A stretch of 63,023 bases of DNA, filler included, from Ginglymostoma cirratum (Eukaryota): NCBI GenBank assembly GCA_024137785.1. It is 4 parts of 4 records of this genome, joined end to end, with 100 filler letters (N's around TTAATTAATTAA, not from the genome) between each part and the next. Parts side by side here need not be neighbours in the genome. Positions count along the whole stretch, not along the records: positions 28,894 to 44,183 come from JAHRHZ010000085.1; 3 more parts are not named here. One strand, 5' to 3'. The notes below the pieces were generated by a model, which did no database searches, was not told the origin of the DNA, and saw nothing but the letters and a program-made list of their open reading frames with translations. How positions within the stretch are numbered: the stretch's first letter is position 1; each line of letters opens with the position of its first letter. Made by a program: the position numbers and the translations under genes. Shown piece by piece: positions 1 through 63,023 of this stretch.

Positions 1-2189
1 GACATCCCGTGACCTTTTTGAGTCATTTTTAAAGTGTGATAGTGAAAAGTGCCACTGTCCATAGATTTTGCTTTTTTTGGCGAGGTATTTGACAACATGA
101 CGTGATGTAAATTTGGTGATATAACTTTGAATGCGGACTATAAATTTCGTAGCTGATCCATTTCATTCTCATGGCATGAGTTATCGGCGATGGAACAGTT
201 ATATTTTGCATTTAGTAGACATCACTTCATTTCACCGCATCCATGGACTACCTGCATCGAGATTTCTGCATGGTTTCTAATGACACATGCAGATGTGCAG
301 GTCGAAGAATTGTTAGGGGTCAAATTGAAAAAGATTTTAGTTTGATTCAGATGTGATCTCAACTCGATTTACATTTGGGAGGTTGCATAATGTTTACTTT
401 GGCAGTGTAATCGAAATAACTAGGGCTAATGGCAGGGATGGACCTGGTATGTTGGGGTATAAACTTAGCATGAGTAACAGAGCAGAGAAACTGGAGTCAT
501 TTCCTTCAGAAAACTAAACGCCTGCAATCACTCATATGAGACTGTAACAAAATCTAAAATACTGGTTGACGAACAGGGTCAAATCAATACAACAAAATGT
601 CTTTAATTACCCTGTTACTAGCAAGTTCCCAACTTGATACTGCAACCCAGTCCTGGCCACTTGATGAGAAAAATCTTAAGAATGCTTATCGGTTTCGACA
701 CGTTAAAAAAAACCTCCATAGTTATTGTGATTTCAGCATTTAAAATGGGTAAATGTCAGGAGGTATTAATTACACAATTAAGGGGCCAGACTGTGTACAT
801 GAAATTTTTATTTATTATTCCATTCCTTTCATTAAAGTCAATCGACCTTTTTGTGTATACTTGTGGTTAATTTTTGCGCCACATCAGAGTAGTCGGCCTG
901 TGTGCCAAGGCCAACCGAGCTCCTAAAACGAGGTGGGCTCTACCTGCTTTGTGTGTTGGTCACTGTTATCAAAACGATCTAATTTCTCAGCTGTTTCTTT
1001 TAGTTTTGTCTAATTACTTTTCTGTAATTTTCACAAAGCTATTTAATTAAATTTAATAGACACAATGATACTTAGATATACGACACACAAATACACAACA
1101 AACCTGTAGCAATATGCTCACATATATACTCTGAACTTGATTAACATTTGAAAATTATTCAGAATTGATAGTCACGTTAAATTTTATCATCTGTGACAGT
1201 TTGTCAGGCTAAACTTTATCCCGAATAGTGAATCACTATGGAGCGTGCGTTGTACCCTCCATGAGAGAGGATGTCCAACTATTAGCCAGGCTTTTTATTG
1301 TGAATTTGCTTAATTATTTGGAACAATCTTCTCTGCAGGATGCAAGCATGCAACTTATTCTGCACCTTCCAGGCAACGGCAACTGTCACTTTCCTGACAC
1401 GTTGGTCCCTGCATGTGCAGTGGGCGGGTTAATAGTTTGATTGTGCCTTGTTGCAATTCTTGTCAAGCGACGGATATCAGGCAAAACTGCAGGCAAGTCC
1501 TGATAGAACTCTGTTTAGTTGTTTTGTTTGGTCTACTCATTGTGGAATGTTGTAACAGGGACTGTGTAAAATTCAGACTCAGGTCTAGATATTCAGAGCA
1601 ATGCAGATATCATTCAAAATGCTTGGCTTTCCTTGGTCTCAGTGCTCAAAAGCGGGCAATGCTTGACGAGGAACCCTTCAGAATAATATGTCCATATCTC
1701 GATATTAATGTGAACCAAGGCTTTGATCTCTCGAATAAATGCTAATGATAATGTAAATGGCCTATATTAAATACCCTTAATGCTGAAACAGGGAAGAGGT
1801 TCAACCGTGAATGAGAAGGTGTGAAATGTGCACTGCAAAAGGATATATTGGACTTTGGACCAAATCTAATCCATAAGTAGAACCTGATGTTATTTTCTCT
1901 TGGTGTCGAAATTGGTCACTTTAAGCCAATATTGGGGAGCTCTTCATGCGTCAAGGTCATGATAAGTTTTATTGTTGATATGAGTTTTATTCTTCAATAA
2001 GAACAGAGATTACTGAAGACATACCAGACCAGTCGGAGCCACAGGTTAGTTCATTCTCATCCAATCAGAAATTAAAATATGCTGTACATTGGCACCATAA
2101 TTATAGGAATTGCACTGAGTTAACAGAACTGTTTTCGTTTATGGCAGAACAATCCGTGAGTATGGCTGAGTTAACGTTTCTTTTACTTC

Positions 2190-2320
2190 GCTGTGGCGCA
2201 GTGGTTTAGCACTGCTGCCTCACAGCGGCAGGGATCCGCGTGCGATTGAAGCGTCGGGCGACTGTCTTTGTGGAGTTCGCACATTTTCCCTGTGTCTGCG
2301 GAGGTTTTTTAGGGTGCTCA
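2190..2320 (+). mobile_element. HE1-type SINE 5' fragment
   Basis: gtggcgcagtggtttagcactgctgcctcacagc..gtggagttcgcacattttccc. Confidence 0.7.
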
Positions 2321-4599
2321 GAATGTCGCCGAGTTACCGTTTCTTTCACTTCGTTATCTTCCTCCCCATTGCGAGTGAAATCAGTACCTGATAACTGCAG
2401 CAGCAGAACTCGCTTTCAGGTAATCAATCAATTCTCACAGACTTCAATGCTTGTTCTGGTGTTTTCATAGAGCCAGCTGGACAACTATTCAAATATGTGA
2501 AAGATCCCATTTCAGACCAGTTCTGTTTCAAATGACATTCTCATCCACAATCTTGTACATAGGCTCTCTCTGCGTTGATCTGGACTGACCTCGGGGCAGG
2601 ATAACCAGCTGTGCCCTTTTCTCTGCCAAGAGCCACTGAGACCAACTGCTTTTTTCTGAAATTTCAGAAGTTCTAACTTGGATGGCTGTGAATTTCTGAT
2701 CAGCGACATGAGATCATTTTTTAAAAATTTGGCAATGAATTAACCTGAACAAGCAGTGGCAAAGAATGGGCACGCAACTGTGGAAATTGGATCCGCTGAT
2801 CTGCTTATATGAGTATTCTCACATACATAATACCACTTACCTCTACTACATTGTAGTCACAAACTACACTGCTCTATTTCTCTGCCCTTGTCAGGATCGA
2901 CTGTATTGATTCTTGTGTTACTGCATGATGTCTTCAGCATGTGATATGCAAATAATATCTGCCCAAATATATCTCATCAGATCAGGAAGAGGAGAGAAGT
3001 GAACGGCCCTTTCGATGCTGCTCTCAATTTCAGTGAGCACAAGAAATCTGCAAAACCCAGGCATGTGGAAGAGCTCATCATCTCTGCCAAGGTATGAGTT
3101 TGACAAAAAGGAGTGCTCAAGTACAATCGTCTAATTTCAATGATGTACATTGACAAAAATTGAACAATTTACTTGAGCAAAAAATGCAAGTGATCTTTCA
3201 TTGTTGCTCCCTCAGACTAAACAAAGCGCCAACAGTAAACTGACATATGCATCTATGCAATTCACCAATTCCCGGAAAAATGAGAAAAACAACAATCAGA
3301 AAGTGGAAATGGCATATGCAGCGATCAAGATAAACAAGACAAGTGGAGAATCCGAGCTCATATAAACAACTAAAGTGACCAACAATGGGCCAGTCACACA
3401 GGTCCACCATGCAGTGTCTGATTATGGATACTACCCGTCCATTGTTGGTTATTTATAATCACATTGACAAATAATGGAATGGAAGGAACTTGCAAAAGAT
3501 TTACTGAGAGAACAACAGTAGGAACTGACACAACAGCTCATCTAGAAATCTACAGCTCCTTTAAAGGAAACAAGGCAGTGCAGTATTCATCAAAGTTTAA
3601 AAGTGGGACCATTGAAATGCGAAATGCATTTGTCTAATTGGTTGGGAGTAGATGAGGCTGATTATTTGGGTCAGTTCTGCAACATTATAAAATTTTATTC
3701 AGTAAAAGGAGTACATTTCTGTTCAATCATCTTGACTCCTCTGACAGCATTTAGGTTTGACAAGAAATTATTCTCACAATTCTTCAAATTATCATATCAG
3801 TATATCCGTATGTTCCTTTCTGTTTCAAGCACTTAGACAGCTCCTCCTACAACGCACGAATCATCATCATCTCAATGCGTTCTTGTAGATGTAAATTGAG
3901 CTATTAAGTATTTCCTGGGTAATCGGAAGAAAATTACGACAAGAATAAGGACAATGTATTAGAGTGACCTTAACTGAAATTTCTTGCTTGCATCACACTA
4001 TACCCCACTTCATGCCCACACCTTGTCGCCCATAAAACTCTTGTCCATCAAACATCTGCCGAACAATTCTGAATAAATTCTGAAAATATTCAATGGTCAA
4101 ACGACATCTGGCTGATGGGAAAGAAAGTGTTAAAGTCCAGTCACCAGCTGGAAAAGTAATTTTTTTCCTGATTTAAGTATGACATAGGTGAGTTCTTTAT
4201 TGTAAATCCTCCACGCCCCAGTTTTAAACTTAAGCATATGTGGAGATATCTTTCTGGTTTTTAGCCTGTCAAATCTGCTTAGCTGTTTCAAGATGATCTA
4301 CTTCCATTGTTGATAACTCCAATGACATTGGTCCAATCTGTATAAGCCTTTCTGATTCGGCCAGAAATCACATGACACCAGGATGTCGTCCAAGAGATTT
4401 ATTCATCTGATGAAGGGATTATGCTTCGAAAGCATGTGTTTTCAAATAAACCTGTTAGACTCTCACCTGCGTGTCATCTGATTTCTGTCCTTGTCCACGC
4501 CAGTCCAACACCAGCACCTCCACGCCTTGCTGATTAGACAGCCCCTTCATTCCATATGTCCCATTTTAAGTGAGCATACAAACTGTACAATCTGCAATG

Positions 4600-4968
4600 C
4601 TTGATTGATTAGTAATCCAAAATTCCAGCTAATTTTCTGAGGATATTATTTTGTATCCCACCATGGCAGTTGGTGATATTTGAATTCGGTAAAAAATAAG
4701 GAATTAAGATGTTGGCTTCATCGTGACCGTGTAACAGTTATTCAATACCTGAACACCCAAGTGTTCAGCAATGTCCCTTTTAGAAGGAAATTGGCCAATT
4801 GTATCAGTCCTGACCTATTGATGTCTCTCGACCTATGGCAAAGTGGTTGGATATCAACTGTCATCTAACAAGACTTCACAAGCCATTCAGCTCAATGGAA
4901 TCTTGGGATGGGCAATAAATCCTTGCTCAAGCAGTCTTGTCCACATGTCATAAAAGAATAAAACAAAC
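4600..4968 (+). mobile_element. Decayed Deu-domain SINE
   Basis: Similar to the reverse complement of 8727-9075; A-rich end. Confidence 0.6.
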
Positions 4969-5254
4969 CTCTGGACACGATTGTGAAGAGGCAAGTGAGG
5001 AGAGGAAGAAGTGAATGAAGAAAGACTTTGAGCAGAATGCGATTCAGCATCATTCAAAAAGGGAAGGAGGTAAACGGGGAATAAATATTGATCTTGCTTT
5101 TGGTGCACCTTCTTTGCAGTCATAACTTTGTGCTCCATGGTCTGTTCAACCACCCGATGATCTTTGTATCTTGCAATCTGCATTCAAAACACAACCTTCC
5201 ACTCAACCTCGGTATATGTCACAATAATAAATCAAATCAAATCACGTCAAATCA

Positions 5255-6150
5255 AAAAAATCAAACTACAGGCTGATTAACCTAACATCCATTGGTGGAA
5301 GAATATTGAATAATTTGTTAAAAAAGTAACAGCAGAACATTTGGAAAATCATTATCTCATCAAGGCAAGTCATATCTGACGAATTCAGGAGAGTTTTTGA
5401 GGCATTTTAAACGAAAGTGGACAGAGCAAAACCAATAGATGTGTTGTACTTGGACTTGCAGAAAGTGTTCAACACGTTATCTCACAAAAGGTGAAGTCAT
5501 AAGATAAGAGCTCATGGTGTTGGATGCAGCATAATTGCATGGAGAATTGGCGAATGGGCAGGAAACACTGCGTGGGTAGAGGGGTTCTTTTTCAGGTTAG
5601 TGACCTGTGACCACTGAGCTTCCACTGGGGTTAGAGTAGGGTCTGCAGTTGTTACAAAATTCATTCCTGACTTGGAAGAAAGAAGTGAAAGTACTGCAGC
5701 CAAATATGCAGATGACACAAAAATAAGTGGAAAGATAGGTTGCGAGGGAGATACAAACAGTTTGCAGAGAGTCGTTGATCGGTTAGGTAAGGAATTAAAA
5801 GTCAGTAAATAAATATAATGTGGGAAAATGTGAAGTTGTTAGTTTTGGAAGGGAAAACAAAGAACAGAATATTATTTAAATGGAGAAAACTGCAGAAAGC
5901 CGCAACACAAAGGGAGTTGGGGATACTTCTACATGCAATACAGAAAGCTAACAAGCAGGTGCAGCAGGTAATTATGAAAGGCGAGTGGAATGTGGGCCTT
6001 TATTTCAAGGGGATTGATATATAAGACCAGGGAAGCCTTCCTGCAATTCTACAACTTGCTGGTAAGATTACATCTGGAGTACTGTGAGCTGTTTTGATCC
6101 CCTAATTCAAGGTAATCTATCTTTTCACTGGAAGCAGGTCCTGAGAGTTG
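5255..6150 (+). mobile_element. Decayed CR1 LINE (RT region)
   Basis: Remnants DVLYLDLQKVF and KYADDTKISG, with stops and frameshifts. Confidence 0.8.
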
Positions 6151-9100
6151 TCGTGTCTGGATTACTACTGGTGACAAGTGCAAGTGCGAGTAGGAATAGG
6201 AGGATTGAGCAGATAAATGTGTGGCCGAGGAGCTGGTGCAGGGGAGAAAGATTCACATTGTCAGATCATTGGAATCTCTTCTGCGATAGAAGTGACCTGT
6301 ACAAGGACCTGTTAAACCTGAATTGGAAGTGAATCTTCCAATATGTACTGAAGGGGGATTTGCTAGAGCAACGCGGGAGGATTTAAATTAGTTAGCAGGA
6401 GGGTGTGTAGGACTTAGAGATAAAGTGAGAAAAGAGATCAGTTTGAGCCTGGTATAGTTGGGAAAATTAACCAGTCAAACAGTCAAGGCAGTCAGGAACA
6501 AAGTAGAGAATGAAATAGGACTGATGAATTAAATTGCATTTATTTCAATGCAAGAGGCCTGACAGGTAAGGCAGATGAAATCAGGGCATAGTTGGGCATA
6601 AGAGGCATGGAAATCATAACTATTACAGAGACGTGGCTCAGGATTGGACAGGACTGGCAGCTTAATAATCCAGGGTATAGATGCTTTGGAAGGATAGGAT
6701 ATGGGGGTTGGCGGGGTGGGGGGAAGACAGGAGTGGGAGTGGTGCTTTTGGTTCATGAAGTTATTTGGATGGAACTGAGAAATAAGAAAGGGATGATCAC
6801 ATTGTTGTATTTGCACTGTAGACCTCCTTTCATCTGAGATAAATTGAGAAGCAAAATAGTAAGAAGATCTCAGTTATTTTTATGAATAGTAGAGTGGCTA
6901 TGGTAACGGATTTTAATTTTCCAAACACAGACCAGGACTACCATCATGTTAAGGGCTTGGGTGGAAAGTGACCCCAAGAAAACTTTCTTATTCAGTATGT
7001 GAATATACCTACCAGAGAAAGAGCAAAATGAGACTTTCTCTTGGGAAATAAATAAAAGCAAGTGACTGAGGTTTCAGTGGGGGAGCACTTTGGGACCAGT
7101 GATCATAATTCTATTAGTTTGAAATCAGTGATGGAAAAGGATAGACCTGATTCTAAACTTCAAGTTCTAGGTTGGAGGAAGGCCAATTTTGACGGTATTA
7201 GGCAAGAACTTTCAAAAGTTGATTGTGTTGGATATTTGCTGGTAAAGGAACAACTGGAAAATGGGAAGCGTTCAAAAATGAAATAATCAGAGCCCAGAGA
7301 CAGTATGTTTCAGTTTGGGTGAAGGGTAAGGCTGGTAGACGGAGGGAAGACTGGAGAAATTGAGATTCTCGTCAAGAAAAAGAACGAAGCATATGTCATG
7401 TATAGACAGCAGTGATTGGGTGAATCCCTAAAGGATTTTAGAGGCAGTAAGAGCATACTTAATAGGGAAATCAAGAGGGCTAAAAGGGGACATTTACATC
7501 TGCAAGTAGAGTCAATGAAAATCTGAAGGGATTCTACAAACACATTAAGCTGCAAAAGAGTAACTGGGAAGAGAATAGGGCCCCTTAAAGATCAGCAAGG
7601 CCGCTTTTGAGTGGAATCGCAGGAAATGGGTGAGATATTGAATGAGTATCTCACATCAGTGCTTATGGCAGAGCAGGATATGGAATTTAGAGAATTTAGG
7701 GAAAAAAATAGCGATATCTTGAAAAGTGTCCATATTGCAAAGCAGGATGTCTTAAAATGCATAAAGGTGGAGAAATTCCCAGGACTTGATCAGGTGTACC
7801 TGAGAACTTCATGGGAAGCGAGGGAAGAAATTGTTCGGCCCCTTGCTGAGCGATTCGTATCATTGATAGCTACAGGTGAGGTGCTGGAAGACTGGAGTTT
7901 GGACAAAATGGTGCCATTATTTAACATAGGTGGTAAGGTAAAGCCAGGGAACTATAGACTGGTGGGCCTGACATCAGTGTTTATTGCTGTTTATTGTATA
8001 AATTGTTGGAAGGGATTCTGAGGGATAGGAATTACATGTATTTGGAAAGACAAGGACTGATTAAGATTGCCAAGTTGGCTTTGTGCATGGGAAATGGGGT
8101 CTCACTAAATTGATTGAGATTTTGAAGAAGTGATGAAGAGCATTGATGAAGGCAGAGTGGTGAATGTGGTCTATGTGGACTTCAAGAAGGCGTATGACAA
8201 GTTTCCACACAGTAGGCTAGTTAACAAGGTTAGATCACGTGGAATAGAGAGAGAACCAGCCATTGGATACATCAGTTGCTCAATGGTGAGAGACAGAAGA
8301 TGGTGGTAGAGGGTTTATTTTCGGACTGCAGAGCTATGACCAGCACTGTGCCACAAGGATCAGTGTTAGGTCCACTGCTTTTTCTCATTTATATAAATAA
8401 GTTGGATATGAATATCGGAGGAAAGGTTAGTAATTTTACAGGTGACACCAAAATTGGTGATGTAGTGGACAGTTTAGAAAGTTATTTCAGGGTACAACAG
8501 GACCTTGATCAAGTGGGCTGATGGGCTGAGGAGCGGGAGATGGGGAATGCTGCTGAACAAAGAGACTTTGGAGTTCAGGTTCATAGATCCTTGGAAATGG
8601 AATTGCACGTGGACAGGATAGTGAAGGAGGTGTTTGGTACTCTGTCCTTTTTTGGTCAGTGCATTGAAGATAGGAGATGAAAGGTCATGTTGCAGCGGTT
8701 CAGGACATTGGTTAGGCCATCTCCGGAATTTTTTTTTTATTATTCATTCACGGGACAAGGGCTTTGCTGGCTGAGCAGCATATATTGCTCAGAGGGCAGT
8801 TAAGAATCAAATACATTTCCGTGGGTCTGGAATCCCATGTAGGTCAGACCAGGTAAGGATGGCCGTTTCCTTCCCTGAAGGACATTAGTGAACCAGATGG
8901 GTTTTTCCAACAATCGACAATGGATTCACAGTTATTATTAGACTCTGGATTCCAGATATTTATTGAATTCGAATCCCACCATCTCCCATGACAGGATTCA
9001 AACCCACATCCCCAGAATGTTATTGGGATCTCTGGATTAACAGTCCAGTGATAATACCACTAGGTTATCACCTCCCTACGAATGCCACATTCAATTCTGG

Positions 9101-9595
9101 TCTTCCTGCTCTTGGAAAGATGTGGAGAATCTCAAAAGGGTTCAGAAAAGATTTTCAAGAATGTTGCCAGGGTTGGAAGGTTTCAGCTATAGGGAGAGCC
9201 TGAATTAGTCTGTGGCTATTTTTCCTAGAGTGTCAGAGGCTGTGGGCTGACCTTAGAGAAGTTTATAAGATCATGAGGGGCACAAACAGTGGCCACAAGC
9301 AAGGACTTTCCCCCATGATAGCGGAGTCTACACCGAGAGGGCATAGACGAGAGGGGAAAGATTTAAAATGGCACTAAGGGGTAACTCTTTCACGCAGTGG
9401 GTGGTGTGTGTGTGTGGAACGAGGTATCAAAGGAAATGCTAGAACTGGTACAGTTGCAACATTTAGAAGGCATCACAATGGATATCGGAAAAGCAAGGGT
9501 TCAGACAGATATGAGATCAAATTAATTCAGGATATCTGTTTGACATGGACGAGCTGGACCGAATAGTCTGTTTCCATGCTGTTCATCTCGATGAT
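6150..9595 (+). mobile_element. Decayed CR1 LINE (ORF1 end, endonuclease, RT, 3' tail) with nested SINE
   Basis: ORF pieces ITETWL, GTSDHNSI, PGNYRLV and VPQGSVLGPLLFLIYIN; CR1-type 3' end. Confidence 0.9.
8727..9075 (-). mobile_element. Deu-domain SINE (SacSINE1-like) nested in CR1
   Basis: Poly-T end, core ccaggtaaggatgg..tttccttccctgaaggacattagtgaaccagatgggttttt, tRNA-like head; CR1 sequence resumes on both sides. Confidence 0.75.
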
Positions 9596-12500
9596 ACCAC
9601 AGCTGTCGAACTGCAAACTCGTATGCAGCGAATCAGCTATTCAGGTTTCCCCTCTATCTCTTGTACATTAAGCTTGGATGCCCAAAGTAGTATTATTTCC
9701 TCCATCTTATCTTGCATCTCTGTTTGTATCCCACTGAGACCGCTCATTTCCAGGCCTCAGGACAGCTTTGGGAATGCCAGTGTTGTAGATCATAAGAGGG
9801 GAGACGAGCATGCACATCCTCGACTTCAAGGCACCAATTAATGACGATTAATTTATGCCAGCAAGGATCTCTGGAAAACTGAAATCCATACGATTTAGTT
9901 AAAATGTTTGATTGGCTGCAGTCATGTGGAACACAAAAACAGATTACTATGTTGTTATGGGCAAAATATTTCAGTCCCAGGACATTACTGCTGGAGATTC
10001 TCAACATACTATGATTGAACCAACCCAATTACTTTTTTCATTTCATTCTTTCCCATCATAATGACAGAAGTGGTGATGTTCAATGGCCATTGCACAATAT
10101 TCAAAGCAATTCACAGCTTCTCAGACAGTGAAGCTGTCAACGTTGATATGTGTCCAGCTCGACATTCAGGCTGGAGCTGATAAATGGTGAACAACATCCA
10201 TGTGAGGTGTGAGGCGACGACCACCTGTAACAACAAAGAACCTTAGCATCTCCTCATGACACTCAATCACATTAGCAACAGTTACTCTCTGTAAGGCTAA
10301 GCTTCTGTGCCTGTGGTAGAAAACCCACCACAGCAAATGATAGAATTTAACATCAATCAACATCAGTAATAATGACCATGGTAACTAACCATTGATGTAA
10401 AATTTCATCTGATGCTCTAATGTCCCTCTAGAAAGGGAAATAATACACCATTAACATTTCTGACGACTAAGTTAATCCAGGCAAAACAATGTGTGCTGAC
10501 TCTTCACTGCATTCTTACCTAGTAATTAAGGAAAATTATTAATGTGCACCTAAAGCTGGAATTGTGCAATCATCCACCACCCCAGAAAGCATTCAAAAAA
10601 GTCAAATGTGAATGTACTGTGTAATTTGCCCTCCCAGCCCCACACTATCCGGACATGGAACTGCAGTAAAAAGCTGCTCCTCCACTGTCACTGCATCGGA
10701 ATGTGGGAACTAACATCCCAGTAGTATTGTGTGTATACCTGATATCGATATCAGATGAAGAATGCGCATCATCAGCATCTTCTCAAGGTCAGTCATGGAT
10801 TGACACTGTTCTCAGGAGAAATATCAAAAAGGAGTCTTGAGTTCTGAGTTCCATTGTACAAGCAATCTTTATTCAGGGCTCTGTTGCCACGTATGTGAGT
10901 AAGGTCAGAGACCACTCTGAATCTGACTTTCATGTGGGGCCCAGTTGCCCTGTTAAACACAGCTCAGATCATAGGTTAATGACACTCTGGGTTCCCCAGC
11001 AAAATGTAACATTTTTATACTTTTACATTACAATATTTATATGTAACATTGATGCAATTCTGAGTCACACGCCCTCTTCTATACATCCAATCCAGTGAAC
11101 ACGCAATCAATGATGACCACCTCTATCTATAGCCCTCGGTCCTCCCATAATATCATGATGTCTACCATATCATCCATCATCTGTCTTTAGGACCATACAA
11201 TGCTTCTGACAGTTATATTCATTCCCAGACATTGGCCAGCTGCACCACATCATTTTCCAATCACCTAAATAGCCACTTGTCACTGAGACCTCTTCCAAAT
11301 TCTGAACTAACTTTAGTGTGACAGATTAGTAAGCATATTAATTGCTACAAATTGTTACAAAGTCTCTAAAATCAACTCTAAAGTTACTATCACACAGCTG
11401 ACAAATCGAGAACACCCCCTTTCCCACTTCAGCCTGAGAGATCAAATAAACATTCCTTCTGGCATGACTGTATTTTACAACTCCTGCTCTTTGTGTGCTG
11501 CAAAATAAATTACAACTGAAGTTTCATTTTCAGTAAATCTTTTCCAGTTCTACTCTAAACACTTTCTATTCCTAATTATATTTTGATTACTACAATACAT
11601 CTATTTGACTTCCACTGATGAGGGTGAAATTCAATCACTTTATAACTTTATCAAGCCATGAAACAAAACTTGTTTAGATTTAACAAACAACACGGGGACA
11701 CAACCATATCTTCACTCTGTATTTTGTAATCTATCTCTGTCACTCATCCCATGATCGTTGGATATAAGAATGTATTCAAATTACCTCCATTTGCAGTTAA
11801 GTTTCAAGAGTTTATCTCTTGCCAGTCGTGACCTTTTTTTAATACATTCCACTGCTCTCCTCCTGAGCCAATTGTTTTTGGGAGGTCATGTTTACATCAT
11901 TTATAAATCTATCATCTCCAATAATGCAATAGACCTCTTTAATGTCAACAAAGATTTACTCAAGGAATACAACTAACCTTTTCACACTAATTTGTTGTTT
12001 GCCTTTCTAATTCTACAATTACTTAAGCAGTTCAGAATACTGTAGGATCAGATGTTTCCTTCTACCTTTTTCTAAATAACAAACTTGAGACTGTGGCTAA
12101 GCTAAACCTTTTAAAAATACCTCTTATTAAAATGCTGATATGTTTAGAACTGCCTGTTTACAAAAGCCTGATTAACTTCCATAGTGTTTCTTCCAGAAAG
12201 AATCTCCTCTTATCCAGTGTATCTGTGTGGAGACTACAAGTCAAGCTGTGAACAGCTGCTGTACATAAGTGTCAAGCCTGTTTGGCCATCTTGCGCTCAC
12301 TAAAAATATACCCCAAGCAGCCATGTTGTCAAGTTTAGGTCATGTGCCTCTACAACAGACACTAATTTACAATATTTGGAGACAATAATGATCACATAAA
12401 TAAATGAAAGTCTATTTCCTCCACAATAGCATGCAAAAAAGCAACACAACTTTTCACTCATTGGCCTGATGCACATTTCTATGCCTCTATTACTTCTTGA

Positions 12501-12789
12501 AGGCCAGTACTGCCTGGGGATTGCTTCTCTCAATCATTTCAGCCACCACCATTAATGAATACACAAATGAATTCAGGTCCCATACTCCCCCAGCTTTTCT
12601 TGTTTAATTATATTCTGAATTTTCAAAGCATTGGGTGATGCAATATGCAAAGCACCTTGCTGTATCAATGATTAAATTGGTATCAATTCTGCATTTTCCA
12701 GATTGCCCACAATCCATGAACATTTACCAATCTGTGTATATCCTGGTCAGATTCCCATTCCAGATATAACATCTTTGCATAACATTGAA

Positions 12790-14035
12790 GGTCATGGAGT
12801 CATAAAGCATGGAAACAGAACCTTTGGTTCAACTCAATCATGCTAACCATGATCCCAAACTAAACTGGTCACACCTGCCTGCATTTGGCCAATATTCCTC
12901 GAAGTATAAGAGAGTAGTAGTGATAAGGGACTGTGAAGTCAGGGGCACAGATGGGCATTTCTGTGGCTACAAAAGAGCATTTAGAATGGTGTGTTGTCAC
13001 CTTGATGCCAGGGTCAAGGATGTCTTGAGCAGGCAAAGAATATTCGGAAGGGAAAGGGTGCGCTGCGAGGGTTTGTGGTCCAGATTGGTGCTGATGACAT
13101 AGGCAGAAAGAGGGATGAGGTCCTGCAAAGGGAGCTCAGGAGTTAGGTAGAAAATTGAAAAGCAGGACTTCTAAAATTCTAGTCTTGAGATTTGTTCTTG
13201 TGCAGTCGTCAGTAAGGCTAGGAATTGGGTAATACTACAGTTAAGCATGTGACTAAAGAGCTGGTGAAGGATGGAGGGCTTTGGGTCCGTGGATCATTGG
13301 GATGTTTTCCAGGCCAGGTGGGACCTTGCACCTCAACTGGAGAGGCGTAAGTATCGTGGCAAGGAGGTTTGTTAGTGCTATTCAGGAGGGTTTAAACTAG
13401 CGTGGCAGGGGGTCAGACACCAAAGCAGTGGGTTAGCAGGTAAAATAACTGAGGAAGAGAGAGAACCTAAGGTCAATAAGACTAAAAGGAAGAACAGACA
13501 GGGAGAGGTTACTGAAAACGATGGGGCTGGTGCTCTGTGGTGTAATGTTTTACAGAGAGGAGGATGACAGGTAAGGAAAATAAACTTAGAACATGGTATA
13601 ATACACATTACTGTGATGTTGTGGCCAATACCGAGATTTGGTTGAGAGAGGGACAAGATTGGCAGCTCAATGTTTCGGGGTTTAGATGTTTCAGGTGAGA
13701 TAGAGAGAGAAGAAAAGTGATGAAGGAGTCTTTTTCCGAGGGTAGAAATGTCAATTACTCAGAAACACAGATTTAAGGTAAAAGGGAGAAGTTTAAAGAT
13801 GTGAGAAGCAAGTTTGTTACACAGAGTGTGGTAAGTGCCTGGAATGTGTGACCAATGGAGGTGGTGGAGATGCACACAAAAACAACATTTAAGAAGCATC
13901 TTGACACATATATGGAAAGGCAGGGAAAAGAGGGATATGAACTGCATCGGAGCAAAAGAATTTTAGTTTAAAAAACCATCATGTGTTGGTAGGCCAAAGG
14001 ATCTGTTCCTGAGCTGTCCTGTTCTTTGTTCTTTG
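12790..14035. mobile_element. CR1 LINE fragments (ORF1/endonuclease start and 3' ends)
   Basis: VVVIRDCEVRGTD..RMVCC..ARVKDV (CR1 ORF1 esterase-like) plus CR1 3' tails. Confidence 0.72.
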
Positions 14036-14478
14036 CTCCTGGTCATTTGTGTACCGGGTAAAAAGGAAGATGGTTATGTTATTTGGAGGTTAGTCATTTC
14101 AAATTCAGGATATCACTGCAAGAGTTCCTCAGGTTGTGTCCTCGGCCCAAGCATCTTCAATGACTTCATCAATACCTCTCCATCATAGGGTCAGAAGTGG
14201 AGATGTTCGCTGATGATTACATCAATGTTCAAAACCATTTGCAACTTCTCAGATACTGAAGCAGTCCCTACTGAAATGTAGCAAGACCTGTACAAAATCC
14301 AGGTTTTGGTTGACAAACAGAAACTAATATTTATTACATTAAAAATTCCATTATTCCAAATAATGAAGCTAACCAATGACAGAGAATATAGACATTGCCC
14401 CTTGATATCGAATGACACCACAATCATTGAATCTCCGAGCACTTACAGGAAACTGAATGGAACTAGTCACAAATAACA

Positions 14479-16044
14479 GAGATGATAGGTTCTGCAGATG
14501 CTAGAGAATCCGAGGTAACAAGGTGTGGAGCTGGATGAACACAGCAGGCCAAGCAGCATTATAGGGGCAGGAAAGCTTGATGTTTCAGGCCTAGACCATT
14601 CATCAGAAATGGGGGCGGGGAAGAGGGTTCTGAAATAAATTGGGAGAGAGTGGGAGGCGGATAGAAGATGGATAGAGGAGAGGATAAGTGGAGAGGAGAC
14701 AGACAAGTCAAAGAGGCGGGGATGGAGCCAGTAAGGATTAGTGTCGATGGGGAGGTAGGGAGGATGTAGGTCAGTCCAGGGATGACGGACAGGTCAAGGG
14801 GGGGGCGGTATGAGGTTAGTAGATAGGAGATGGGGGTGGGGCTTGAGGTGGGAGGAGGGGATAGGTGAGAGGAAAAACAGGTTAGGGAGGTGGAGATGAG
14901 CTGGGCTGATTTGGGGATGCGGTTGGGGGAGGGGATATTTTGAAGCTTGTGAAATCCACATTGATACCATTGGGCTGCAGGGTTCCCAGGCTGAATATGA
15001 TTTGCTGTTCCTGCAGCCTTCGGGTGGCGTCATTGTCGCACTGCAGGAGGCCCAGGATGGACATGTCATCTGAGGAATGGGAGGGGGAGTTGAAATGGTT
15101 CGCGACTGGGAGGTGCAATTTTTTGTTGCGAACTGAGCGCAGGTGTTCTGCAAAGCGGTCCCCAAGACTCTGCTTGGTTTCCCCGATGTAGAGGAGGGTA
15201 CATCGGATGCAGTATACCACATTTGCAGATGTGCAGGTGAACATCTGCTTGATGTGGAAAGTCTTCTTGGGGCCTGGGATTGGAGTGAGGGAGGAGGTGT
15301 GGGGGCATGTGTAGCACTTCCTGCAGTTGCAGGGAAAAGTGCCAGGTGTGGTGTGGCTGGAGGGGAGTGTGGAGCGGACAAGGGAGTCATGGAGAGGGTG
15401 GTCCCTCCGGAAAGCAGACAAGGGTGGGGAGGGAAAAATGTCTTTGGTGGTGGTGTAGGATTGCAGATGGCTGAAGTGTCCGAGGATGATGCGTTGGATC
15501 CGGAGGTTGGTGGGGTGGTATGTGAGGACGAGGGGGATTCTTTTTTGGTTGTTATTGCGGGGACGGGGTGTGAGGGATGAAATGCGGGAACTGCGGGAGA
15601 CACGGTCGAGAGCGTTCTCGACCACTTCGGGTGGAGGGGAAGTTGCGGTCCTTGAAGAATGAGGACATCTGAGATGTATGGGAGTGGAATTCCTCATCCC
15701 GGGATCAGATGCGGCGGAGGTGAAGGAATTGGGAATAAGGTATGGCATTTTTGCAGGACGGTGGGTGGGAGGAGGTGTATTCTAGGTAGCTGTGGGAGTC
15801 GGTGGGCTTGAAATGGATATCGGTTTCTAGGTGGTTACCCGAGATGGAGACAGAGAGGTCCAGGAAGGAGAGAGAGGTGTTAGAGATAGTCCAGGTGAAC
15901 TTAAGGTCGGGGTGGAAGGTGTTGGTGAAGGGGATGAACTGTTCGAGCTCCTCGTGGGAGCATGAGGCGGCGCCGATACAGTCATCAATGTAACAGAGGA
16001 AGAGATGGGTTTTCGGGCCAGTGTCGGTCCGGAAGAGGGATTGT
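14479..16044 (-). mobile_element. Penelope-like retroelement, 5'-truncated (RT C-terminus plus GIY-YIG endonuclease)
   Basis: ORF 14882-15748 has C-x2-C-x2-C and NVVYCIRC..LYIGET..LGDRFAEH..LGTLQPNGIN; upstream RT remnant YIDDCIG..LDLSV. Confidence 0.92.
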
Positions 16045-19000
16045 CATGTGTAACCACTGGCAATCTGTTGTAAATGATTTAATATATTACTCAAAATCGC
16101 AGAGTGAAATCTCTCCTCATACTTTCAGAGTTGATCTTAGTTACATTGAAAACTCAATTTTCAAATTCATGTCGATCTTTTTCAACCTTCATCGAAGTGT
16201 CAATCGTACTGTGGACAATAACGTATGCCCGAGTGGTTTCTCAACACAGTGCTCTAGAAAACTACTCTGAACACGTTCTAAGGTAAATCCCAAAGTATTT
16301 ATCCTCATTACATATCCCCAGTCTCGTTAGGCATTCTACTTGCTAGATGCTCACATATTTCCTGATTTTTGGCATGCACAATATTACCACTACTCTCACA
16401 ACACCTTTAGATCATTCCTGCATAAATGCTGTCCATTATTGTTCCTAAGGCCGACTCTCATCAGATTTAAAACCATGCTTTTCAAATTGGAGATGTCTTT
16501 CCCAAATGCATTGATTCTATCCCCTTTAGTGGAATCACCCAACTCCCTTTCCTTTTTGCATACTCGGCAGAAATTCCAAGAAGTGTACATAGCTGATTAC
16601 ATGAGTTAAACTACACAGTCAGCATCACCATTCTAATTTAGGAAAGTGTAAATCTCAAGTGCTTTTCTTTAAAAAGTTCAAATGTGCATAATTGGCTTTC
16701 ATATATTATCTTCTGAACTGCTTTGTCCTTGATTATGGTGTCAATTTGTCTCTGCATAAAGTTAAGTGGTTTGATCCATAATTACTAGTTATTATTACAC
16801 CACATATTTCATTCAAACAGAATAATTATATTCTTGTATTCCACTGACCACTGCAAAATCTGAGCTTCAGTTGAGGGACAGACATGAAACTCAGCAGCAG
16901 CCTTCGAATAGCTGTGTGTAAAGGCAAAGTAATGTCATCCTGCATGGTGAATCCAATGATTATTGTGCTTTCCTCCCTCTCACTTCTTGCAGTTATTCCA
17001 ACAATTCATTGTGGTAGCAGCCTGTTGCTTCCAAACTGTCTGTTGTTCGAAATAATAAAATGACAAATTAGGAACAGTGATAGTCCACTCTGGAATGCTG
17101 GCATTATTCTTTGAAGTAAATCATCTATGACTCAACTTCAATATAATGCATTGATCTAAGACTTGATTTCATCAATTAACTTAAAATTTGCGGTATATTG
17201 GTGGAAAAGTCCTTTTTTTTTTGTTTCCCAGCCTCTGTGTTAATTATGTTTCATTCCTCAATGACATTGTCTCTAAATGCACACCAGAAATTTGGCCTAT
17301 TATAACCTGTCATGATTTATATATTGTCAAAACATGGTCAAATAATCAATTAGACTTAAAAGCCCGGTGGACTGCACACCAGACTGATGTAACGTATCCT
17401 TTTAATGCAAACCTGATGTGTTCATGATTCTGCGGTGTCCATCTATAAGGCCAATAAACTGCACCAAAAGTTCGACAACACTTCACACTTGGACTGCAAA
17501 CTGTCGTGATTGTTACCATGTCAGCCGGGTTTACCTCATAGAATATGAGTTCCGTGATTGGGGCTGTTAATCTGGTCCAATCAGTGTGTCCTGTCTGAGA
17601 AATAAAAACAGGAATGTCAGAGGCCCTGTTCACTCTGAGAGCTGGCTCTGAGGGAGCTGGGCCAGTGTCAAGGACTCTCCACGTGTAACTAAAGGGTGCC
17701 TTGCCGAGGGGATACCGGCCTCAGTTGAGTTTTCTCAGTGGCGACAAGATAAAAGCATACCCCTGAAGAAACTTGCTTGCAACACTCTCCGACTGAAGCC
17801 ACCATTGAAGCACAACATTTTGCAAGGTGAGAGCTACAGCAGGAAGAATGTTGTCACTTATTGAGATTGTAATCATAAATTTAAAATATTCAACATGTCA
17901 TTTCATGCCGTAATCTCCTCTGGGCCCACTTTCAATGACTCTGTGTGCAGGTTGTGGGAGATGCCGGTCTCTTTGCTGTCAAAAAATATAGATTGATAAA
18001 AGTAATTGAACAATTCTGCAGTCTTTACTTTCATTTACACAATTGCCCTTCACAGCTGTGAAGGAAGGTACATTGCTCCTGACCATCTGACATTTCCTAA
18101 TATGGCTGTGAAACTTGTTTAAGTGTTTTTGATATCAGTGGTAATTTTCTTCACATAATCTCTTCCACAAGCGTGTCTTCAACACATTTCTGATTTATCT
18201 GTCGGTCCTTATTTTTTATTGCTATGCTGTCCCACAGTAGGCTACATTTAGCTTTCAACATTGTTGATTTGCTCTTTGCTTGTCTCAGACTGTGTTTCCA
18301 GTTTGTAAATAGACTTCGCGCTACTTCCGGGAAAACAAAGGCTCTGTGTTTCGTTGCAAACTTTGATCTTTCATGCTTCTTACTGAACGCATCGGCTTTC
18401 ACCAGATAATAGATTTGTCACTTTTGCTGCAAAGTGTTCTCGTGGTTTCTCAGTGCAGCTAGCTGCATCTACACCCAGAGCCTCAGCTGCTGTTTAGACA
18501 TTTTTTTCCTTCGATACATGACATTGAAATGATCTATATTATAAACCCTGACGAATAAAACTGAAATTAACTTTCTCGTGTTACCTGAATGTAGGTAATT
18601 ATTCATGATTCGGTGTAACAGAATACAACTGTGTTAATTCAACAACCTGTTGCGACAGGACGGTCAGCTGGAATCAGCAGGGGAATGAAATGGAGAACTT
18701 TGATGGAGGAATGTACAGGAAAGTCGGTAGAAAGAGAGAGGAGGGCCGTCAGTAGCCCAGAGAGTTTGAAGGACATGAAGTTCGAAAGCACAAAGTGTCT
18801 GAAATAAACATTGACGGAGCAACGAACCGAAAAGTAAATTGAGGGGAATGAGGTTGTGTGGGAACAGAAAACTGTGAGAGAACAATGATCGAAATCAAGT
18901 TGGAAAAGCATCACAGAAGTTTTGTTCAGCCAGAGGTAGCAAGAAATATATTTACAAACAGGTTGCACAGATTTTTTTTTAATGCTGGAGGATATAGAGA

Positions 19001-19748
19001 TTGCAGGAGTTCAAGGAAAGCTCTATCTTTTTAATTGTGTCACGTCTGTGCTTCAAGGCTTCTGTTTAGTTTAAAGACAGAAAGAGAAATTGCTGGAAAA
19101 GCTCAGCAGGTCTGGCAGCATCTGTTGAGCGAAGTGAGAGTTAACGTTTCGGGTTGAGTCACCTTTCCTCACAACCGAATTCTGCTTCCAGACCTTCTGA
19201 GCTTTTCCAGCAATTTCTGTTTTGGTCTTTGATTTACATTATTCACAGTTCTTTCGATTTTTATTCTTTTTTTTTCACCGCCTGTTTAAGCAGGTAGAGA
19301 AGGCCTTGGCTTGAACAGGGATTGATTCTTGCATCGGGTTGCAGAATGACATTTCACATATTAATGAAAAGAGATGCATGTCATTTGTGACAGAAACGTG
19401 TGTATAACTAACTTGGAAGCAGATTCTGAGTTCAGCAATTACTCAGCTAACTTAGGTTGTCAGCAACCAGCTCGATATGGGATACAACAGAAAGTGTTCA
19501 CAAAACCCAGCAAGTCGGGCAGAATCTGTGGACACAGAATCAGAATTAATGTTTCCCGTCTGAGACCTAACACGCATGTGCCACAGACATATAGAAATGG
19601 AAGAATGAGCTGTCAAATAATCCGAAAGAACGGGGGAGATAGCTATGCACTGAGATAAACGACACATACAGAAAACAAACAGAACATACATACACGCGAC
19701 GTGTACAGACAGACGCAATTAAATCAAGCACAAAACTACACACATAAA

Positions 19749-21311
19749 AGGGTACGTGGAACAATCCCTCTTCCGGAACTACACTGGCTCTAAAACCCAC
19801 CTGTTCCACCGTTACATTGATGACTGCATCGGCGCCGCCTCGTGCTCCCACGAGGAGCTCGAACAGTTCATCCACTTCACCAACACCTTCCACCCCAACC
19901 TGAAGTTCACCTGGACCATCTCCAAAACTTCTCTCTCCTTCCTGGACCTCTCTGTCTCCATCTCGGGTAACCACCTAGAAACCGATGTCCATTTCAAGCC
20001 CACTGACTCCCACAGCTACCTGGAATACACCTCCTCCCACCCACCTTCCTGCAAAAATGCGATCCCCTATTCCCAATTCCTTCGCCTCCGCCACATCTGC
20101 TCCCAGGATGAGGCATTCCAATCCCGTACATCTCAGATATCCTCATTCTTCAAGGACCGCAACTTGCCCCCCCCCCCCCCCCCCCCGCCACAGTGGTCGA
20201 GAACGCCCTCGACCGTGTCTCCCGGATTTCCTGTAACACATGCCTCACGCCACGTCCCCGCAATAATAACCAAAAAAGAATCCCCCTCGTATTCACATAC
20301 CACCCCACCAACCTCCGGATCCAATGAATTATCCTCCGACACTTCCGCCATCTGCAATCAGACCCCACCACCAAAGACATTTTTCACTCCCCACCCTTAT
20401 CTGCCTTCTGGAGGGACCACTCCCTCCGCGATTCCCTTGTCCGCTCTACACTCCCCTCCAGCCCCACAACACCCGGTACCTTTCCCTGCAACTGCAGGAA
20501 GTGCTACACCTGCCCCCACACGTCCTCCCTCACCCCATTCCCGGTACCCAAGAAGACTTTCCACATCAGCCAGATGTTCACCTGCACATCTGCCAATGTG
20601 GTATACTGCATCCGCTGTACGCGTTGTGGCTTCCTCTACATCGCAGAAACCAAGCGGAGGCTTGGGGACCGCTTTGCAGAACACCTGCTCTCAGTTCGCA
20701 AGAAACAACTGCACCTCCCAGTCGCGAACCATTTCAACTCCCCCACCCCTTCCTTAGACCACATGTCCATCCTGGGCCTCCTGCAATGCCACAGTGATGC
20801 CACCCGAAGGCTGCAGGAACAGCAAATCATATTCAGCCTGGGAACCCTGCAGCCCAATGGTATCAATGTGGATTTCACAAGCTTCAAAATCTCCCCTCCC
20901 CCAACCGCATCCCAAAACCAGCCCAGCTCATCTCCACCTCCCTCACCTGTTTTTCCTCTCTCCTATCCCCTCCTCCCACCTCAAGCCCCACCCCCATCTC
21001 CTATCTACTAACCTCATCCCGCCCCCTTGACCTGTCCGTCCTCCCTGGACTGACCGATCTCCTCCCTACCCCCCCACCTACACTCACCTTTACTGGCTCT
21101 ATCCCCGCCTCTTCGACTTGTCTGCCTCCTCTCCAACTATCCTCTTTTCTACCCATCCTCTATCCGCCTCCCACCCTCTCCCTATTTATTTCAGAACCCT
21201 CTTCCCCTCCCCCATTTCTGATGAAGGGTCTCGGCCCGAAACATCAAGCTTTCCTGCTCCGATGATGCTGCTTGGCCTGCCGTGTTCATCCAGCCCCACA
21301 CCTTGTTATCA
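19749..21311 (+). mobile_element. Penelope-like retroelement, 5'-truncated (RT plus GIY-YIG)
   Basis: HRYIDDCIGAAS..HPNLKFT..FLDLSVS and VVYCIRCTRCGFLYIAETKRRLGDRFAEH; frameshift in the poly-C run at about 20167-20186. Confidence 0.93.
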
Positions 21312-23895
21312 CACATAAAAGCATGTTGTGGAGGAAGCACATAAAACGTACACAAACAGGCGGCATTTTAATCAGTGCAAACATGAAGTATGAGCTTGGA
21401 ATTTCACCGAAATAACAGCTTTTGTAAATCCGGAACGCCATCACCTCAACACAATCAGGACGATCACTCAACTAACGGCAGCACCGTAACCCATTCAGCG
21501 CTCACGAAGCAGGATCATCATAAGCGAGTCACAAACAGTGAAATCATCTAAATCACCAGAAAGCTGTGACCCAGCCTCCAGCAGCATCATCGCATCTTCC
21601 CGAGCAGGATCATCATATAACTAGTAGCGGCTTCAGTTTGTTGCTCACGGGATCATCCTGTTATCATCCGCATTATCTCTTCATAATAAACAGACAACTT
21701 TTTTTTGTAGCGGTGCCTGGGTTTGTGAAACACAGAGATGAAGGATTAACCAGTCACTGCCAGCCACATTAATATGTCACCAGCCTTACCCAGTCAGAAG
21801 CTGAAAACTATCAGCGACAGCCGAGATTGATGTAAACTGCTCACAGCGATGGAAGTTTCAAAAATTGGGGAACACCGCTTTTCTGGCGAACAGAATAAAA
21901 TTGAACAGTGACACGGTGAGCAGTATGTTTTACACAGCGATTGTTCAGGGTGGAGAATGAGCTATTTCACGTCTGCTGGGAAAACAGAATCGAGACCTTC
22001 CAAATAGAAAGGGTTCGTTGTCTGTAGATAAAACCACGCAGCATCAGAAATGGAACTCATTATTGCAAAGTGCTGTGGAGGCCAAGTCATTGAGTGCATT
22101 TTAAACAGAGATAGATAGGTTCATTTTTGGTGAAGAGATTGCGGGATACGTGGAGAAGGCGGGAGAATTGTGTCGAGAAACACATCAGCCATGATCGAAC
22201 AGCAGAGCTGTCTCGATGGAACGAATGGCCTAATTCTACTCCAATGTCTTATGGTCTTTCGTGGAAAAGGAACCCAGAGAGTCACTCCTGCGGAGACTCA
22301 GAATGGTGATAGTGCTTCCATGTGAGCTGTAATAAATGCATCATTATTTAATGATTATATGTTACAATCAGCAACAACCAGCTTCGGGTGGTAACACACA
22401 AGCATCAGCGCTGGCGCCCAGTCATTAACATCAGCTTCACCCAGTCTTCAGCACTGGCACCGTCCAGTCACAAGTAGCATTATTAATTCAGTAGAAGCGA
22501 GACAATCAATAAAACACCAGAGTTCAGTTTACAGCGAAAAGCATCACGTTTGAAGAAGCAGGCAGCAATGAATAGATTTACATATTCTTCATCACTGAAG
22601 CTTGAGGTTTGCCTCCCACGCACCAACAGCACATTGTACATTCACACCGAAACTTCAATTACACTAATTATCACCCAGTCGCGATCACGAATAGCAATCC
22701 CTCAGCCACATTTTTCTACTGCCAGGAGCATCAACGACCGATCAGCAGAAAGTCTGAAATACTACAGACAGCAGCCATTCTCCAGTAAAATAAAGCCTGT
22801 AATCATGAAGAGCATTTAGCTTCCAACAGAAACACAAGGACACCGGCAGTATCCAGCATTAACTGGAATAATATCACTCAGTGCTCAGCACCAAAATGAT
22901 TCAGCAGCATCAGACCCCAGCAGATAAAAAACAGTCACCGAGTATAATTATCTAGTCTCCACCTGCATCACTTAGTCATTGGAGAAAATTCCAATCACCA
23001 ACGTTACAAACATCAGCAACAGCAAAGCCCAATTAGGAACAACATCAAGCCACTCGCCAACAACATCGTCCAGTCGCTAAAAACTAAATTCCTTCATGAG
23101 TAAGACCATTTATCTGTCAGAAACATCAACAATGCTTAGTTACTGGAAATTACATCACCCGCTCATGGGCAGCATCTCCCAGTCACCTGCAAAGCTACCC
23201 AATGTGCAGTTACATTGTGTTGTCACGAACAATGTGACCCTGTCACCTTCCCTCATCCACTGGACATTGACGATTGTTTATTCCCTCAAGCTGTTTTCTG
23301 GTGACTGTTCTTTGAGAAACCTATTGCCTAATTTGGATTGAGGCTTAATTCTGTTTTTTTTTATCAGTCTGACTGGTATCCTAATCGATTGTGAATTTGA
23401 AAAGAAGTGATTTGTTACATGACAGACAAATTATTCCAGACTCGTATGTAATGACATTGATGTAACTTTTCAAAGTAATACGATAAGAACAACATGTTCT
23501 TATGTTCTCACACAGTTGTGTTTCCGTTTTATTGTCGCAGTTCTCTCATGCTATACATTGCGGGCAAACACGACACCGCTCTCACCACATCTGCACGAAA
23601 AGTGCCAGTAAGAAGAGAATCAAGTTTGCAGTTAATCAGTTCGGAAATTATCACGTAATGCAAAAATGTTCCATAATCTCTTGAAGAGCAGCAATATGTG
23701 AGATATATTTAACTCCCACGCTGAGTTCATATATCTGATGTAAAAGTAAAAACATCAGTTTGTCGAGGGTGTGGCTTCATTCACTTTGTCAAACATTCTG
23801 TCACAACCTGCTCATTGCCACATTACCTCTACGTCGTCCTGTGCACTTCTCAATAATATGTACTAATTTACAGTGAATTGATCGAGTTTGCTGAA

Positions 23896-23947
23896 ATGGG
23901 ATTGTTGAATGTTCTGTGGTCGATCTCAATCCTCGGCATTTACACAG
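23896..23947 (+). CDS. Non-rearranging VJ-type IgSF gene 1, leader exon
   Basis: ATG at 23896 encodes hydrophobic MGLLNVLWSISILGIYT, then a phase-1 GT donor at 23948 and a 181-nt intron to the V exon. Confidence 0.85.
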
Positions 23948-24128
23948 GTATATATACTTACAGAGGTCGAATAAATATTAAAAGGCATTGGAATTGTGTA
24001 CACATTACTTCTGTTCAATGCTTGTGCTTTTTTTTCACAATTTTTTTAATCGTTATATTGTTTTACACATTGTTCTCTCACTAACAGTCTTGCGAATCAT
24101 TGTCTGTTCATGCGCTTGTTTCTCACAG

Positions 24129-24449
24129 TAGCTGATGGGAGCTTTCTCCGAATGCTTCAGTTCCCCACCCGTTTGACTGCGGTGAAAGGGACAAATGTGT
24201 CCATGAATTGCACTTACACACTTTTCGATCCCAAAGCAATCCTGGATATTTCCTGGTCGAAACGAAACCAGAACAGGACAGTAGAAGTGACAGCAGACAA
24301 CAGGAAAGTAATGATATCTTTGAAACAAGCAGCTGCCGAGTTACATCGGCTGAATGTGGATTTTCAGGACAGCGGAGTATATTACTGCAGCGCGAGAGAC
24401 TGGAAACATAAAATTTCTTCGAGGAATGGGTCTGAGCTTATTGTGCACG
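24129..24449 (+). CDS. Non-rearranging VJ-type IgSF gene 1, single-exon V domain including G strand
   Basis: Acceptor ttctcacag| and donor CACG|GTGAGT; 321 nt, phase 1-1, open. (V)ADGSFLRMLQFPTRLTAVKGTNVSMNC..ISW..DSGVYYCSARDWKHKISSRNGSELIVH shows canonical Cys/Trp/DxGxYxC and a J-like NGSELIV. No RSS. Confidence 0.92.
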
Positions 24450-26199
24450 GTGAGTGATGTAAAGGGCTCAGGTAGGATTATGCAGGTGTATTTGGAGAAT
24501 GTATTGCTTCTGTGTTTCGAGCTGTGCTTCTCATTTTCTACGCTTTGCAGCAATCGCTGTCTTTTCGCACAGGCGCATTGTTGAAAGCCTGCAGAAATCA
24601 GTAAATAAGGCTTTAGACAATCATTAATATCATTTCAGTGTAAGGAACCGAAAGAACTGCGGATGTTGGAAATCAGAAACAAAAGCAGAAAACTCAGCAG
24701 GTCTGGCAACATCTGTGGGGAGGAATAAGAGTTAATGCTTCGGATCTAGTTCTGTTTCTGTTTACCATTTAAATGTATTTCAGTTATCTCTATTACTGTT
24801 CTGACATTGAGTCACTAGTTTAGATAGCGTTCATTGTTAATCCGATTTATCTTTGAATCAGTGGCAGAGGGACATATTCTTGAATCGCCGTTGAGCATGG
24901 TTAATGCGATAAGAACGTGCTGTAATTGACAAATGAAAAAGTTGTTTCTTCAGCGATAATGAAGATTTTTTTTATGTCCAGCGAGAATTCTCAATGTTTT
25001 GAGTAACGATATTTGTCTTTAGCTTCTTTCTGTATAGTAACCCCCTCAACAAGAGACTCAGCTCTTGTTCCAGATTCTCTGGAATGCTGAATCAATTGCT
25101 CATATTTAACCAGTCAAGTCCTTCCTGAATATTATATTTTTCAATGAGATCAGCTCTGATCGCTCCAACCTCCAAACAACATCGATGAAAAATACTCATC
25201 CCCTAAATACAGGACAATCCCGTAACAGCGGCGACAAATAATGTTAATCTTCGTTGCTCTTCCTCCAATTCAAATACAAACTCTCTCAAATATGGAGACC
25301 AAACTACAGATGGCATTGTCAGAGTGGTTTAACCAAAGCACTGTGAAATTGCCGAAAGACTTATTTCTAACTTTGTCGTTCCTGCCTCCTTGCATTGAAA
25401 AAAATTTCAGTTTTCCTTTTTAATTGCCTGTCCCTCCTGCATTCTGACCTTCCAAGCTTCTTGCAGGATAGCACACAAAATGCCACTGAGCATCAAGGCA
25501 AAGAGTTTTGCACATTTCAAAAATATTCTGTTGAACTATTCATTTCCCAAAGTGCACAACATCATACTGTATAATTAATATGCAAGCCTCTTCGCCATGT
25601 ACCTCGCCTTCCTATGCATCTTACTCACAGCTTTATTTTGTTATTTTGTTTGTTTATTTTTTGGATGTGGTCATCTATGGATATGTCAACATTTGTTGCC
25701 CACATTTATTTTTAATTTAACTGATTAACTCATGCAGCAGTTAATGGGCCATCTTATTGCTGACAGGAACGGCTCATATTCTGGCTCGGTTGGATAAATT
25801 AGGCAGAATTCTTCCTGAAGGTAAACATTTGAGCCAGAAGGATTTTGACAACAGTTGATTATGGTTGGCATTGTCACAGTAATTGAGATTTGAATATTTT
25901 AAATATTGAAATAATAATCATTGAAGAATTCAATCAAATTTAGTAATAAGGTAAATTTGCGCCAGTGCGAGGATTTGGATTCATGTTCACAGGGCATTAA
26001 TGTGTGACTCTGGATTACTGAGAAGGATAAGTGGTATGATCAGATGATACATTATTGCATGGTGTTGGGGGGCGGCGATTCATTCGCACACATGGTGGAT
26101 TCATTCGGGATAACAAATCAGAGTAAATTGATAATTGGTGGACTAGTGAATTGCAGCTAGTGTCACAGATGAGTGCCGATACTCAAATACTTCGAAATT

Positions 26200-27285
26200 G
26201 AAAAAATACATGACTGGAGAGGTGTGCGAGGGGAAGGGGTTCAGATTCCCAGGGCATTGGGAACAAACCTGGGAGAGTTGGGACCAGTATGAACTGCACA
26301 GGTTTAACTGGGCAGGTATTGAACTGATGTCCGAAGGGATGTATTGGTTCGTGCGGTTGGAGCTTTTAAACTAAAATGGCTGGGCCTTCGAGGTACCCAG
26401 GGAGGTAGAAGAGATGAAACCACGGGGGCAATAAACCAGACAAAGTGCGGAGTAAGAATGTGTTAGGCACAGAATTCAAGTATAATAATCAATCAGGGCC
26501 ACATTGCAAAAATAATGTGAACAGATCAAATTCTTAAAGAGTCAAGCCTTAAGGACTTATTTCTTAATGGTCATAGATTCACAATAAAGTGGATAAATGA
26601 GTAATGCAACTTGATATAAAATGCATACTATATAGTTGGGATGACAAGACTTGGTTCAAATTGATGATGAATGGGAATTGAACGTCCAGAGTGTTCAGTT
26701 TTTATGAAGACAGATCGATAGGTAAACGAGGTTCTGTAACATTGCTGGTTAAGGAGGGCAGTAACACAATAGTGAGGTAGGATATTAGCTCACATAAAAT
26801 AGAATCTGTCTGGATAGAAATTAGAAAGACCAAGAGGCATAAAATGAGAGTCGAGTATGTTCAAAGATCACCAATCTGCTGGCATAATATTAGGGAAAAC
26901 ATTTAACAGGAAATTAGAAATGCAAGAAATAGAAGGGCAGCCGTAATTAAGGTGGCATTAATCTGCATCTCAGTTGAGTAAGTCAAATCAATAACAATAT
27001 CACAGAGGCAAAATTCCTGGAGTGTGTATGGCATGGTTTTCTGGATCAATGCATTGCAGAACCATTGACAAAACAGGCCATCCTCAACTGGGTAATGATA
27101 AAGGGATAATTGGTAATTTGGCTGTGCAAGATCTTCTGGGGAAGAGTGACCATGGTATGACAAAATTGCTAATTAAGTCATACAGTGACATTGTTGACTC
27201 TGAGACTAGAATCCTGAAATTTAATAAAGGAAAATGTGCAGCATATGATGGCTATGATGAATTAGGGAGTGTTACTTAAAGAGAT
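26200..27285 (+). mobile_element. Decayed CR1 LINE (ORF1 end and endonuclease)
   Basis: LGKSDHGM motif; similar to 6150-7260. Confidence 0.65.
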
Positions 27286-27317
27286 GATTGTGTAAAAGTG
27301 AAGAGAAAATGTAAAAA

Positions 27318-27814
27318 GTGGCTTTAAGAGGTGTGTTTTATCCTTGTTTCTTCCACAGAGAGAGAAGTGTGGGGAACAGGTGACGAGCAGTCTTTGAGAA
27401 GATAAACAATTTGTGGAGTCTTTGGTGCTCTTTTTCTAAACAAAAAAGCTGGAACCAGAGAAGCAGCCTGCATGGGTTTGGTCAAGTTCCCACCCACAAA
27501 ACCAGGGATTTTTAGTTCTTAATTTTCAGCAGAAATTGCTGTTCAAGTCTTGAACAAGTGGCAGCAATTTTGCCCTGTCTCGATGTCAGACTCAAGCCGA
27601 CAGATCTGAAAACTAAAAACTAAAAATCCCTGGTTCTTTGGGTGAAAACTTGACCAAACTCATTCAGCCTGCTTCTCTTGTTCCATATTTTTTTTAAAAA
27701 AAAAAAGGCACCCAAGGCTTCACAAGTTGTTTATCTTTTTATTGACTGTGGCACCTGTCTCCCAAAAGTCTCTCTTTCAAAGAACCGAGTATAAAGCACA
27801 CTTCTTAAAGCCAC
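27318..27814. repeat. Imperfect inverted repeat (arms about 200 bp, spacer about 90 bp)
   Basis: gtggctttaagagg...accagggatttttagtt mirrored by aactaaaaatccctggtt...cttcttaaagccac. Confidence 0.75.
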
Positions 27815-28793
27815 AGCATTGTCGTAAAAGTAACAGGAAACTGGCTTATGGGAGGATGGCAACAGAAATTGCTGGAAAAACTCAATAGGTCTGGCAGCAT
27901 CTGGGAGGCAAAGCAGAATTAAAGTTTTGGATTCAGTGATCCTTCTGAAGAATGGTCTGAAGAAGTGCCACTGGAGCTGAAACATTAATTCTGCTCTGTC
28001 TCCACATATGCGGCCAGACCGGCTGACATTTGCCAGAAATTTCTGTTTTTGTTTCTGATTTCCAGGGTCTGCAGTTCTTTGATTATTGATTACAGGATAG
28101 GTCTGGGTCATACTGTTTTTAGATACCAGCTGTTAACGAACAGTCGCAAATGAACAAAACCAGTTACCAGCATTGATCTGCCAGTGCATTGCAACACTGG
28201 AGAATTTGGACATCACAGAAAGGCAGAGGACAGACTTATTCAGCCTAGGACTGAGAAGTAATTTTGATACTCTTAATCTGTTTGATGCATTCTATAGACC
28301 ACAAACCAGGAGGAACAAAATCAGAGAACAAATTGAAAGCATAAATTATAAAGAACTGCAAGAATTATGAGTTAGTTGTAAAGAGGCTCTTTACATTTCC
28401 AAGCACAGACCAGTATAATAACAATGCTAAATGCAAGAGTTTGTGGAGAGTTTCAATACCAGTATATTTTCAGACCAGTAAGGAAAGAGTCGCTGCTCGA
28501 TCCAGTGCTGAGAAATAATTTGGTTCAATGGGATGTACGTCTACAGGGAGATAATTCGGACAAATATCTGTGCTATTTCAAGGTTTACATTGGCTCTGGG
28601 AATGTAAAAAACAAATTAAGAGTAAAAGTAGTTTCTTTTTAATTGATTTGTGGGATGTTGAGTGTTGCTGGCTGGCCAACATTTATTGCCCATCCCGAGT
28701 TGCTGTTGAGAAGGTTGGAGTTGGAGAACAGCCAAATGCTATAGGAACCTAATGGGTCTGAGCAAGATAATTGGCATTGCACATGGCCAGGCA

Positions 28794-28893
28794 NNNNNNN
28801 NNNNNNNNNNNNNNNNNNNNNNNNNNNNNNNNNNNNNTTAATTAATTAANNNNNNNNNNNNNNNNNNNNNNNNNNNNNNNNNNNNNNNNNNNN
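28794..28893. other. Artificial contig spacer
   Basis: N44-TTAATTAATTAA-N44 (stops in all six frames). Confidence 0.97.
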
Positions 28894-29799
28894 AGCCAAT
28901 CTTTTACATGGCAATGCTCTCCAAGATGTTGGCCCCCATTGTATCTTTGCTTCTTATCCTGGCTGCAGCCCATTCCTGCCCATTATCTCATCCCGTGCAG
29001 ACTCCGTCCCTAACGTATACTCAAAGATAAGTCCAATATCAAGAGTTTTTTTTTAGTGCGAAGTCCCCAAAAGGGGCTGTCTCTTCAAAGCTGATGATAA
29101 ACTAGGTCTTGTAACTCCTGACGTCAAGAAAGGGAAAAGTCAAACAAGAAGGCTGTGCTTTCGGGAGAAAGCGAGAGGTGAGGCGATACCTGGTCACAAC
29201 ATCTACAGCTTGCATGTTAGAACAGACTGTGGGCTGAAGATGAAGTAGCTTGTCATAAAGAGAATCTTGTATGAGTTACGATAATCTTCCAATGCTTTAC
29301 TTTCACTGGAGTCCGCAGCTTCAACAAGAACTGTTCTGATAGAGATCAGTGTTGCCTGCTCCACAAGCTTTAGAATATCATTCTCTCTCAAGTTAGTTTC
29401 TTTTCCCTTTGGTTCACCTTCTCATTTAACACATAATGAGTCAGTAAATGTATTTCAATATGCTTAGGCGATATAATTGGTCATATCTTAACAGTTCTGT
29501 GTGTAAACTGTGCAATGTGTGTTTGTGTTTTTCAATAATCTTAAATGTGTGAGGTCCTGGTTGATGGATACGTCTGGTATGTGAGCAATGTGGGAATGCT
29601 AACAGTTGTGAAATTTAATTTTGCAGCTGGTAGGATTTGAATTCTGACATTGGATATGCTGACATTAACAACTTGTCCAAAGATACTAAACTTCTTGCTG
29701 CACTGAGGATGCAGGAATCTCCACTTCTCACCTTCTGTTCCAAGAAATCCAGTGCACGATTAGAAGTTATGAGTGCCCACTCTGTTTTTTGTTAAGAAT

Positions 29800-30095
29800 G
29801 CCTACAGTGTGGAAACTGGTCCTTTGAACCAATGGCCAAACAAGTCCACACTGACCCTCAGAGCATCTCACCCAGACCCATCCCCCTAATCTACACTATG
29901 GGCAATTTAGCATGGCCAATCCACCTAGCCTGCACATATTTGGGCTGTGGGAGGAAACTGGAGCACCCAGAGGAAACCCATGAAGGCACAGGGAGAACAT
30001 GCAAACTCCACACAGATGGTCACCTGAGGGTGGAATTGAACCTTGGTCCCTGGTGCTGCTGGGCAGCTGGGCTAACCACTGAATCACGATGCTGC
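29800..30095 (-). mobile_element. HE1-type shark SINE
   Basis: tRNA-like head (cagtggttagc..ggttcaattcc), core tgtgtggagtttgcatgttctccc, CR1-like tail. Confidence 0.8.
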
Positions 30096-30699
30096 TGCTT
30101 CACTTTTAGCCATTCTTCAAGGTCAGAGTCAACTACCACAGTATTCCCTGAACCTGCATTAGAATCATTAAATCTTTCCTTAGAATCACAAGTGGATTTT
30201 GCCACTTTCACCCATCCTGCTAACACCTGCACTCATGAAACAACATGGTGATCATTTAGAAATTTTATAAATCAGCGTGCATGTGAATTGGTAAACTGCC
30301 TGAATTAGTTCGAGTGAGTGTAGGTTAATTGTACACCACAATTCCATATCTTTACTCATGACAATCAATCCAAACTCTACAGAGTCTAAGGCAGGGAGTA
30401 CAAATTAGAATTTCTCATTCAATGTAAAATTAGTTTGGAAAGTAAGATAAAAGTAAATATGGGGTATAAGACTGAAAGAAGATAACAACAGAAAACATGT
30501 GTTTACTCCCTTCAATAATAACATTCTGGACCACTGGTGTCTGCAACTGTGTGATCAATCTCCCAGCTATGAGCATGTAGACCATGGACTTTTGCATACC
30601 ATGGCAGAGATGAAGGCAAAGAGGAGAGAGCCTTAAAATACTCAGTGGAACTTAAAATACATAAATGATTCCAAAATATGCCATCTTACTGGTGCTCAG

Positions 30700-31670
30700 A
30701 CATTTGTTATTTGTTATTTACGTAAATGATCTGAATGTGTAAGGCATGATTAGTAAGTTTGTAGATCAAACAAAATTAGGATGCATCATTGATAGTGAAG
30801 AACATTATCAAAAATTACAGAGAGATCTTGATCAGAGGGGGAAGTGGGCTGAGGATTGGCAAATGCAATTCAATACAGATAAGTGTAAGGTGTTGTATTT
30901 TGAAAGTCAAACCATGGTAGGACTTATACAGTAAATGGTAAGGTCCTGAGGAGTGTTGTGGAACAGAGGGACCTAGGAGATCAAGCACATTGTTGATTGA
31001 AAGCAGTGTCACAGTGGAAAGGGTGGTGAAGAAGGCATTTAGCATGCTGGCCTTCATCGTTCAAGGCATTGAGTATAGGAGTTGGGATGTTATGTTACAC
31101 TTGTATAATTCATTGGTAAGGCCACACCTGGAATATTGTGTACAATTTTGGTCACCCTGTTATAGGAGAGACATAGTTAAACTCAAAAGTGTGCAAAGAA
31201 GATTTATAAGGATGCTTCCAGCACTGGTAGGCCTGAGTCATAGGGAGAGTCGGCCAGGATAGGACTTTATTCCTTGAAATGTAGGAGAATGAGTGGTAAC
31301 CTTATTGAGGTGTATAAAATCATGAGGAGCGTAGATGGGATGAATGCATATAATATTTTTCTGAGGAATTGGAATTGAAAACTGGCGGGTGTAGGTTTTA
31401 AGATGAAAGGGGATAGATTTAAGAAGGACCTGAGGGGCAATTTCTTCATGCAGAGAGTGGTGCATTAAGAATGGGCTGCCAGAGAAAGTGGTTGAGGCAG
31501 GTACAATAGCAATTTTTTTTTAAAAGTATTTGGATAGGTACATGGATGAGAGAGTTTAGATGGATAGGGACCAAATGAGGGCAATTGGAACTAGCTGAGT
31601 GGGCACCATGGTCAGCATGGACCAGTTTGTGCTGAAGGACCTGTTTCAATGCTATATTACTCTATGACTC
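30700..31670 (+). mobile_element. CR1 (HER1-like) LINE 3' portion
   Basis: SKFVDQTKLG, LVRPHLEYCVQFWSP; tail tattctctatgactct. Confidence 0.9.
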
Positions 31671-34600
31671 TACTGACAATTACCCCTAAAAAGCTCGTGC
31701 CAAAAGCAGTGTTCTACATTCTTGAGGCATGCAAACCATGCCATAACTATGAAATAGCACTTGCCTACAGTTACCTGACTGCTGCTTATCTTGGTTTTAC
31801 CCAGGGCCACAGAATTCCTGTCTTCATTGCAAATTTGGTTCAAACATGGACAAAAGAGATGAATTCCAGAGATGATGTGAGAGTGACATCCTTTGACATC
31901 AAGGCTATAACGAACTGTGCATGACATCAAGGAGCTTGAGCAAAACTGGAGTCAGTGGCAGTTGGAGACAGACCCTTCCATTGATTAGAGCCATACTTGA
32001 AACAAAGAAAGATGGCTGTGGTTTTTTGGAGACCAGTCATCTCAGCTCCATGTCATGGAAACAAAGGAAATAGAGTGGGGAATAGGGCATTTGGCTCTTC
32101 AAATCTGCTCCACCATTCATTATCATCATGTCTGATCATGCATCTCAATAACCTATTCCTAATTAGCACCACATCCTTCAATCCCTTTGGCTATATCCAA
32201 CTCCTTGCTGAAATCATATAATGTTTGTTCTTGACTACATTGTATGGTTATGAATTCCAGAAGCTCTCCATTCTCCAGGTAAGAAATGCCTCCTTATTTC
32301 AGTTTTAAAAGGCTTATCCTGTATGCTTAGACTGTGATTTCATTGATTCTGAACTCCCCACCTTCAGGAACACATTCCTGCATCTACCTTGTCTAGTCCT
32401 ATTGAATTTTGAGATCCCACCTTATTCTTCCTAACTCCAGCAAATGTAGTCTGAACCATTTTAGCCTCTCTTGATTAGTCAGTTCCACCATCCTGGGATG
32501 TGGTGGAGGAGGGGAGATTTTGAAGCTTGTGAAGTCCACGTTGATACCATTGGGCTACAGGGTTCCCAAGCGAAAGGCTGTTCCTGCTACTTGTTCATGT
32601 ACAACAAGTTCTCTGTGCACTTTTGATATCTATTAGTATTCTCCACACCAGTTACTGGACTTCTAAGTGTCTTTTGCAAATTTCAAAAATGTGGCCCATG
32701 CACCTGTGATGATGAAGTAATACACTTCAAATGCAGCAGTGACCCTGGTTCTCGACTCTGGGCAATATCACTTCATCTACAATTAGTTTTAGGAATAAAT
32801 CTTCTCCACTTCTTTATCTTTACTCCCTTTACTATCCCTTCAATGCAGGCCACCTACTAACTCATTTCATAGAGTAAGTAAAGAGCAACTGTTACCAGCA
32901 GCTAGTAGGTCATTGGGGAAAAAAAAATCAGAAGTCACGTGAGTGTGTTGGTGTGGTCTATCAGTATGGTGGGACGGGGTTGGTCTTTTAACCTCACCAG
33001 TAGAAAGTATTTGGATTAAATCTGCTAAAATGTTGATGGTTGTTTTCGAGGAAACTGAATGCATGCTGAAGGTAAAAGATAACAGGGAAAGGGAAAAAGT
33101 TGGGAATGGTGGGGGGCTATCTCCTTTGCCCAACAAAAAAAAACACCAATCAAATTCAAAAATCGAAATGGCCTCCTTATTAGCTGTATTATTCTTTTTA
33201 ACTGAATCTGTGAAAAAAACAGGGATAATTTAACATAAATGTGTATTTCACAAAGTCCATATCCCATGTACTTCATCAGAGAGGTGCAGAATCCAGATAT
33301 AATAAAATGATGTGAAACATAATCACCTCAAGTTCACGCAAAATAGCAGTTTCATGTGGAAATCTGAATAGCAGACTTCATGAAATTTCTTGACATTTCT
33401 CTATTTTATTAAATTTGTGATATAATAATATTACAGAAGACAGCAGGCATGGAAACTGACATTCAGCCCAATTAGTGCGTCTTGAGCACAACAAAAACAG
33501 AAATTGCTAGAGAAACGCAATATGTCTGGCAGCGTTTTGGACACAGCAGAGTTTACCTTTCAAGTTCAACGAATTTCCTTTAAGCTTCTGTTACCTATTC
33601 TATCTCTGCCTTGATTAAATCAAAATGATTAAAATTCATCAAGAATAATGTTCTCATTTGAAATCTGCGATGTCTAGTCATCAGTATGTGCTTTTTTTTT
33701 AGTTTGAGGTGTTCTTCCAATCCCTCCAGTCCACCGATTCCACTAGTTTCCAATCACCAAAGTCAAGCCTACTCTTTTAAAATCAGTTAAATTGTATGAA
33801 ACCTGTCAAGTCAAACTGAATCCTCCTGGTTTCAAGGTGCCAGGCACTTAAAGAAATCAAATGGGCAAATTTAAATTAACAAGCTCAAATTAAATTGTTG
33901 TTTTGAAAGTTAACAATGCACTCCAGCCTCTGTGGTGCCCAGTGCTCGTTGAAAGCCTCTAGTGCACACTGCATGCCCCCTCTCCAAGGTCACCTCGGCA
34001 TGGACATAACCACAAAACAGCAACAGGTAGTCAGGCCAAATTACTTTGTCAATCACCAATATCTGAAATTTATGGCCGTTTTGCTAAGATGTTTATGGCC
34101 ACTTAGGCAAGTACAAGAAACAGACTAACTTATTGGTCTACAATGCCTACTTCTTAACAATGAAAATTACATTAGTTGCTAGGATTCCCGGTGGTACTGC
34201 AAGTTTTTTTTTTCTCTCTCACCTAACCAATATTACGTATAGTAATGCTTCAACATTTGCTTTCCATAGATGATTTTGAAATGCTCTGAAGTAATCACGT
34301 GTATATGGACCAATGATTTATTTAGTCATCTTTGACTTAGATTAATTTATTAAGTCTGTTCTGTTTTCTGTATTTAAATGTAATGATCACGTTCCTCATC
34401 ACACTGTCTGCCATTACATCAACCTGCTTGATATTCCGGGCAAATGCTAAATTATTCATTGTAAGCCTTGCTGCCTATCTATCATTATTATCCCGCCTAT
34501 TCCTTAACGTGTCTATCTCCATTCCAGACTCCCTAAATTTTAAATTGGTTCCCCTTGATGAAATTTTGCTATGTCCGTGTTTGTTTCTAATTTCACAGTT

Positions 34601-34684
34601 TCCTTTTGCCTTACAAATTACGTTTTTAAACTTGGTTTTATTTTGCCTCCCTACCATCAATCTTTTCACAGAGTGATAGAAACA

Positions 34685-35460
34685 ATCATAGAGTTATAGA
34701 GTTTTAACAGCATAGAAAAGGGACCTTCAGCACATTGTATTCATGACAAAATAACATCAAATTGTACTAATCTCAATTTCCAGCATTTGATCTGCAGCTT
34801 TGTATGCTATGGCATTTCAAGTGCTCATATGAATACTCAAAATTCTTGAGAGTACCTGTCTTTATCATGTTTTTATGCAGTGAGTTCCAGATACCAACCA
34901 CGTTATGGTTGAATAAAAGTCCTTAAATACATTCTAAACCTCCTGCTGTTTACTTTAGAACAGATTCCACTGGAAGTTAGACCTTCTGTAAGGTGGGGAT
35001 GGAATGGGGGGGATTTCTCCTATCTACCCTATATCTGTACACTGCAGTTACAGCAACCTCAATCTACCCGGTCTCTCTTCATAGTTGCTTAGTTCCAGCC
35101 CAGCCATCATCCTGGTCAATCTCCTCTGCACCCTTTCTTCTGCAGTCACATCCCTTTTCTATAGCGTGACAAATAGAACTGCAAACAGCACTCCAGTTTT
35201 GGCATGAATTATATTAGAAACTGCTCTATCATAACTTCTGTGCTCTTGTTTTCATTGCCTTGACTAATAAAAGCAAGTAACCCATATTACTTCTGAAATT
35301 GATTATCTACATCTCCTGTAGCCTTGAAGAAGCTCGGGATATGCATACCAAGGTCCTCTGAAGTTCCATACTTCGTAGGATTCTACCACCCAACATGTAT
35401 TCCCTTGTCTTGTTAATAATCCCAACTGCAATTCTTCGCATATTACCTCCTATCCATGTG
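34685..35460 (-). mobile_element. Decayed CR1 LINE 3' portion
   Basis: Reverse-complement similarity to the other CR1 3' ends in the window. Confidence 0.7.
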
Positions 35461-37419
35461 CTTAATGTATGATTCTTTTGCCTTTTCACTTTTTCATGGA
35501 TACCTATTAATGTTCTTCCCTGTTAACAGAACTAGTTTAAATATTTTCTATTTTTGTTCTGCATCATTGTGTTCATTTGTTGCACATTTTGTTTTCCCAA
35601 GTTCTATTCTCAGTCACTCAAAATCAGATATGTTTTTTCCAAAGTACTAATATGGTGTTTATCACAGCTATGTCCCACTGTGTGAGCACCATATATCTTT
35701 TTAGATTGTGGTCACTATTACCTCAATGTTCCTCTACTTGACATATTTCCTTTGGGTCATTCTTATATTATTAGATCCAAAAGTGAATTTCCCTCCTCTG
35801 TCTGTGGGTCAGAAACGTTTCCCCTGCATACTTTCGGATCCCTTTCTCTTTTCGCTTTTACCTACCTTGCTGTCTAATTCATATTAAAGGGAATGAAGTC
35901 CCCATTCATATTATTCTGTCTTTTACTAAACACCGAGATTGATCTCAATATGTATTCACACTCCTCCTGCCCTCTGCGCAGACTGTGCACATACACACAT
36001 TCTCTCTCTCTCTCTCCTCACACACACACACTTTCTCCCATCCTCACAAGTAAAGGCTCTCTCTCTGCCCCCCTCCCACTCACACACACTCTCTTTCCTG
36101 TCTCTCTCACTCACACACACAAAAACACAAACACACACACACAACACATGCGAAAACATACAAAAACACATGTGAATCTATGGGGTGAATTTATATTTGC
36201 AGAAATATTTTATTATGTACAAAAAGCATATAATTATGTAGACAGTCAGTCGATATGGCATTTAAGAAATTCCTACTTTAGAAACAAACCAGCCTGACTC
36301 CAAACTAAAACATAAACAGATTCTAAACAAGGTCTCACACCTAACATGCATTGCCTGGCCTAAAATGTCACCTCTTCTTTACACTGATAAAACCTTTACT
36401 CCTCTCTGTACCATGACTTGAAAGGATTTTGGGGATTGACATACACATATTAATCAATTAAAATCTTCTAACTGGTTAAAGATTTAACAGCATCTTAGGT
36501 TTGTTTAGTACATCCTCATCAATGGTGTGAACCTTTGATCTTTTACTCATAAATCTGTGACTGCTACTTACTCTCTCACTAAAACCTGAAGACAGACTAC
36601 GGCTCTGAAAGCATGTGTTTTCAAATAAACCTGTTAGGATATAACCTGGTGTCATGTGATTTCTGACCTTGTCCACCCCAGTCCAACACTGGCACCTCCA
36701 CATCATTTCCAACGAGTAGTTCCAGATTTGATCTTTACCAACAGTTGAGGTCATAGGATCAATGTTGGGGAAGAGTGGAAAACGGCTTCACAAGCGCTTT
36801 CAGAATTTGTGAAAGCTAATCTATCAGAGATAACTGGAAAAACTGAAAAAAATGTCATGGAACTGATTGCAAGAACAGTCAATTTGAATCACAAAACCAG
36901 AACGTGACTCATTAAAAATCTCCAGTATTTAGTTCAGAACAGGTGAAGAAGCAATTCAAGTTCCTAATATATGTTTCACAGTGTAAAGGTGTCCAATAAA
37001 TTGTTTCTGCCTGGTTGCATGTTATTGAAATAAGTTGGAATTTAGAATGTGTGGAGAATTAAGATCCCAAAAACAGAATTACTGACCAGATAAATCTTTT
37101 CTTTAAAAAAAATGCCAAAATATCATTAGAATTGCATTAATGAGAGGGATGACAAAGTGATAATTTTAACTTTTATTTGTAAGAGAGCATTTCAGGCAGT
37201 CTTAGCACTTCATCAGAAATAACCTGGAGTGTTAAGCAAAGTTCTGCCTTGTTTGTGACTTAAATGCAAACAGGGAGAAAAACAGGGTTGCTAAATAGAA
37301 TCTATTTTCACCATGTGGAGATTCAAGAACTGGGGGCATTGTCTAAAAATTAGAGCTAAACCAATCAAGTGAGATGCTCAGAAGCACTTCTAGACATGAA
37401 GGATGGTAGAGGTTTGGAA

Positions 37420-37985
37420 CTTGAAATGGTTCAGAAAAGATTTACAAGGATTTTGCTCTGATTGGAGGGTTTGAGCTATAGAGAAATGCTCAATGGGTTG
37501 GGGCTTTTTCCCATGAGAGTCAGAGGCTGACGAGTGATCTTATGAAGGTTTACAAAATCATGAGGGGCTTGGGTAGGGTGACTAGCCAAAGTTTTTTTTT
37601 TCCCCAGGGTAGGTGCGTCCAAAACCACAGGACATGGTTTAAGATGGGAAAGATTTAAAAGGGGCCTGGGGACAACCTTTTCATGGAGTAGTGGTGCATG
37701 TATGGACCAAGCTGCCAGAGGATGTGGTGAAGGCAGGTACAATTACAACATTTAAGTAGGATTTGGATGGTTACATGAATAGGAATGACTTAGAGGGATA
37801 TGAGCCAAATGCTGACATATGTGACTAGATTAGTTTACGATATCTGGTCAGCGTGGATGAGTTGGACTAGAGGGATATGAGCCAAATGCTGACAAATGTG
37901 ACTAGATTAGTTTACGATATCTGGTCAGCGTGGATGAGTTGGACTAGAGGGTCTGTTTTCTTGCTGCATAACTGTAGGACTCATG
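37420..37985 (+). mobile_element. CR1 3' end with internal 77-bp tandem duplication (37791-37944)
   Basis: CR1 3' sequence; tagagggatatgagccaaatgctgac..gagttggac occurs twice. Confidence 0.8.
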
Positions 37986-38679
37986 GGCCAAATGGGTCCA
38001 TTTGTGTGCTGTACAGACTCTATGTCTCTCCAAATGGCAGTGGGTACTGGGCCAGTGTAAAGTTTAAATATGACATAGATGTATTTTGTAAAGTGAAGGC
38101 ATTGAGGGTTAAGGGCCAAAGGCAGGTTTCTGAAGTTAGGCCTAAATCAGCTGTAATCTCACAGATTGGCTAGACAGGCTAGAAGGACTGAATGGCCTGC
38201 TCCTGTATCTATATTCCTATTTACCCGTGGATAACGTCAAGTTAAACTGTGTCTCACGATAAGGTGTATGCATGTCGTGGAAAGTTAAATATGTTTGTAT
38301 AGAGCTAGATCGATTATAGTTGGTAAGACAGCAAAATAATCAACATTGATCAATGAACCAATAGGCCTATTCATGGAAAATTTGCATGTAGAGATGTTAT
38401 TTAAAGTCAATTTAAGAATACACTTTTAGGACGGCATACCCTTATGTTAATTAGTGTAGTTTTTGGTTGATCAAATATAAACACACATAAAATGCGTAAC
38501 GGTGGGCAACCAAAATATTTTGCTTATATAAATGTTAATCAATCAGTTGAATCAAATTCATCAAACAGGTGTGTTATTCCGCACATACGAACTGTAATCA
38601 AGTACATCAAAACACATAGTTTTCAAGTATGAGTGAATACCAGGCGGTATATATTAGTTTCTAGGGCACACACTCCTTA

Positions 38680-39005
38680 GTTGCACACATGCCACGCTTT
38701 CTATTGACAGAAGCTGTTAAAACGGAACTACATCTGTAGTAACAGGTTTGAATCGTTTGGAAAGTCAAGACTGATTAGGTTTGCGACTGAACCACGGAGG
38801 TAAACATGAAACACGGTTTGTTAATTGTATAACGGTTCTGCTTTGCCAAAAACCTTTGTTAACAGGAAGCCTGGCTGCAATATTTCTGCTTAATCATTTG
38901 CCCTTGACACCAACACGTTTCATTTGATTTCACAACACATCACCAAAGGCTTCACAAAGAGGTCATTAAGAATGGTTTGAGGTGAACTGTGAGATATAAT
39001 GTTGG
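38680..39005 (-). pseudogene. Possible heavily decayed V-domain exon, head-to-head with gene 2
   Basis: After acceptor ..ccacag|: ANIISHSSPQTIL..KPLVMCCEIK*..QPGFLL..SVANLISLDFPNDSN/CYY. V-like motif order but with several stops. Confidence 0.35.
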
Positions 39006-39311
39006 CTGTGGACGCCAGTGTGAAAAGATTGAGTCCATGTCAAGAATATGTTATTTTCTCCGAGAGGAAACGAAAGTTTCGAGAGACTATGAGGAGTCAC
39101 GCGGATAATAGGGCTCCAATGCTTGTTTCACACCTCACTCGATTCGCGACTTTCTTTTCTTCTCGTGTTCCTTAAACCGTGTTCTGTTTTTTCTTCGTGG
39201 ACTTGACGAAGTTTTATGACTAAAACAGCAATTCATTCGCTTTCTTGCTACCTGCTTAATGAACGATTGGACTTGCTCTCTTGTTCAGAATTTGTTTCAT
39301 GGTTTTGTTGA

Positions 39312-39377
39312 GGTTGGGGAAGAGGGGTTGGGGAAGAGGGGTCGGGGGAAGAGGGGTCGGGGGGAGGGCGGGGGGAA
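39312..39377 (+). repeat. G-rich short tandem repeat (GGGGAAGAGGGGTY)n
   Basis: Three to four units followed by further G runs. Confidence 0.8.
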
Positions 39378-39660
39378 GCACAAATGATCTCACTAGGCCG
39401 TATCAACGTTTGTTTTAAATGTCATACGAAGAATTCTAATCACCATCTGAAGGAACTAACTTCAATCTTTCTGTTCCGAAACGTATTTTCAATTACAACG
39501 AGTCGGCTCACTAGGTCACACTATGACCCCGATTTGGAAGGAACGCCTTCAACTCTCTGAGCGCTTTGAAGTGATCTCGAGATGACCCGCTGCCACATCA
39601 TATTCAAGTACAAGAGCAATTCATTGACTCAGTGCGCTTCCTCGCAGCAAGGTCTTGTAA

Positions 39661-39718
39661 ATGATGTTTCCAGTCTGTGTTCTTCGGTACGTGTGGTTCG
39701 GAGGGACCGTCTGCATAG
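39661..39718 (+). CDS. Non-rearranging VJ-C1 gene 2, leader exon
   Basis: MMFPVCVLRYVWFGGTVCI plus a phase-1 donor ATAG|GTATCG; 110-nt intron to the V exon. Confidence 0.7.
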
Positions 39719-39828
39719 GTATCGTATACTCATATTGCTTCTTCACCCAGGTCCTGCCCTCTCCATCATTGTCTACCATTTGTCTCATTCGTTGACTTTT
39801 CATTTAATTGTATAATTTTTCTTTACAG

Positions 39829-40149
39829 CTGTTGTTAACACTCATTTCCAAGTCTTCCAGGCTCCTGAAAGCGCGAACGCCCCAGTAGGTTCAAACGTTA
39901 CGTTCTATTGCACATTTCCCATTTTTCAAGATAACTCCGACGTAGAGGTCTTTTGGTGGAAACTTGGCGAAAATACATTTCTGCACAGAACCTCAAACAG
40001 CAGGAACGTATTTCACTTTTTTAAACAAGGTGGCGGCTCCTTTCATCTCCTGAACATCAGTGCACGGGATTCCGGGGTGTACGTCTGTGGAGTGAAAACC
40101 CTGGGAAACAGCATTGTAAATGGAACTGGCTCAACGATGAACGTTTTCG
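39829..40149 (+). CDS. Non-rearranging VJ-C1 gene 2, single-exon V domain including G strand (missed by the ORF track)
   Basis: Acceptor tttttctttacag| and donor TTCG|GTAAGT; 321 nt, open. (A)VVNTHFQVFQAPESANAPVGSNVTFYCTFPIFQDNSDVEVFWWKLGENTFLHRTSNSRNVFHFFKQGGGSFHLLNISARDSGVYVCGVKTLGNSIVNGTGSTMNVF. No RSS. Confidence 0.92.
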
Positions 40150-41099
40150 GTAAGTGCTACTGGTTGAAGAAAGTAACTTGAAATATTCCGTATATTTAAA
40201 TTTTTGCAGCGTGCTCTGGAGTTAATCTTCAATTTCCTGAGCAGTACTGACTTGAATGGATTATAAACTGTGCGAGACTTCTTCTTCTCTGTTCAGATTA
40301 ATTTATTGTAAAATACAATGAGTGTCAAATCTAAAATTTAAAGGCAATTGTTACAATGACGTCTGTAATGTTTAGCCATATTAACCAATTCTGAAAATCA
40401 GTGTAACTCACGTTCGGCCATTTAAGAACCGATCTGTAATATCAATATGAACGGACTCGTAAATTTTTTTTAAGTGAAAAGTTTGGCAAACAAGCATCGA
40501 ATAAAATCCAGAAAAGCCTATTCACCCCTCATTTATTTGTTAAAATGCGTAATTACATATTATTTATCTTGAAAATCAGAGTTTTGTCACACCTTTAGAA
40601 CATGAGCAGTAAAATTTCAGAATTCGAGTCCGGTGGGGTACGAGATCATAGTAAACAATATATTGTTTACGCCCTGAATACGGGTTTAAATTCTTCCAGA
40701 TTCATTATGCTCGCTGCTTTATTTCTTCGGCATTGATATAAGAGATAAAAATGCAAAAGCAATGATGTTAATCTTCTTTTGTTGCTCGTGTTTTGATCCA
40801 GCTCAAAATAGGAAATAAACTGTGTATGCTAACTTCTGTTGGGAACTTATTTAAACCTAATAACTCTCTCTAAACTGAAGGAGTCCCGGCGTTTAATGAC
40901 GAAAGTTTCCCTCCCTGCACCAGCAAATTTAGAATCAACAGCACAGATCAGGTGACGTTAAAGAGTCAAAACGCGCCGGTCTAGCAATAAATTATTGCCC
41001 AATCACAAATGTTATTCCAACCAGATCTGGGATTTAGCTCAATACGTTGTGCACGTTAGTGCTGGATTCACAGGGCTGGACATCCCCATACAGGAAAGA

Positions 41100-42165
41100 G
41101 GGACATCCAGAAGGCCTTTGACAAGGTGCAGCACAGAAGGTCGCTGAATAAGATTACAACCTTCTTAAGCGCAAGGTACTGGCACTGATAGAGGATCGGC
41201 TGGCTGGCAGAAAGCAGAGATTTTGGATAAAGAGATCTTTTCCAGGGTGGCAGCCGGTGACTAGTGGACCTCAACAGGGATCAGTGTTGGGACCAAAGCC
41301 ATTCACGTCTTATATTAACAATCTGCATGAGCGCATTGTTGTTATGTTTGCAGATGACAAAGATAGGTGGAGTGGTGGGTAGTGTCAAGAAGCAGGAAGG
41401 CTGCAGAAGGACTTGGATAGTCGAGGTGTGTGGGCAAAGAAGTGGCAGATGCAAAACAATTGGGAAAGTGCAACGTTTTGTGCTTTGGTAGGAAGGATAG
41501 CAGCATAGACTGTTTTCTGAATGGGGAAAGGCCTCAGAAATCTGAAACACAAAGGGCTATAATGCAAGAGCAGGGATGTACTGCTGAGTCTGTATAAGGC
41601 TCTGGTCAGACTGCAGTTGGAATATTGTTCACAGTTTTGGACTCCATATCTAACGAAGGATGTGCTGGTGTTGGAAAGGTTCCAGAGGAGGTTTATAAGA
41701 ATGATCCCATGATATAGTGCTTGTGTTACACAAGCTGTTGAGGATTCTGGTGTTGTACTCAATTGAGTTTAGAAAGATGATGGGGGAAATCTCATGAAGC
41801 TTACAGAATACTTAGGGGCCTGGAAAGAGTGGGTATGGAGAAGATGTTCCTTTAGTTAGAGAGTAAAGGACCTAAGAGCATACCCTCAGGGTGAAGGGAT
41901 GACCCTATATAACTGATATGAAGAGGAATTTCATGAAGAAATTCAGTAGGTGGTGAATCTGTGGAACTTATTACCACAGAAGTCTGTGGAAGCCAAGTTA
42001 TTGAGTGTATTTAAGACAGAAGTAAATAGGTTCTTGATTGGTAAGGTGATCAAAGATTACTGGGAAAAAGCAGGAGAATAGGAGTGAGAAATATCTCAGC
42101 CATGATTGAATGGCAGAGCAGACTCAATGGGCCAAATTGTTTGATTCTGCTCCTTTATCTTGTAT
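41100..42165 (+). mobile_element. CR1 LINE RT/3' portion in the V-C1 intron of gene 2
   Basis: DIQKAFDKV, FADDK and LVRLQLEYCSQFWTP remnants. Confidence 0.85.
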
Positions 42166-43611
42166 CATCTCTGTTAGAAATTCCCACTTTGGACCAAGTG
42201 ATCTGCACTGTAATACAGGTGCTGAATATTTTCATAATAAATCAAAGTTGCCAAGAAAACTTCAGCAGGCATGGTTTTATTTATATATATTACAACCTAC
42301 ATAATATTCGGGCAACAGCCTATTTGTGACTTTCACATTACAAATGTATTGGGTTGCAAACTGCAAACCTATGGGCTATATCAAGAGAAAGGTTCGTATT
42401 TTCTATTATGAGAATGTTGTGTGTTTCATATCGTTGAAAGCCACACATTGAAATGTGAGCCCTGTGTCTGTCCACAGGTGCTGCTAAACGTGTTGAATAA
42501 TTTAGTATTTTCTGGTTTTATTTCAGATATCTAGCATCCACTGGATTTTTCTTTCCTATATTTTATATATTATATTGCACGTTTTACTGCAACACACTGG
42601 ATACATTTTACTGAGCCACCAGAGAGATCTAATACTCCAGCAAATTCAATACTGAAGAAGGGTCACTGGACTCAAAGCATTAAATCTACTTTCTCTCACA
42701 GATGTTGCCAGACCTGCTGAGGTTTTCTAGCAATTTGTTTTTGTTTCTGCATCAAATCTGTTGTTTCAGTTGTGTGATGTATTTATTATTTTGCAATGCA
42801 GCACTTTGATTCTTTTTCTGCTGGGGTGCTGACAAAATATCATCTGCCTAATGCAGTAACAAATGTGCTGTAACATAGTGCTGCATATGTGCTGTGTTAT
42901 AAGACAAACTTACCTTTGAAATTTACTTTAAATCATATTTTCTATTTTGCACCAGATAGTTTCACTTATGCTGCAAATGTTCATCAGTTTGTATCATTTA
43001 GGCATCTACTAACCCTCTAAAGAGATTAACTGAAATGAAATTACTTTGAGCATTTCCTGTTAGACCACAGTTATTGTTTTGTAATAAGATGTTTGCTATA
43101 CATACAGAACTTATCTTTCACTTTTTCATCATATTTTAATATTGAATATACATCAATACCATAACATCGGTGAATTGTATTAGTATGTGTTTTTAAAATG
43201 GAAGCGAGTTACCACTTTAGTATGATATTCCAACGATAAATCTATGCAGCTTTAGCTATTATATGAAAAGTAATGAAATGCCTGCTTTGGAAATTGGGAA
43301 TAGCACAGTTCCAATCTGGTAAAATGAAAATAATGCAACACAAAGGACATTTTCACAATCCGTTCTGTAAATTTATTCTGATATAAATGTATGATATCCA
43401 GTTAAAGATCTTCAAAAAATTTTGGAACTCACAGAATGAGCAGAAATATCTTTTTATTGTATCGTGAATAAAATGTTGTAGTAACTATTATAGGCCAAAA
43501 ACACTTTAATACACTCTACCAAATTATATCAAATAAAAGGAGGACAACTTCCCACTCATGACCAAATAATCTAAATATTAAACCTTACCTGTTTGCCTTT
43601 TCTTCCTACAG

Positions 43612-43908
43612 TTCCTCCAACTCCCCTACGGATTTTCTCCAAAGTATCTCCAAACTCCTCTCTTCTGGATCTCGTGTGTGAAACAAATTACTTTTATCCA
43701 GAGACGATCATTTTCAAATGGTACAAAGATGGAATTGAAATCACCATCCACCCAGAAGCAACCAAAGAATTAAACATAGAAGGGCTTTACAAAGTTTCCA
43801 GCCTTTTGAAGTCCATCCAGAGTAAAACTGTTTATACCTGTCAAGTATCTCACATCACCCTCCCGTGTCCAGCTAATTCGACATTTATCGTTCCAATTTC
43901 TAAACAAG
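43612..43908 (+). CDS. Non-rearranging VJ-C1 gene 2, C1-set Ig constant domain exon
   Basis: Acceptor tttcttcctacag| and donor CAAG|GTACTG; 297 nt, phase 1-1. LVCETNYFYPETIIFKWYKDG...GLYKVSSLL...YTCQVSHITL carries the C1-set motifs C-x4-FYP, W, and YxCxVxH. Confidence 0.92.
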
Positions 43909-44183
43909 GTACTGTGCTGACAGCTTTACAAACATAGCCGAATTGAAAGCGTAAATTGTGTCAGTGACATTAAGAAACTTGCTGGCATATTGGTTATATG
44001 GTAATGAAACTTCAGGCTGATGCTCTGGGAACGGGTTTGAATCTAACCAGGAGGATTAAACTTCAGGCTGCTCAATTCACGGGAAAATGTTGCCCCTGCT
44101 AGTCACTCTCAAGTCTCCTGAATGGAGAAAGAATGGCTGGCTGATAATGGAGATAAAAGGTACTGCAGATGCTGGAGAATCTG

Positions 44184-44283
44184 NNNNNNNNNNNNNNNNN
44201 NNNNNNNNNNNNNNNNNNNNNNNNNNNTTAATTAATTAANNNNNNNNNNNNNNNNNNNNNNNNNNNNNNNNNNNNNNNNNNNN
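44184..44283. other. Artificial contig spacer
   Basis: Identical 100-nt spacer. Confidence 0.97.
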
Positions 44284-44587
44284 TGATCGTTTAACAACGG
44301 GAGGCTTTGAAACCCATTTTTAGGTTTTCTAAAAGATGAAAAATGAGCGGTAGTGGGTGAATTGTTACATCCAATTATAGAACAATCAGATCGTCTTAAT
44401 TAGATTTCACAGGATGAGCAAAATCATTTTATTCTCCCGAGTTTAACAACACAGTGCAAAGGACGTCGTGAAAACAATGAATTGCCTGTGGAACTGAGCG
44501 CGGAGTTTAAAGCTGGTGAAACTCTCCAAATGCTGCACCTGTCGCTTGTGTGATAACAGCTTGCAAACGATCAGCAGGAAGGCGATC

Positions 44588-44626
44588 GCTTTTTGCGCGG
44601 GTTCCCCCTGACTTTCTGTCACTGTG
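44588..44626 (-). promoter_or_regulatory. 23-RSS of the gamma-like V
   Basis: CACAGTG, 23-nt spacer, GCAAAAAGC. Confidence 0.93.
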
Positions 44627-45075
44627 AGCCCAGAAAGCACAGTAATAGACCCCAGAGTCATCCTCCTTGATATTCCTCATGAGCAAGCTGCATGTTTTGG
44701 TCTCAGAATTTTTTTCAGCAAGTACTGTTATGTCGGCGATATCGGACTGAGTTTCAGACGGATTCTTGAAATATAAAATGCGCTGTATCCGTTGACCCGG
44801 GATGTGCCGGTACCAGTGGATAACCGTATTGTCGAAGTCTCTCCCTTCATACTTACAGTCCAACCAAATTGTGTTCCCCGGAGCTCTGATCATTGACATT
44901 GGAGACTGAGTCAATGTTTGACCAATAGATTTCCCTGCCGGTGAAAAAGATTGCAAATCAAGTTATTTGTGAATACAGAGATCACAGAATGTTGAACAAT
45001 GGAAGTAAGCAATTGGAACCTACTGTACTGACCGAGGAGAGAGATTAGAAAAATCGCAAGGATGTGGCCCTTCAT
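44627..45075 (-). CDS. TCR V gene segment, gamma-like; leader 45075-45033 and V exon 44934-44627; apparently functional
   Basis: Leader MKGHILAIFLISLL(G) with a phase-1 donor (alternative donor 9 nt downstream). V exon KSIGQTLTQSP..IWLDC..VIHWYR..QRILY..DSGVYYCAFWA ends at an RSS. IHWY, RILY and YYCAxW are TCR-gamma-type motifs. Confidence 0.85.
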
Positions 45076-45429
45076 GATGATGTGGTCAACAAGAAACTGT
45101 ATTCCATTTGGTAAAAGTCCTCAAGAGGTCAGTGCAAATACCGGAAAGATGTCATTCGGTTTTACCCAATGCTGAATCTTCCTGTGGCCTCAAGAATGAC
45201 GTTCCGTTGAATGGGTGGGCGTTTTCACCTTGTTATTGACAGTTTCACTTCAATCCACCCGTCACCTCAACCGTGTCGTTCTGTCTCTATTGCAAGTGTT
45301 GATCGCTAACCGCGTAAATTGCTTTCCACTTTTGCCCCAGACTATCTCTCTTGTAGGTTTCGCTGTGTTTCCTTGTCCATTCCAAAAGCTCAATTGAAAA
45401 TAACATTAAAGATCTAGTTTTTTGTATTT

Positions 45430-45720
45430 TAGAGTCATAGAGATGTAGAGCATGGAAACAGACTCTTCGGTCCAACTCGTCCGTGTCGCCCAGATATAGT
45501 AAATAAATCTAGTCCCATTTGCCAGCATTTGGCCTAAATCTCTCTAAACCCTTCCAATTCATATACCCATCCAGATGCTTTTTAAATGCTGTAATTGTAC
45601 CATACTCTACCACTTCCTCTGGCAGCTCTTTCTACAAACGCACCACCCTCAGCGTGAAAAATTTGCCCCTTAGGCCCCTTTTAAATCCTTCCCCGCTCAC
45701 GTTAAACCTATGTCCTGTAG
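45430..45720 (-). mobile_element. CR1 3' end
   Basis: Reverse complement of the 9340-9590-type tail. Confidence 0.75.
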
Positions 45721-46699
45721 TTTACTTATTCAGAGATTTATCGCACACCTCTGGGCCAGAAGGGATTGAACTCAGATCTCATGGTGCAGATGCAGGGCAC
45801 CGCAAGAATCTTTAAATCTACCTTTCCTATTCCCGTGACGATTTTGGACAACTGAAAGAAGGTTTCTCTGCCTCGTCCCAAACCCTGCCAGAACCTACAG
45901 CCGAAAATCCCTCCATCTTTGTGCGTAGGTCAAACCGCGAACACTGAAAGCTGTCTTATGACATCTCTGTTATCAGCCCCAGTTTGTCTTGTGTGGGTGA
46001 CCAGAGATGGAAACATTACTCGATCCGGTCTGACCAGAGGCCCTTGCAGGTTTTCCGTTGCCTCCTCTAACTCGCTATCATTCCACCGACTTTCAGAGCA
46101 ATAAGTCAATTGCCAATACACACGCACCCGAAATGTTAACTTTTTTTTTCTTCACAGATGCTGCCAGGCCTGCTGAGCTTTTCCAGCAACTTTATTTTTG
46201 TTCCTGATTTACAGCATCCGCAGCTAATTCGGTTTTTTATAGTCAGTTGCCAATGCTGTTTGCTGTAGTTGACGATTGTGTATTGAAGCTACTGGGGTCC
46301 CCCTTTAACATCATTATTGCATTTTCAAACCAATTCATGCGAAAAGTACCCCCAATTATTTCGACCAGATGTGTAGTTCTTTTCTGTCTCTGTCTCTCGC
46401 ATTCTCAGGCTCCTACTTTTTTCTTTCTTTTGTCAGTACCTTTCACCTTTTCACTCTCAGCCTTTATCTCGCAATCTCTCTTTTGCGTTCTCCTGCCTTT
46501 TCCCTTTCCCGCTGCTGTCCTCCATTTCCTTTGGATCTGCCTTTCTCTGCTCAAGTCTTCTCATCCTGCTTTACACTGTCTTTCTTCGTTATCTGTCATG
46601 ATCTGTCAGTTTTGCTCCCTCTCTCATCTTCTTTCTTTCTCTCATTCTCTGTCCGTTATAATTTTCTCACTCTCTCTCTCACACTCACTCTGAAAATGA

Positions 46700-47390
46700 A
46701 GTACAGGGAAATTTAGCTGTGCTTGTACAACGAACGCAGAAATTTACCATATTTGTAACAAGCAATTAGGCAGGGAGATCATATTATTTGCCTTTCATGC
46801 CATTTCATAGCGTTAGGTACAAGACCATGGATGCCTTGCTACTAGTGTACTTGCCTTTGGTGAGACTCCATCTAGAATACTTCGTGAAGTTTTAGTTTAA
46901 GGTAGGACACATTGTCATAGCAGACAGTACATAAAATATTCACTTGATTATTTACTGGAAGGAAAGGGTTGTCCAAAAATGAGAGGCTGACCATAGAGCC
47001 TTCATGTGCTCCGGAGTTTAGAATGAGAGGTGATCGAATTGAAACACAAAATGTCCTGAAAGGTGTTCACGAGTTAGACGCAAGTCTAGTTTCCCCTGGT
47101 TGGAGGACATGGAGCGAGGATGGAATGGGACACAACTTAAGGTTAAGGAGTTAATTGTTCTGGAGCACGATGAGCAGAAATTTCGACATTGCGGGTTGTG
47201 AACCTTTGGAATTCCCTATCCAAAAGTTTGGTTCCATAACTGAATATATTCAAAGCCCAGACCACGAGAATTTTATTCTTTCGGAAAATCAGGGGATATA
47301 AGGAGTTGAGGCAAATCATCGATCGTAATTGTATCAAATGACGGAGCGGGCTCCAGGAAACATACTTTACCTCTCTTCCTGTTTCTTATT
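46700..47390 (+). mobile_element. Old CR1 3' portion
   Basis: LVRLHLEYFV remnant; agaatgagaggtgat motif. Confidence 0.65.
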
Positions 47391-48057
47391 GTGTCACTTA
47401 CTATTTTTCTCTCTCTTTCCTATGGCCGTTTGAAGTGAATACTGATGAATTCACGAGGCAAGAAGAAAGCAACCGATATCTTTTGGTGTCCTGACCAATA
47501 TTTATCTTCAACTACCATCACTAACTTAGATCTTTTACATAAACTTTAACCTTCTCGGAGGAATCTTGCGTGCAACTTGGCCGCTTCACATCTGTGATTT
47601 ACAGCCGCTTTAATAACGTGAAAATTTTTGGGACGTTTTCTGTTCGTGTAGCATAAAATAGAGACGAAGAGCACGGTAGTCCATTCGGCCCTTCGATCCT
47701 GTTCTGCCGTGCAAATTATCATGCCTGATCGCCTTTAAGAGTGCTATATTCCCCATTCAACCAGACCCCTTGATATCTTACAAGGAAAGAAACTGTTTGT
47801 AACATGCGATGCAAATACCAATCTTTTGCTTCAAAGTCAAATGAATCCGGCTCATGGATTGCATTGGCTGTCGGCAGATTCATCCCTGGCTTTTGAAAAA
47901 GAATTTAAGAACCTCGAGAGTAAAGAAAACATTTACAAGGATGATGCCGGGTCTGGAGGGTTTGAGCAGTAAGGGAAGACTAAATAGACTAGAGATAACA
48001 AGCATGGGGCTGGATGAACACAGCTGGTCAAGCAGCATCATAGGAGCAGGAAAACTT

Positions 48058-48085
48058 GACGTTTCGGGCCTAAACCCTTCATCAG
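48058..48085 (-). ncRNA. Minimal hammerhead ribozyme motif in the Penelope 3' region
   Basis: CTGATGA-A-GGG-tttagg-CCC-GAAA-C-GTC: intact CUGAnGA, GAAA and GUC core. Confidence 0.65.
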
Positions 48086-48136
48086 AAATGGGGGAGGGGA
48101 AGAGGGTTCTGAAATAAATAGGGAGAGACGGGGAGG

Positions 48137-48236
48137 NNNNNNNNNNNNNNNNNNNNNNNNNNNNNNNNNNNNNNNNNNNNTTAATTAATTAANNNNNNNN
48201 NNNNNNNNNNNNNNNNNNNNNNNNNNNNNNNNNNNN
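48137..48236. other. Artificial contig spacer
   Basis: Identical 100-nt spacer. Confidence 0.97.
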
Positions 48237-48694
48237 CGAAACTTCAGCTTTCCTGCTCCTCTGATGCTGTCTGGCCTGCTGTGTTCCTCCAGCTCCACAC
48301 CTTGTTATCTCTTCCTCCAGGTAGGCTGCCTTCCTGCTTGCCGCATCCTAACCCTTAATCCAGCCCCGCCCATTTCACAGAGCAGCCTATCAGCTTGCAG
48401 TTTCCTGACCCTGAACCAGTCCCGCCCAAAGTGAAGCAGTACAAAAGCAGCAATGCTCTCCCCATTCTCTGACTCAGCGATGTGTCTTTTTCAGTAGCTC
48501 TCTTCCCAGTTATTCCTCTCTTCTGCTGTTGTCCTGGTCTCCCTTTTTAACCTGGTAATTTATTCCCCATTCTCCCTGGTGATCTTGTGGAGTCTGTATA
48601 TTAAATTGTGTCTGGGATTGCTGAAAGTTTCGAGGATTCACTGTTAGTGTTTCAGATTTGAAATTATATATAAAATTCTATATAATCCCTATAT

Positions 48695-48980
48695 GTGTGG
48701 AAACAGAACATTCGGCCCAACTAGTCCATACTGACCCTTCAAAGAGCATCCCACCGAGACCCTTCTCCCTACCCTATGCCTATAACGTTGCCTTTCCCAT
48801 GGCTAACACACCTAGCCTAGACATGCCTGAACTCTATGGGCAATTTAGCATCTTTGGTTTGTGGGAGGAAATTGGAGCACCTGGCAGAAACTCCACACAG
48901 ACAGTTGTCCGGGAGTGGAATTGAAACTGGGTCCCTGGCACTGTGAGGCAGCAGTGCTAACCACTGAGCTACTGTACGGC
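48695..48980 (-). mobile_element. HE1-type shark SINE
   Basis: Same head, core and tail as 29800-30095, with internal deletions. Confidence 0.75.
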
Positions 48981-49494
48981 TGAACTTTGACGAATTTGAT
49001 TAAGACCTGCACGTGTGTTCTGTAGTTTCCTTCTCAATCTATGGTTAATTCTCAATCTTTTGTTCAGTTGGGAGTGGATTCAAATGCAATTGCAATGTTA
49101 CCAGTTCCCTCGAATCACCTTGGCGATGAGCCTCTTGAGGATATGGACCAGCAAAAGGCTGGTCAGGGTAACCCTGGAGGCAGATGCTGATAGGTCCATT
49201 TGCACACACCATCCAGGTTCACCATCTGACGGAATCAAGGGACCTGACATTCCTGGGACAGCCCAGTGTCCATCAAAACTGAAGTAGTTCAGGGCACATA
49301 GCAGCAGAATACACTGTGCAAGAATTGTAAACAAGAGGGGCACCTTACCAAAGACTGGAAGGAGGGAAAGAACTGCCAACTGTTTGGGGAGGCAGGTCAT
49401 CTTACAGAGCATGCCCACGATGTGGAGAGGGGGGTGGCGGCACACAAATGCTCAAATGATGAGCAATGGCAACATGAGCTGAGGACCCTCAAAA

Positions 49495-51132
49495 GGATAA
49501 CAAGGTGTAGAGCTGGATGAACACAACAGGCCAAGCAGCATCAGAGGAGCAGGAAAACTGACGTTTCGGGCCTAGACTGTTCTTCTGAAATGGGGGAGGG
49601 GAAGAGGGTTCTGAAATAAATAGGGAGAGAGGGGGAGGCGGATAGAAGATGGATAAAGGAGAAGATAGGTGGAGAGGAGACAGACAGGTCAAAGAAGCGG
49701 GGGTGGAGACAGGAAAGGTGAGTGTCGGTGGGGAGTTATGGAGAGGATAGGTCAGTCCAGGTCAAGGGGGCAGGATGAGGCTAGTAGGTCGGAGATGGGG
49801 TGGGGCTGGGGGTGGGAGGCGGGGATAGGTGGGAGGAAGGACAGGTTAGGGAGTCGGGGACAAGCTGGGCTGGTTTTGGGATGCGGTTGGGAGAGGAGAG
49901 ATTTTGAAGCTTGTGCAGTCCATATTGATACCATTGGGCAGCAGGGTTCCCAAGCGAAATATGAAGTGCTGTTCCAGCAACCTTCGGGTGGCATAGTTGT
50001 GGCACTGCAGGAGGCCCAGGTTAGACATGTCGTCTAAGGAATGGGAGGGGGAGTTGAAATGGTTTGCGACTGGGAGGTGCAGTTGTTTAGTGCAAACCGA
50101 GCATAGGTGCTCCGCAAAGTGGTTCCCAAGACTCTGTTTCCTTTCCCCAATGTAGAGGAGGCCACAACGGGAACAGCGGACATAGTATACCATATCAGCA
50201 GATGTGCAGGTGAACATCTGCTTGACATGGAAAATCTTCTTGGGGCCTGGAATGGGCTTGAGGGGGAGGGGGAGGTGTAGAGGCAGGTGTCGAACTTCCT
50301 GTGGTTGGAGGGAAAAGTGCTGGGTGTGACACGACTGGAGGGGAGTATGGAGCAGACCACAAGGCCCCAAGATCCCAGGCCTCAAGAAGACCCTACACAT
50401 CAAGCAGATGTTCACCTGCACATCTGCTCATGTGGTATACTGTATCCGAAGTTCACGTTGTGGCCTCCTCTAATCAGGGAAACCAAGCAGAGGCTTGGGG
50501 ACCACTTTGCAGTACACCTATGCTCAGTTCGCACTAAACAACTGCACCTCCCAGTCGTGAACCATTTCAACTCCCCCTCCCATTCCTTAGATGACATGTC
50601 CATCCTGGGCCTCCTGCAGTGCCACAACTGTGCCACCCAAAGGTTGCAGGAACAGCACCACATATTCCGCTTGGGACCCCTGTAGCCCAATGGTATCAAT
50701 GTGGATTTCACAAGCTTCAAAATCTCCCCTCCCCCTACTGCATCCGAAAACCAGCCCAAATTGTCCCCGACTCTCTAACCTGCCCTTCCTTCCACCTATC
50801 CCCTCCTCCCACATCAAGCCCCATCCACATCTCCTACCGACTTGCCTCATCCAGTCCCTTGACCTGTCCGTCCTCCCTGGACTGACCTATCCCTTCCCTA
50901 ACTCCACACCTGCACTCACCTTTACTTGCTCCATCCCCGCCTCTTCGACCTGTCTGTCTCCTCTCCATCCCATCTTCGCCTCTATCCATTTTCTATCCGA
51001 CTCCCCCCTCCCTAATTATTTCAGAATTCCCTTCCCCTCCCCCATTTCTGAAGAAGGGCCCAAAATGTCAGCTTTCCTGCTCCTCTAATGCTGTTTGGAC
51101 TGCTGTGTTCATCCAGCTCTACACCTTATTAT
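49495..51132. mobile_element. Penelope-like element in inverted (head-to-head) configuration
   Basis: GIY-YIG region and 3' end on the - strand (about 49495-50360), immediately mirrored on the + strand (about 50370-51132). Confidence 0.88.
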
Positions 51133-52706
51133 CGCATGGTAAAAATTTTGACAGTTTGACAATACAGCGAGCGGTACAATAGATAATGTGAATGACAATG
51201 GATCTGGCAGCTACGTAACTGTGTGTTAGACTCCTCCTTGGCTTCAGTGCACTTTTGTTCCATCTGCTGCCCTGTCACTTCATCGACTGACCAAAGTCAT
51301 CTGACTGTTGCTGGCTATAGCATTGGAAAGTTCTACAAAATAGAAAACAGCCCTTCGTCCCATGAAGTCTGCGTCAGTCAAAAACAAACACCTAACCATG
51401 CTAAATAACAAAAAATAAAACGAAAGAACTGCAGATGCTATAAATCACGAGTACAAATAGGAATTGTTGGAAAAACTCAGCAGATCTGTCAGTATCTGTG
51501 AAGAAAATGTCAGAGTGAATATTTCAAATCTGATAACCCTTCCTAACCATTTCCAGCACTTAGACCATAGCCTCGTATATTGTGATAGTGCAACTATACA
51601 TCTGAACACTTCTAAAATGTTATGAGTGTTTCAGATTCTGGAAGCCTTACAAGCAGTGAATTCCAGGACACTAAGAGATTTAAATTCCCAAACGTACTGT
51701 GATTTTATGCAACTGAGCATTTAGGGAGAATATGGAGAGGAATAACATACCACAGATGCTTAATACCATGATGGTGCCAGAAAACGAAATCCCCATGAGC
51801 CTCAGAAGAAAACCTGAGCGTAAGTCCAAGAGGCCCCCAGAAACCCATGTTTTCTGGTCCACAATACACTCAAAGGGGCCATGGTACAGACAAAGAAGAC
51901 AACATCGCTGTATGGTTTCCAGCCAAGAACTTTAGGGGAAGCAGCTATATGCACTGAATGATTATGCCACAGAGACTGACAGGAAACCAAGCGTGGGAGG
52001 AACCATAGTGTAGGAGTTAAAGTTTCAGATTGTAATTCTCAGAATCGAAATTGTCCTTTATCAGTTTCGACTTCACAACCTGAGTCAGGTTAGTTATGTG
52101 GCTTCATGATAAGACCATAATACGGAGCAGCAGAAGAAGATCATTCAACCCATTGAGTCTGCTCCGCAATTCTATGAGATGATGATAGATCTGATAATTG
52201 TCAACTCCATTTTGCTGCCTTTCCGTATAACCCTTGTTTTCCTTGTTGATTAATAATCGACTAATCTCATCCTTGAATAAATGTAACTAAAAAACACCTA
52301 GTCATCCCCAAGTGGTAAAAAAATTCCCTAAGTTCAGCAACTTCTAAGGGAAGAAGTTTCTCCTCATTTCTGCCTTATTTATGTGACCCTTATTCTCAGA
52401 ATATTCCCTCTGGTCCGGTAGAGTAGCAGAAAGGAGGACCAACCTTTCCTCACCTGCCATCTGAAGTCCCCTAAGAGTCCTGTTTGCTCCAACAAAGAGC
52501 CAGCTTTCTGTAGGACAGCGGCCCAGTGGTGTAAGATGTTGAATGACGATGCCCCTTCGCAATTGTTCCTGGCCCCATGTGATGCTTTCATCTCTGATGT
52601 GAAACTCTCACTGATTCTGACAGAGCTGCTCTGTTTATGCTGATTTTTACTGTTAAACTCATTGTCATTTTAAGTGTTTTTTTTTAAGAGAAAAATAAAT
52701 TCCTCA

Positions 52707-52778
52707 TTCCTTGACAGAGAAATGAATCGAAGTCACGGTGGTTACAGCGCTGAATTCTAAACGCCAGACCACGAAGGA
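52707..52778 (-). pseudogene. tRNA-Glu-derived pseudogene
   Basis: 72 nt TCCTTCGTGGTCTGGCGTTTAGAATTCAGCGCTGTAACCACCGTGACTTCGATTCATTTCTCTGTCAAGGAA, colinear with vertebrate tRNA-Glu; anticodon and stems mutated. Confidence 0.65.
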
Positions 52779-53541
52779 AGACATTACTTGTCCTTGTATC
52801 TTTTCTTAATGCTATCACCTTCGATTTTTCTTTTCATTTTGGATCACATTCATCAGTGATAATATTACGTTCCTTTCAAAATGATCGTGTCATCGAGTCT
52901 TTGCAGCACAGGAATAAACATCTTCGCCCATGGTCTCAATGCTAGTCATTTTTTCTTTTCCTATTTTCCAGCACTTGGCTCGCAACTTTTTATGACAACA
53001 CGTTTCAAGTGCACATCTAAATGACGTAATGTTTTTTCAATGTAACATTTTAATTACAAACGACACAACGAATGGGACGAAGTCTGAGAAGATAAAACAA
53101 TGCTCACATCCCCTTGGTGAAGCGAATCTCATTTTCACCCACAGAGGTAAACATACTGACACATCCCCAAACGTGACAGAGACTTCATGTGTTTAACTCC
53201 AGAAAGAAATGACTTGACTCATTCCTGACCTATTTTAAAGTTCAATGCCTGATCCTGAGTACCGCAATAAAAGGGATCATTCAGACATAACCTTGCTCAT
53301 GTTATGATTCCATTGTTTCCCCGTCAATCTGCAATTTAAACAATCCTGCCACACTAGGCCGTTGCTCACGCCAGTTCGTTCTTGCCTTCCGGTAGTTCCT
53401 GGGTGGACAATGAGGGATGTAGAGTTGCCAAACTCAAACAGATCAGACCAATACGCAACAGAAATTGAATTATATTACTATTGTTTCGCACAACACTTAA
53501 AATGTTCTCTTTCGTGTCAAAAGCAATCCAGAATTGAGGGA

Positions 53542-53613
53542 AGACGCTAGTGAAATTAAAATAACCGCCTCTGGCTTACAAGACCAGCGATCTACAGTCT
53601 GAGCTATAGAATC
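53542..53613 (-). pseudogene. tRNA-Thr(UGU)-derived pseudogene
   Basis: GATTCTATAGCTCAGACTGTAGATCGCTGGTCTTGTAAGCCAGAGG.. keeps the D arm and anticodon arm (CTGGT-CTTGTAA-GCCAG); T arm decayed. Confidence 0.65.
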
Positions 53614-53958
53614 TAATACACATGCACAACTGGAATAGAGGAAAAAAACTTAGTCCAAACAACATAATCAGATACAAGTGTAATATAACGGGAACACGGT
53701 CTCATGCAAGATAAAATGTAATAAAGTGGATCACTGAATGACCCGTGTAACATAAACTAAGGCAGCCAAATTAACAAAGCTGACACAGGGACAGAAGAAG
53801 CGATAAGCAGAAGGATGGGCGAATGCAATCGCGAATCACACAGGGTACTGAGCAACAGAAACAGAGACGTGAACAATTGTGATTCAACATCACGAGAGAC
53901 GGTATATTAGAATCCGAGGCATAAACATATACTTATCTGGGTGCATTCTGTTGTCCAT

Positions 53959-54517
53959 CGCTGTGAGTCTGAGCTCTCAGTAAATCATTGGAGATTCAGT
54001 TAGTTTTAGTCACGGGAACGTGATAAATTTATTCTGAAAATGCTCCACCGGACTGGAAACATTAACTCATCTTCCTCTCGACAGATGCTGCCGGAACTGC
54101 TGAATTCCTTGGCCAATTGACATGCTTGTTTGCATGCATTCACTGCCTGGAGTTCGACAGAGAAGCAGGATTGAGTGAAATCACCTCAAAATCAGACTCT
54201 CTTGTTTTCACGGAATAACCTCGGGCTTCGAGTATAGGTGTTCCGAGGGCGAGCATAAATAATAGTCTTTCAGGGTAGTGTCGGAGAATAGCTTAAATTC
54301 GCCACATGTCCTTCCGCCTGAAGACAGCGATTGAATAACGGAATCTCCATGACGTAGATCTGAAACGATGTTTCAATAAGGAAAAGATACAATCGATGGA
54401 TACTACAAATTCAGATTCAAATAACGTTCCAGAAATGAGAGAATTGATGGAATGTGTTCAATATGTAATTATAGGCAGAAATACCATCCACACAACCCAG
54501 AACCCGAGTAGCAGCAT
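53959..54517 (-). pseudogene. TCR alpha/delta V pseudogene interrupted by a short repeat
   Basis: Leader MLLLGFWVVWMVFLP at 54517. V starts at 54359 (DLRHGDSVIQS..), is frameshifted, carries a repeat insertion at about 54040-54130 and ends LKLTESPMIY*ELR followed by heptamer CACAGCG (53965-53959). Confidence 0.72.
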
Positions 54518-55110
54518 TGTCCTGACTGCACTGTAAAAAGAAGGTGGATATTTTAATCTGCTGCCTTGTCACAGGCTGCTCTCACCTCACTGCCTTGTGT
54601 CACCGGTGGTGCAATGAGACTGGGAGCGAGTGAACTGTCTGTCAGTGAATAGAAACTCACCGATCTGGACGGTAGGCTTTCAGGACAGATGGTTCAGTCT
54701 TACAGAAGAAATGGTGTCAAATAAAGTTGCGTCTCCATTTTTCAAAATTATTTCACAGATAGTGCAAACGGATTCGGCTATCACACATGGCAACAGCAGC
54801 CAGCACATGCACGGCACATACTCATGTGACATGGTCAATGTTGTCTAATAAAACATACGCTGCAGGCAAGGATGCCCTGAGGAATTTCCATAATAGGTAA
54901 ATAGAAAGGTAAGTGAAAAGTATGCTCCGGGGATCAGAAGACACTTTCCCCAATGTTGCATCTGTGGCTCCTGGCTGACCAACGATCTAGATTGATATGA
55001 ATTCAGTAGATGTTGGTAATATTTATAAAATCGAAGTTTGTCCTGAGTTTTCTCACTTTCCGAACGTTGCAACAATGTTTTAATACAAGGTTCATTTTGG
55101 TTTTTGTCTC

Positions 55111-55556
55111 TACAGTGTTTCTCGGCCCGCAGGAGTGTGCTGCAGTCAGACAGTCGCAGCTCACCAATGGTGAAATTCTCGTCAGTTTTCGAAATGTCCA
55201 GAAATGCAGAAAACCTAATGGCAACGCCATTCTGGCCTGAAAACATCTCGGTAGTTACGGATGTAGAGAAGGAATGTAGGGGATTTACCGATATCTTGAC
55301 GATACAATCGTAAGCAATGTTTGTCAGCTCTGGCAGAATAACTGACCGAATGGTCGCCGAATCTCCTTCAAACCACATCACTCTAATCTGCTCTCGTGAG
55401 ACCGAGTCTGCACGCTTAACATCTACATAAAATCAGAAGGAAACGGTTATTAAAGCTTGCATCCTCTTTTTATTGTAATCAATATCATGAAGGTCAGGGA
55501 ATACGTTGAAAATAGAGAGAACTGCAGTAAAAGTGAGTATCGATGAGGGTGAGCAT
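55111..55556 (-). pseudogene. TCR alpha/delta V pseudogene (frameshifts)
   Basis: Frameshifted leader from 55556; V exon from 55422: DVKRADSVSREQ..EGDSATIR / SYS..LYRQDIGKSPTFLLY / RFSAFLD..FTIGELRLSD / AAHSCGPR, then degenerate heptamer CACTGTA. Confidence 0.8.
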
Positions 55557-56039
55557 TTTTCAACTTGAGAACTTAATAGTTAAAACGGCTGCAGCAGTGA
55601 GGAATGAGTAAATAAGAAAGGTTGACATGTTTGCAGAACTGATGGCAGAGTTGCACAGAGGGAGATGAAGCTGAATTGTTTAATCTCAGAGCTGATGTTG
55701 AGTCATATCCCTTATCGCTGCCAACTGAATTATTTCTGACAGATTCGCAAACGTCCGTCCAATCAGCTCACAGTTGCTTTGTTCTCCAGTCCATTACGCC
55801 CGATGTATTGTCAAAACAACATTGAAAACAAGAGCTGGAGAATGTAATTTACTCCACCGAACTAGCCGTTCCACTCAGTGGAGTTCGTATATTTCTCACA
55901 AACTGACGATTTTTCCCACAATTGTTTCCTTTAACATCCATTGATCTATCAATATTGGTATGAAATGAACTTGACTGAACAACGAAGACTCTTTTGGGGT
56001 AGTTAATAATAATGAAACTGCTATTTTCTTCAATGAGAG

Positions 56040-56290
56040 TCATCGAGTCACAGAGCACGAAAACAGACCCTTCGGTTCAACCAGTCTATTTCGATTGTAA
56101 TCCGAAACTAAACTAATCTCACCTGCCTGTGCTTGGCCTAGATCCCTCTTAATTTTTTTTTTATTCATGTATTTCACCAAATGTCTTTTAAACGTTGTTA
56201 CTGTATCCGCATCGATCACTTCCTCTGGCAATTCATTCCACACACTTGCCCGATGTGCAAAATAGACGAGTCTATCATGTCTTTTCATTC
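56040..56290 (-). mobile_element. CR1 3' end
   Basis: VWNELPEEVIDADTVTTFKRHL, the CR1 ORF2 C-terminus. Confidence 0.8.
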
Positions 56291-56565
56291 AATGTAGCTA
56301 ATCTTTGATTTCAGTTACTGATGGGTAATGGTAAGCTGTTACGGTAACACTACCAGAACTTTCTATTAAACGAGTTGATCGCTGACCATGGATAAAACTC
56401 GCAGCTGCTTTAAGCCGGCAGGTTATGTTGAATGTCCTGCATTCAGCACCATCGAAAGAGTTCCAAAAGGTGATGTGCTCTTTGTACTGTGATTTTGATC
56501 ATATTAACAATTCATAGTAAAAGATACAGATTTGATAAAGAGAAAGGAGGTGAGTGTGTCTTTTC

Positions 56566-56604
56566 AGTTTTTGTACGAGCTGACTGGGTCTCTGTCTCAA
56601 TGTG
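56566..56604 (-). promoter_or_regulatory. 23-RSS of the TCR alpha/delta V
   Basis: CACATTG, 23-nt spacer, ACAAAAACT. Confidence 0.92.
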
Positions 56605-57040
56605 GAGCTCAGAGCGCAGTAATAGATGGCTGAGTCAGACAGACGGGTTTCATTAATTCTCAAAGGGACCACTTTTTTGACTTTGTCCAAATTGGCAGAA
56701 AACCGGTCACGGAAAGCTGGTGAGCTCTCCCACTCTTCATCCTTGTACGCCCTCAGTAAATATCTCAGAGCTTCCCCAGGATGTTGGACGTACCAGAAGA
56801 GAGCAGTAGCAACCAACGATTTGTAACTACAGTTCAACATTACCGTTTGTCCTTCCTCAACCGGTAACTGAGGTGGGCTCTGGGAAACTGAATCTTGACT
56901 ACTCGTTCCTGTAACAAATACGGAAAAGTTGTTACAAGTATGTGAGTAAATGTAAGCGAAAGAATAGTTAGTGATGGTTTTCGTTCAGACTCACCATGCA
57001 GAAGAGTCATGATTATCAGGAATGTTCTCAGGGAAAACAT
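56605..57040 (-). CDS. TCR alpha/delta V gene segment; leader 57040-56995 and V exon 56908-56605; apparently functional
   Basis: Leader MFSLRTFLIIMTLLH(G)|GTGAGT (upstream in-frame ATG at 57055). V exon TSSQDSVSQSP..EEGQTVMLNCSY..LFWYVQHPGEALRYLL..DRFSANLD..LSDSAIYYCALS is open and followed by an RSS. Confidence 0.93.
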
Positions 57041-57761
57041 GACACCAGTTTCCATCTGATCAAACCAAAAAAAAGGAACTTTGTTTTAATATTTTTTGAT
57101 TAATCTGTTCAGAAATCTTATGAAACACCTGTTGTACGGGAGTTAAACCCAGGGCCTTCTGGCTTTGAGGTATGGACAACACCAGAACACCAAAAGACCC
57201 CGACAGTGTTCGTCTCATATGAAAGATTGAGCTCAGATCACGGACAGCCTTCAGTCATCGGGCAATTGAGGGGCGTTCCACCGTGATGTGATTGGTTGAT
57301 TTCTCCCTTCTGATCTTACCAGTTAACCAATCACTGTTGGATTCAGGACTCGGTACGACGTCTCTCAGGTCAGTGACCTGAGGTCCCTGAGATTGGTGAT
57401 GTCTTGAAACTTGTCCCAAAGTTTGAGATTCTCCAAGAAGTGCAAACACCCTCGCAAAATCTGCCGGGCAACGTCGCTCAGGTTGTTTCATGTTTCACGT
57501 CAGTCATTGCACAATGTTGTCGTCGTTTTGCCACTGGGTGTGGAAATGCCTCAATTTTATCTTGGTTTGAAGTAACCACGAAATGGCACATTCCCAACAC
57601 CGCAGGGATTAGTCAGAAGGAGAGAAAGCCCACTTGGACCATATTTACATTCACATTCATTCTCTGAACACTTTGTCCGGACTCAGCCTCAGTCGAGAGG
57701 AAATTTATCATGTAGCTGCTTCCGGCTGCATCTTCCACGACATGACATTTTCGATGGAACA

Positions 57762-58080
57762 GGGGGCAAGAACGGTGGCTCAGTGGTTCGCACTGCTGCC
57801 AGCGCCAGGAACCCGGGTTTGATTCCACCCTTGGGCGACTGTCTGTGTGGAGTTTGCACATTCTCACCTTGTGTGCGTGTGTTTCCTCCGGGTGTTCCGG
57901 TTTCCTCCCACAGTCCAAAGATCTGCTGCCTCGGTGAATTGGCGAAGCTAAATTGCCCAAAGTGTTCAGGGATGTGTAGGTTAGGTGGTTTATAGGGGGA
58001 TTGGTCTGGGTGGAACGCTCTGAGGGTTGGTGTGGACTTGTTGGACCGAAGGTCCTGTTTCCACACTGTAGGAATTCTAT
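57762..58080 (+). mobile_element. HE1-type shark SINE
   Basis: acggtggctcagtggtt..ccgggtttgattcc..tgtgtggagtttgcacattctc..ccacactgtaggaattctatg. Confidence 0.85.
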
Positions 58081-59223
58081 GAAAATTTATGAAACATTAC
58101 ATGAGAATGTATTCTGTTTTTAATTGGTGCATATTTACTTTGGGAATGAGTGTTTGTGGACGGAGATTTATTTCGTATCATTCCTCTGGTGCACCTGACG
58201 GCGTATGATACATAATTGTAATGGGACATTTTCTCAGTGCCAAGTCTGTTTTCTTTGTATTCGACAATCAGGTGCTGATTAATGTTTGTAAAAGTAACAT
58301 TGCTGAGGAACACAAGCACAAGCAGCAAAATATGCACTACTCGTGATTTGCGGAATCCAGGCTGGGATTATGAATGTGAAATCTATCTGATCAGTGTACA
58401 TGAGTACATATTATGTCAGTAACATAGCGACCAGAGAACGGAGACAAGTGGTCTCAGAATTTATACATAAAGCAAAACTTCCCCTTTTAATTACGTAAGT
58501 CGTGGTAACAACGCAATCAATGCATTAACAGTGAGAATTATTTGATAGAAAAATAATCCAGCCAAAATCATTCCACAATATTTGTGAAGAAACTGAAAGT
58601 CAATGTTTAAAAGACAGCATCGCATTGGATAGTACTGCAGCACATTTTCTGCGACCACAATTTACACAACTGTCATTTTAACTGTATCGCAGCTGACAGC
58701 TGGCATTACAGGATATATCTTTGTTAGTGAAACTTCACCTTGTATAATGGTGTTAAATAAAATCGTTGAAGCTCTCCGCTGTTTGAAGTCATACCGAGAA
58801 CAGACGAAATGGCTAGTGTTTGTTGGAGGTCAGTCATCTCAGCCCGAGGACGTCTTTACCGGAGTTACTCGGACGAATGCTAAGAACCCATTATTTTCAC
58901 CTACTTCATCAATGAGACTCTCTCCCACTTTGGCCAGGGACTGAAAGTACAGGCCTCAGTGTTGCTCCTTGACTGGGCTCATGCCGGCAAAGAGGACCCG
59001 CTCTCAGACCCTGTGAGCCTTCGAGAGCTAGGAGCCTTGCTTGGGAACTGACTGTATTGTTATGACCTGGGTTCTAAGAAGTCCGGCTGTTTGATGATGT
59101 TTGTACAATATTTAGCAGATTTTGTGTGTAAATGCAACAAGACCTGAATCGTATTCAAATCTGCCTCGAATAGTTTAAAGCAATGTTTACACTACCGTCT
59201 TCAACAAAAGACAGTCCAACTAT

Positions 59224-59699
59224 TCTCGCTGAAATACAATACATGGCACTTTCGGAGAAGGGAATTTTGCTGATCGTTAGTTCGGTGATCTTGTCAGTTT
59301 TATGAAGCATAGAAAAAAGTGGATCACTAATGCCGTTGCCTCTGTACACACTGCTCTTAAAAAGCCTAAACGGTAACTGTGGCGGCTGCCTGGGACGTTG
59401 AATGTAACAGTGTGCATAAGTGTTGAAATTCAAAATGCAAATTTATGTGACATTCTTTGCCTCATCAACTGTTATTTCAACAAATGGTTTTTCCACTGGA
59501 TCCTGCTGGCTCCAATCTAACATAAAATGCAGTAAGAAAGAAAAAACAGTCAGCATCAGCCTCATATTTATCAACATTATCGTCACCGTTACTATTATTT
59601 CAGCAACACATTGTCGTAGAAAAATAATCTTTTGCCAAGATTGAGATACTTACTGGGAATAGATATAACGATAAGGAACGGTTTGAGACATTTTCCCAT
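59224..59699 (-). pseudogene. TCR alpha/delta V pseudogene
   Basis: Leader MGKCLKPFLIVISIP|GTAAGT (59699-59654). V from 59516: WSQQDPVEKP..EAKNVT*IC..HCYIQRPRQPPQL..ELTISKIPFSESAMYC. In-frame stop, core Trp lost, no recognisable RSS. Confidence 0.8.
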
Positions 59700-59818
59700 G
59701 GTTCCCAATTGTATACCTCAGTAATGCAAGAAATCCTCTGGCCCAGCAGAAGAGCAGATCGCTGAACAATTGTGATTTTGATACAATCAATGTCAAGAAG
59801 TGGGAAGCTGCAGCAATC

Positions 59819-59910
59819 TGTGTGTGTGTGTATGTGTGTGTGTGTGTGTGCGCGCGCGCGCGTGTCTTTGCGTGTGTGCGTGAGTGTGTGGGTGAGAGAG
59901 AGAGAGAAAG
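59819..59910. repeat. Compound (TG)n(CG)n..(AG)n microsatellite
   Basis: Directly visible. Confidence 0.9.
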
Positions 59911-60991
59911 AAGGAAACAAAAGGTGTGTGCGGGGATTCTGTAGTCTCTAAATTTGACATCTGCGTGGTGAGTCTGAGCTGCGCTCAGCTGATATTTTGG
60001 AAGAAGTAATGGTTGCGTTTACAATCTGTGACCTGCTCTCGAAACACGACAGATATTACTCATCACGTTTCATTGCTATATGTTTTCAGTAACAGTTACA
60101 GTGTGTTTTAAATTTATCTGAACGGAAGTTTAAGCAGGGGAAGAAACCTTTCTAGTATCAAGGCGATTCTCTTTCCCCGGGATTGGGAAGGGTTGAAGGT
60201 GCAACGGGGAGAGAGCAGCAGTCACGGTAATATTCATCTGATCCGCTTTTTCTGCTTCACATACAGATACTATTATTTCATCCGTTAATTTGGGGAACTG
60301 TAAACGAAATTCTTATCATTTGATTTTAGATGTGGCAAAATGTATTGCTAATCTTAATGTCCATTGCGTAAATAAGGAAAGAAGTTTTAGCAAAACAACA
60401 TAGGACAATATAGATTGCAATGGCAGATGCTGGTTTCATTGTTGTTTACTGCACTGCCGACCAGGAGGCTCAGCGTAATTTTCCGCTGACAGATAGGCTG
60501 GTGTAACGTAAATTCAGTTCGTAATTCATCTGCAATTAGCTTGCTCCAGTAAAATGTTCATCGATTGGTACAAAATTAAAAAAAACCCAACATCGTTGAG
60601 ATAAAGAATGATGCTGAAGTTACCTGGTTCGGTCTAAATGTGGCTTCAGCCGTAGGCAATGCTGTTGACTCTTAATTGTGATTTAAGAATACTTGTGGGT
60701 GTTTGTAGTTTTATTCTTCGCCAAAAGTAAGTCAAAGCAGAGTCAGTTCTTATTTTTATTGTTGAAGTGGCCTGAGTCTTGATACCCAAGGGAGAAAAAT
60801 CTTAATGATTAGGTGAGTAGATGGCGCGATCAGGTCAATCATGATCTGACTGAATGACCAAGCAGCATGGTAGGTCTCAAGGGACTACGCTTACACCTGT
60901 GTAGATATGTATTTATGATTCCCTGCATAGATTGTCACGGAGACAATCACTTGCATTTCCTTGAACTCGTCCTTGATTTTAACAGACGTTC

Positions 60992-61339
60992 AGTTTTTGG
61001 ATTCGAGTGGAATGTGCCGAATAGACTGTTGATATCAGAGCGCAGTGATTCACGGCGCTATCTGTCATCTTCAACATTTTCAGGGGCAGTTGAAAATTCC
61101 TCCAGTCGGATTGAGTTTCCCTCTGAAATGTTCAAAGCAGGGAGTCTTTTCACTCTATCCATAACGGCTGACTGTGAGCAGATACTGAGGTGCTTGTTAT
61201 GGGTTCTGACGGGATCAGAACATTTCATACTACGCAACTGAATTCGATACTCGGTAACTGCAGACTATTGGTGAAGTTTCATCTGCTTCTGCTTGAACTC
61301 CTTGTTTTGCCTGGGGTACTGAGTCTCCATTACTCATCT
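60992..61339 (-). pseudogene. TCR alpha/delta V pseudogene with degenerate 23-RSS
   Basis: MSNGDSVPQ..IVCSY..MF*SRQNP*QAPQYLL..MTDSAVNHCAL with several stops and a frameshift. RSS AACAGTC, 23 nt, CCAAAAACT at 61030-60992. Confidence 0.85.
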
Positions 61340-62266
61340 CTGAAAGTAAGCGGCAAGCACACAGCAAGTGAAAACAAAGAAGGGAAGAAAATTAATCACA
61401 TGGAAGTGTTAATGGGAGACAATATGGACGCTAGGAAATGCAGCAGGGTGAGTCAAATAAAACAGACTAGTGATCACGGAGTTGAAAAGAGTTGGGCAAA
61501 GCTTCACGCTTATGGTTTCAGTCTCAAAACCTTGAACGGAAACAAAAACGTTGGTCAGCACCTGTCAGGTCTGGAACTGGAGAAGTTGAAACAGCAGGGG
61601 TTATGTTATGTGCTCGACTCGAATTCGAGTATGCCACCTATTTCGGATCCTCAGACTGTGACGTTTTGCAGAAAAAAGCTTAATGATCTGTTTTTAGTGA
61701 TCACCGCGCGCCCTCCTGTGGACCAAATGAAATTAGCCGGATGCTGTAATCTGCGCAGTGAATTAATCTCAATGGGGCACACTGGAAGCGTCGATTCCAG
61801 CTCATATTTCACCTGCTCTTACTTTCTAACTTACGTTCTTTCTTATGAATATGTGTAAGAGCAATTCTTGATCAATATAATGGAGAAGAGTGGGACACCG
61901 GGCTGGGCCTTGGTGAGGCATGATTCTTGGGGCTGACAGATAGTGCAGGGTGTGCGAAGCAATGTTTGGTGTTGGCTTGGCAGTATGTTGGGGACTCCTT
62001 TGTACTGGTTATAGCGCACATTATTTTGGGCAGAAGAGGGTGTCATTTTTTGATGGAAAAATGGAGCTGCAGGACAAATAATAATAGTTCATTCTATAGT
62101 CGTGAAGAGAATGGAGACTGGGCGACTGATTGTTTTAAAAAATTGCAAGCTATCATTTCCTGCAGCAATCAGCAATCTGTGTCCAACTTGGAAAGTTAAA
62201 TCATTCATTTGATTCAAACGTGACTGGTGAAAGTAAACAGCTCAGTTGCCATCTAATTCAAAGTTA

Positions 62267-62339
62267 AGGGAATTAGGTCAAATAGCAGAGTGCTTGCTTT
62301 GCATGTGTGAAGTAGCAGGATCAAAGCCTGTGCTCTCTG
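62267..62339 (+). pseudogene. tRNA-Ala(UGC)-derived pseudogene abutting an HE1 SINE
   Basis: AGGGAATTAGGTCAAATAGCAGAGTGCTTGCTTTGCATGTGTGAAGTAGCAGGATCAAAGCCTGTGCTCTCTG, colinear with vertebrate tRNA-Ala. Confidence 0.65.
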
Positions 62340-62622
62340 GGCGGCACGGTGGCTCAGTGGTTAGCACTGTCTCACAACACTACGCATCCGGGCTCGGTCC
62401 CATCTTGCGCGACTGTCTGCGTAGAGTTTGCACATTCACTGCGTGTCTGTATGGGTTTCGTCCCGAAGTTCAGAGTGGAGTAGGCGAGGTGATTTGCCAT
62501 ACTAAATGGTGCATCGGGGGCAGGAATGCGTAGAATAGGGGGACGCGCCTGGCTGGAATGCTTTGAGGGCTGTTGTCGACTTGTTCGGACGAAGGGCCTT
62601 TCCCAACACTGCAGGGATTCTA
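62340..62622 (+). mobile_element. HE1-type shark SINE
   Basis: ggcggcacggtggctcagtggttagcactg.. with the matching tail. Confidence 0.8.
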
Positions 62623-63023
62623 CTTCTGAATTTTGCATGGAACTGAACATTGAGATCCGATTGCCCTGTTGAAATGTTGCCATTGGAATCTGCAAAGACT
62701 TTTCTGATCTCAGAAACTGTGCTGTGATCTTATTGTATCTCATGTATTTCATCCTAGTAAGAGCTCATTAAAGTCCTACACATTTGGTGAGGCCTCAAAA
62801 CAGGCACTTTACTTCATTGAGGCATCATTCTGTTATCAGAAGCATTTTGTGGTTTCTGGAGCTGTTTCCTTTTTTCAGTTATATTTATCCTTTGCTTTCA
62901 ATGAGGCTGATTTGATTGTGCAAACATTTTAACATTTTTGGTCGTTCCTCAAATGTAACAGAAAAGTCTTCTAATGCAACTTTATTAGCATTTTCCAGGC
63001 ACTTTGTTTTCATTTTGGGTTTT

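Follow-up and report, generated by a model that had tools for sequence, protein, structure and literature searches.

Mammalian NKp30 (NCR3) has an arginine in its membrane anchor and is not known to possess a C1 domain, SIRP-alpha has two C1 domains, and the teleost NITRs carry a second domain that differs from that of the receptor family described below. In sharks, an NCR3 family is reportedly defined in Kinlein et al. 2021. According to one source (PMC11599192), NKp30, SIRP and NITR are grouped with CD79, CD8 and PRARP as 'joined VJ' types, the J consensus is FGxGTx(L/V)xV, and the CD28 family is marked by a proline motif in the CDR3-like loop, either MYPPPY-like or PPP before GxG. As for UrIg2, another source (PMC12227049) describes nine C1 domains and a TM/cytoplasmic domain.

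Here, we describe a locus in a stretch of 63,023 nucleotides from the nurse shark Ginglymostoma cirratum (further referred to as the window), which is joined from four parts; the locus lies in the first of these, positions 1-28793 (JAHRHZ010000084.1). In our judgement, the exon at 24129-24449 together with its leader is probably the 5' end of a transcribed, non-rearranging gene of a large cartilaginous-fish family of SIRP-like/NKp30-like V-(C1)-TM receptors. The gene is one more member of a family known from predictions in many shark and ray species, rather than a novel type of gene.

Exon structure of the gene

The two exons and the signals that flank them were delimited as follows (X1-X4 are sequencing runs and P0001 is a Chiloscyllium plagiosum protein, both treated in later sections):

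23774-23895, + strand, 5' untranslated part of exon 1, minimum extent; the spliced X2 contig (record 8) begins at 23774 and X4 record 24 at 23775
23896-23947, + strand, leader exon, coding part; ATG at 23896, then 17 codons MGLLNVLWSISILGIYT plus G (23947) as the first base of a split codon; donor GT at 23948
23948-24128, + strand, intron 1, 181 nt, GT..AG; contig joint 23942>24124 (skip 181, cut +5) in runs X1 and X2
24129-24449, + strand, VJ-type V-set exon, 321 nt, phase 1-1; by translation, Pfam and 70% identity to P0001
24450-24455, + strand, V exon splice donor GTGAGT, in use; X1 record 3 and X3 record 16 match as far as 24450

The true start of the transcript cannot be fixed from contigs, and the 5' UTR measures at least ~120 nt; a TATA-like ATATAT at 23729-23734 was noted by reading of the sequence alone. 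The acceptor AG of intron 1 occupies 24127-24128 and is preceded by a pyrimidine-rich tract (72% pyrimidine in the last 29 intron letters examined).

Translation of the V exon (24131-24448) gives 106 codons without a stop. Fourteen residues separate Cys27 from Trp42 and 43 separate Trp42 from Cys86, which sits within D-S-G-V-Y-Y-C, a form of the D-x-G-x-Y-x-C motif. There are four sequons, N22-V-S, N26-C-T, N48-R-T and N99-G-S, the last of which falls inside the J-like G strand S-R-N-G-S-E-L-I-V-H. The Pfam V-set profile matches the exon over profile positions 1-105 of 109 with 41 bits (cut-off 26; E 2.4e-10); given this score and the orthologue-level database match reported below (E 2.7e-42), the V exon is not a chance open frame. 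The preliminary description had claimed an intact leader and V exon, a length of 321 nt in phase 1-1, Cys-14-Trp and Trp-43-Cys spacings, four N-glycosylation sequons (NVS, NCT, NRT, NGS) and a J-like G strand RNGSELIV already within a one-exon V. All of this was confirmed: the ATG at 23896, the canonical splice sites and a frame open through both exons account for the first claim, phase 1 at both ends of 24129-24449 for the second, and the remaining ones were counted or read on the translated V exon.

Compared with the J consensus FGxGTx(L/V)xV, the window V keeps the second Gly and L-x-V; Phe is replaced by Ser, the first Gly by Arg, and Thr by Ser, the last of these exchanges preserving a sequon. 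The V domain and the J-like strand are contained in one exon with the motif R-N-G-S, the corresponding motif of P0001 being G-N-G-T. Of the two Gly positions, only the second is invariant across a 24-row alignment; the first varies, Glu being found there in Scyliorhinus P0006. The CD28/CTLA-4 family was rejected as a candidate, as the CDR3-like loop SARDWKHKISSRNGS contains no proline; the CD28-family slant of the preliminary description is not supported, the proline motif being absent from this loop of the V exon.

Transcription and splicing

Five sequencing runs of one organism hold part of 23700-24700; none of them is recorded as RNA, and three were guessed to be RNA. Contigs of four runs (X1-X4) were placed on 22900-28793; such contigs show neither strand nor level. 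We found that intron 1 is removed exactly as predicted, 23947 being joined to 24129 in one contig each of runs X1 and X2, and that this joint is absent from the X3 and X4 contigs placed on the same region, 22900-28793. The V exon is covered without differences by contigs of runs X3 and X4. Two contigs, X1 record 3 and X3 record 16, carry 47 and 28 letters, respectively, beyond 24450, which are placed nowhere in 22900-28793. As these V contigs continue past 24450 into non-local letters, the donor is used and the next exon lies outside 22900-28793. Off the exons, depth in runs X1-X3 is limited to short high-depth repeats, a stretch near 27000-27430 and two low-depth X1 bins, a pattern that fits RNA. 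The contigs of two runs that lack intron 1 indicate that the gene is transcribed and spliced. A lack of expression, which the preliminary description had named as an outcome that would speak against it, did not come true: intron 1 is spliced out in X1 and X2 contigs, and contigs of X1 and X3 show use of the V donor.

In run X4, a contig of 641 letters and depth 26 (record 25) matches 24131-24449 with its positions 323-641, while its first 322 letters match nothing in 22900-28793; the match thus begins two letters inside the V exon. The leader contig of the same run has a depth of 4.9 as opposed to 26 for the V-exon contig, and the form with its own leader may not be the main transcript in this run.

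Of the 260 V-exon letters in the spliced contig of run X1, 11 deviate from the window (24248-24353), whereas the 68 leader letters of this contig are identical. The differences amount to seven amino-acid changes and four silent ones; one of them, Arg73 to Leu, yields the residue which P0001 has at this position. A second X1 contig (24294-24383) is identical to the window. The divergent V exon stems either from another allele or from a second copy of very recent origin.

Genomic surroundings

A six-frame regular-expression scan of the 1-28793 part detected a D.G.Y.C Ig-like frame only at this V exon. When 12 family proteins were compared with the same part by tblastn, only the leader and the V exon were recovered downstream of 23000, and no C1, TM or tail exon was found between 24450 and 28793, where nothing scored better than E 0.77. 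The earlier statement that no C1 exon precedes position 28794 agrees with this search. The exon at 39829-40149, of which the preliminary description made this V exon a diverged paralogue, belongs to another, unrelated part of the window. If the gene is built like its relatives, its C1, TM and tail exons must lie beyond 28793.

Upstream, at 1336-3362 (+), we identified a membrane-anchor exon and three cytoplasmic tail exons that belong to a further member of this receptor family. An in-frame TGA interrupts the anchor exon of this upstream member, and one ITIM position of its tail reads F-D-A-A-L, with a tyrosine in relatives; its last exon keeps LTYASM and MAYAAI ahead of the stop. The V exons of this member must lie before the start of the window. 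Much of the 20 kb between its tail exons and the leader consists of retroelement remains, among which are two inverted copies of one element with long overlapping open frames at 14400-16050 (-) and 19720-21320 (+). Pfam searches with six retroelement frames gave only sub-threshold matches to GIY-YIG and RVT_1. The GIY-YIG match (E 8e-4, sub-threshold) falls in one frame of the inverted element and would fit a Penelope-like element. A separate reverse-transcriptase fragment is located at 8234-8518 (RVT_1, E 5e-5, below the cut-off).

Downstream of the V exon, short repeats at 24650-24720, 27861-27903 and 28038-28080 reach summed contig depths of thousands in each of the runs X1-X4. False joints are frequent among these repeats, e.g., 24676>27861; the repeats are dispersed fragments, and the joints do not represent splicing. 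In each of the four runs, contigs of low depth cover the stretch 26992-27430, one of them being a 322-letter X1 contig on 26992-27297. These contigs overlap a 94-codon open frame (26995-27276, +) without Ig features, and the stretch is probably a transcribed repeat rather than the next exon of the V gene.

Likely orthologue and family members

The leader and V exons were used as separate queries, exon by exon. For the V exon, the word-indexed search was run with the natural open frame 24050-24454, of which residues 28-134 were scored, against proteins of 74-236 aa. The sole match among nine candidates was P0001 of Chiloscyllium plagiosum, a protein of 125 aa with 70% identity over the V domain (E 2.7e-42), named by NCBI 'natural cytotoxicity triggering receptor 3-like, partial' and consisting of leader and V only. 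Twelve of the 17 leader residues are identical between P0001 and the window gene, and the leader-to-V junction is the same; P0001 differs in that it keeps G-N-G-T, has one extra residue in the C'-D region and is itself a partial model. P0001 is likely the orthologue of the window gene.

An exhaustive search of 1.84 billion representatives returned 149 proteins at E<=1e-3, 29 at E<=1e-10 and two at E<=1e-30. The best single-V matches come from Heterodontus, Cetorhinus, Scyliorhinus, Mobula and Chiloscyllium and are elasmobranch V-(C1)-TM-tail proteins (P0002, P0003, P0005, P0006, P0008, P0009 and P0010), in which the V domain is followed, directly or via a C1-set domain, by a membrane anchor and a long tyrosine-rich tail. 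A search with a seven-sequence profile among proteins of 145-462 aa gave 28 proteins at E<=1e-5 from 6067 candidates, and 45 at E<=5. The first 22 matches are elasmobranch family members; behind them rank, in this order, Callorhinchus proteins, one protein each of Hemitrygon and Stegostoma, and NITRs of the zebrafish group (E 8.8e-8). A C1-set Pfam match was obtained for 18 of the 22 elasmobranch members, and the four without C1 are all labelled 'isoform X2' or 'isoform X4'. In a crude scan for a 21-residue segment free of charges with one or more ITIM consensus motifs behind it, 16 of the 22 scored positive; for two members the scan put the anchor in the wrong place, and for four it recognised none.

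The names given to the family by NCBI are inconsistent and include tapasin-related, SIRP-alpha-like, NCR3 ligand 1-like (NCR3LG1-like), CD276 homolog, H-2 class I-like and Ig lambda-like. Two public models open with parts of the preceding gene, the tail exons in P0138 and the C1 domain in P0064, and continue with the V of the next gene; such models reflect either read-through transcripts or fusions introduced by annotation within tandem clusters. No Ginglymostoma protein was found in three word-indexed searches (74-236 aa; 145-462 aa, 45 matches at E<=5), and the window gene is apparently undeposited. In the open papers searched we found no description of the elasmobranch V-(C1)-TM-ITIM family, which is not proof of its being unpublished.

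Phylogeny of the V domains

V domains were cut with the family profile, and a maximum-likelihood tree of 75 rows and 106 columns was built under LG+C20+F+G4 with ultrafast bootstrap and SH-aLRT supports; the columns are few for this number of rows, and long branches meet. The tree omits unnamed rows below 95 bits, matches covering fewer than ~85 profile positions, and duplicate segments. The outgroups comprised frog NCR3-like, shark multi-V, NITR and Polypterus sequences and one VSIG1-like sequence; mammalian NKp30, SIRP, CD79, CD8 and Ig/TCR as well as the deposited nurse-shark NCR3 were not among the rows.

The window V and P0001 form a sister pair (100/99) inside a clade of 18 shark and ray rows (100/100), which in turn lies inside a set of 58 rows (96/97) whose named rows are all cartilaginous fishes. 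Outside this set we find the frog NCR3 P0099, Pelobates P0085, the Heterodontus three-V protein P0073, the NITRs and the Polypterus protein; P0099 and P0073 constitute a supported clade of their own away from the window V. The tree shows, for the sequences sampled, that the window V belongs to an elasmobranch family that is not nested among the NCR3-labelled domains included, without singling out the nearest classical family. The preliminary description had supposed an old, diversified family, and both the 149 matches at E<=1e-3 and the 18-row clade (100/100) within the 58-row set bear this out.

Similarity to solved structures

Among solved chains, the best full-length single-domain matches of the V exon are TCR alpha (E 0.004), PD-1 (0.012) and CD79b (0.014), a result which does not discriminate. 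Multi-domain Ig proteins (titin, DCC, contactin, pIgR) prevail in the lists obtained with the V exon and with the 24-row family profile. With either query, human NKp30 is missing from the best 60 solved chains, and SIRP is missing from the best 60 with the V exon. When the full-length member P0002 is the query, SIRP-alpha (PDB 2WNG) ranks first among solved chains (E 5.2e-14), ahead of titin, the shark UrIg2 V-C1-C2-C3 structure and the IgA1 heavy chain, after which come many Ig light chains aligned over V and C. A bridge through Pelobates P0085, an NKp30-style two-V protein, did not bring up NKp30, and the ESM Atlas, queried with P0001, returned generic V-set clusters only. UrIg and UrIg2 themselves were rejected as candidates, since UrIg2, with the nine C1 domains described in PMC12227049, is unlike the relatives of the window V.

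Alternative explanations

A V domain with a J-like end in a single exon, together with weak full-length TCR alpha matches (E 0.004), could point to a germline-joined V-J gene of a rearranging antigen-receptor locus of the Ig light chain or TCR type, one sense in which 'pre-joined' in the preliminary description can be read. However, neither a CACAGTG/CACTGTG heptamer nor a nonamer is present in 23800-24800, and the only heptamer-like string at the end of the V exon, CACGGTG, is the splice donor itself, at which the exon ends and which is in use. Every close relative is a V-(C1)-TM receptor that does not rearrange and has a signalling tail, antigen-receptor names are absent from the word-indexed matches, the proteins called 'Immunoglobulin lambda-1 light chain-like' (P0027, P0178) fall outside the 18-row clade, and the other family sequence in the 1-28793 part comprises receptor tail exons only. 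Missing recombination signals and the architecture of the relatives make a germline-joined copy of a rearranging gene very unlikely; we give this origin practically no credence, and 'pre-joined' in that sense is not supported. It is also improbable, though with some arguments in its favour, that we are dealing with a true NKp30 (NCR3) family gene, i.e., one of the eight published nurse-shark NCR3 subtypes or their sister, encoding an NKp30-type receptor for B7H6-like ligands. P0099, P0085 and the Heterodontus multi-V protein are placed outside the 58-row set, no Ginglymostoma protein was matched in the word-indexed searches (74-236 and 145-462 aa), human NKp30 is missing from the best 60 solved chains of both the V exon and the family profile, and the anchors recognised in relatives are uncharged and lead into a long tail with tyrosine motifs. 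These findings have to be set against the NCR3-like name of P0001, the NKp30-style GNGT in the G strand of the relatives, the match of frog NCR3 P0099 to the V exon (E 2.7e-5) and the eight nurse-shark NCR3 accessions listed in PMC12227049. NCBI does name the likely orthologue P0001 NCR3-like, but a specific NKp30 affinity, towards which the preliminary description leaned, is not supported: the NCR3-labelled V domains sampled stay outside the clade and NKp30 is not among the best 60 solved chains. If the family of Kinlein et al. 2021 includes V-C1-ITIM genes, the label 'NCR3 family' applies and the finding is even more clearly a known one.

Other explanations accept the family and concern the state of the gene. 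A decaying or orphan exon pair, transcribed and spliced with no working receptor downstream, seems to us a rather poor candidate, for the frame is open in both exons, the splice sites are canonical and used, the V donor is joined to further sequence in two runs, and Cys, Trp, D-x-G-x-Y-x-C and the second Gly have all been kept; what speaks for decay is that tblastn detected no further exon within 4.3 kb, that the first Gly of GxG is lost, that P0001 likewise consists of leader and V only, on a 6.2-kb contig, and that the TM exon of the upstream neighbour has an in-frame stop. There is also a small chance that the main role of the V exon is that of an internal exon within a longer transcript, either as a second V behind an upstream V or through read-through from the upstream neighbour. 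Such a role would account for the 322 non-local letters ahead of V in X4 record 25 (depth 26, leader 4.9), any phase-1 exon would fit ahead of a phase 1-1 exon, and the public models P0138 and P0064 of relatives begin with the tail or C1 of an upstream gene. Yet, this is one contig of one run, de Bruijn contigs may be chimeric, and its match starts two letters inside the exon; moreover, the rows above 80 bits with the family profile are all single-V except P0109, which has a weak 13.6-bit second stretch, and no other V exon is present in 1-28793. Only with considerable hesitation would we suggest that the V exon is shared between transcription units, being joined either to its own leader or to ~320 nt of upstream exons, e.g., V or other exons of the neighbour with the dead anchor exon. 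If it is shared, tandem genes of the family would swap ectodomain exons by read-through splicing, leading to two-V or hybrid receptors.

Predicted receptor and its significance

We thus favour the 5' end of a transcribed, non-rearranging gene of the V-(C1)-TM receptor family. Judging from its relatives, the mature protein would be a glycosylated type I membrane receptor, in which the single V domain would bind a ligand, its G strand being built in so that recombination would be unneeded. The V domain may be followed by an optional C1 domain, depending on whether the C1 exon is included or skipped by splicing, and then by an uncharged membrane anchor and a tail whose ITIM-type tyrosines would recruit SH2 phosphatases and dampen the cell. 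The V-C1-TM-ITIM architecture and inhibitory function that the window gene would have are borrowed from its relatives; as its own anchor lies outside the sequence, the gene might also encode an activating variant.

The gene adds one more transcribed member to the map of a large shark receptor family, in which a single antibody-light-chain-like unit is set on an inhibitory tail, and non-rearranging V domains with a built-in J strand bear on ideas of antigen-receptor origin. By itself the locus changes little, as the start of the gene is cut by the edge of the window part and public pipelines already predict the family in numerous species. The points of note are the upstream partner of the V exon in run X4 and the divergent second form of V in run X1 (seven amino-acid changes in 260 nt).

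Comparison with known receptors

The teleost NITRs are the nearest matches outside cartilaginous fish when the V-plus-tail profile is used (E 8.8e-8 and 2.1e-6, with query cover of 68% and 48%), but they occupy a separate long branch in the V-domain tree. NKp30/NCR3 has in common with the window gene a non-rearranging V and a built-in J-like strand with an N-G-T/S sequon, and is set apart by the C1 domain and the inhibitory-type tails found in the relatives of the window V. Mammalian SIRP-alpha and the family both combine a VJ-type V with C1-set domain(s), an anchor that lacks charges and several ITIM-type tyrosines in the tail; the difference is that the family has one C1 domain.

The closest resemblance is to the cartilaginous-fish SIRP-like V-(C1)-TM-ITIM receptors, predicted proteins such as Heterodontus XP_067905923 and XP_067905925. 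Their V domains are 42-55% identical to the window V over its whole length (P0002, P0003, P0005, P0006, P0008 and P0010), and the leader style, the conserved NVS sequon and the related NGT/NGS sequon on the G strand are common to them and to the window gene. In contrast to these receptors, the window displays the leader and V only, and the first Gly of GxG is replaced by Arg in its V domain.

Follow-up and report, generated by a model that had tools for sequence, protein, structure and literature searches.

A Ginglymostoma cirratum locus as the probable 5' part of a germline-encoded V-C1 membrane receptor gene from a cartilaginous-fish multigene family

PRARP, from bony vertebrates, is reportedly a non-rearranging VJ gene with one C1 domain, a transmembrane segment (TM) and an ITIM, and is said to be MHC-associated; on this description, its architecture is like that of the family examined here. 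In SIRP-alpha, LTYAxLDL-type and xEYAxV/L-type motifs are paired in the cytoplasmic tail. The J-like strand of NKp30 carries an N-G-T sequon, and we know of no B7 V domain with a J-like GxG strand. Non-rearranging VJ-C1 genes are already known in UrIg and UrIg2 (PMC12227049, PMC10751288), so that the prior reports assumed in the first-pass annotation of the present locus do exist. These elasmobranch genes likewise have a non-rearranging VJ and a split leader, followed by C1 (PMC12227049; PDB 9DMX). However, UrIg is a secreted protein with three C1 domains and UrIg2 has at least nine, whereas the orthologues of the gene described here have one C1 domain and ITIM tails.

The locus was analysed in a window, meaning the whole stretch of 63,023 nucleotides, from the Ginglymostoma cirratum assembly GCA_024137785.1, in which positions 28894-44183 are the part taken from JAHRHZ010000085.1. 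All positions count along the window.

Table 1. Coordinates of the exons and introns of the V-C1 locus
Feature	Positions	Strand	Details
Leader exon	39661..39718	+	58 nt; ATG at 39661; phase 1 at end; then donor gt
Intron 1	39719..39828	+	110 nt; gt...ag
V exon (VJ-type, single exon)	39829..40149	+	321 nt; phase 1 to 1
Intron 2	40150..43611	+	3462 nt
C1-set exon	43612..43908	+	297 nt; phase 1 to 1
Intron 3, 5' portion	43909..44183	+	piece stops at 44183, upstream of TM/cytoplasmic exons

An intact leader-V-C1 series with matching phase-1 junctions had been claimed, and three open exons with canonical AG/GT sites were indeed found (Table 1). All junctions are in phase 1, with split codons G/CT (Ala) and G/TT (Val), the slash marking the exon boundary. 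The leader exon encodes MMFPVCVLRYVWFGGTVCI, the bulk of a split signal peptide, and its pattern V-x-x-[FY]-[IV]-W-x-x-G-x-[TV]-C can be aligned with the leader of the orthologue P0156. The V exon is flanked by the acceptor ...ctttacag and the donor gtaagt, and the C1 exon, whose last residues are ...PISKQ/G, by the acceptor ...cttcctacag and the donor gtactg (at 43909). The spliced V-C1 junction, ...MNVF-V-PPTPLRIF, parallels ...IKVF-V-PPTPLCIL of the orthologue P0155, and in the orthologous proteins V is joined straight to C1. A chance origin of the exon series is ruled out by its 57-73% identity with annotated proteins from four genera of sharks. Neither an Ig-like exon within intron 2 nor paralogous exons elsewhere in 28894-44183 were found by tblastn. 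Intron 2 also holds broken ORFs at about 41000-42100 that look by eye like a decayed LINE/reverse-transcriptase-like remnant; the sole fragment scanned, 41430-41594, was without a Pfam match.

The V exon is free of stops and encodes C27, W41-W42 and YVC86, followed by a J-like G strand, NGTGSTMNVF, that includes an N-G-T sequon. It matched the V-set family (Pfam E = 4e-8). The claim that this exon continues past YVC to a G strand of its own (NGTGSTMNV) with no RSS agrees both with our reading and with a heptamer/nonamer scan, which found no RSS next to the V exon and the nearest weak match at 42802, deep in intron 2. WYQQ and FGxG are absent, as had been stated, with WWKL and NGTG instead and the GxG bulge retained. 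The AlphaFold2 model (pLDDT 88.7) and VIA indicated a short V/I-type domain without C'', and the structural matches (Foldseek, VIA) were VNAR, NCAM Ig1, TCR V, CD79b and NKp30. Identity to TCR/Ig V domains was 20-28% in the VIA structure-based alignment, with TCR V domains highest at 26-28%; identity to XP_067905015 was 73%. In the orthogroup alignment the BC loop CTFPIFQDNSDVEV is nearly invariant over four shark orders, a pattern of sequence conservation that suggests a conserved ligand for the V domain.

The C1 exon encodes C22, W36 and YTC76-QVSH and matched the Pfam C1-set family with E = 1e-9 and 39 bits, the cut-off being 21. Its AlphaFold2 model had a pLDDT of 87.4, and the structural matches (Foldseek, VIA), which reached a Z of 13.5, were MHC II beta2, SIRP-gamma d3, beta2m and Ig C. 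An extra unpaired cysteine, Cys85 (codon 43866-43868), lies in LPCPAN, and the E-F loop has a 3-aa deletion relative to the orthologues in the orthogroup alignment. Pfam, the AlphaFold2 models and the structure searches thus confirm that the locus encodes a V-type domain of short form together with a genuine C1-set domain.

A HMMER scan of 1.84 billion proteins gave 244 matches with E <= 1e-3, of which 81 had E <= 1e-10, and revealed a multigene family in about 20 cartilaginous-fish species. All V-C1 matches with names looked up (about 35 among the 150 matches listed) were chondrichthyan family members, from sharks, batoids and Callorhinchus, and none of these named matches was an Ig or TCR. 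The family layout is V(NGTGSxLxV)-C1-TM-tail, with an invariant V motif NGTG(S/T)xLxV and usually one C1; one skate member, P0042, is V-C1-C1. NCBI names are inconsistent and include SIRP-alpha-like, tapasin-related-like, Ig-lambda-like and NCR3LG1-like. The family C1 was seen in at least 92 predicted proteins, which share the V-C1 unit. Among these 92, a TM is present in 73; of the TM-bearing proteins, 40 have ITIM/ITSM-like motifs and 18 a short tail, about half of the latter (~9/18) having an Arg-containing TM edge, (H/P/S)RF(I/V/T)L or PRL. To judge from the motifs, tails that are either ITIM/ITSM-like or short with a frequent TM-edge Arg represent the pattern of paired receptors. Family proteins that lack C1 have V domains identical to those of V-C1 proteins of the same species and are thus isoforms or model variants.

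In V and C1 trees of family sequences, the V domains formed about eight deep subclades. Both trees grouped the window gene with P0001, P0156, P0002 and P0155 in one and the same clade of five rows (SH-aLRT 99), the partners of both window domains being Heterodontus, Heptranchias, Mustelus and Scyliorhinus proteins. The leader/V/C1 layout is shared by XP_067905015 (Heterodontus francisci), XP_078066431 (Mustelus asterias), P0156 (Heptranchias perlo) and P0155 (Scyliorhinus torazame), four automatic predictions that carry four unrelated names. Their identity to the window gene is 66-73% in V and 57-67% in C1, and all five have the NGTGSTxxV strand and VPPTPL at the C1 start; the window gene differs from the four in its C1 deletion, Cys85 and YVC. 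Orthologue lengths are 266-338 aa, with V beginning at about residue 22. In P0155 and P0156 the sequences '...PISNQG' and '...FSKLG' are followed by a TM and then by tails with the motifs LTY(V/A)(S/A)(L/F), TEYA(Q/E)L and INYTDV. ITIM-like tails are present in three of the four known members of the conserved shark orthogroup that includes the window copy, and P0001, the nearest V match, is short-tailed.

Taken together, these results make it probable (about 80%) that the locus holds the 5' portion of a type I membrane receptor gene that is germline-encoded, does not rearrange and belongs to a cartilaginous-fish multigene family. The gene has the family V and C1, the VPPTPL start of C1 and a position within the clade in both trees. 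The first-pass description of a germline-encoded, non-rearranging VJ-type V + C1 gene is upheld by the G strand that continues to a splice donor and by the lack of an RSS, and the reading as an innate receptor is favoured by the orthologues, type I membrane proteins whose tails are ITIM/ITSM-like or short. The further suggestion of a relic of the pre-RAG receptor was not sustained, since the gene is one of at least 92 proteins from about 20 chondrichthyan species. It is a fairly ordinary member of its family rather than a one-off relic of the ancestral antigen receptor.

Membership in the shark 'NCR3 (NKp30) family' of Kinlein et al. 2021 (Immunogenetics 73:333), and hence earlier publication of the family under that name, is possible but doubtful. 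NKp30 (3NOI) was fifth in Foldseek (TM 0.76), and a match to NKp30 limited to the F-G region was found by PDB phmmer (E = 0.037), but VIA placed NKp30 at rank 43, with 21% identity and Z 13.0. NKp30/NCR3 (3NOI, 6YJP) and the family have in common a short domain of V/I type whose J-like G strand can be N-glycosylated, the predicted C1-skipping isoforms of family genes are NKp30-like, and a C1-less Callorhinchus isoform named 'NCR3-like' by NCBI sits amid V-C1 genes on the tree. The N-G-T sequon in the J-like strand of the window V is as in NKp30, and the roughly eight subclades of the V tree recall the eight highly divergent subtypes reportedly given in the abstract of the NCR3 study. Against this identity, the NCR3-labelled genes of Verissimo, Ohta and co-authors are on the MHC chromosome between AIF1 and DDAH2 (white shark NC_054485.1, gene table to 115.6 Mb; catshark NC_052158.1), whereas family members map to contigs of 193.5 Mb in white shark and 198.8 Mb in catshark, and the family gene LOC119970986 of catshark is missing from the NC_052158.1 gene table. 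In both species checked, white shark and catshark, the family lies off the MHC chromosome. PMC10751288 also describes UrIg as a 'novel' non-rearranging VJ-C1 gene and enters NKp30 as a VJ gene only, which suggests that shark NCR3 was not regarded as V-C1. The window gene has a C1 exon in the genome whereas the NCR3/NKp30 ectodomain is a single V-like domain, and a clear NKp30 orthologue was rejected because of this exon and the position of the relatives off the MHC chromosome. It is unlikely that the family is the cartilaginous-fish co-orthologue of SIRP, with V-C1-C1 reduced to V-C1. In SIRP (SIRP-alpha 2WNG, SIRP-gamma 4I2X), as in the family, a V that does not rearrange and has a J-like strand precedes C1-set domains, and both systems have ITIM-bearing and short-tailed paired forms. 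The family profile gave SIRP-alpha d1-d2 68.6 bits, but the V-C1 units of Ig kappa and lambda light chains scored level with it. SIRP-alpha d3 was the best single C1 at 49.7 bits, with a match beginning at VPPT, while the constant domains of Ig and UrIg2 reached 23-37 bits, and SIRP-gamma d3 was joint top in VIA (Z 13.4); however, identity between the window C1 and SIRP C1 was only 22%. The skate P0042 has the SIRP layout, 'SHPS-1-like'/'SIRP-beta-like' is the commonest NCBI name among about 60 family members with names seen, and the family tails combine the two motif types of the SIRP-alpha tail. In contrast, SIRP V was absent from the best 50 VIA or Foldseek V matches, no bony-vertebrate SIRP occurred among the HMMER matches with names looked up, and the family has a short V/I-type V and, apart from the skate member, one C1 where SIRP has two. 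The idea that the gene is a B7-H6-like (NCR3LG1-like) ligand rather than a receptor seems improbable. B7-H6 (NCR3LG1; 4ZSO) and the family both consist of V and a C1-type domain followed by a TM, several family members are named 'NCR3 ligand 1-like' by NCBI, and B7-H6 C (4ZSO_E) gave the top C1 identity in the structure-based alignments (33% over 88 residues, Z 11.6), although it ranked only 45 by Z among C1 matches. The V was not B7-like in the top matches of any search: B7-H6 V was missing from the top V matches (phmmer, Foldseek, VIA), with PD-L1 appearing weakly, and the family V has the J-like GxG strand that B7 V domains seem to lack. The ITIM-bearing and short-tailed paired forms would also indicate receptor function. 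Tapasin/TAPBPR was rejected because the leader exon leads directly to the V exon, with no large N-terminal domain.

A rearranging or germline-joined IgL/TCR chain was rejected because there is no RSS or separate J and because WWKL and NGTG occupy the positions of WYQQ and FGxG; these absences and the low V identity bear out the earlier argument against a recent joining. UrIg/UrIg2 identity was likewise rejected, as a single C1 is followed by a TM in the orthologues and the UrIg2 profile score is below that of IgL/SIRP, although UrIg2 C3 resembles the window C1 (VIA Z 12.6). That the gene is a surviving relative of the non-rearranging VJ-C1 gene split by the RAG transposon appears highly improbable. 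The predicted ancestral architecture is present, with a V that has its own G strand and then C1, in phase 1 throughout; the GxG bulge is kept and the structure-based V identities peak with TCR V. However, the V-C1 architecture is also common to SIRP, PRARP, UrIg and UrIg2, and the published candidates are UrIg/UrIg2, which are linked to MHC and the Ig/TCR complex (PMC12227049). The family instead has a short V/I-type V without C'', ITIM or short tails typical of innate paired receptors, and a conserved sequon in the G-strand bulge, the site at which antigen-receptor V domains would pair. Profile scores gave no support for placement closer to Ig/TCR than other VJ genes: on V-C1 units the family profile gave UrIg2 55 bits against about 69-71 bits for Ig light chains or SIRP-alpha, so nothing puts the family nearer the antigen-receptor ancestor. 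For the window copy itself, a decaying or truncated paralogue (pseudogene) is improbable. Its terminal branch, 0.23 in the V tree and 0.27 in the C1 tree, is the longest of its clade, and it has the C1 deletion, the unpaired Cys and YVC where the family has YYC, but its three exons are open, every splice site is canonical, the hallmark structural residues are all present and both domains were folded confidently by AlphaFold2. The copy could be a divergent paralogue or be drifting toward a pseudogene, though it is without a stop or frameshift. Overall, the gene is not a clear orthologue of SIRP, B7-H6, NKp30, tapasin or UrIg/UrIg2.

For the germline-encoded membrane receptor that we favour, the membrane-distal V domain would bind a conserved, probably self, ligand, with the C1 domain presumably acting as a spacer. 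The tail motifs suggest that ITIM-bearing members may recruit SH2 phosphatases and so damp leukocyte activation; short-tailed members might be activating or decoy partners, by analogy with SIRP, KIR and LILR-type paired receptors. We tentatively propose that the family is a so far undescribed, MHC-unlinked paired receptor system throughout cartilaginous fishes, in which inhibitory ITIM forms and short-tailed Arg-TM forms share a VJ-C1 ectodomain that does not rearrange, a proposal somewhat less probable than not. If true, cartilaginous fishes would have in it a functional counterpart of the SIRP, KIR or LILR-type receptors, at present obscured by four or more unrelated automatic names. Because its V resembles NKp30/TCR-type VJ and its C1 is closest to B7-H6 and SIRP C1, the family could be near the common root of the NKp30/TCR-type VJ, B7-H6 and SIRP families.

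Non-rearranging VJ-C1 genes are the presumed raw material of Ig and TCR, and sharks are the oldest lineage having both these genes and Ig/TCR. The single window gene has by itself no bearing on the question of RAG invasion. Beyond UrIg and UrIg2, sharks retain a VJ-C1 membrane receptor family that is large, conserved and poorly named in databases, with inhibitory and putatively activating tails. Leukocyte paired receptors of cartilaginous fishes are almost unknown, and the family is therefore a reasonable candidate set for NK-cell/myeloid checkpoints.

The window locus is the front of a non-rearranging L-VJ-C1 gene that belongs to a conserved chondrichthyan family. The three exons are joined in phase 1 throughout, with split codons G/CT (Ala) and G/TT (Val), and the V-C1 splice reads '...STMNVF-V-PPTPLRIF...', which is the junction of related annotated proteins ('...TIKVF-V-PPTPLCIL...'). 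A heptamer/spacer/nonamer scan found no RSS adjoining the V exon. The exon series, the phase-1 junctions and the RSS-free V described in the first-pass annotation were thus borne out in all details by the exon reading and the scan. The sequence was read to 44183, with the tail lying further on, and the window copy contained no stops or frameshifts; tblastn with the V and C1 exons as queries found no further Ig-like exons in 28894-44183. Homology searches with the window gene were run exon by exon.

Coordinates of the gene and of other sequence features in the window
Feature	Position	Length	Strand	Details
Window gene, leader to C1	39661-43908		+	three exons, all open
Leader exon	39661-39718	58 nt	+	ATG at 39661; gt donor at end
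V exon	39829-40149	321 nt	+	pyrimidine tract and ag upstream; gtaagt donor
C1 exon	43612-43908	297 nt	+	acceptor as good as that of V; donor gtactg
Extra Cys85 codon	43866-43868			within LPCPAN
Tandem repeat	37791-37944	77-nt unit		two copies, 99% identical, perfect register; intergenic, upstream of the window gene
Low-complexity tract	35890-36300			CA/TC-rich; spurious long ORFs on both strands (THTHT / SLSLS / CVCVC peptides)
LINE/reverse-transcriptase-like remnant	30746-31262		+	decayed
LINE/reverse-transcriptase-like remnant	~41000-42100		+	decayed; in intron 2

The ORF fragments of the LINE remnants resemble RT motifs, ...KWAEDWQMQFNTDKCKVLYF... being one example. A weak match to Pfam RVT_1 (E = 0.017) was obtained for 30746-30931, and the other fragments scanned had no Pfam match.

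The V exon (106 codons) carries the canonical cysteines FYC27 and YVC86, WW41-42 and the G strand NGTGSTMNVF, in which the GxG bulge of J segments is kept and FGxG is absent. Its Pfam match to V-set (4e-8) was equalled by Ig_3, and I-set scored lower. The AlphaFold2 model, which was based on a family alignment and is confident (pLDDT 88.7), had strands A, A', B, C, D, E, F and G, with C' almost missing and C'' absent. The top structural neighbour was shark IgNAR V (Z 14.7), and NCAM Ig1, TCR V, PD-1, CD79b and NKp30 were also matched. These neighbours are packed within ~1-2 Z units (14.7 to 12.9) at 11-28% identity, TCR V being the highest. The exon therefore encodes a short V/I-type 'VJ' domain that lacks a close solved relative.

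The C1 exon (98 codons; LVC22, W36, YTC76-QVSH) matched Pfam C1-set at 1e-9, scoring 39 bits where the cut-off is 21. Its model (pLDDT 87.4) matched chiefly C1-set domains, led by MHC class II beta2 (Z 13.5) and SIRP-gamma d3 (13.4) and including Ig constant domains, UrIg2 C3, IgNAR C domains and beta2-microglobulin; C domains of the B7 family and of butyrophilins came further down the ranking. The window copy has an extra cysteine, Cys85, where orthologues have A, V or I. The C1 fold offers this residue no partner; it could serve in a disulfide between chains or be a mere lineage-specific change. PDB searches with a V-only profile or the C1 exon were dominated by multi-Ig proteins and antibodies, and their ranking was uninformative. 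The ESM Atlas returned generic V-set and C1-set clusters only, plus one SHPS-1 fragment cluster for C1.

When the V exon was compared by phmmer with 1.84 billion representative proteins, 244 matches reached E <= 1e-3 and 81 reached E <= 1e-10, the best being XP_067905015 of Heterodontus francisci (73% identity) and XP_078066431 of Mustelus asterias (70%). A second search and the looked-up names extended this architecture to ~20 species, comprising sharks of several orders, skates, rays, sawfish, electric ray and the chimaera Callorhinchus, and every V-C1 match whose name was looked up was chondrichthyan. Within each species the listed members fall on one contig size, with the exception of one Mobula protein on a small unplaced scaffold, which suggests that the family genes form a cluster on one chromosome. 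The NCBI automatic names include 'tyrosine-protein phosphatase non-receptor type substrate 1-like', 'signal-regulatory protein beta-1-like', 'tapasin-related protein-like', 'immunoglobulin lambda-1 light chain-like', 'NCR3 ligand 1-like', 'class II beta chain-like' and 'CD276 homolog'. Names so scattered show that the family is without a clear counterpart among named proteins. It is widely predicted in genome annotations under inconsistent names. In the searchable literature no description of a shark SIRP-like or V-C1 ITIM family was found.

The nearest V matches outside the chondrichthyans were multi-V proteins of turtles and lizards. Four multi-V matches are the database proteins P0005, P0009, P0014 and P0046, of which P0005, the one looked up, comes from the turtle Chelonia mydas. 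Every V domain in these four terminates in a J-like NG(S/T/L/N)GTxVTI strand. P0005 is annotated as 'NCAM2 isoform', and the reptile proteins P0102 and P0139 as 'IgSF3-like' and 'titin homolog'. Proteins of the P0005 type may represent an uncharacterised reptile family of VJ-repeat receptors.

Domain mapping of the fetched proteins found the family C1 in 92. The usual build is a leader, a V domain with NGTG(S/T)xLxV, a C1 domain opening VPPTPL, a TM and a tail, with a second C1 domain in one skate protein. ITIM/ITSM-like motifs were present in 40 of the 73 proteins with a recognisable TM, as in tails with LTYAALDL followed ~20-30 residues on by TEYAEL or SEYSEV. Tails of 30 residues or fewer were found in 18 proteins, about nine of which have a TM edge of the form (H/P/S)RF(I/V/T)L or PRL, placing an Arg at the outer TM boundary. 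The dichotomy between ITIM and short tails is thus a property of the family, the window gene's own tail lying beyond 44183, and a common ectodomain joined now to an inhibitory tail, now to a short one, is the pattern of paired receptors. Short-tailed proteins including P0001, P0008, P0162, P0163 and P0165-P0167 have the TM motif (H/P)RF(I/V)LxFLVILIL(T/I)III with its outer-edge Arg, which is common to lamniform, carcharhiniform, orectolobiform and heterodontiform sharks. This motif is a candidate adaptor-pairing signature.

Some proteins lack C1. Each has a V domain identical to that of a V-C1 protein from its own species (P0105 = P0186, P0061 = P0062, P0050 = P0175, P0039 = P0183), which suggests that they are C1-skipping isoforms or split or variant gene models rather than a separate V-only family. 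The sole protein named 'NCR3-like', the C1-less P0184, sits among V-C1 genes on the tree, and P0190 of Narcine is a C1-TM-tail model complementing P0021 of the same gene. The idea that a Narcine protein named 'FcRn-like' points to a place next to MHC class I was rejected, as this protein is just the family C1-TM-tail of the P0021 gene.

In two maximum-likelihood trees, one of 110 V domains and the other of 94 C1 domains, the window gene fell in an identical five-member clade (SH-aLRT 99) with proteins of Heterodontus (P0001), Heptranchias (P0156), Mustelus (P0002) and Scyliorhinus torazame (P0155). With these partners the window gene shares 66-73% identity in V and 57-67% in C1, and the leader was alignable too. 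As the clade spans these shark genera, the subtype is older than the squalomorph/galeomorph split. Long ITIM-type tails are present in P0002, P0155 and P0156 and a short tail in P0001; the end of the window C1 exon ('...PISKQ/G') resembles the '...PISNQG' that precedes the connecting piece of P0155. No other member of the clade has as long a terminal branch as the window copy, whose peculiarities are a 3-aa deletion in the C1 E-F loop, YVC for YYC and the extra Cys85. The members of the clade have almost the same BC loop, CTFPIFQDNSDVEV, and differ in C'-D and in part of the FG loop. The near-invariance of the BC loop suggests that the V domain of this clade may bind a conserved ligand.

The relationship to known families was assessed with a profile of 30 full-length family members searched against PDB sequences. 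The V-C units of Ig kappa (70.8 bits) and Ig lambda (69.8 bits) and SIRP-alpha d1-d2 (68.6 bits) scored above UrIg2 V-C1 (55.1 bits). Among single domains, SIRP-alpha d3, whose alignment opens VPPT, scored 49.7 bits and the Ig and UrIg2 constant domains 23-37 bits. A germline-joined IgL or TCR was rejected on motifs, identity levels and the tails of the family. In structure-based alignments SIRP-gamma d3 shared 22% identity with the window C1, and the C domain of B7-H6 gave the top C1 identity, 33% over 88 residues (Z 11.6). NKp30 ranked fifth in Foldseek with a VIA Z of 13.0 to the window V model, and its sequence gave a weak V match (E = 0.037 over the F-G strands; 21% identity). A tapasin-like identity was rejected, as the window gene is without the N-terminal domain. 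UrIg and UrIg2, the published shark non-rearranging VJ-C1 genes, have three or more C1 domains, unlike the family of the window gene.

Because of these scores, identities and architectures, the window gene is neither a germline-joined IgL or TCR nor a clear orthologue of SIRP, B7-H6, NKp30, tapasin or UrIg/UrIg2; in these comparisons the nesting within IgL/TCR and the clear SIRP, tapasin or B7-H6 orthology that the first-pass annotation had named as counter-evidence were not found. Its proposal of a germline, non-rearranging VJ-C1 gene distinct from a joined IgL or TCR stands. The further suggestion of a possible pre-RAG relic is not supported, in that nothing sets the gene closer than the published candidates to the ancestral antigen receptor. 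Non-rearranging VJ-C1 IgSF receptors are a kind of gene already known.

The supplement of PMC10751288 lists five white shark genes termed NCR3 between AIF1 and DDAH2 at ~102 Mb on NC_054485.1, the MHC chromosome, whose gene table ends at 115.6 Mb, and a single catshark NCR3 between DDAH2 and AIF1 on NC_052158.1. Of the family, white shark P0008 and P0178 are on a 193.5-Mb contig, the catshark members are on a 198.8-Mb contig, and the catshark LOC119970986 (P0050) is absent from the MHC-chromosome gene table. The family is therefore off the MHC chromosome in these species, and the MHC-linked NCR3 genes are other loci. The 'NCR3 family' of Kinlein et al. 2021 might nevertheless include it. The S. 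torazame orthologue of the window gene, P0155, shares a chromosome with P0165, whose S. canicula relative P0167 is on the 198.8-Mb contig.

The window gene would encode a type I receptor, its V domain engaging a conserved ligand. The ITIM forms of the family would be expected to signal via SH2 phosphatases, and the short forms with an Arg-containing TM may have activating or decoy roles. A predicted glycan at the conserved N-G-T, in the bulge of the G strand, would hinder V-V pairing of the antigen-receptor type. Tentatively, with a probability of roughly 0.35, the family as a whole may constitute a system of paired receptors in cartilaginous fish that is unlinked to the MHC and so far undescribed.
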